This document shows positions 1 through 32,000 of a DNA stretch of 32,000 nt, piece by piece. The notes beneath the pieces are model-generated. The model was not told the DNA's origin, ran no database searches, and saw only the letters and a list, made by a program, of their open reading frames with translations. The number at the start of each line of letters is the position of its first letter. Position 1 is the stretch's first letter. Source of the stretch: Edaphobacter aggregans. GTDB taxonomy: Bacteria; Acidobacteriota; Terriglobia; Terriglobales; Acidobacteriaceae. A program made the translations under genes and the position numbers. Where the stretch lies: contig NZ_RSDW01000001.1 in assembly GCF_003945235.1 (NCBI RefSeq), positions 900,001 through 932,000 on the forward strand. Reading direction: 5' to 3'.

Positions 1-1
1 A

Positions 2-439
2 GACGGTGCCGTACTCTCTGACGAGTATCTCCGCAGCGGCGAAGCCTACAGCGCATGGCTGAAAATCGTCGCCGCGCAAGGCGGAGACACCTCCCTCTTC
101 GAAGACCCCGCCACCCACCACAAACCCACCGGCACCCGGACCATCACCGCTCCACAAGACGGTTACCTCACCTCCATGGACTGCAAGCAAGTAGGCTGGG
201 CCGTCCAGCGCCTCGGAGCAGGCCGCGCTAAACCCGGCGACCCCGTCAGCGCCCACGCCGGCATCGAAATGCATGCCAAACTAGGCGACCGCATCACCGA
301 AGGACAACCCCTGGTCACCCTCTTCGCAGAAGACCCCACCCTCCTCAACGAACCCGAACACATGCTGCGCGAAACCCTCAAGATCACGCCAATGCTCGCC
401 CCAAAACAACCTCTCATCCGCGAGGTCGTCACCATGTAG
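2..439 (+). CDS. deoA: thymidine/pyrimidine-nucleoside phosphorylase, C-terminal part (5' end lies outside the window)
   Basis: The frame is open from the window edge to TAG at 437-439. The translation ...DGYLTSMDCKQVGWAVQRLGAGRAKPGDPVSAHAGIEMHAKLGDRITEGQPLVTLFAEDP... matches my memory of the C-terminal domain of thymidine phosphorylases. Codons are C-ending, as in the other + strand genes. Confidence 0.85.
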   Translation, partial: DGAVLSDEYLRSGEAYSAWLKIVAAQGGDTSLFEDPATHHKPTGTRTITAPQDGYLTSMDCKQVGWAVQRLGAGRAKPGDPVSAHAGIEMHAKLGDRITEGQPLVTLFAEDPTLLNEPEHMLRETLKITPMLAPKQPLIREVVTM

Positions 440-447
440 CTCAGGGT

Positions 448-915
448 TCAATGACTGGTGATGATCAACTCTCCATAGGTCGTCTCGCACATCCCGTAGA
501 TCGCTCCAGACACGCACGCACCAGCAGAGTATTTGTAGCACCCAGGCGTCTTTGCCACGACCGTAACATCCTTGGCCGACCCGCCAATGATCGCCCCATC
601 CGGATCGAATGCGGCTATCGGTCCGACATCAACAAGGAAGCCGGTATTCCTCCCCGTACTTTTCCAGATCACCTTGGTGCCCGGCTTCAGGCAGAATAGC
701 GAACCACTCTTTGCGTCGGGAATACTTGGTGTAGAGGAAGCCGAATTCCCGGTCCGTTTCACATTCACAGTACACGGCTCCGTAGCAGATCCGCACGTAT
801 TGCTAGCAGTACAGAGCTGCTCCGGGTGTGCTTCCTTGCAAGCGTACTTGTTCTTCGATTGCGCCATGGCAGATGCAGCCAGAACGAGGGGGAACGCGAA
901 CACAGCGCACCGCAT
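448..915 (-). CDS. small secreted cysteine-rich protein, unknown function
   Basis: The ORF is 448..951. I prefer the ATG at 915, which has AAGGA upstream, over the GTG at 951, which has no SD. That start gives the signal peptide MRCAVFAFPLVLAASAMA-Q. The mature part contains 8 Cys. I do not recognise a family. Confidence 0.6.
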   Translation of the reverse strand: MRCAVFAFPLVLAASAMAQSKNKYACKEAHPEQLCTASNTCGSATEPCTVNVKRTGNSASSTPSIPDAKSGSLFCLKPGTKVIWKSTGRNTGFLVDVGPIAAFDPDGAIIGGSAKDVTVVAKTPGCYKYSAGACVSGAIYGMCETTYGELIITSH

Positions 916-1040
916 TGCGAAACATCCTTGATTAATCAAAGCGTGCCTCACGAGATTAATTTTTCAAAACGGCCCGCATTGCTGGAATGGCTACCGCCAA
1001 ACGAAGCCCCATAACCTTCGCGCGAACTCAAATCGCCGAA

Positions 1041-1643
1041 CTAGTTCTCACCTTTAGTTCCAGCCCAATCAATAATCCCGCTAAGTCTCCACGCGTTTTG
1101 ACGCAGTTCGATTTGGAGCTGTCCTTCTTTATCGATGACCAACTGAGCTGCCGGATACAAAATGCCCGAACTCTTGCCCTTGTCCTTATCGTTCAGGTCG
1201 AACTCACCCGCCGTCAGGTTGAACGCCTGTGATTGAGAGTCGGCCCATGCTTCGCCAAACCTGATCTGCCGGTTGGTGACGAAGCGGATCTTCCGTCCAG
1301 TCGGAGTCGGAATTTCCCGAATGAAGCTGAGGTCATAACCAAGAGTCCCCGTAATTGCTATCCGACCCACTGCGGGCATCTTGCTCAGAGCATTCACCAA
1401 TCCCTGATTTTGGCCTTTCATGTAGGCCTCCACCAGAGCTTGCCGGCTCTCCTCTGTCGAAAATTCGAAAATCATGACCTTAATTCCGATGTTCTGGCCC
1501 ATCTGTGTACTGGTGCCGAATGCCTGGGCTTCAATCGTTTCGTATTTATCTCTCGCGAAACCCGTAGTAGCCGCGATCGATAGTAGAACCACAACCAACA
1601 CGCCCTTTGCCGTAAGCAATAGAAGTTTTGCCGCTCTGGTCAT
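1041..1643 (-). CDS. hypothetical secreted or membrane-anchored protein
   Basis: The ORF is 1041..1685. The ATG at 1643 is preceded by GGAG about 7 nt upstream and gives MTRAAKLLLLTAKGVLVVVLLSIAATTGFA, a signal or anchor sequence. No family recognised. Confidence 0.6.
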   Translation of the reverse strand: MTRAAKLLLLTAKGVLVVVLLSIAATTGFARDKYETIEAQAFGTSTQMGQNIGIKVMIFEFSTEESRQALVEAYMKGQNQGLVNALSKMPAVGRIAITGTLGYDLSFIREIPTPTGRKIRFVTNRQIRFGEAWADSQSQAFNLTAGEFDLNDKDKGKSSGILYPAAQLVIDKEGQLQIELRQNAWRLSGIIDWAGTKGEN

Positions 1644-1865
1644 ATTTCGCTCCAGTCTCGCGGTGTTGGCCCTCACCGAAATCATTCCATTTTCTGGGGA
1701 GGATTATAGGCTTCTCAATCCAATCGCGAACAATCAGAGCCATTAGTTTCGAGTAAACGACGGATGAACAACGTCGGCCCTGAAAATTCCATTGCACAGG
1801 ACCATCCATCCACGGCGTCAACTATTCCCTGCCCTTCTATAGAAGGCTCAAAGCATACAACTAAG

Positions 1866-1900
1866 GGGTGCCCCACATCTCGATTCAGAGATGTGGGTTT
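1866..1900. repeat. REP-like palindromic hairpin: CCCACATCTC-GATTCA-GAGATGTGGG followed by TTTT
   Basis: A perfect 10-bp stem spans 1872-1881 and 1888-1897. The 5' flank GGGTGCCCCA is shared with the hairpin at 8487-8528. It lies 25 nt downstream of the stop of the - strand gene 1923..2627. Confidence 0.55.
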
Positions 1901-1922
1901 TCCAAGACGCCGAATAACGCCA

Positions 1923-2627
1923 CTAAGGCGTAGTCATCTTCAGATTCGTCACTACCGCATCCGTATTGTGCGCGAACCGAAGCCCGTACACACCATCGGT
2001 CGACTTCAGCTTCCCCGCCGTCACCAGTTCCGACTTATCAAACGTCTTGACCACAGTCCCATTGATGATGCACGACACCTTGTCGCCCTTCACCTGCATC
2101 GCAATGTCCTGCGTCACCGGCTGCCCCGGCCCCGCCGCTTTATGAACCGCGTCACTCGCCTCGCGCCTTCCATTCATCTGGAACGCATCCGGCCCAAACC
2201 CGCGTACGATAAAGTTCCCACTCCCATAAGCCGCACAGTACAGATAGCTTTGCTGGCCTGTCCCCAGATCATTGCCCGCAATCACAATCCCATAAGGATG
2301 CGGATGCGTATTCAGGTTCATAAACTTCGGCTCAGTAAATGTAGCCGACACCGTGTAATCGCCCTTGGCCACATTCTTCGGATTCCAGTACGTGATCGCC
2401 GGCCCCGTCGTCACCTTAAGGTCCTTGCCCTCCATCACGAGCTTCGCATCACTCACTGTCTGCCCGGCCTTCTCAGCGTCAGGGTCAATCTTTCCCTGCC
2501 AGCCCGTCGCCTGAATGCCGCCCCCTGCGACCTTGCGGTTAGTATCCGGCGACTCCTGCCCATAAACCAGACCACTCAAAACAAACGCCACAGCGGCAAC
2601 TCGAATCACAGTCGGAACGCGGTACAT
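1923..2627 (-). CDS. secreted protein, possibly ConA/LamG-like (DUF1080-like) fold
   Basis: The ATG at 2627 has AAGGAG 5 nt upstream. The signal peptide is MYRVPTVIRVAAVAFVLSGLVYG-Q. The beta-rich sequence with the ...GDKVSCIINGTVV...GVYGLRFAHN... pattern resembles lectin-like jelly rolls. The fold call is tentative. Confidence 0.6.
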   Translation of the reverse strand: MYRVPTVIRVAAVAFVLSGLVYGQESPDTNRKVAGGGIQATGWQGKIDPDAEKAGQTVSDAKLVMEGKDLKVTTGPAITYWNPKNVAKGDYTVSATFTEPKFMNLNTHPHPYGIVIAGNDLGTGQQSYLYCAAYGSGNFIVRGFGPDAFQMNGRREASDAVHKAAGPGQPVTQDIAMQVKGDKVSCIINGTVVKTFDKSELVTAGKLKSTDGVYGLRFAHNTDAVVTNLKMTTP

Positions 2628-2664
2628 GGAAACTCCTTCGCAACCTAAAGTAGGAACAGCCCGA

Positions 2665-2967
2665 TTATATCCAGCCGCCCGCCACAGCCCCCACCACCAG
2701 AAAAGGTTCCTTCCCTTTCACCACCGCTTCCGGCAAAGGCGCATCCGGCGACTCATGTGACAAATCCTCCTCACACGCAAAGAACCGCAAAAACGCGCGC
2801 CGCTGCAGCGTCCCATGCTCCCGAATCGTCCCGCACAACATGGGATACTGAGCCTCCAGCGCGTCGAGCACCGAACGCTGCGTCACCTCGCCCACCACAT
2901 CGAGCGTCACCTCGCCACTCACCCTCGCAAGCGTCCGCAAATGCGCCGGAAGCACCACACGAATCAT
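2665..2967 (-). CDS. MoaD/ThiS-family beta-grasp protein
   Basis: The protein is 100 aa: [24 protein letters not shown]...[39 protein letters not shown]. Its length, the N-terminal beta-strand pattern and the near-terminal GG are typical of MoaD/ThiS-like proteins. Its start overlaps the upstream stop in ATGA at 2964-2967. Confidence 0.75.
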
Positions 2968-4100
2968 GACAGCGTCTGCGACCCCGAAGACAACGTCTGC
3001 ACCTCAACCGATAGCACCGCCGGCAAATCCCGCACAATCGGCATCCAGCTGCTGCCACCATCCGGCGAACAGTACACCTGCCCGCCCGTCGTCCCGAAGT
3101 ACACCCCGCACTCCTCCAGCGAATCTACCGACATCGCATCGCGCAGCACATTCACATAGCAATCGCTCTGCGGCAGCCCCTTCGTAAGCGGCTCCCACTC
3201 ATTCCCGCCCGTCTTACTGCGATACACCCGCAGCTTCCCGTCCAGCGGATAGTGCTCCGAGTCGCTCTTGATCGGCACTACAAAAATCGTCTCCGGTTCA
3301 TGCGCATGAACATCGATCGCGAACCCATAATCCGTCGGCAGATTCCCGCTCACCTCCTGCCACGAATCACCCGCATTATCACTCCTCATCACATCCCAGT
3401 GCTTCTGCATAAACAAAGTGCCGGGCCGTGACGGATGCATCGCAATATGATGAACGCAATGCCCCACCTCAGCCGTCGGATCGGGAATATGCTCCGACCG
3501 CAGCCCCTGATTAATCGGCCGCCACGTCTTCCCGCCATCGTCCGTCCTGAAAGCCCCCGCAGACGAGATCGCTATATAGATCCGCGCAGCATCACTCGGA
3601 TCCAGAATGATCGTGTGCAGACACATTCCGCCCGCACCCGGCTGCCAATGCGGTCCCGAGCCATGCCCGCGCAAACCTGACAGCTCCTCCCAATTCTTCC
3701 CGCCATCACTCGACCGAAACAAAGCAGCATCTTCCACACCGGCATACACCGTCTCCGCATCCGTCAGCGAAGGCTCCAGATGCCAGACTCGCTTGAACTC
3801 CCACGGATGTGGCGTCCCGTCATACCACTGATGCGTCCCCGGAACACCGTCGTAAGCAAACTTGTTCCCCATCTGCTCCCACGTCTTGCCGCCGTCATTC
3901 GATCGCTGAATAATCTGCCCAAACCACCCGCTCGACTGCGACGCATACAAACGGTTCGGATCGACCGGCGACCCCTTGACGTGATAGATCTCCCATCCGG
4001 CAAAGTGCGGTCCACTGATCTCCCACTTCTCGCGCTTCCCATCCGACGTCAAAACAAACGCGCCCTTCCGCGTCCCAACCAATACCCGTACCTTGCTCAT
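2964..4100 (-). CDS. BNR/Asp-box repeat beta-propeller protein with no signal peptide
   Basis: The protein is 378 aa, with AAGGAG 6 nt upstream of the ATG at 4100. It carries six Asp-box-like motifs: [48 protein letters not shown]. The N-terminus [15 protein letters not shown] is not a signal peptide. Confidence 0.85.
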
Positions 4101-4268
4101 ACCGCACTCCTTTCCGAACTTTCCTCATAATCGATACGATCATCCGCCCGCCTGGTTCGAGTCAATGTATCACCTCTATCCCAAGGAAATCCTAGGTGGC
4201 ACCGCCTTTTAACCATTACACTCAGCAGATAGCCACATCACCGTAACAAGCGCAGGAGAGCAAACCCT

Positions 4269-5507
4269 TTGGCACGATTCACCGGTCTTCTCGGACTCAT
4301 CACCTTCCTCTCCCTCGCCTACGCTTTCTCCACCAACCGCCGCGCGATCAAGTGGCGCACCGTAGTCTGGGGCCTCGGCCTCCAGATCTTCTTCGCCTTC
4401 CTCGTCATCAAGTGGACCTATGGCCAGACCCTCCTCCACAAAGCCAGCGTAGCCGTCACAGCCCTGCTCAGCCACGCCGTCGACGGCTCCTCCATGGTCT
4501 TCGGCCCCCTCGGAACCCCCGGCAACCCCCTCGCCGTCTTCGCCTTCGCCGTCCTGCCGACCATCATCTTCATCTCGGCCTTCTTCGCCATCCTCTATCA
4601 CATAGGCTTCATGCAGCAGGTCATCCGCGTCGTCGCATGGATCATGCAGCGCACCATGGGCACCAGCGGCGCCGAGTCCACCAACGTCGCCGCCAGCATC
4701 TTCATGGGCCAGACCGAAGCCCCCCTCACCATCCGCCCCTTCCTCAGCGGAGCCACCCGCTCCGAACTCATGACCATCATGACCTCCGGCATGGCCCACG
4801 TCTCCGGCGGAATCATGGCGGCCTACATCAGCTTCGGCATCAACGCCCAGGACCTTCTCTCCGCCGTCATCATGACCGCCCCCGGCACGATCCTCGTCGC
4901 CAAGATGCTCGTCCCCGAGACCGAGGTCCCCGCCACCGCCGGCACCGTCCACATGCCCCCCAACGAGGAGCACAAAAACGACAACTTCATCGCCGCCATC
5001 GCCCGCGGCACCATCGACGGCGGCCAACTCGCCTTCAATGTAGCCATCATGCTCATCAGCTTCCTCGCGCTGGTCGGTCTGCTCAACGCCATGATGCTGG
5101 GCATCAGCAACTTCCTCTGGGCCCACGGCCACATCCCCTTCCCGCACTCCCTTAACAGCGTCCTCGGCGTCATCGGAGCCCCCGTAGCGTGGCTCATCGG
5201 CATCCCCTGGCACGAAGCCCCCGCCATCGGCAACCTCCTCGGCACCCGCGCCGTCCTCAACGAGTTCGTCGCCTACACCCAGCTAGGTCTGCAGAAATCC
5301 ACCCTTACCCCACGCACCTTCTCCATCGCGACCTTCGCCCTCTGCGGCTTCGCGAACATCGGCAGCATCGGTATGCAGATCGGCGGCATCGGAGCACTCG
5401 CCCCCAACCGCCGCAACGACCTTGCCCAACTAGGCCTCCGCGCCATGCTCGCCGGAACCATGGCCAACCTGATGTCCGCCAGCATCGTCTCCATGCTCAT
5501 CCACTAG
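4269..5507 (+). CDS. nupC: NupC/CNT-family nucleoside transporter
   Basis: The protein is 412 aa and polytopic. It contains ...IFMGQTEAPLTIRPFL...MTSGMAHVSGGIMAAYI...NEFVAYTQL..., which is typical of concentrative nucleoside transporters. It has a TTG start with GGAGAG about 8 nt upstream, so the exact start is uncertain. Confidence 0.9.
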   Translation: MARFTGLLGLITFLSLAYAFSTNRRAIKWRTVVWGLGLQIFFAFLVIKWTYGQTLLHKASVAVTALLSHAVDGSSMVFGPLGTPGNPLAVFAFAVLPTIIFISAFFAILYHIGFMQQVIRVVAWIMQRTMGTSGAESTNVAASIFMGQTEAPLTIRPFLSGATRSELMTIMTSGMAHVSGGIMAAYISFGINAQDLLSAVIMTAPGTILVAKMLVPETEVPATAGTVHMPPNEEHKNDNFIAAIARGTIDGGQLAFNVAIMLISFLALVGLLNAMMLGISNFLWAHGHIPFPHSLNSVLGVIGAPVAWLIGIPWHEAPAIGNLLGTRAVLNEFVAYTQLGLQKSTLTPRTFSIATFALCGFANIGSIGMQIGGIGALAPNRRNDLAQLGLRAMLAGTMANLMSASIVSMLIH

Positions 5508-5557
5508 TCGGATAGGCAGGAGGGCTTTCGTCTCGTCATGATGTTCTAATAGCTGGC

Positions 5558-6955
5558 ATGTTCCTCAAACAGTACTACCTCGGCTGCCTCGCCCACGCCT
5601 CGTATCTGATCGCCGACGAAGCCAGCGCCACCGCAATCGTGGTCGACCCGCAGCGCGACATCCAGCAATACATCGACGACGCCGAAAAACTCGGCGTACA
5701 GATCCGACACGTCTTCCTCTCTCACTTCCACGCCGACTTCATCGCCGGCCATCTCGAGCTGCGCGACCGCTGCGGAGCAGACATCCGTCTCGGCTCCCGA
5801 GCACAAGCCGAGTACAAATTCATCCCCATGAAAGACGGTGACACCCTCGACCTCCCCGGCCTCCGTCTCCAGATCCTCGAGACCCCCGGCCACACCATCG
5901 AGTCCATCTCGATCCTCGTCTTCGACCTCCAAAAGTCCCACGACAAACCCTACGCCGTCCTCACCGGAGACACCCTCTTCATCGGCGACGTCGGCCGCCC
6001 CGACCTCCGCGCCTCTCTCGGCTGGACCGCCCAGGAACTCGGCGGCCATCTCTACGACTCGCTCCACAACAAGCTCCTGCCCCTCCCCGACGACACCCTC
6101 GTCTACCCAGCCCACGGCGCCGGCTCTCTCTGCGGAAAGAACATCTCCTCTGACACCGTCTCCACCCTCGGCGATCAGCGTCGCTTCAACTACGCCCTGC
6201 AGCCCATGACCAAGGAGCAGTTCATCCGCATCGTCGCCGCCGACCAACCCGACGCCCCAGCCTACTTCACCTACGACGCCATCCTCAACACCCGCGAGCG
6301 CGCCACTCTCGAAAAATCCCTCGAACAGGTGCTGCAACCGATCGAACTCGATGAAGTTCTTCGCATGGGCGACACCGGCTCTCAAATTCTCGACGTCCGC
6401 GACGCCGCCGAATACGCCAAAGGACACCTCGCCGGCAGCATCAACATCGGCCTTGGCGGTCAGTACGCCACCTGGGCCGGCTCTGTCCTGAACTCCACCA
6501 AACCCATCGTCATCATCGCCGAGCCGGGGCGCGAACAGGAGGCCGCCCTCCGACTCGGACGCATCGGGTTCGATCACGTCAAAGGCTACCTCAAACATGG
6601 AATGGGAGCTCTAGCCGAACGCCAGGACCTCGTCTGGCCCACCGAGCGCGTAAGCCCGCCCATGCTGGCCGAAGAGCTCTCCTCCCAAGATCCCCCCGTA
6701 GTCATCGACATCCGCACGCCTCGCGAATGGAACGTCGGACACCTCAACGGCAGCATCAACGTTCCGCTCGCCCATCTCCAGCAGCGCATGGACGAGGTCC
6801 CACACGACCGCAGAATCGCCGTCCACTGCGCCGGCGGATACCGCTCCTCCATTGCCGCCAGCATCCTCCACCAACACGGCATCACCAACCTGATCGAGCT
6901 TGCAGGCGGCATCACGGCGTGGGAGGCGGCAAAACTCCCAGTGATTACCAGCTAA
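5558..6955 (+). CDS. MBL-fold metallo-hydrolase (persulfide-dioxygenase-like) fused to two rhodanese-like domains
   Basis: The MBL motifs are SHFHADFIAG, ETPGHT, TGDTLFIGDVGRPDL and YPAHGAGS. The first rhodanese-like domain has IIAEPGREQEA with no active-site Cys. The second has VHCAGGYRSS, which looks like a catalytic loop. Confidence 0.85.
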   Translation: MFLKQYYLGCLAHASYLIADEASATAIVVDPQRDIQQYIDDAEKLGVQIRHVFLSHFHADFIAGHLELRDRCGADIRLGSRAQAEYKFIPMKDGDTLDLPGLRLQILETPGHTIESISILVFDLQKSHDKPYAVLTGDTLFIGDVGRPDLRASLGWTAQELGGHLYDSLHNKLLPLPDDTLVYPAHGAGSLCGKNISSDTVSTLGDQRRFNYALQPMTKEQFIRIVAADQPDAPAYFTYDAILNTRERATLEKSLEQVLQPIELDEVLRMGDTGSQILDVRDAAEYAKGHLAGSINIGLGGQYATWAGSVLNSTKPIVIIAEPGREQEAALRLGRIGFDHVKGYLKHGMGALAERQDLVWPTERVSPPMLAEELSSQDPPVVIDIRTPREWNVGHLNGSINVPLAHLQQRMDEVPHDRRIAVHCAGGYRSSIAASILHQHGITNLIELAGGITAWEAAKLPVITS

Positions 6956-6980
6956 ATCCGATACGCCTGTCGCCGATCCT

Positions 6981-7011
6981 TAAAATAGAAAGGCACGGCT
7001 TCAGCCGTGCC
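6981..7011 (-). terminator. Rho-independent terminator candidate, functional orientation on the - strand
   Basis: The hairpin is GGCACGGC-TTCA-GCCGTGCC (6992-7011, perfect 8 bp). On the - strand it is followed by TTTCTATTTTA. It lies 43 nt downstream of the small - strand ORF 7054..7164. On the + strand no T-tract follows. Confidence 0.55.
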
Positions 7012-7053
7012 ACGCCCCAAACCCAGGAGCGCCTGCTCTTCGAGCACCTTTCT

Positions 7054-7164
7054 TCAGATCTTTGGCGAAAACGTCACCAGAATCGTGACGAAGAGCAACC
7101 CAAAAAGAATCAGCAGCGGTTGCCACCACCGATCCAACCAAGACGATTCACTCGACGAGCTCAT
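7054..7164 (-). CDS. 36-aa single-pass membrane protein, below the ORF-track length cutoff
   Basis: The protein is MSSSSESSWLDRWWQPLLILFGLLFVTILVTFSPKI. GGAGGA lies 8 nt upstream of the ATG at 7164, the stop is TGA at 7054-7056, and a terminator hairpin follows. I translated it by hand. Confidence 0.4.
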   Translation of the reverse strand: MSSSSESSWLDRWWQPLLILFGLLFVTILVTFSPKI

Positions 7165-7638
7165 CTCAACATCCTCCTTCCCCGATCCTAACTGAGAACG
7201 AAGCCACTCTCAATCTTCTCCTCGCAATCGCGGTTATGCAGTACCCGCCATCACCGCAGCCCCAACAGCAGAACTCACGGCTTCGTCGTCATCGCAAAAT
7301 CTGTCAAGCCCATCGCCTGCGGAAAACACATCTTCAAGCCCACATAAAACCGCATCAATCCAGCGATTCGAAGTCTGAAAAGAAATCCTCAAAACCTGCC
7401 AAATGATTTCCCTCAACTCGCTAAACTGTTAATAGAAGTAATTCCGACCAATTTTTTTAGACACGAGGAAAGGTAAACCCTAAAACCTTTATTTGGAATA
7501 CTTTGTGGAACGACCGCGAATAGAATCAATACCTCGCAAGCGAAGTATAACAGTAAGTCTTTTATCTCCAAGACTTTAGACCAAACAAGATAGCCAGGGG
7601 ATACCGCTTCAAGCTTCAGCCGGGACTAGGAACCGCCA

Positions 7639-8475
7639 ATGACCGATCTCTACTCGCAAGCCCAATCCGCAGCCGAATACATCCGCAGTAAGGTCTCGTT
7701 CCGACCAGAAATCGCCATCATCCTCGGCTCCGGCCTCGGCAACTTCGCCTCGCAAGTCGAGAACCCCACCATCATCCCCTACGCCGACATCCCCAACTTC
7801 CCCCAATCCACCGTAGTCGGCCACTCCGGCAAACTCGTCCTCGGCACCATCGCAGGAATTCCAATAGCTGTCATGCAGGGCCGCGTCCACGCCTACGAGG
7901 GCTACTCGATGGCCCAGGTCACCTTTCCCACCCGCGTCCTCGCCCTCCTCGGCGTCCAGCAGCTCATCGTCACCAATGCCGCTGGCGGCATCAACACCCG
8001 CTACGGTCAGGGAGCCATCGTAGTCATCTCCGACCACATCAACCTAACCGGCACCAACGCCGCCCTCGGCACCAACGATCCCCGCTTCGGCCAGCGATTC
8101 TTCGACATGTCCGCTGCATACTCCCCCGCTCTGCGCAAGCTAGCCATCGCCGAAGCCGGAAAACAAGGATGGACTCTCGACGAAGGCGTCTATCTCGCCG
8201 TCCTGGGCCCCAGCTACGAGACCCCTGCCGAAATCCGCGCCTTCCGCACCCTCGGCGCCGACCTGGTCGGCATGTCCACCGTCCACGAGGTCATCGTCGC
8301 CCGCCACATGGGCATCGAAATCCTCGGCCTCTCCGTAGTCACCAACATGGCCGCCGGAGTCCTGGACGAACCCATCAACCACGAAGAGGTCATGGAGATA
8401 GGCCGTCGCATCGAAGACCAGTTCACCACCCTCCTCACAGCCCTGATCCCCCAACTAGCAATCCAAACCAAATAG
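7639..8475 (+). CDS. punA: purine nucleoside phosphorylase (trimeric PNP/PunA type)
   Basis: The protein is 278 aa. It contains ...IILGSGLG...GHSGKLVLG...RVHAYEGY...TNAAGG...GPSYETPAEIR...GADLVGMSTVHEV...VTNMAAG, which are canonical PNP family-1 motifs. Confidence 0.9.
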   Translation: MTDLYSQAQSAAEYIRSKVSFRPEIAIILGSGLGNFASQVENPTIIPYADIPNFPQSTVVGHSGKLVLGTIAGIPIAVMQGRVHAYEGYSMAQVTFPTRVLALLGVQQLIVTNAAGGINTRYGQGAIVVISDHINLTGTNAALGTNDPRFGQRFFDMSAAYSPALRKLAIAEAGKQGWTLDEGVYLAVLGPSYETPAEIRAFRTLGADLVGMSTVHEVIVARHMGIEILGLSVVTNMAAGVLDEPINHEEVMEIGRRIEDQFTTLLTALIPQLAIQTK

Positions 8476-8486
8476 CGCCACAATCG

Positions 8487-8528
8487 GGTGCCCCATCTTC
8501 GCGACAGTCTCATCATCGCGAAGGTGGG
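8487..8528. repeat. REP-like hairpin: CCCATCTTCGCGA-(11 nt)-TCGCGAAGGTGGG
   Basis: A 13-bp stem with one G-T pair spans 8492-8504 and 8516-8528. The 5' flank GGGTGCCCCA is identical to the flank of the hairpin at 1866-1900. It lies in the punA-udk spacer. Confidence 0.55.
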
Positions 8529-8530
8529 CA

Positions 8531-8557
8531 ATCGTGCGAAAGCGCGATACGCTTTTT
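8531..8557 (+). terminator. Rho-independent terminator candidate after punA
   Basis: ATCGTGC-GAAA-GCGCGAT forms a 7-bp stem with one G-T pair and a GAAA tetraloop (8531-8548). It is followed by ACGCTTTTTG. Confidence 0.55.
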
Positions 8558-8596
8558 GCCTAAACTCATAGATACCGCCAAAGAAAGGAGCAGATC

Positions 8597-9253
8597 ATGC
8601 CAGACCAACACGCCCAGCAACTTCTGCTCCCGCAACGCCCACTCATTCTCGGCATAGCAGGCTGCTCCGGCTCCGGCAAAACCACCCTGGCCCGCGAACT
8701 CACCACCCAATTCAACGCGACCCTACTCCCCCTCGACTTCTACTACACCTGCCTCAGCCATCTGCCTCCAGCCGAGCGAGCCCTCCAAAACTTCGACCAC
8801 CCCGACTCCCTCGAGCACACCCTCCTCGTCGAACACATCAACACCTTAGCCAACAATCAACCCATCGAACGCCCCATCTACGACTTCGCCACCCACACCC
8901 GCATCCCTAACCGCACCGAAACCATCCACCCCGCCCCCGTCCTCATCGTCGAAGGCATCCTCGCCCTCCACTACGAACGCCTACGCCCCCTCTACGACTT
9001 CAGCATCTACGTCAACGCCCCCAACAAAATCTGCCTCAACCGCCGCATCTATCGCGACATGCGCGAACGCGGCCGCACGGAAGAGAGCGTACGAGCCCAG
9101 TTTGAAGCCACCGCCAAGCCGATGGCCGACCTCTACGTCCTGCCCTCCGCCGCCCACGCCTCCATCATCGTAGAAGGCACAGACGCCCTCGACTGGTCCG
9201 TCGAGCAAATCCTAAAACGCCTCCACCAACTCAACCTCACCCGCAACCTCTGA
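8597..9253 (+). CDS. udk: uridine kinase
   Basis: The P-loop is GIAGCSGSGKTTLA, and the protein also contains ...NFDHPDSLE...PIYDF..H.R...VLIVEGILAL...DFSIYV. AAGGAG lies 6 nt upstream of the ATG. Confidence 0.9.
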   Translation: MPDQHAQQLLLPQRPLILGIAGCSGSGKTTLARELTTQFNATLLPLDFYYTCLSHLPPAERALQNFDHPDSLEHTLLVEHINTLANNQPIERPIYDFATHTRIPNRTETIHPAPVLIVEGILALHYERLRPLYDFSIYVNAPNKICLNRRIYRDMRERGRTEESVRAQFEATAKPMADLYVLPSAAHASIIVEGTDALDWSVEQILKRLHQLNLTRNL

Positions 9254-9982
9254 TCCCGCATACAACTCCCCGACAGCCTCCCGCGCCCTCTCCGACAAAA
9301 CAAACCGATCCCGCCGCGCTGCCACCTCGCCACCAAAACAAATCTCAGCCCGAACGTCTCGCAGCCCAAGAAGCCGCCAAAGATGCGGCGCAAGCAAAGC
9401 ATCGCCCCACCAGCAAACATCCTCCTCCACCGAACCACTCGCATCTTCCAGCGAATACCGCAAAGCCGCCACACGCAGTGGAACCCCTTCATTCAGCACC
9501 GAGTGAAACAACCCTCGCCGAAACGGCAGCACCTCTGCCCCATCCGTCGTAGTCCCCTCCGGAAAGAACAGCACCGGCAAACCACTCCGATAAGCCTCCG
9601 CCATCGCCGCATTCACCGCCGGATAAGTCGACGGCCCACCTCCTCGAGTCACATACACCGTCCCCGCCCGCGAAGTCAGCCACCCAAACAGAGGCCACCC
9701 ACGCACCTCCGACTTAGCCACCATCACAAACGGCCTCACAGCCGAGTACAGCAGCACATCCAGATAACTCAGATGGTTTGACACCACCGCCCCACAAGTC
9801 GGCAGCTCCCCCACAACACGCCACTCCACACCGACCACCTTGACAATCCGCCTGCACCATCCATGAATCCAGACAGCCCCCTCCGCCCCCACCCGAGGCC
9901 GCCGCACCCACCAGTCCACAACCGCAGCCAGGAGCAGCGCCACAACGCGAATTATCTTGAAAAGCGACCGCACCACCCTCAC
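9212..9982 (-). CDS. PlsC-family lysolipid O-acyltransferase (OlsA-like)
   Basis: The HX4D motif is NHLSYLD, and it also has FFPEGTTTDG and VYVTRGG. Its GTG start at 9982 sits immediately after the TGA (9983-9985) of the upstream GNAT gene. Its 3' end overlaps the udk 3' end by 42 nt. Confidence 0.8.
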   Translation of the reverse strand: MRVVRSLFKIIRVVALLLAAVVDWWVRRPRVGAEGAVWIHGWCRRIVKVVGVEWRVVGELPTCGAVVSNHLSYLDVLLYSAVRPFVMVAKSEVRGWPLFGWLTSRAGTVYVTRGGGPSTYPAVNAAMAEAYRSGLPVLFFPEGTTTDGAEVLPFRRGLFHSVLNEGVPLRVAALRYSLEDASGSVEEDVCWWGDALLAPHLWRLLGLRDVRAEICFGGEVAARRDRFVLSERAREAVGELYAGSEVAGEVELVEAF

Positions 9983-10795
9983 TCAGCAGCCCTCAAGAAA
10001 TCTCGCAGCCACCCGCGGATGAAGCATCTGCAAATCCAGCAACGTTAGAAAATCAATAGTCTTGAAATCCCGATCAATCGCCGGCTCGCTGCATATCTTA
10101 GCCCCAATCGTCAGGTAAGCCCGCAGCAACTTCGGAGCCCGTTCTTCCGGCAATTTCACCGTGGATGAAGGCAAAGCAAACGCAGGCGTAGCCACTGTCC
10201 GAAGTTCCGGCTCAACCATGCAGTTCTTCAGCGACTCATACACCGCATGACCCATCGCCGGATCCTGCGACGTCAGTGAGCAGCATCCCATCATGTACCG
10301 TCCTCCACTTACCAGCGCATACCGCGCAATCCCACGCCACAGCAGATGCAACACCTCCGGCGAACGATGCTCCCGATGAATGCAAGCCCTCCCCAACTCC
10401 ACAACCTGGCCCGCATCGCCTCATAAGGAGCAAAGCAGAACTCCTGCTCACTGTAGTAGCCAAAGTATTGACCCAGCTACATCACCCATCTGCAGCCGGT
10501 ACGTCCCCACAATCTCGCCCGTCGCACGTTCTTCAACAATCAAGTGATCGCATACATCATCGAAGTGATCTTTGTCATACCCATCCACATAGGCCGACTC
10601 CAACCCCTCATTCATCTCTAGGTTGAACACCAGAAACCGCAATCGATACGCAGCCGCCCGTTCCTGTTCCGATAACGCCAGACGCGCAACGTACGCCCCC
10701 GCTTCCAACCTGATATCTCGCTTCGATGGCAGTTGAGGCGCTAATGCTCGATTAGGCAGAAGTACAGCGGGCGATGACGCAGTTGCTGTAGGCAT
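9983..10795 (-). pseudogene. OlsB-like GNAT N-acyltransferase (Acetyltransf_5 type), reading frame interrupted
   Basis: The N-terminal ORF 10448..10795 reads ...AYRLRFLVFNLEMNEGL...DHFDDVCDHLIVEE...VGTYRLQ. The C-terminal ORF 9983..10402 reads ELGRACIHREHRS...LLWRGIARYA...GCCS. Both are in the same frame but are separated by two in-frame TGA codons at 10448-50 and 10421-23. The conserved GYYSEQEF segment reads only in the +1 frame across 10402-10473. Confidence 0.7.
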
Positions 10796-10930
10796 CGACT
10801 CTCCTTGCTACGTCCAGGAATGTTTGCGTTTCGATGCCAGTCTGCGTTGTCTTTTGTTACAGCATGTTCACAGCACATGAACATTTGTTGAATCAAAAAC
10901 GGTGCAACTCTTGAGTCCTCCAAACGGACT

Positions 10931-11704
10931 CTACGTCGCGAGAACCCTTTGTTCCCGAACATCACCCAACGCCGCGACAGCAGCTCGAGCCTCAATCGCG
11001 GCCTGCTTCCTGTGCAGCTCATCTGTCGAAAACGCAATCGGCCGGTCTGCAAACCGCACCTCTGCCCTCAGTCCTCGCAATCCAAGAAGTTTGAAGATAT
11101 GCGGCAGCATCTTCGAGTCATCCCACCAGCAAACATCGTCCGCCACATTGACATCCACCTCGTTCTCTTCCGTCAGCGAGTATTGGATATGTGCTGCCGT
11201 AATCGACCCGCTTCCCATCGCCTGTGCCAGCAACCCGCTGTGAAACTTCAGCAAGCCGCTTCCATTGCTTGTTGTGCCTTCAGGAAAAAACACCACCGGC
11301 AGTCCCGCATCCACCGCTGCCTGCATCCCTTTACGTGCCTTCAGCGCAGATCCGCCACGTCCACGCGCAACATAAACTGTTCCCGCCATCGTAGTCATCC
11401 ATCCCAATACCGGGACCGATGCAATCTCTGCCTTCGATACGAAAACACACGGATGCACCGCCGAGAACACCACGATATCGACATAGCTCAGATGATTCGA
11501 GATTACCGCTCCACGTTCGGGAAAGCTACCCACCACGGCAACCTCAATTTTCAGTCCCTTCAACGCTGCAGCGCAAAATCGATGCAGCCAGTCCGCCCTG
11601 GCCTCCCGCGTCGTCGGCCGCTTCACCAGCAGCTCAGTCCCATATCGAACAAAGTACCCAGCTAACTGAACACCTCGCGTCAAAGACCTGAAAAAACTCG
11701 CCAC
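10931..11704 (-). CDS. PlsC-family acyltransferase, paralogue of 9212..9982
   Basis: It has NHLSYVD, FFPEGTTSNG and VYVARGRGG motifs. It uses a GTG start and has the same domain order and length (257 aa) as the other PlsC-like gene. Confidence 0.8.
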   Translation of the reverse strand: MASFFRSLTRGVQLAGYFVRYGTELLVKRPTTREARADWLHRFCAAALKGLKIEVAVVGSFPERGAVISNHLSYVDIVVFSAVHPCVFVSKAEIASVPVLGWMTTMAGTVYVARGRGGSALKARKGMQAAVDAGLPVVFFPEGTTSNGSGLLKFHSGLLAQAMGSGSITAAHIQYSLTEENEVDVNVADDVCWWDDSKMLPHIFKLLGLRGLRAEVRFADRPIAFSTDELHRKQAAIEARAAVAALGDVREQRVLAT

Positions 11705-11774
11705 GTTACTCTTCGCCTTTCAATCAAGCCCCACGATCCAACAAATCCTTTTCCGGCAGTCTATCCTGTCAACA

Positions 11775-12323
11775 GTGAATCCGAACGAATCCATTCTCGC
11801 CAGTATCGAACCAGCTTCAACACCAGTCCATCACAACTGGATCTACCGCCGCGTCGCCCTTCCCATCTTGGCGCTTCTCCGCATGGGAGCAACTCCTGAA
11901 AAGCTCGCCTGGAGCGTCGCCGTCGGCCTCCTCATCGGTGTCAATCCCATCCTCGGCAGCACCACACTCCTCTGCCTCGCGGTAGCCCTTATCTTCCGCC
12001 TCAATGTTGCAGCATCGCAGATAGGCAACCACATCGTCTATCCGCTCGAACTCCTGCTCGTCATCCCGTTCATGCGCCTTGGCAGCTTCGTCTTCCATAC
12101 CGAGCCAATACCGCTCTCTCCCAAATCTCTTCTCGAATCGGCCCGCTCAAACCCCATCGCTCTCACGCGGCAACTCTGGCATTGGGAGTGGCACGCCTTC
12201 ATCGTCTGGGCCTGCATTGCCACCATCGCAATACCGCTCATAGCCTTCGCCCTTACCCCTCTATTCCGCAAACTGCTCCTCCGCATCGAGCACAACCAAT
12301 ACCCCATCATCTCTGGCACTTAA
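11775..12323 (+). CDS. DUF2062-family membrane protein
   Basis: The sequence ...RMGATPEKLAWSVAVGLLIGVNPILGSTTLLCLAVALIFRLNVAASQIGNHIVYP... matches the DUF2062 pattern as I recall it. It has a GTG start and is divergent from the acyltransferase cluster. Confidence 0.65.
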   Translation: MNPNESILASIEPASTPVHHNWIYRRVALPILALLRMGATPEKLAWSVAVGLLIGVNPILGSTTLLCLAVALIFRLNVAASQIGNHIVYPLELLLVIPFMRLGSFVFHTEPIPLSPKSLLESARSNPIALTRQLWHWEWHAFIVWACIATIAIPLIAFALTPLFRKLLLRIEHNQYPIISGT

Positions 12324-12362
12324 AAAGAAACGGCGAGACCGAAGCCTCGCCGGATTTCTTTC
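12324..12362. terminator. bidirectional terminator candidate between convergent genes
   Basis: The hairpin is CGGCGAG-(8 nt)-CTCGCCG (12331-12352), flanked by AAAAAGAAA on the 5' side and GATTTCTTTC on the 3' side. It lies between the DUF2062 stop at 12323 and the nuclease stop at 12378. Confidence 0.6.
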
Positions 12363-12377
12363 ACGAAAATCCTCTCG

Positions 12378-13313
12378 CTAGTTCCCGTGGAACTCCTGCA
12401 CTGGATCGCCACTCCTCACCCATGCTGTGTAGATCATGTCGCGCAGTTGAATCGCACCTGCCGCCAGCCGTTCTTCGGTAAACGCCTTACCCTCCGGCGT
12501 CCCAGCATCGGTGAAACCGCCAGCCTTCTCGATCTGGTAAGTCTTCTCCACTAGCGTTCCCGTTTGCCGCAGATAGGCCATATAGTCGCTCCACTCATCC
12601 GTCAACACCTTCGGCTGAGCAGCCGCGACCAACGGAGCCACATCTGCAGGCTTAATATTCGCGCTCACAAAGCTCGACTCGAACAGCGAATGAATCTTGT
12701 GCTCCGTCGTATACGCATTCGGATTCGGCCCGGTCCATCCGTTGTACTGCATCGTGACATGGAGTGGCTGCGATCCATCGGCCACATAATGCCCTAGCCA
12801 TGCGGCGTAATACAGAATCGCCGTCTCAGCCGGTTTCGTGTCTTCACCAGCAGCCAGCAGCCTGCGATACTCCCGCATCCCCACCTTCAGCCGCTCGAAC
12901 ACCTCTTCAGTCACATACGGCTGAAGCCCCACCTTCTCCGGAGTCAACTGCAACTCTGGATGCGCCGCCTGTGCCTTCTCCAACGCTCGAATATAGTCAT
13001 ATCGCTTTTTCGGCAGCGGCCCTATCAGATCCGCCCACTCCAGATCGATAAAGTGCTCCGGAGCTTGCGCCGCATTAAGCTCGTCCTCGGCCCTGTTCCG
13101 CCACCGATCCGGTTCCGGCCCCAGATACTCCATCGTATCCAGCGCATTTCCGTTGCGCAGAAAAGCAGGCACATCCTTCGGCAGATTCGCTGCCGCCAGC
13201 CGATTAATCATCTTGTGCCCATCACTACCCCAGGCAAGCGAGGGCTGCACCATCATCACAGGCACCAACGCAGCAGCCACTACAAAGCGAACCGCACTAC
13301 CAAATTTCGTCAT
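12378..13313 (-). CDS. secreted S1/P1-type zinc nuclease family protein
   Basis: I chose the ATG at 13313, which gives MTKFGSAVRFVVAAALVPVMMVQPSLA-WGSDGHKMI.... The mature N-terminal WG..GH and the HYVADGSQPLH motif fit the S1/P1 nuclease family. The 5' extension in the ORF track (to 13439) overlaps pncB and looks spurious. Confidence 0.7.
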   Translation of the reverse strand: MTKFGSAVRFVVAAALVPVMMVQPSLAWGSDGHKMINRLAAANLPKDVPAFLRNGNALDTMEYLGPEPDRWRNRAEDELNAAQAPEHFIDLEWADLIGPLPKKRYDYIRALEKAQAAHPELQLTPEKVGLQPYVTEEVFERLKVGMREYRRLLAAGEDTKPAETAILYYAAWLGHYVADGSQPLHVTMQYNGWTGPNPNAYTTEHKIHSLFESSFVSANIKPADVAPLVAAAQPKVLTDEWSDYMAYLRQTGTLVEKTYQIEKAGGFTDAGTPEGKAFTEERLAAGAIQLRDMIYTAWVRSGDPVQEFHGN

Positions 13314-13344
13314 AACTGCAGTATATCCGGGCGAATCAGGCACA

Positions 13345-14649
13345 TCACACCAGCACCGCCGCCCCCTCCACGGCCACGCTGCCGAACACCCGGCGATATC
13401 GCTCAATCTCCTCCACAGGTCCCGTCGCCTTCCGCACATTGTCCGAGAGCTTCACCGCCGGCCGCCCCTCAACCGTCATCAGCTTGCACACCAGGCTGAT
13501 CGGATCGAGATCGCCCTCACCCCGAGGATGGCAGCCGCGAAAATCATTCGTCAGCAGCGTTCCCCATCCGGCACTGAAGCGAATCCGGCCAGAAAAGTAC
13601 TCATGCAACTGCAGAATGTCATCGACATCCAGACCATCCGAGGCAATCAGCCGTTTCCTGCGAGGATCCCTCCCGCGCCCCTTCAGCCACGCAATGTACT
13701 CATCACCAGCAACAAAAGGATCCTTCGAATCACACCGCTGCCCCGTCCAATCCGCCACCCAATCCGGAGCAGCCGCAAGAAACTGCGTCGTCCCAAACGT
13801 ATCCGGCAGCATAATCAACAACTCGCCGCCATAGCTCTTCTGCCAAAGCTCCAGCACGCGATACTGCGAAGCATTCAGCTCCTCATCAGCAGCAGCAAGC
13901 GCAGCGAGAGCCATCGGCAACTCATGAGCATTAGTCCCCATCGCCTCCAGGTCGTGCTTATACGCAAGAAAAGTATTCGACGTCCCCGACAAACTCGTCC
14001 CCAACGCCGCCCGCATAGCCTCGACAACATACTCCTGCCACAAAAAACTATGCCGTCGTCGCGTCCCAAACTCCGAGATGCTCACCCCGGGCACTCTGCG
14101 CAGTATTTCAATCTTGTCCCAAAGTTTCGTCTTGGCCCGCGCATACAAAACATCCAATTCCAACTCACTCAGCCGCCCCAGTGCCGCTCGAGTCTTCATC
14201 TCACTCACCAGCGCAAGCCCATAGACCTCCCACATCGTCACCTCGGTCCACAGCCCCTCGAACCGCAGTACCAACTGCCCGTCCTTCTCCGTCACCTCAT
14301 ATTCGGAGAGCCGAAAGTCATGCTCCAGCCAATCCAGAAACCCAGGCTCGAAGATGCTCCGTGTCCCATAGAACGTATTACCTGCCAGCCAGATCAGTTC
14401 ACTCTTGCGAAACCGAAGCCCCCGCACATGTTCCATCTGCTCAATCAGCGCTGAAATCGGAACATGCTCAGCCAGCCGCACAGACACTGTCCGGTTCGTC
14501 GTCTCCGAGCTAACATGCACCTGCGGAAAGTTCTTCCAGATAAACTGCAGCATCAGCAGCTTGTAGAAGTCCGTATCCAAAAGCGACCGCACAATCGGGT
14601 CCAGCTTCCAGTTATGGTTATGCGCCCGTTCTGCAAAGTTCACATTCAT
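13345..14649 (-). CDS. pncB: nicotinate phosphoribosyltransferase
   Basis: The 434-aa protein begins ...LLDTDFYKLLMLQ..., followed by ...FGTRRRHS... and ...GTSNTFLA.... These are typical NAPRTase motifs. Confidence 0.9.
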   Translation of the reverse strand: MNVNFAERAHNHNWKLDPIVRSLLDTDFYKLLMLQFIWKNFPQVHVSSETTNRTVSVRLAEHVPISALIEQMEHVRGLRFRKSELIWLAGNTFYGTRSIFEPGFLDWLEHDFRLSEYEVTEKDGQLVLRFEGLWTEVTMWEVYGLALVSEMKTRAALGRLSELELDVLYARAKTKLWDKIEILRRVPGVSISEFGTRRRHSFLWQEYVVEAMRAALGTSLSGTSNTFLAYKHDLEAMGTNAHELPMALAALAAADEELNASQYRVLELWQKSYGGELLIMLPDTFGTTQFLAAAPDWVADWTGQRCDSKDPFVAGDEYIAWLKGRGRDPRRKRLIASDGLDVDDILQLHEYFSGRIRFSAGWGTLLTNDFRGCHPRGEGDLDPISLVCKLMTVEGRPAVKLSDNVRKATGPVEEIERYRRVFGSVAVEGAAVLV

Positions 14650-14755
14650 AGCAACAGTTTCGCCCCGGCAATCCGATCAAAGCAACTACTTCAGGTCAGA
14701 CCGACGCAAATCGAGTCCGCCGCAATCCTCTGTACATCGAATCATCAGACAAGTC

Positions 14756-16072
14756 ATGATGGGATCACGCGACGCAACCTTACCAGGAGATCGCTTGAAA
14801 CCTGAATCCTTAAAATCAGAATCCGAAATTATCCAGCCGGCCCCGGACCCACGCTTCGCCCTGGAGACGCTCCAAGAGCGCGGCTGTCCCGAGTGTCCCT
14901 ACCTGCGCCTCTTCAAGTCCACCGTCTATGTCCATGACCACGAAGAAAGCCTCCGCTTTTACGTCGAGCAGCTAGGTTTCAGCATCGTCGCCGACGTCGC
15001 CTACACAGCCGACGGCCGTTGGGTCGCCATCGCCCCTCCCGACGGCGCTGCTCTCCTCGCGCTCGTCGCACCACGCCCCGGCACCGAGAAAGCCAGACTT
15101 GTAGGTCGCGCAACCCAGATCGGCTTCATCTCCGAAGACATCAACAGCACCTACGATCTCTGGCGGGCCCGCGGGGTCCACTTTCAACATCCACCCCAGC
15201 AGACCATATTCGGAGTCACCGTAGCCATCTTCCAGGACATCGACGGCAATACCTTTGAGCTCATCGGCTCCGATCAGTTCACCCGCGAGATCGAGCAGCA
15301 GCGCCAAATTGCCTCTGACCGTATCGAGTCCGAACGCCGCACCGCGCAGGAGTTGGAAATCGCCAAGCAGGTCCAGGCACGTCTATTCCCTCAGTGCCAG
15401 CCCTCGCTCAATACCCTCGACTACGCCGGCCTCTGCATCCAGGCTCGTCACGTCGGCGGCGATTACTACGACTTCCTCGCACTGGGCAATGAGCGTCTCG
15501 GCCTCGTCATCGGCGACATCGCCGGCAAAGGCATCGCCGCCGCGCTGCTCATGGCGAACCTCCAGGCCAACCTGCGCAGTCAATTCACCCTCGCCCGCGA
15601 GCAGCCCCAGCTCTTCCTGCGGTCCGTAAACCGCCTCTTCTACGAGAACACCACCGACTCCGCCTACGCCACAGTCTTCTTCGCAGACTACGACGACGCA
15701 GCACAGCGTCTGCGATACGCAAATTGCGGGCATCTTTCGGCAATTCTGCTGCGGCGCAACGGCACAGTCGAACTACTCCATTCGACCGGTACAGTCCTCG
15801 GACTCTTCGAAGAATGGGACTCACCCATCGTCGAATGCCAGCTCGCAGCAGGCGACACGCTAGCTCTTTACACCGATGGAGTAACCGAATCTTTCAACGA
15901 AACCGGAGAAGAGTTCGGCGAAGAACGACTCATCGACACCCTGAGGCAAAGCGCAGATCTGCCTGCCCAGCAACTCCTCACCTCCGTCGTCGAACAGATA
16001 CAGAGCTTTACCGCAACCGAGCAGCACGACGACATCACCCTCATCATTGCAAAATGCATAAGCTCAGTCTGA
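14756..16072 (+). CDS. VOC (glyoxalase/bleomycin-resistance fold) domain fused to a PP2C/SpoIIE-type serine phosphatase
   Basis: The N-terminal part STVYVHDHEESLRFYVEQLGF...IFQDIDGNTFELI is VOC-like. The C-terminal part ELEIAKQVQARLFP...GGDYYDF...VIGDIAGKGIAAALLMA...LYTDGVTE...DDITLI is RsbU/SpoIIE-like. The start codon is uncertain. Confidence 0.8.
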   Translation: MMGSRDATLPGDRLKPESLKSESEIIQPAPDPRFALETLQERGCPECPYLRLFKSTVYVHDHEESLRFYVEQLGFSIVADVAYTADGRWVAIAPPDGAALLALVAPRPGTEKARLVGRATQIGFISEDINSTYDLWRARGVHFQHPPQQTIFGVTVAIFQDIDGNTFELIGSDQFTREIEQQRQIASDRIESERRTAQELEIAKQVQARLFPQCQPSLNTLDYAGLCIQARHVGGDYYDFLALGNERLGLVIGDIAGKGIAAALLMANLQANLRSQFTLAREQPQLFLRSVNRLFYENTTDSAYATVFFADYDDAAQRLRYANCGHLSAILLRRNGTVELLHSTGTVLGLFEEWDSPIVECQLAAGDTLALYTDGVTESFNETGEEFGEERLIDTLRQSADLPAQQLLTSVVEQIQSFTATEQHDDITLIIAKCISSV

Positions 16073-16163
16073 AAAGTAACCCCGCGCCTACCTGAAATTC
16101 TTTAGCAAAATTAACGAAAACCCAAGCCAGACCTGCTATTGCGCTTGATATCCTATAGAGGCT

Positions 16164-17231
16164 ATGCCTACAAAAAAAGAACTCCTCCAGCGCCCCATCC
16201 AGCACATCGACATCAAGCAGCATAACGTCGTCGCCCTCGTCGACGCCATGAAGGACATGGCCTACAGCTCGCGTGACACTGGCCGTGCTGCTGATATCTA
16301 CGAGATGATGCTGCGCGACACCGACTGCGGCGTCATCCTCTGCCTCGCCGGCTCCCTCATCTCTGCCGGCCTCCAGAAAATCTTCGTCGATCTCATCCGT
16401 AACAACATGGTCGATGCCGTCGTCTCCACCGGCGCCAACATCGTCGATCAGGACTTCTTCGAGGCCCTAGGCTTCAACCACTACGTCGCCGGTGACGAAT
16501 ACAAGTACGGCGCAGGCGACGCCGATCTTCGCGAGCTGATGATCGACCGCATCTACGACACCTTCATCGACGAGGAAGAGCTCCGCATCTGCGACGAGAC
16601 CACCCACCAGATCACCAACTCCCTCGAACCCCGCCCCTACAGCTCCCGCGAGTTCATCCGCGAGATGGGCGCCTATCTCTCCAAGAACGGCAAGACCCCG
16701 CAAGCCGGTGGCCGCGACTCCATCGTCCTCGCCGCCTACGAGAAAAACGTCCCCATCTTCTGCCCCGCCTTCTCCGACTGCTCCGCCGGATTCGGCCTCG
16801 TCGCTCACCAGCACGCTCGTCAGGGCAAGCCGCACGTCTCCATCGACTCGGCCAAGGACTTCTACGAGATCACCCAGCTCAAGATCGCTAACCCCACCAC
16901 CGGCCTCCTGATGATCGGCGGCGGCGTCCCCAAGAACTTCGCGCAGGACATCGTCGTCGCCGCAGACATCCTCGGCGTCGATGCCTCCATGCACAAGTAC
17001 GCCATCCAGATCACCGTGGCAGATGCCCGCGACGGCGCCCTCTCCGGTTCCACCCTCAAGGAGGCCAGCTCCTGGGGCAAGGTCGACCTCACTTACGAGC
17101 AGATGGTCTTCTCCGAGGCCACCATAGCCCTACCGCTCATCGCGGGCTACGCCTTCCACAAAAACGCGCAGGCTGCGCGCAAGGGCAAATCCTGGACCCA
17201 GATTCTCGATCAGGTTCCAGTAACCGCATAA
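16164..17231 (+). CDS. deoxyhypusine synthase-like protein (possible homospermidine synthase-type enzyme)
   Basis: The 355-aa protein contains ...LAGSLISAGL...VVSTGANIVDQDFFEALG...GGGVPKNF...KEASSWGKV. SWGK contains the lysine position that forms the enzyme intermediate in DHS, as I recall it. Confidence 0.85.
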   Translation: MPTKKELLQRPIQHIDIKQHNVVALVDAMKDMAYSSRDTGRAADIYEMMLRDTDCGVILCLAGSLISAGLQKIFVDLIRNNMVDAVVSTGANIVDQDFFEALGFNHYVAGDEYKYGAGDADLRELMIDRIYDTFIDEEELRICDETTHQITNSLEPRPYSSREFIREMGAYLSKNGKTPQAGGRDSIVLAAYEKNVPIFCPAFSDCSAGFGLVAHQHARQGKPHVSIDSAKDFYEITQLKIANPTTGLLMIGGGVPKNFAQDIVVAADILGVDASMHKYAIQITVADARDGALSGSTLKEASSWGKVDLTYEQMVFSEATIALPLIAGYAFHKNAQAARKGKSWTQILDQVPVTA

Positions 17232-17255
17232 GCCGTTCTCAAGTCACATTCACCC

Positions 17256-17292
17256 AAAGGCCGCCTCTTCAGAGGCGGCCTTTCTCCGTTTA
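17256..17292 (+). terminator. Rho-independent terminator after the DHS-like gene
   Basis: AAA-GGCCGCCTC-TTCA-GAGGCGGCC-TTTCTCCGTTTA forms a perfect 9-bp GC-rich stem at 17259-17280 followed by a T-rich tail. Confidence 0.8.
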
Positions 17293-17641
17293 TTCGCTAT
17301 AAATGCCCGTTACTACTCCTGAAATGTTGTCTTTGCAGATAACCCACGTCTGTGTTATTCCCGCTGCAACTTATTTTCTGTCATTCTCACCCTGCTAACA
17401 AAAATCTAATTGCCCCGTCGTAAGCTGCATTTCCGATGGCAAACATCAACTGTGACATTAACTCCCGTGGCTAACTTTATATCTTGTTAAGCCTTTGAAA
17501 TATCTGGTCAGCAAGGATCAGTTTTCGCAAATACTGCAGCACAAAATTTTTCAAGAGATAAGAAATCACTTATCCACCGATGGTCACCACAGAATAGTTA
17601 CGATAAGGCTTCCGAACGGTTACTAAAGGGCCAACCCATAA

Positions 17642-19360
17642 ATGCACACCTTTCCGATTTTTGGTTTTCTTTCTCTGCTAAGTGCCTGCGCGGTTCTCCT
17701 GATAGCCTTTTTTAGAGAACAACGCACTGCCCGTGAGTTCGCAGCACAGTTGACACACGCGCGCGAACAGCAGCATCACCACAAAATGCAGCTCACCGAG
17801 CGCTCGCAACTCGATACGCTCAAGGACGAGTTCATCTCCACCGTCTCGCACGAGCTCCGCACCCCCCTGACCAGTATCCGGGGAGCCCTCGGCCTTCTCT
17901 CCTCCGGCGTCATCGGAGACGTGGACCCCAAAGCACTGAACCTCCTCCGCATTGCAGTCACCAATACCGACCGACTCATCCGCCTCATCAATGACATCCT
18001 CGATCTGGAGCGCATGGAATCCGGCCGCGCCCCGCTCCAGATACGCCGCTGCTCCCTGCAAGATCTCTGTGAGCAGGCCATCGAGACCATGACACCCATG
18101 GCCGACGCCGGCACCGTCTATCTCGAACTCGTCGGCTCCACGGGCCTCGGCGCCGCATCCTCAGAGACCCTCTTCTTCGACGGCGACGCCGACCGCATCC
18201 TCCAGGTCCTGACCAACCTCCTCTCCAACGCCATCAAGTTCTCTCCCACAGCCTCCACCGTCCGCATCCATACCGACGCCACTGCCGACTCCATCATGCT
18301 CAAGGTTGTCGATGAAGGCCGCGGCATCCCCTCAGACAAGCTCGACAGCATCTTCGACCGTTTCCAGCAGGTAGAACCCTCCGACGCCCGCCAGAAAGGC
18401 GGCACCGGCCTCGGCCTTGCAATCTGCCGCAGCATCGTCCAGCAACACGGCGGCTCCATCTGGGCTCAGCGCAACATCGGCGTCGGCACCACACTCTACG
18501 TCATGCTGCCCCGCACGACCCGCGCCTCCGACCTGCCTTCGGTCTCTACGCCTGCCGCTCTTCCTGCCTCTCTTGCCCATCGTGGCGAAGGCGCCATCCT
18601 GGTCTGCGATGACGACGCCGGTATCCGAACCGTGGTCTCCGAACACCTCACACGCCAGGGCTACACCGTCATCGAAGCCGTCTCCGGCGACGAAGCCCTC
18701 GTCCTTGCTGCCGAGCACCACGTCGAAGCCATCCTCCTCGACCTCTACATGCCCGGCCTTAGCGGCTGGGAGACCCTCCAGCGGCTCCGCAACCAGCCGG
18801 CAACGGCCAACATTCCCGTCGTGGTCCTGAGCGTCCTCTCCTCCACCCTCCGTCCCCAGCTCACAGGCGACGCTCAGGGATGGGTCCAGAAACCCTTCAA
18901 CGAAAATCTCCTCTTCGCCGAACTAGGCCGCGTCCTCCATCAAGGAGAAGGCCCCGCCTACGTCCTTCTCGTCGAAGACGACGAAGACCTGGCCAGTGTC
19001 CTCACCGCCAGCTTCGAAGATGCTGCGGTCCACATCGACCACGCCTCCACCCGCCAGCAGGCCATCCGGCACTGCATCAACCGCCGCCCCGACCTGCTTA
19101 TCCTTGACCTCACCTTGCCCGACGGCGACGGCTTCTCGCTGGTCGAATGGCTCCGCCAACAGCCTGCCCTACGAACCCTCCCCCTGGTCGTCTACTCCGG
19201 CCGCGAGGTCTCCGACGTCGAGATGGCCAAACTCCGCCTCGGCCCCACCGAGTTCCTCACCAAGGCTAAGGTCCAGCCGCAGGAGGTCGAAGAATTGGTC
19301 CTTTCCATGGTCCAGCGCATCCGCTCCCGGTTCTCCGATCTCGCCACTACTGCCCAATAA
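17642..19360 (+). CDS. hybrid histidine kinase: one TM segment, HisKA, HATPase_c, then two receiver domains
   Basis: The H-box is STVSHELRTPLTSIRG. The N and G boxes are LLSNAIKFS and GGTGLGLAICRSIV. REC1 reads ILVCDDD...LLDLYMPGLSG and REC2 reads LLVEDDED...ILDLTLPDGDG. Only about 50 aa, including one hydrophobic segment, precede HisKA. Confidence 0.9.
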   Translation: MHTFPIFGFLSLLSACAVLLIAFFREQRTAREFAAQLTHAREQQHHHKMQLTERSQLDTLKDEFISTVSHELRTPLTSIRGALGLLSSGVIGDVDPKALNLLRIAVTNTDRLIRLINDILDLERMESGRAPLQIRRCSLQDLCEQAIETMTPMADAGTVYLELVGSTGLGAASSETLFFDGDADRILQVLTNLLSNAIKFSPTASTVRIHTDATADSIMLKVVDEGRGIPSDKLDSIFDRFQQVEPSDARQKGGTGLGLAICRSIVQQHGGSIWAQRNIGVGTTLYVMLPRTTRASDLPSVSTPAALPASLAHRGEGAILVCDDDAGIRTVVSEHLTRQGYTVIEAVSGDEALVLAAEHHVEAILLDLYMPGLSGWETLQRLRNQPATANIPVVVLSVLSSTLRPQLTGDAQGWVQKPFNENLLFAELGRVLHQGEGPAYVLLVEDDEDLASVLTASFEDAAVHIDHASTRQQAIRHCINRRPDLLILDLTLPDGDGFSLVEWLRQQPALRTLPLVVYSGREVSDVEMAKLRLGPTEFLTKAKVQPQEVEELVLSMVQRIRSRFSDLATTAQ

Positions 19361-19422
19361 GCAGGAAGAAACTTCCCAGTTACCTCCAATAACTTCCATC
19401 GCATGAGAGAATAAGTTCGCTC

Positions 19423-19839
19423 ATGCGACGCATTCTGATCATTGATGACGAGGACGACATCCGCGAAGTAGCGGCCCTATCTCTCGAAGCTACAGCCGGC
19501 TGGGAGATACTCACCGCCAACTCCGGCGCCAAAGGCATCGACATTGCCGTCGCCGAACAGCCCGATGCCATCCTCATGGACGTCATGATGCCCGAGGTCG
19601 ATGGCCCCACCACCTTCCGCAACATGCAGCAAAACCCCGCCATCTCCAGCATTCCCGTCCTTCTACTCACCGCAAAGGTTCAGGGAGTCGATCAGCGCCG
19701 CTTTGCTGGCCTGGGCGTCGCCGCCGTCCTCTTCAAGCCCTTCGACCCGCTCACCCTCGCCGACCAGATCTCCGAGGTTCTTGGCTGGAGCAAAAACAGC
19801 CACTCAGAGCAACCTGTACCTTCCGAACCAGCCGTCTGA
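19423..19839 (+). CDS. single-domain (CheY-like) response regulator
   Basis: It contains ILIIDDEDD...ILMDVMMPEVDG...LLLTAK...FKPF. There is no output domain. Confidence 0.9.
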   Translation: MRRILIIDDEDDIREVAALSLEATAGWEILTANSGAKGIDIAVAEQPDAILMDVMMPEVDGPTTFRNMQQNPAISSIPVLLLTAKVQGVDQRRFAGLGVAAVLFKPFDPLTLADQISEVLGWSKNSHSEQPVPSEPAV

Positions 19840-19880
19840 TCCAATCAGCTCCACTCATCTCAGCCAAGGCCCCTCCCCCT

Positions 19881-20240
19881 ATGTCCGAGAACCAACCCAG
19901 AAAACAGACCAATAGCCCGTCCGAAGATTTCAGCGAAGGGATCGACGATCTCCTCGCAGACCTTTGGCAACGTCATCTCCCCACCCTTCGGGAACGCCTC
20001 GATCTCCTCGCCCGCACCGCTGCCGAAGCCACAACAGGCACTCTCAACGAAATCACCCGCGCCGAAGGCCAGTCAATCGCACACAAACTCTCCGGCAACC
20101 TTGGCATGTTCGGCCACCACAAGGCTGGAGACCTCGCCAGTCAGATCGAGCACATCTTCAAGGCCCCCACACCCGAGACGCTCCCTCTCCTTGCCGGCCT
20201 CACCCGAAATCTGCGCGAAACCCTCGCCGCCAACCTCTGA
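19881..20240 (+). CDS. Hpt (histidine phosphotransfer) domain protein
   Basis: The 119-aa helical protein has the motif SIAHKLSGNLGMFG, matching the Hpt pattern HxxKGxxxxxG. The start codon is uncertain because there is no clear SD. Confidence 0.7.
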   Translation: MSENQPRKQTNSPSEDFSEGIDDLLADLWQRHLPTLRERLDLLARTAAEATTGTLNEITRAEGQSIAHKLSGNLGMFGHHKAGDLASQIEHIFKAPTPETLPLLAGLTRNLRETLAANL

Positions 20241-20246
20241 CGGCTC

Positions 20247-22154
20247 TCACTTAGCCTGCCGCACCGCCCACCCAGCCAGATCGATCGCCGCGTCAAACCC
20301 GTCATAATCCAACGGCAGCTTATTCCGCCGATCCACATATTCGTTGTAGACCCACGGATCGACCACGGCAAACACAGTCCCCTTCCCCATCTTCGAAACC
20401 GCCATCAGCACATCGCCCTTATCGGTCAAGATAGCCTTCGCCGGACCCGAAACCGTAATCGTAGAAATCTCCTTCAAATAAGCCTTATGAGGATGTTCAA
20501 ACATGCCCGTTCCCGCAGGAACCATCACCGTCGCCTGCGACCACGTATTGTTCTCCACCGTATTGCGAAGCACCGGATTGAAGTGAATCCCGAACCGCTC
20601 ACTCATCGTGTTGAAGTGCTCGAACTCTGAGTTCGTTACATCGTTCTGCATCAGGATCAGCACGCCGCCCGCCTTCACCCAGGCCTCAATCGCGTCCCCA
20701 CTGGCCTTATCCATGTAATGCGGATTTGGATTTTTCGCCGGAATATCTGGCGAAGCCAGCACAAAAATCTGCGCCTTCTTCAAATCAGCCGCTATGGGCG
20801 CAGTCGTCTCTGTAGCCAGCTTCACGCCATACCGCTGAAACGCCCGCCCATAAAACGCGAAGCCCGAATTCGCATCATCATCCCACTTGTAATGAAACAG
20901 CTCCGGCTGCCCCGCAGCATTCTTCCGCGTCTGCGAGTTGAACCAAGCATCTACCAGCACCGTCTTTCCCTGCCCCAACGCCTCAGTCGAAGCCTGCGCC
21001 ATCTCCGACCCCGCCAGCATAAAAGCTCCGATGCCCTTCGCATCGTTCGCAATCGTCTTCTCGCCAACATAGTAGTCAAACGTCCCCGAACGATAAGGCG
21101 TCCCACCCAGCCCACCAACCTTCACCGTCCCATTCAGCACCATCAAGCCATCAGGCCCAGTCGAAACAAACGCCTTCTGAATCCCCTCCCATCCGCGCCG
21201 AGCATTTGCCTCATAGCTCTGCGGCAGATACCCCATCCGCACCCCCTTCGCCAGCGCATACACAAACATCGAGCTAGCCGAACCCTCCGTATAATTCCCC
21301 GGCTTCCCGCCCTTATCCATCACCTGCCACCACAAACCCGTCTTCTTATCCTGATAAGCCACCGCCGCCGTCGCCGTCCTATTCAACGCAGCCACCAACT
21401 CTGCCCGCTTCGGATGATCCTTCGGAAACCAATCCAACACATCCACCAGCGCCATGGCATACCACCCCATCGCCCGCGCCCAAACCTCCGGCGACAACCC
21501 CGTCGTCTTATCCGCCCACGGCATCTGCTTCGACTCATCCCACCCATGCAGCAGCAAACCCGTCTTCGGATCGCGCATCTTCGTATCCATCAACAGCAGC
21601 TGCTTCGCAATATCGTCAAAATCCCCCGGCTCCTGAAACGTAGCCGCATACGCCGCGCGAAAAGGCTCCGCCATATAAGCCCCATCCAGCCACATCTGGT
21701 TCGGATAGATCTGCTTATGCCAGTACCCACCACTCGCCGTCCTCGGCTGCGCAGCAAGCTGCTCATGCAAAAACTTCGCCGCCTTGTAGTACTTCGGCTG
21801 TTGCGTCACCCGATACACCAGCAACACCGCTCGGCCCATTTCAATGTCGTCCAGCGTATGCCCGTCAGCCTTATAGCCCTTAATCGTTCCATCCTCGGCG
21901 ACATACTTATCCACCGCTGCCTTGATGTAGCGAAAGTCATCACCATTCGCGGTAGCGTGCCACTGAGCTGCCATCCCATCCAGAAGCACACCCTCCTCAT
22001 ACGCCCACTCGCCCGGATGATTCTCAGTCGTCACAACCCCCGCAGGCCACTCCTTGATCACTGACTCCGCCATCTTCGCCGAACTTGCATCCTGAGCCCA
22101 CAAACCCTGCGCCACCGCACAACCCATCACAACCGAAGCCGCAAACAACCGCAT
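20247..22154 (-). CDS. GH105/GH88-family unsaturated (rhamno)galacturonyl/glucuronyl hydrolase with an extra C-terminal DUF4350-like domain of about 240 aa
   Basis: The signal peptide is MRLFAASVVMGCAVAQGLWA-Q. The N-terminal roughly 390 aa (...YEEGVLLDGM...MWLDGAYMAEPF...LLHGWDE...WARAMGWYAMALVD...EGSASSMFVYALAKG...) fits YteR/UGL-type (alpha/alpha)6 hydrolases. The C-terminal part (...IFVLASPD...AIEAWVKAGGVLILM...) resembles DUF4350 or a GATase1-like fold. That second call is tentative. Confidence 0.8.
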   Translation of the reverse strand: MRLFAASVVMGCAVAQGLWAQDASSAKMAESVIKEWPAGVVTTENHPGEWAYEEGVLLDGMAAQWHATANGDDFRYIKAAVDKYVAEDGTIKGYKADGHTLDDIEMGRAVLLVYRVTQQPKYYKAAKFLHEQLAAQPRTASGGYWHKQIYPNQMWLDGAYMAEPFRAAYAATFQEPGDFDDIAKQLLLMDTKMRDPKTGLLLHGWDESKQMPWADKTTGLSPEVWARAMGWYAMALVDVLDWFPKDHPKRAELVAALNRTATAAVAYQDKKTGLWWQVMDKGGKPGNYTEGSASSMFVYALAKGVRMGYLPQSYEANARRGWEGIQKAFVSTGPDGLMVLNGTVKVGGLGGTPYRSGTFDYYVGEKTIANDAKGIGAFMLAGSEMAQASTEALGQGKTVLVDAWFNSQTRKNAAGQPELFHYKWDDDANSGFAFYGRAFQRYGVKLATETTAPIAADLKKAQIFVLASPDIPAKNPNPHYMDKASGDAIEAWVKAGGVLILMQNDVTNSEFEHFNTMSERFGIHFNPVLRNTVENNTWSQATVMVPAGTGMFEHPHKAYLKEISTITVSGPAKAILTDKGDVLMAVSKMGKGTVFAVVDPWVYNEYVDRRNKLPLDYDGFDAAIDLAGWAVRQAK

Positions 22155-22276
22155 TCCAAACCCTCACAATCATCAAATCGAGACCACACCAGCATATCGC
22201 CCGCACCCATCCATAGGCCAATCAAAACAAGCCACAGAGATCTTTTATTAACGAAACTAAAATTTCACAAACCGGA

Positions 22277-25093
22277 TCAATCGCAAGCCAAAGCCGTCCA
22301 CACCCCAGCCGCCGTCCCACTCGCCCCACTGATACTCAGGTCCACAAAGTTTCCCGCCGCCACCGCCACACTCCCCGTAGCCGTACACATCCCACCCGAA
22401 GCCGCCGAGCAGCCCAACCCCGTATCCGCCATCGCTCCCGGCGTCCCCTGCCGCAGCATCACGCTAATAGCATTCGTCTGCTGCGAAAACACCACCAGCT
22501 TCGTGGCTACACACCCCGCCGGAACCCACGTAAGCTCCGCCGTCCCCTCCGTCAACGCCGACCCCGTATTGTTCACTGAGTAGTAGACCGAATTAAACGA
22601 AACCGCGTGGTACATCGAAGCAAACGGAATCCCGCTCGTCCCCCCACCTCCGCCACCACCCGTCCCATTTGCTCCAGGAGCACCCTGCGGAATCGTAAAA
22701 TTCAGCACCGCAGCACTCGCCGTCCCACTGTTCGTCACCGAAGCCTGCGTCCCCGCCGCCCCCGTCGTCACCGTCCCGACACTCACCGCAGCAGCAGCCC
22801 CCGCCGGCCCCGTAGCCCCTGCACTCCCCGCCTGAGCCAGGACCCCCCAAACCGCAGGCGAAACATCCGGCTCCGACTCCAGACTCGTCCCCAACGCCAG
22901 ATAAGTCGTTCCCCCAAACACCACCGCATCATTAGCCACATACCCCACACTCGCCACCCACGCACCCTTATAGCTCATCCCCACCGTCCCAGCCGGCCCC
23001 TGAGGCCCCATCGGCCCAGCCGCACCCGCGGCCCCCGAAGCGCCTGTCTGCGCCAGCACCCCCCAGTACGCCGGACTCAAATCCGGCTCTCTCCCCACAT
23101 TCCCCACCAACGCAACATAGCTCGTCCCGCCATACCCAACCGCAGCGCCAACCGCGTAGGTCTGCCCAGCCACCCACGTCCCCATAAAACTCACCGGAGG
23201 CCCTTGCGGCCCAGTCGCGCCCGTGGCACCAGTAGCCCCCACCGGCCCCTGAGGCCCCGCAGCACCCGCCGGCCCAGCAGGCCCTTGAGGCCCCTGGGCC
23301 GCCAGCACCGTCCAATACGCCGGACTCAGCCCCGGCGTATTCCCCACATTCCCCGACCCCAACGAAACATACGTCGACCCACCATAGCTCACCGCATCAT
23401 GCAGCCCATAGTTCGTCGCCGAATCATAGTTCCCCGTGTAGTTCGCCACCGCAGGCCCCTGAGGCCCAGTAGCTCCAGTCGCACCCGTAGCCCCCGTAGC
23501 ACCCTGCGGCCCCGTCACCCCCTGCAAACCCTGCGGCCCGGCCAATCCCTGAGGCCCAGCCGGCCCTGTCGCACCCGCCGCCGCAAACATAGCCCACTGC
23601 CCCGGACTCTGATCCGGCGTATTCCCATGATTCCCATCCACCAGCGAAACATACCCTGCACCGCCATACATCACGCCATCGGCCAGAGCATAGTTCGTTG
23701 TCGAAGAGTACGCCCCCTTAAACGACAGCCCAACTGGCCCCGCCACACCCTGAGGCCCCATCGGCCCCTGAAGCCCCTGCGGCCCCGTCGCCCCAGTCAA
23801 CCCCTGAGCCCCCGCCTGCCCCGGAACGCCCTGCACCCCTTGCGGCCCCTGCTCCCCCGGAGGTCCCACCGCCCCCTGCAACCCCTGAGGCCCCTGTGCC
23901 CCCGCCACGCCCTTTAGCCCCTGAGGCCCAACCGGTCCCTGCGCCGTCAGCACACCCCACCACGCCGGACTCGCATCCGGAGTATTCCCGTGATTCCCCG
24001 CGCTCAACGACGCATAACTAGCCCCCTGCCAAAGCACTACATCCCCCAGCGCATAGTTCGTCACCGACGAATACACCCCCTGATACACCAACCCCGGACT
24101 CCCCGACGCGCCCGCAGCCCCAGCAGCACCCGTCGCCCCCGTAGCCCCAACCGGCCCCTGAGGCCCCGTCAACCCCGGAGGCCCTTGCGGCCCCGTTGCT
24201 CCCTGCGCCCCCGTAGTCCCCACCCCTGCCTGCGCCACCAACCCCCACTGCAGCGGATTAAGCCCCGGCGTATTCCCCAAATTCCCAGCCGTCAGCGAGA
24301 TATAGCTCGACCCCTGAAACACCACCATATCGTTCACCGCGTAATTCGCCGTCGAGTCATACGTTCCCCGATACCCCAGCCCCGAGCCATTCGCCGCAGG
24401 CCCAGCCGGTCCCATCGGCCCCGCAACCCCCGTATCACCCTTCGCCCCCTGAACCCCCTGAATCCCCTGCGGCCCCGCCGGTCCCGCCACACCCTGTGGC
24501 CCTTGAGGCCCCGTGGCGCCCGTAGCCCCAGCCGTAGCCAGCACCACATCCAACTCAGCCGCATGGCCCGTCAGGTCATTCTCCTTGCTGTCGAATTGCA
24601 CCACTGCCGTAGCCGCCGTCAGCGCCACCCCAAAATTGGTCGCCGGAGTCGTAATCCACCCCTGCACCAACGACGTGACATCCACCGTCACATACGCCCC
24701 AGCCTGGCCCACCGAAAACACCTGTGAAGCACTCCCCAGGGAAGGCAGCGTTGAATACGTCACGCTATACTCCCCCCAAGCTCCCCCCAGCGGCTGAACA
24801 CTCACCAGTCCCGCCGTATCCATCCGGTTGCAAAACAGCCGCAGCACCGCCCTCGACACCTGCGAAGCCGTAGTCCCTGGCGGCAGTGTACCCAAGTCAA
24901 ACTGCAGCAGAGCAGTATACCCACCACCTACATTCAAATTCGAAATCGTCCCACTATTCACCGCTGGCAGAGCCTGATTCACATGGGCATCCGCCACCAG
25001 CGTCGCCTCGACGGCACGAGCCTGCCCAACCGTCGCCACCAGCAACGCCGCCACCCCTAACCACGGCGGCAATCCCCCCTTGACCAGCCCCAT
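22277..25093 (-). CDS. secreted modular collagen-like protein: DNRLRE-like domain, then 7 Gly-X-Y tracts alternating with 6 aromatic CBM5/12-like modules, then a C-terminal globular domain
   Basis: The ORF is open to 25177. I prefer the ATG at 25093, which gives the signal peptide MGLVKGGLPPWLGVAALLVATVGQARA. The N-domain is ADAHVNQ...LLQFDL...AVLRLF...VTVDVTSLVQGW...VQFDSKEN. By hand count there are 91 Gly-X-Y triplets in tracts of 15, 15, 24, 14, 11, 8 and 4. Confidence 0.85.
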   Translation of the reverse strand: MGLVKGGLPPWLGVAALLVATVGQARAVEATLVADAHVNQALPAVNSGTISNLNVGGGYTALLQFDLGTLPPGTTASQVSRAVLRLFCNRMDTAGLVSVQPLGGAWGEYSVTYSTLPSLGSASQVFSVGQAGAYVTVDVTSLVQGWITTPATNFGVALTAATAVVQFDSKENDLTGHAAELDVVLATAGATGATGPQGPQGVAGPAGPQGIQGVQGAKGDTGVAGPMGPAGPAANGSGLGYRGTYDSTANYAVNDMVVFQGSSYISLTAGNLGNTPGLNPLQWGLVAQAGVGTTGAQGATGPQGPPGLTGPQGPVGATGATGAAGAAGASGSPGLVYQGVYSSVTNYALGDVVLWQGASYASLSAGNHGNTPDASPAWWGVLTAQGPVGPQGLKGVAGAQGPQGLQGAVGPPGEQGPQGVQGVPGQAGAQGLTGATGPQGLQGPMGPQGVAGPVGLSFKGAYSSTTNYALADGVMYGGAGYVSLVDGNHGNTPDQSPGQWAMFAAAGATGPAGPQGLAGPQGLQGVTGPQGATGATGATGATGPQGPAVANYTGNYDSATNYGLHDAVSYGGSTYVSLGSGNVGNTPGLSPAYWTVLAAQGPQGPAGPAGAAGPQGPVGATGATGATGPQGPPVSFMGTWVAGQTYAVGAAVGYGGTSYVALVGNVGREPDLSPAYWGVLAQTGASGAAGAAGPMGPQGPAGTVGMSYKGAWVASVGYVANDAVVFGGTTYLALGTSLESEPDVSPAVWGVLAQAGSAGATGPAGAAAAVSVGTVTTGAAGTQASVTNSGTASAAVLNFTIPQGAPGANGTGGGGGGGTSGIPFASMYHAVSFNSVYYSVNNTGSALTEGTAELTWVPAGCVATKLVVFSQQTNAISVMLRQGTPGAMADTGLGCSAASGGMCTATGSVAVAAGNFVDLSISGASGTAAGVWTALACD
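22793..24529 (-). repeat. intragenic tandem array of diverged units of about 190-360 nt (collagen tract plus aromatic module)
   Basis: Six copies of the protein module Y/F.G.Y/W.....Y...D.V...G..Y..L......P...P..W..L....G are separated by GXY tracts. DNA similarity between copies is visible, for example in the recurring ...ccggactc..atccgg.gtattccc.tgattcc... on the + strand. Confidence 0.8.
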
Positions 25094-25465
25094 CAAACGT
25101 CCCAAGACCTTCCCCAAGCAACTCAACGTTACAGAGACACAAACCAAAAGACCCGCACCCTCCGCCTGCTTGCGCAAACAGAGGGCCGGTCACTTCCACT
25201 CAACGATCGAAACTCTACAGTGCACGTTGCGCTGGCCATGGACTGACCATGCAATGTTCATTTTGGGAACAGAAACTGGGAGCCTTCCCGTTCTAGAACA
25301 AAGGCTCACAAAACACAACCATATTACACGTCGCCCTCTACAACTTCCGTGTCATTACCCCCGACATGATCCCTCCCCCTGTTTAGGACTTAACCTACCC
25401 ATCGCGATACCATTACAATCCGCATCCCATAGAAAGCAATCGACACTAAAGACGAGGACACCCCC

Positions 25466-27112
25466 ATGAGCGCCACCCCAACCAACCAGCCCGGCCAACT
25501 CCCCTTCCCCGAAACCCTCGTCGACATCCCACGCCTCATCACCGCCTTCTACTCCCTCCACCCCGACGCCGCCGTCCCCGCCCAGCGCGTTTCCTTCGGC
25601 ACCTCCGGCCACCGCGGCTCCTCCTTTGACGCCTCCTTCAACGACGACCACATCGCCGCCATCACCCAGGCCATCGTCGAATACCGCGCCACCCAGCACA
25701 CCCTCGGCCCCCTCTTCCTCGCCAAAGACACCCACGCTCTCTCCGAGCCCGCCTTCACCACCGCACTCGAGGTCCTCGCCGCCAACGACATCGAGACCAT
25801 CATCGACGAACACCTCGGCTACACCCCCACCCCCGCCCTCTCCCACGCCATCCTCACGCGCAACCAAAACTCCAAACTCCACCGAGCCGACGGCATCGTC
25901 ATCACCCCCTCCCACAACCCTCCCGAAGACGGCGGCTTCAAATACAACCCACCCACCGGCGGCCCCGCCGACACCTCCGCTACCAAGTGGATCGAAAACC
26001 GCGCCAACGAACTCATCGCCGCCGGCCTCAAAGGCGTCAAGCGCATCTCTTACTTCCGCGCCCTCTCCGCCGACAAGACCTACCGTCACGACTACATCAC
26101 CGCCTACGTCGACGACCTCGCAAACGTCATCGACTTCGACGTCCTCAAAGGCACCGACCTCAAGTTAGCCGTCGATCCACTCGGAGGAGCCGGAGTCCAC
26201 TACTGGCCTCGTATCGCCGAAAGGTACAAGCTCCCCATAGAAATCCTCAACCGCCACGTCGATCCCACCTTCCGCTTCATGACCTGCGACTGGGACGGCC
26301 GCATCCGCATGGACTGCTCCAGCCCCTACGCCATGGCCAGCATGATCGCCAACAAGAACAAATACGACGTAGCCTTCGCCGCCGACACCGACCACGACCG
26401 CCACGGCATCGTCACCAGCACCACCGGCCTCCTCAACCCCAACCACTATCTCGCCGTCTGCATCCAGTACCTCTTCACACACAGACCGGAATGGAAGAGC
26501 AGTGTCGGCATCGGCAAAACCCTCGTCTCCTCCAGCATCATCGACCGCGTGGCCAAAGGCCTCAACCGCCCCCTACTCGAAGTCCCAGTAGGCTTCAAGT
26601 GGTTCGTCGACGGCCTCCTCGACGGCAGTCTCGGCTTCGTGGGCGAAGAATCCGCCGGAGCTACCTTTCTCCGCCGCAACGGCCAAGTCTGGACCACCGA
26701 CAAGGACGGCCTCATCCCCGGCCTCCTCGCCGCCGAGATGACCGCCCGCACCAGCAAAGACCCCGGTGACATCTACCGCGAACTCACCGCAAAATACGGC
26801 GCCCCCACCTACCAGCGCATCGACGCAGCAGCCACCAAGGAGCAGAAGGCCAAACTAGCCAAACTCTCCCCATCACAAGTCACCGCAAAAGAGCTCGCCG
26901 GAGAGCCCATCACCGCCATCCTCACCGAAGCACCCGGCAACCACGCCCCCATCGGCGGCCTCAAGGTCACAACCGAGAACGGCTGGTTCGCCGCCCGTCC
27001 CTCCGGTACCGAAGACGTCTACAAGATCTACGCCGAATCCTTCAAGGGCGCCACCCACCTCAAGCAAATCCAAACGGAGGCCCAGCACCTGGTCACCGCC
27101 GCCATCGCCTGA
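25466..27112 (+). CDS. pgm: phosphoglucomutase (alpha-D-glucose phosphate-specific)
   Basis: The 548-aa protein contains FGTSGHRG, the active-site loop TPSHNPPEDGGFKYN, DTDHDRHG and GEESAGA. Its length and motifs match E. coli-type Pgm. Confidence 0.92.
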   Translation: MSATPTNQPGQLPFPETLVDIPRLITAFYSLHPDAAVPAQRVSFGTSGHRGSSFDASFNDDHIAAITQAIVEYRATQHTLGPLFLAKDTHALSEPAFTTALEVLAANDIETIIDEHLGYTPTPALSHAILTRNQNSKLHRADGIVITPSHNPPEDGGFKYNPPTGGPADTSATKWIENRANELIAAGLKGVKRISYFRALSADKTYRHDYITAYVDDLANVIDFDVLKGTDLKLAVDPLGGAGVHYWPRIAERYKLPIEILNRHVDPTFRFMTCDWDGRIRMDCSSPYAMASMIANKNKYDVAFAADTDHDRHGIVTSTTGLLNPNHYLAVCIQYLFTHRPEWKSSVGIGKTLVSSSIIDRVAKGLNRPLLEVPVGFKWFVDGLLDGSLGFVGEESAGATFLRRNGQVWTTDKDGLIPGLLAAEMTARTSKDPGDIYRELTAKYGAPTYQRIDAAATKEQKAKLAKLSPSQVTAKELAGEPITAILTEAPGNHAPIGGLKVTTENGWFAARPSGTEDVYKIYAESFKGATHLKQIQTEAQHLVTAAIA

Positions 27113-27154
27113 CAAGTCCACTCAGCACTCATAAAACTCAGCACGCATAAATGT

Positions 27155-27179
27155 GACGCATCAGCGTCTTTGCTTCTAG
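27155..27179 (+). terminator. weak terminator candidate after pgm
   Basis: GACGC-ATCA-GCGTC forms a 5-bp stem at 27155-27168, followed by TTTGCTTCT. The stem is short, hence the low confidence. Confidence 0.35.
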
Positions 27180-27183
27180 GTAC

Positions 27184-27246
27184 CCCAAGGCTTCAGCCTT
27201 GGGTCTCTCAATCCTGCAAAGAAAGAAGGGGGCTTCAGCCCTGGGT
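27184..27246. repeat. two adjacent REP-like hairpins with the GGCTTCAGCC core
   Basis: CCCAAGGC-TTCA-GCCTTGGG (27184-27203) is a perfect 8-bp stem. A degenerate copy GGGGC-TTCA-GCCCT lies at 27229-27242. Both are followed by GGGT. The same core and loop occur in the hairpin at 6992-7011. Confidence 0.55.
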
Positions 27247-27303
27247 ATGCCTTCCTGTCACAGCCCAGAGGATAGAGGGACTGCACGAACGATCCGCCGG
27301 GCG

Positions 27304-29556
27304 TTACCTGGTAAACCGCAACCCACCCAGCACAATCCGAGGCGCGCCCAGCGTAAGCAGAGGCGTACGCCCCGCCTGAACCTGCTGGTTCGCAAGATTC
27401 TGAACCGAACCATAAACCCGGAACCTCTGCCCAAACGAGTGCTCTGCATAAACATCGACCTGGACGAACCCATCCAGCTCAAACTGATTCGCCGAGTCAT
27501 CATACTGCCTGCCGCTCATCCGCAGAGCGACACTCATCGTCCCAACCCGGCTCTTCTCCAGCCGAGCCTGCAAAGAAGCGCTGTTCCTCGGAACCTGCGG
27601 AGTCCACTTACCGACCAGCGTAGGGTCGGCCTGGAACTGCGTCACCGTCGAGTTCGCATACTGATACCCCGCCGTCACCATCAAAAACGAAACCGGATGC
27701 ATCTCCACTTCAGTCGTGACGCCCTTGCTCACCAGCTGCCCCAGATTCTCCCGCATTAGCGTCTGACTCGTCGGCGTCGAGCTCAAAGTCACCGTAGACA
27801 CCGGACGATTCACCTCCGTCCAGAAGTAGCTCGACCGAACCGAACCCAGATGCCGCACATTCACCAGTCCACCAAACTCAAACCCCGTAGCCCGCTCCGT
27901 CCGCAAACTGGCATTCGGAAAGGTAATCTGCTGGCCCACCTGCCCCGTCCGGTAAAGCTCATTCATAGTCGGCCCACGAAACGCCCGAAACGCCGAGCCA
28001 GTCAGCGACAACCCATGTCCAAGCTGTTTCACCACACCCAGCCGAGGATCGAACACCATCTCCTGAATATCCGGCAGCGTCTTCGACGGCCCACCCCCAA
28101 CCTGCCGCGCATCGAAGGTGTCAAACCAATCCACCCGCGACGACAACGCAATCGACCAACTCGAAGGCTGCCAAAGCGCCTCACCATAAATTCCGGTCCC
28201 GCGCTGCCGAGCGCTCGTACTCACCGTAGGCTTCAACACTCCATTCGTCACCCCGGTCTCGTTGTCGGTCGCCCGAGTATCCAGCACATCGCTACCAGCA
28301 ACCACAGTCAGCGCCCGATAACTCCGAGCCCACTGCACCGCTCCACCCATCTGCTGCGAAGGAACCTGCTGCAGATTCGTAAGCTTCTCCGAAGCCCGCC
28401 CCGCCGCAACCGACGAAAAGCTCTGCCGATAGTTCTGGTTTGTCCCATACAGCCGCAACATCAGCCGCCCAACATCCACCGGCGACCAATCCCCCCCACC
28501 CACATACCGCCAAATCCGCGTAGCATTCGTCTGCAACGGCGTCCCATTACTTCGAGCCTCATTCAACAAGTTGCCACGCAGAAACACATTACCATCGCCT
28601 CCAACATCCCGGCGAAACTCCATCCTCCCGCTCTGCGAGTGGACATTCGACGGCACATCCACCGGTCCCCGCACCTCTGGAGCCGTCAAAATATATCCAT
28701 CCGTTCGAAAGAATGTAGCCGCACCAAGACCGCTCCAGCCGCGCTCTCCACCTGCAATCAAGCCATTCACAATCGACGTTGCCTCGTTGGCGCCCGCCGC
28801 ATCCACGGCATAATTGAGCCCTTCCGGCTTCACCGGCAACACATCGATCACGCCCCCAATCGCACTCGACCCATAAAGATCCGAAGCCCCTCCTCGCATC
28901 AGCGCGACATCCCGCACCGCCAGTTGCGGAATTTCATTCCAATGAATCCACCCACCAAAGGCATCGTTCAGCGGCACCTGATCACTCAACACCAGCGTCC
29001 TACTCGCAGCCGTCGACCCAAGCCCCCGCAGTGTCGTCCCCTGCGATGTCGGATTCGCAACCCACGAACTCGTCCTCCGAAACAACTGAAATCCCGCAAC
29101 CTGCCGCAACCGGTCATCCAACACAAACCCCGGAGCCTCTCGCAGCTGCTCCTGCGACATCGTCCTTACACTGCTCGCACTCGCATCTAGCGCCAGCGGA
29201 ACGCGCGCAGCCGTCACTTCCACATTTTCCTGATTGGCTGCAAGCGCCATCACGATATCAAGTTCCGGCGCATCACCTATTGCCTGAGTAACACCGCCGA
29301 ATCCTTGCCGCGTCACCCGCACTTTGCCCTCTACATCAGCCTCTATCTCCAAGTTTGCGCATCCCGATCCATCGCTGGTCATACTCTTCGATGATTCCGA
29401 AACTGGCTGAATCTGTGCCCCAACGATGGCCAGCCCTTGCTGATCCCTGACGCAGACTCGCACTGTCCGCTCACCCACAAAAGACGCCGCCTGTATGACG
29501 CCACCCGCGAGCATGTAGCCAATAAGCGCAATCGCTGTATGGAAGTAAGCTGGCAC
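27304..29556 (-). CDS. TonB-dependent receptor with an N-terminal CarboxypepD_reg-like domain
   Basis: The 750-aa protein has a signal peptide. It has the segment VRVCVRDQQGLAIVGAQIQ...VRVTRQGF and a plug region (...TLRGLGSTAASRTLVLSDQVPLNDAFGGWIHWNEIP...RGGASDLYGSSAIGGVIDV...). A beta-barrel-like alternating pattern continues to the C-terminus. Confidence 0.9.
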   Translation of the reverse strand: MPAYFHTAIALIGYMLAGGVIQAASFVGERTVRVCVRDQQGLAIVGAQIQPVSESSKSMTSDGSGCANLEIEADVEGKVRVTRQGFGGVTQAIGDAPELDIVMALAANQENVEVTAARVPLALDASASSVRTMSQEQLREAPGFVLDDRLRQVAGFQLFRRTSSWVANPTSQGTTLRGLGSTAASRTLVLSDQVPLNDAFGGWIHWNEIPQLAVRDVALMRGGASDLYGSSAIGGVIDVLPVKPEGLNYAVDAAGANEATSIVNGLIAGGERGWSGLGAATFFRTDGYILTAPEVRGPVDVPSNVHSQSGRMEFRRDVGGDGNVFLRGNLLNEARSNGTPLQTNATRIWRYVGGGDWSPVDVGRLMLRLYGTNQNYRQSFSSVAAGRASEKLTNLQQVPSQQMGGAVQWARSYRALTVVAGSDVLDTRATDNETGVTNGVLKPTVSTSARQRGTGIYGEALWQPSSWSIALSSRVDWFDTFDARQVGGGPSKTLPDIQEMVFDPRLGVVKQLGHGLSLTGSAFRAFRGPTMNELYRTGQVGQQITFPNASLRTERATGFEFGGLVNVRHLGSVRSSYFWTEVNRPVSTVTLSSTPTSQTLMRENLGQLVSKGVTTEVEMHPVSFLMVTAGYQYANSTVTQFQADPTLVGKWTPQVPRNSASLQARLEKSRVGTMSVALRMSGRQYDDSANQFELDGFVQVDVYAEHSFGQRFRVYGSVQNLANQQVQAGRTPLLTLGAPRIVLGGLRFTR

Positions 29557-29631
29557 GCCCCTCTATCGTATCGCGGTTTGCAGACACTATGACCTTGCCG
29601 TGGATAGCGCCAGAACCACCCAGCGATCTCG

Positions 29632-29916
29632 CTACTTACGAGCCTCAATGGCTTTCATCAAAGCGCCGCCAACTTGCGCGTCATCGACCGCAGGACGGAT
29701 ATCGATCTCGAGCAGATCACTCCACTGCGCTGCAAAGTCGGCCAAGAGCTGTGCGTCATCGCATTCCAGAACATGCACGCCGCCAGACCCATCCGCGTAG
29801 TGCCACCGCCCGATGGTCTTGATGCCTTCCGGCGGTTGAGCGCCACTCTTTAGAAATCGCGCAGTCGCTTCTTTATAAGTATCCGTACGCAACGACCAGG
29901 TCGAAACAAATTTCAT
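29632..29916 (-). CDS. DUF3303-family small protein
   Basis: The ATG at 29916 has AAGGAG 7 nt upstream. The 94-aa protein reads MKFVSTWSLRTDTYKEATARFLKSGAQPPEGIKTIGRWHYADGSGGVHVLECDDAQLLADFAAQWSDLLEIDIRPAVDD.... The longer 141-aa track ORF adds a Cys/Arg-rich N-terminus that looks spurious. Confidence 0.75.
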   Translation of the reverse strand: MKFVSTWSLRTDTYKEATARFLKSGAQPPEGIKTIGRWHYADGSGGVHVLECDDAQLLADFAAQWSDLLEIDIRPAVDDAQVGGALMKAIEARK

Positions 29917-30024
29917 ATTCTGCTCCTTACACTGCGCGAGGAATTCTACAGAGTCCCAACGCATGCTGTCGCAAACTCTTCTGCATGCACCACCTTCCCA
30001 AGCCGTGATACTCTTCCGCCTACT

Positions 30025-31239
30025 ATGCCCAGCACACGCCGGACATTCTGCTCTCAAGCAGCTTCACTCCTGATCGCCCCCCGCCTTCTCCTGTCTCAGA
30101 CACCATCCTCCCCAACAAAATCCACGGCACGCCCCGACGTTGCCGCCATTGACCACGACCGCATCCTTCACGCCGCAGACGACTATCTCAAGCAGCCCCC
30201 CGTTCCCCTCACCGAGCTCTCCTCGCCACGCAGTCCCGGCACACCACACGACTTCTTCTCCGAAGCCGAAAACTACTGGCCCGACCCAGCCGACTCCAAC
30301 AACCCTTACATCCCTCGCGTCGGCCAACCCAACCCCGACGCCTTCACTGCCCATCGCGACGCGCTCCTCAACCTCAGCCTCTACGTCCCCGCGCTCACCG
30401 CCGCCTTCGTCCTCACCAAAGACGACCGCTACGCCAAACACGCCGTCGCCCATCTCCACGCATGGTTCATTGACCCCGCCACCAGCATGACCCCGAGCCT
30501 CCTCTACGCGCAGGTTATCCAGCCAGCGAAAACCGGCCGCCCCGAAGGCGTCGTCGAAGCCGTCCATCTAGCCGAAGTCGCGCAATCCCTTCCCTTCCTC
30601 TCCATCTCGGAAGCCCTCTCCGACACCGACCTCGTCACCATCCAAAAATGGTTCGCTGACTACTTCGACTGGCTCACCACGTCCCGCCTCGCCGGCCTCG
30701 CCCGCGACACCCGAGACCACAACGGCAGTTCCTGGCTACTGCAAGCTGCCGCCTGCGCCCACCTCAACACCAAAGACGACCGCCCCCTCACCGCTCTCCG
30801 TCACCAGTTCAGATCCACCACCCTCCGAGCCCAGATCTCCGGCGAAGGCACCTTCCCCCGCGAGCTAACCACACCCACACCCTATCGACTCTCTCTCTTC
30901 AACCTTGATATGCTCGCCGCCGTCTGCGATCTACTCTCCACCCGTTTCGAAAGCGTCTGGGAGTACGAGCTCCAGGACGGCCCAAGCATGCGCGTCGCCA
31001 TCGCACGCCATTTCCCCTTCATCCTCCATCGCGGAGCGTGGCCCTACAAAGCCGACGCCACTCTCTTCAGTGCCCTGCCTCTCCGCCAGCCCAGCCTTCT
31101 GCTCGCCGCCCGCGCGTACAACCGCCCCGAATACGCAGACCTATGGCGCACCCTACCGCCCGATCCCACCGTCCCCGAACTCCAGCGAACCTTTCCCATC
31201 CGCCAGCCCTTACTCTGGGTCACCCGCCCTCACCCATAG
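30025..31239 (+). CDS. alginate-lyase-family (PF05426-like) polysaccharide lyase with a Tat-type signal
   Basis: The N-terminus is MPSTRRTFCSQAASLLIAP. The alpha-helical protein contains ...AHLHAWFIDP...RDHNGSSWLLQAAA..., resembling alginate lyase (alpha/alpha) barrel proteins. The substrate is unknown. Confidence 0.7.
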   Translation: MPSTRRTFCSQAASLLIAPRLLLSQTPSSPTKSTARPDVAAIDHDRILHAADDYLKQPPVPLTELSSPRSPGTPHDFFSEAENYWPDPADSNNPYIPRVGQPNPDAFTAHRDALLNLSLYVPALTAAFVLTKDDRYAKHAVAHLHAWFIDPATSMTPSLLYAQVIQPAKTGRPEGVVEAVHLAEVAQSLPFLSISEALSDTDLVTIQKWFADYFDWLTTSRLAGLARDTRDHNGSSWLLQAAACAHLNTKDDRPLTALRHQFRSTTLRAQISGEGTFPRELTTPTPYRLSLFNLDMLAAVCDLLSTRFESVWEYELQDGPSMRVAIARHFPFILHRGAWPYKADATLFSALPLRQPSLLLAARAYNRPEYADLWRTLPPDPTVPELQRTFPIRQPLLWVTRPHP

Positions 31240-31250
31240 CGCGACGATCA

Positions 31251-31294
31251 AAAGAACAACGGCGAGACCAAAGTCCCGCCGCATCTTTCTACTT
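31251..31294. terminator. bidirectional terminator candidate, near-copy of the one at 12324-12362
   Basis: CGGCGAGAC-CAAA-GTCCCGCCG (31260-31281) pairs at 8 of 9 positions. It is flanked by AAAGAACAA and CATCTTTCTACTT, and lies between the lyase stop at 31239 and the eda stop at 31313. Confidence 0.55.
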
Positions 31295-31312
31295 CAGACT
31301 TCATCAACGAGC

Positions 31313-31972
31313 CTAAGCAGCCCCCTTCGACTGAAACTCCTTCACAATCGCCAGATACTTCTTAGCGCTCTCGGTCACGACTTCGGGCTTACCCTCCGCC
31401 ATGGCCTTCGCATTCACCAGATCTGCACCCACACCAAGTGCAAACGCACCAGCCTGCAGGAACTCCGCTGCAGTAGCCAGCGAAACCCCGCCCGTCGGAA
31501 TCATCTCAACATGTGGCAGCGGAGCTTTCAGAGTCGAAATATACTTCGCACCTCCCATCGCGCTAGCTGGGAATACCTTCACTACATCCGCGCCCGCCTG
31601 CCACGCCGTGACAATCTCCGTAGGAGTCAACGCACCCGGCAAAACAGCAATCGAATACCGATGGCACATCTCAATCGTCTGCAGATTCAGCGCCGGACTC
31701 ACTACAAACTTCGCGCCCTCCAGAATGCACATCCGCGCCGTCTCCGCATCCAGCACCGTACCCGCGCCAATCAGAATATCCGGCCGCTGTTCTGCCAGCT
31801 TCCGCATCACCTGAATCGCGCCCGGCACCGTCATCGTGATCTCGAGCACCGTCACGCCACCGGCGGCAATCGCCTCAGCCAGCGCCAGCGCCTTATCCAC
31901 CGACTCCGCACGCAGCACCGGAACCAGCCCAATCTCCTTCAGCGACTTCAATACAGCAACCTTCTCCATCAT
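31313..31972 (-). CDS. eda: KDPG / 4-hydroxy-2-oxoglutarate aldolase
   Basis: The 219-aa protein contains ...GLVPVLR...GGVTVLEITMTVPGA...IGAGTVLD...GAKFVVSP...LPGALTPTEI...VKVFPA...IPTGGV.... These are classic Eda motifs, including the VKVFP lysine. AGGAGA lies upstream of the ATG. Confidence 0.9.
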   Translation of the reverse strand: MMEKVAVLKSLKEIGLVPVLRAESVDKALALAEAIAAGGVTVLEITMTVPGAIQVMRKLAEQRPDILIGAGTVLDAETARMCILEGAKFVVSPALNLQTIEMCHRYSIAVLPGALTPTEIVTAWQAGADVVKVFPASAMGGAKYISTLKAPLPHVEMIPTGGVSLATAAEFLQAGAFALGVGADLVNAKAMAEGKPEVVTESAKKYLAIVKEFQSKGAA

Positions 31973-32000
31973 CTCTCCTATTCCCTACTCCCTATTCCCT

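Follow-up and report, generated by a model that had tools for sequence, protein, structure and literature searches.

A Sec-exported collagen-like protein of Edaphobacter aggregans, probably a segmented fibre built from parts shared with phage tail fibres

The window analysed here, a 32,000-nucleotide stretch of the Edaphobacter aggregans genome, carries a gene for an apparently Sec-exported protein that is probably a segmented fibre, most likely homotrimeric, built from the parts of phage tail fibres. Few soil bacteria are as abundant as Acidobacteriaceae or as hard to work with, and little is known of the proteins on their surface and in their matrix. A conserved, exported collagen fibre about 100 nm long and encoded at a fixed chromosomal locus would give this family a specific candidate for a structure used in adhesion or in the matrix. 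The gene reveals no new kind of system; collagen rods with CBM5/12-fold knobs are a common fibre design in phages and cells alike.

Domain architecture of the fibre protein

The features of the gene and its neighbours are listed below in the reading direction of the fibre gene, with window coordinates and strand; residues in the list are those of the open reading frame unless stated otherwise.

25466-27112 (+) pgm, neighbour of the fibre gene
25013..25093 (-) predicted Sec-type signal peptide, MGLVKGGLPPWLGVAALLVATVGQARA, residues 1-27 of the 938-aa protein, read from the sequence
24530..25012 (-) DNRLRE/CBM96 head, presumably a beta-sandwich (NCBIfam NF033679, Pfam PF24517)
24395..24529 (-) Gly-X-Y tract 1, 15 triplets, residues 217-261 (Pfam and repeat reading)
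24221..24394 (-) CBM5/12-fold module 1, residues 262-319 (Pfam CBM_5_12 8.2e-4; phrog_5073 tail fibre 1.1e-8)
24086..24220 (-) Gly-X-Y tract 2, 15 triplets, residues 320-364
23939..24085 (-) CBM5/12-fold module 2, the one modelled, residues 365-413 (AF2 and Foldseek)
23723..23938 (-) Gly-X-Y tract 3, the longest, 24 triplets, residues 414-485
23576..23722 (-) CBM5/12-fold module 3, residues 486-534 (Pfam, PHROG)
23450..23575 (-) Gly-X-Y tract 4, 14 triplets, residues 535-576
23294..23449 (-) CBM5/12-fold module 4, residues 577-628 (Pfam, PHROG)
23195..23293 (-) Gly-X-Y tract 5, 11 triplets, residues 629-661
23045..23194 (-) CBM5/12-fold module 5, residues 662-711 (Pfam, PHROG)
22973..23044 (-) Gly-X-Y tract 6, 8 triplets, residues 712-735
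22829..22972 (-) CBM5/12-fold module 6, residues 736-783 (Pfam, PHROG)
22793..22828 (-) Gly-X-Y tract 7, 4 triplets, residues 784-795
22685..22792 (-) 36-aa beta motif, AAVSVGTVTTGAAGTQASVTNSGTASAAVLNFTIPQ, a ubiquitous insert of phage tail fibres (PHROG, IMG/VR, AF2)
22640..22684 (-) Gly-rich linker (GAPGANGTGGGGGGG), Gly-rich run at residues 832-846 (AF2 pLDDT <50)
22280..22639 (-) predicted C1q/TNF-like jelly-roll tip with four invariant Cys (AF2, Foldseek)
20247..22154 (-) GH88/GH105-family hydrolase with its own signal peptide, co-oriented with and downstream of the fibre gene (Pfam PF07470, 1.4e-98)

The original prediction described a single 966-codon reading frame, and the frame was found as described (22277..25177, minus strand, counted from a TTG). 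Its preferred start, the ATG at 25093, yields a 938-aa protein and agrees with the homologues, which begin at an equivalent MGLV(K/R). As read from the sequence, the signal peptide has an n-h-c layout with an AxA and no lipobox Cys, and its predicted cleavage precedes VEATL; the homologues share a signal peptide ending in AxA followed by VEATLVADAHVN, a conservation consistent with the Sec signal that had been proposed. Because this conserved signal peptide goes together with four invariant cysteines, the protein is likely to be extracytoplasmic. We recognised in it neither an anchor nor a signal for outer-membrane export, lipobox and known sorting tags being absent, and no expression or proteomic evidence for the fibre was found in the literature searched.

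Our count of seven Gly-X-Y tracts of 15, 15, 24, 14, 11, 8 and 4 triplets, 91 altogether, is the same as the earlier one. These long, uninterrupted, Pro-rich (Gly-X-Y)n runs match Pfam Collagen (PF01391) with an E value of 2.5e-29, and since its set of three Pfam families recurs in over 100 homologues, the architecture is beyond chance. GPQ occurs 18 times, GAT 15 and GPA 9; Pro fills 41% of X positions, and charged residues occupy 4 of the 182 X and Y positions. This nearly uncharged collagen cannot be hydroxylated. The DNA repeats underlying the gene are degenerate. The run of tract lengths 24, 14, 11 is preserved in 110 of 120 homologues despite a mean X/Y identity of 60% within the 24-triplet tract, which argues for selection on geometry. 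Conserved rod lengths, few charged residues and the lack of hydroxyproline could also interest engineers of bacterial collagens.

The head had been likened to DNRLRE/CBM96 domains, and both families recognise it above their curated cut-offs: NCBIfam NF033679 (DNRLRE) at 7.2e-23 and 81.5 bits against a cut-off of 34, and Pfam PF24517 (CBM96) at 56.5 bits against 26 (4e-15 for the whole protein, 1.7e-16 for the domain alone). The founder of the latter family, TM6-N4 of the alginate lyase Dp0100, is a beta-sandwich and binds alginate through K10, K22, K25, K27, K31, R36 and Y159 (PMC9971899). Residues 29-173 of the head align to PF24517 profile positions 4-154, and by this approximate, profile-based alignment the stretch at about residues 35-61 (DAHVNQALPAVNSGTISNLNVGGGYTA), which corresponds roughly to founder positions 10-36, contains no Lys or Arg. 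The founder domain, part of a lyase, has a groove with six basic residues, whereas the aligned N-terminal part of the head, which belongs to a fibre, appears on the same approximate alignment to have none.

All six predicted modules of about 50 aa are present between the Gly-X-Y tracts, and their likeness to CBM5/12 is supported alike by Pfam, by profile matches to solved structures and by the predicted fold. The whole protein scores 41.6 bits against PF02839 (cut-off 26.2), while single modules score 11.6-20.8 bits, every one below that cut-off. Combined into one profile, 62 modules hit the solved structures 1ED7 (E 1.2e-4) and 4ILV (E 3.4e-6). The AF2 model of module 2 (pLDDT 97.2) has the small three-stranded beta fold of CBM5/12, and Foldseek aligns it at TM 0.75-0.86 and rmsd 1.2-2.6 Å to the CBM5/12 domains of ChiB, ChiC and COD and to 8kec; 8kec is the tail fibre of cyanophage A-1(L), and a fibre protein of phage 7-7-1 is matched as well. 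Against the CBM5/12 domains 1ED7 (ChiA1 ChBD), 1E15 (ChiB) and 2D49 (ChiC) the fold agrees at TM 0.67-0.83 and rmsd 1.4-2.1 Å, rising to 2.6 Å in the wider chitinase/deacetylase set. A structural comparison therefore does return a carbohydrate-binding type of fold. In the chitinases these domains are appended to an enzyme; here they sit between collagen rods.

Mutagenesis has marked Trp687 of ChiA1 as important for chitin binding, and in chitinase CBM5/12 domains this Trp is exposed. Across 800 fibre modules the equivalent column holds N in 499, R in 116, S in 80 and an aromatic residue in 2, so that it is non-aromatic, typically Asn, Arg or Ser, in 99.8%; any aromatic in the equivalent loop occurs in only 22%. 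The conserved aromatics of the modules align instead with conserved aromatics of the ChiA1 ChBD that we take to be the hydrophobic core of the fold. The "aromatic skeleton" of the original prediction is therefore probably this core, and glycan binding does not follow from it. A structural part in the shaft, or weak accessory binding, is more likely for the knobs than chitin binding of the classical kind. With the binding Trp and the basic residues of the founder groove both absent, polysaccharide binding can be argued from the fold families only.

Beyond the last tract, the 36-aa motif, predicted by AF2 to form three strands, matches phrog_21765 (1.2e-8) and phrog_4120, a minor tail family (2.7e-7), as well as more than 511 IMG/VR stretches; in 80 retained IMG/VR loci identity to it is 37-81%, mostly 63-80%, and in the IMG/VR reading frames that we read it lies between collagen tracts. 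The tip is modelled at pLDDT 91-98 over its jelly roll (85.7 overall). Its Foldseek matches in the PDB are ExsFA (5.2e-4), C1qA (1.2e-3), BclA (3twi/3tyj, 4-9e-3), BxpB, adiponectin, TNF and the fibres of phages 7-7-1 and A-1(L), with TM scores normalised to target of 0.38-0.66, modest values from consistent matches; there are 111 viral matches at E<=1e-3, and collagen-repeat or tail-fibre proteins account for many of these. The suggested tail-fibre/BclA-like tip is thereby borne out as a predicted C1q/TNF/BclA-like jelly roll. By sequence it belongs to none of the C1q, TNF or BclA_C families: Pfam has no family for residues 796-966, and the tip profile finds no significant PDB sequence match (best E 1.6). 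Four of its cysteines, C94, C128, C136 and C170, are invariant. The C1q/TNF-like fold class is trimeric.

A conserved chromosomal locus

The neighbours named in the original prediction, a GH105-family hydrolase and pgm, are present. The hydrolase gene follows the fibre gene after a gap of 122 nt that holds no terminator-like site, and it is possibly an operon partner. Of 84 loci, 50 have it on the downstream side of the fibre gene; because it is missing from about a third of syntenic loci, the association may be one of synteny only. Also in the window are genes for an alginate lyase, a TonB-dependent receptor and a KDPG aldolase. These are kept rarely, the TonB receptor in 11, the lyase in 8 and the aldolase in 2 of 84 loci.

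Phyletic spread was followed in 80 loci, retained from 300 confirmed stretches; almost every one of the 80 is labelled Acidobacteriaceae. The homologues lie at a conserved chromosomal locus in which the order pgm, fibre gene, (GH88), Hpt-RR-HK, DHS (deoxyhypusine synthase) is repeated across the 80 retained loci. Phage families were not detected among the 20 window proteins or in three loci with called genes, the remaining loci being checked for ten window neighbours, and in the window no virion structural gene module surrounds the fibre gene. The claim that the gene lies outside any prophage is upheld by this lack of phage families in the window and by the housekeeping neighbours across the retained loci. 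The fibre gene is cellular and vertically kept.

Relation to phage tail fibres and other collagen-like proteins

The alternation of rods and modules, thought in the original prediction to be undescribed as an architecture, is widespread in metagenomic proteins: of the 150 best clusters at 50% identity, 92 have collagen rods alternating with the module. Bona fide phage fibres have it too. Tunturiibacter phage Tunturi_5 gp29 (PP885688.1 28905-33314) has 13 modules and 8 Gly-X-Y tracts, with the same ~48-aa module, and the metagenomic myophage fibre P0148, with 12 modules and 11 tracts, is encoded beside genes for a tape measure, a Dit and a sheath initiator. Annotated phage tail fibres contain module arrays, and PHROGs 5073, 26419 and 9851 are collagen-containing tail-fibre relatives with CBM5/12-like shaft modules. 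The motif VGTVTTG...NFTIPQG is common to the fibre protein and hundreds of viral fibres. Shaft and tip modules alike are shared with phage tail fibres. In the literature searched we found no published description of collagen rods punctuated by CBM5/12-fold knobs. Since the design is common in phage tail fibres, the protein is an uncharacterised cellular version of a known design. In the short fibre of phage A-1(L), the stem-CBD binds host cells and the CBD alone does not (PMC10966104).

Several features set the protein apart from phage fibres. Where phage fibres have a virion-attachment N-domain, the fibre protein has the predicted Sec signal and DNRLRE head, and no virion or baseplate attachment domain was found at its N terminus; unlike phage fibres, it ends in a Cys-containing jelly-roll tip specific to its family and is encoded at a conserved chromosomal locus, in a window without phage genes. 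There is hardly any charge in its GPQ/GAT/GPA collagen, while P0148 uses GKDGxDG-type triplets.

Among cellular proteins, the BclA and C1q-type collagens resemble the fibre in having a collagen region followed by a C-terminal C1q/TNF-like jelly roll, and in Thr-rich triplets. Their C-terminal domains trimerise and nucleate the triple helix. The glycoprotein BclA has a single uninterrupted tract of hypervariable length, whereas the fibre has seven tracts of conserved length with folded modules between them. The hosts are described as non-spore-forming Gram-negative bacteria (PMC11354219), in contrast to the Bacillus exosporium setting of BclA. Scl1/Scl2, Lcl and other bacterial collagen-like adhesins are also exported and join collagen to a globular domain; partial NCBIfam matches to Lcl, SclB and SclA (99-109 bits against cut-offs of 325-500) arise from the Gly-X-Y repeats, and the fibre differs from these adhesins in lacking an LPXTG motif and in its multi-segment architecture.

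Assembly, role and alternative readings

If the protein is a homotrimer, the C-terminal jelly roll would be expected to trimerise first, with disulfides from the four invariant cysteines possibly stabilising the trimer, and the seven Gly-X-Y segments could then zipper in the C-to-N direction, a route known from C1q, collagen VIII/X and BclA. Wherever the collagen is interrupted, three CBM5/12-fold modules would form a knob, as comparable folds do in solved phage fibres. The rod would be about 100 nm long, from ~78 nm for the 91 triplets plus six knobs and two end domains, and would present three DNRLRE/CBM96-fold domains at its N-terminal end and the jelly-roll tip at the other. Since a signal peptide and the DNRLRE head stand in for the usual virion-attachment domain, such a fibre would work for the cell. 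We favour a role as an extracellular or surface fibril, which would involve export beyond the outer membrane, binding polysaccharide of the cell's own EPS or capsule or of an external surface.

The gene could instead encode a normal tail fibre, belonging to a prophage, a tailocin or a contractile injection system and present in the window by chance. That would account for the whole-protein match to phrog_5073 'tail fiber protein' (9.3e-110), for the tail-fibre PHROG matches of the bare modules and linker motif, and for the real phage fibres among the relatives by architecture. We regard it as very improbable, given the signal peptide and head in place of a virion-attachment domain, the window free of phage families, and flanking pgm, Hpt-RR-HK and deoxyhypusine synthase genes across the retained loci; a tblastn search of 50,697 phage records with the full-length protein returned only a 30.7% match, to the head. 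A less remote but doubtful idea builds on the adhesin of the original prediction: its six beads (18 per trimer) would bind crystalline chitin or cellulose and the CBM96 head uronate polymers, supplying the GH88/GH105 hydrolase and the products of the nearby genes for a TonB receptor, an alginate lyase and a KDPG aldolase. The family and fold of the modules, a head whose family founder binds alginate (PMC9971899), the GH88 gene downstream in 50 of 84 loci and the alginate lyase, TonB receptor and aldolase genes within the window all point in its direction. It is hard to reconcile, however, with an aromatic at the Trp687 position in 2 of 800 modules and in the loop of only 22%, with conserved aromatics that presumably form the core, with an aligned N-terminal part of the head (~35-61) that has no Lys or Arg where the founder has K10, K22, K25, K27, K31 and R36, or with the absence of GH88 from about a third of syntenic loci and the rarity of the other three genes (11, 8 and 2 of 84); moreover, the same module is a shaft element in phage fibres.

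A further reading, which we think unlikely, is that an exapted tail fibre serves anti-phage defence or self-recognition by binding the surface glycan that similar phage fibres recognise, either masking or competing for the receptor or cross-linking kin cells and their EPS. Its tip has a predicted fold typical of receptor-binding ends, and Tunturiibacter psychrotolerans X4BP1 has the cellular gene; the jumbo phage Tunturi_5, which infects it, makes a fibre that shares the rod-and-module plan. Against it, the modules of host and phage average only 35% identity (maximum 52%), nothing viral comes close to the tip in sequence, viral matches falling mainly on the linker motif, and no defence genes adjoin the fibre gene among the 20 window proteins. 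A comparably long shot is that Acidobacteriaceae domesticated a phage tail fibre into a core-genome, Sec-exported 'molecular ruler' binding the lineage's own surface glycan or EPS, in which selection on knob spacing would be seen in the 24-14-11 lengths. Such a ruler would serve either as a scaffold for the matrix or for adhesion among kin, or as a decoy that masks receptors from phages with fibres of the same design, such as Tunturi_5. Isolates and phages for genetics, such as Tunturiibacter strains and Tunturi phages, exist already.

Chromosomal setting of the fibre gene

The fibre gene is a cellular gene spread across its lineage. None of the 20 window proteins matched a phage family; housekeeping and polysaccharide-utilisation families are found instead, among them the fibre protein's immediate neighbours.

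17642-20240 (+ strand): phosphorelay cassette (hybrid histidine kinase, response regulator, Hpt protein)
20247-22154 (- strand): GH88/GH105-family hydrolase with its own signal peptide
22277-25177 (- strand): fibre gene, its ORF read from 25177 to 22277

No RNA feature turned up in the window with Rfam or tRNA scans. By protein search, more than 100 proteins 855-1612 aa long were seen to carry the same three Pfam families as the fibre, the named ones coming from Edaphobacter, Tunturibacter or Acidobacteriota and titled "DNRLRE domain-containing protein" or "Chitin-binding type-3 domain" protein. When one genome per GTDB species was scanned, 300 stretches encoded a relative of the C-terminal tip domain, and nearly all of the 80 tip loci retained carry labels from Acidobacteriaceae or other, related Acidobacteriota (Edaphobacter, Granulicella, Tunturiibacter, KBS 89/146). 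An Acidobacteriaceae-type locus with fibre, GH88 and Hpt genes also occurs in a MAG labelled Gammaproteobacteria and another labelled Rhodanobacteraceae (loci L070 and L073), which probably reflects contig misbinning rather than transfer.

Gene order is conserved around the fibre gene, running pgm, fibre, GH88, Hpt-RR-HK, deoxyhypusine synthase. Neighbour tblastn across 84 loci recovered a divergent pgm in 71, GH88 in 50 and deoxyhypusine synthase in 49, with the phosphorelay genes (Hpt-RR-HK) adjoining the fibre/GH88 pair in 57-61. GH88 often lies immediately downstream of the fibre gene, separated from it in the window by 122 nt with no terminator-like site. We rejected GH88 as an obligatory partner of the fibre, since it is missing from about a third of syntenic loci, and because Hpt directly follows the fibre gene in about a third of loci, the association may be one of synteny rather than function. 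The C-terminus of the window hydrolase carries a DUF4350-like region of ~250 aa (E 8.9e-5, under the Pfam cut-off), and some GH88 homologues that follow other fibre genes measure only ~400 aa and apparently lack this extension (for example, a 403-aa gene at locus L004).

The window also has an extreme replication-strand GC skew (-0.30 on the + strand overall, positions 1-32000). At third codon positions, + strand genes have a skew of -0.51 to -0.78 and - strand genes one of +0.57 to +0.78; since the sign flips with gene strand, the bias tracks the DNA strand rather than the coding strand. Among the syntenic Acidobacteriaceae loci (L005-L084), most have absolute skews of 0.2-0.35, with a minority near zero or of opposite sign, so that extreme skew looks like a trait of the lineage.

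Signal peptide and conserved tract lengths

The originally predicted ORF is real, with 966 codons from a TTG and 938 aa from the ATG at 25093. Homologues start at an equivalent MGLV(K/R) and share a signal peptide of n-h-c layout with an AxA end before VEATLVADAHVN, which supports both this ATG and Sec export; reading of the signal peptide revealed no lipobox Cys. Recounting the Gly-X-Y tracts gave 15, 15, 24, 14, 11, 8 and 4 triplets, 91 in all, at the positions first described, with six inter-tract modules of 48-58 aa. GPQ, GAT and GPA predominate among the triplets, Pro occupies 41% of X positions, Y is mainly Gln and Thr, and charged residues fill just 4 of the 182 X/Y positions.

The lengths of these tracts are themselves conserved, a feature that the original prediction did not include. 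The run of 24, 14 and 11 triplets is kept in 110 of 120 homologues (P0001-P0120, 42-87% identical), and in 96 of those 110 the preceding tract has 15 or 16. Within the 24-triplet tract, X/Y identity among homologues averages 60% and falls as low as 21%. The underlying DNA repeats are degenerate (59-93% matches), making slippage unlikely. The collagen tracts of BclA and Scl are hypervariable in length, whereas the fibre orthologues mostly keep theirs. In distant clusters tract lengths do vary and whole rod-module cassettes are duplicated, one protein (P0123) having 14, 11, 21 three times.

Carbohydrate-binding folds and their binding residues

The three domains guessed from the sequence (a DNRLRE/CBM96 head, CBM5/12 modules and a BclA/tail-fibre-like tip) proved correct at the family or fold level. 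Against Pfam, the whole protein matches Collagen (2.5e-29), CBM96 (4e-15) and CBM_5_12 (41.6 bits, cut-off 26.2), and the head scores 81.5 bits against the NCBIfam DNRLRE domain (cut-off 34). NCBIfam hits to Lcl and Scl lie far under the cut-offs of those families and arise from the repeats alone. A search of the head against PDB sequences found RpfB and GDF8 at chance level and nothing else.

Single modules score 12-21 bits each against CBM_5_12, and a profile built from 62 diverse modules finds the chitin-binding domain of Bacillus circulans ChiA1 (1ED7, E 1.2e-4) and 4ILV (E 3.4e-6). At TM 0.75-0.83, Foldseek aligns the AlphaFold2 model of module 2 (pLDDT 97) with CBM5/12 domains from ChiB, ChiC and chitin deacetylases; the model's best match is the tail fibre of cyanophage A-1(L) (8kec, TM 0.86, rmsd 1.2 Å), and it also matched fibres of phage 7-7-1 and a contractile-injection baseplate protein from Anabaena. 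Modelling of the C-terminal 171 residues (pLDDT 85.7) gives a beta element of three strands, a Gly linker that is disordered and a jelly roll. Pfam showed no family for the tip and its profile gave nothing significant against PDB sequences, so it is placed by fold comparison only. Foldseek matches in the PDB (E 5e-4 to 1e-2) were ExsFA/BxpB, C1q, adiponectin, TNF family members, BclA and phage fibres, and of 111 in BFVD (E ≤ 1e-3) many are collagen-repeat or tail-fibre proteins, from tailed phages as well as giant viruses. Four Cys in the tip are invariant across 33 diverse homologues.

In a HMMER alignment to the ChiA1 chitin-binding domain, aromatics conserved in the modules fall on aromatics conserved in ChiA1, which we take to form that domain's hydrophobic core, from the NMR and mutagenesis literature on ChiA1. 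The exposed Trp687, essential to chitin binding in ChiA1, pairs with the N of the module's G-N-T-P. Across 800 modules from the 120 homologues this column holds N in 499, R in 116, S in 80 and an aromatic in 2 (0.2%), and any aromatic occurs in the surrounding loop in only 22%. Glycan binding, which the aromatic pattern had been taken to suggest, cannot be inferred from it. The founding CBM96 binds alginate via K10, K22, K25, K27, K31, R36 and Y159 (PMC9971899); the N-terminal part of the fibre head aligned to it contains no Lys or Arg, by Pfam alignment and direct reading. Judged from these alignments, modules and head are carbohydrate-binding folds in which the known binding residues are not conserved.

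Rod-and-module fibres in phages and cells

The alternation of collagen rods with modules was put forward as unusual, and it turns out to be widespread. A profile run exhaustively against 1.84 billion cluster representatives returned 15,449 proteins at E ≤ 1e-3, of which 397 reach E ≤ 1e-30, and one protein may have as many as 44 modules. Among the best 150 representatives, Gly-X-Y tracts bridge at least 2 module junctions in 92, and only 26 have a DNRLRE head. The literature searched contained no description of the fibre family or of this alternation, the paper on the Tunturi phages says nothing about the fibre, and the Granulicella WH15 omics supplement has no entry matching it. The alternation is undescribed rather than rare.

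Phages share much of this design. By tblastn against 50,697 phage records, the full protein was matched only weakly and only at its head, since collagen is masked by the low-complexity filter. Bare modules match tail-fibre PHROGs 5073, 26419 and 9851, and six concatenated modules found 39 phage records by tblastn, many annotated as tail fibres (including S-CAM3, P-SSM2, large Pseudomonas phages of about 285 kb, Geobacillus E3, Pelagibacter Mosig and Tunturiibacter phage Tunturi_5). The 36-aa VSVGTVTTG...NFTIPQ element that precedes the tip matches phrog_21765 and minor-tail phrog_4120, and more than 511 stretches in IMG/VR contain it; the 80 loci retained are 37-81% identical, most 63-80%, and in the viral ORFs read it sits between collagen tracts of long fibre ORFs. 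A module HMM found only one further module-bearing ORF in these 80 viral loci, so this linker and the module are mostly separate in phages.

Gp29 of Tunturi_5 (L165, PP885688.1 28905-33314), a jumbo-phage tail fibre of 1470 aa, has 13 modules and 8 intervening Gly-X-Y tracts of 9, 16, 19, 20, 28, 6, 5 and 7 triplets. Its host, T. psychrotolerans X4BP1, also has the cellular fibre gene (L035); the modules are only about 35% identical, and recent exchange between the two was rejected. Gp28 and four ~280-aa ORFs after gp29 (gp30-gp33) form an apparent repeated gene series. Another relative, P0148 (2500 aa), adjoins tape-measure, Dit-like, sheath-initiator and E217-type baseplate genes and is a myophage tail fibre. 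Other relatives are found on an integrase/ParAB element or beside glycosyltransferases on a 1.4-Mb contig; for ten architectural relatives, cluster names were uninformative.

In C1q, collagen VIII/X NC1 and BclA, a C-terminal domain trimerises and nucleates the collagen helix. Our preferred model of the fibre protein is a Sec-exported homotrimer, in which the C1q/TNF-like tip would trimerise and nucleate C-to-N folding of the collagen segments, with the modules forming knobs on the three-fold axis, by analogy with solved phage fibres, and the DNRLRE heads at the end opposite the tip. The helix would measure about 78 nm (91 x 3 x 0.286 nm), and knobs and ends would bring the whole to roughly 100 nm. 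It would serve as an extracellular or surface fibril that binds polysaccharide.

We consider this structural model and a cellular fibre role, taken together, more likely than not, and would put less confidence in any specific ligand. A chitin- or uronate-capture adhesin accords with the folds and the polysaccharide-utilisation setting; set beside the replaced Trp687 and the often absent GH88, it seems unlikely. An anti-phage or self-recognition role, given modules common to host and phage fibres and only distantly alike, is more doubtful still. That the gene encodes an ordinary prophage fibre is very improbable, for all its kinship with tail fibres, in a phage-free and syntenic neighbourhood. 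The original prediction described the protein accurately and assigned its domains well, and overstated its novelty: the fibre follows the collagen-containing tail-fibre/BclA design, as an uncharacterised cellular variant present across the lineage.

In P0121, P0122 and P0124 (2050-4341 aa), 31-44 modules stand in tandem with almost no collagen between them, a second kind of array that is collagen-free. The Cys-containing jelly-roll tip also occurs behind other heads (P0178, P0209, P0210, P0266), which suggests that heads are swapped on a shared fibre chassis. P0178, P0210 and P0266 have signal-peptide-like N-termini, and P0178, P0209 and P0266 have a PCR(A/L)(V/A)DTR motif in common.
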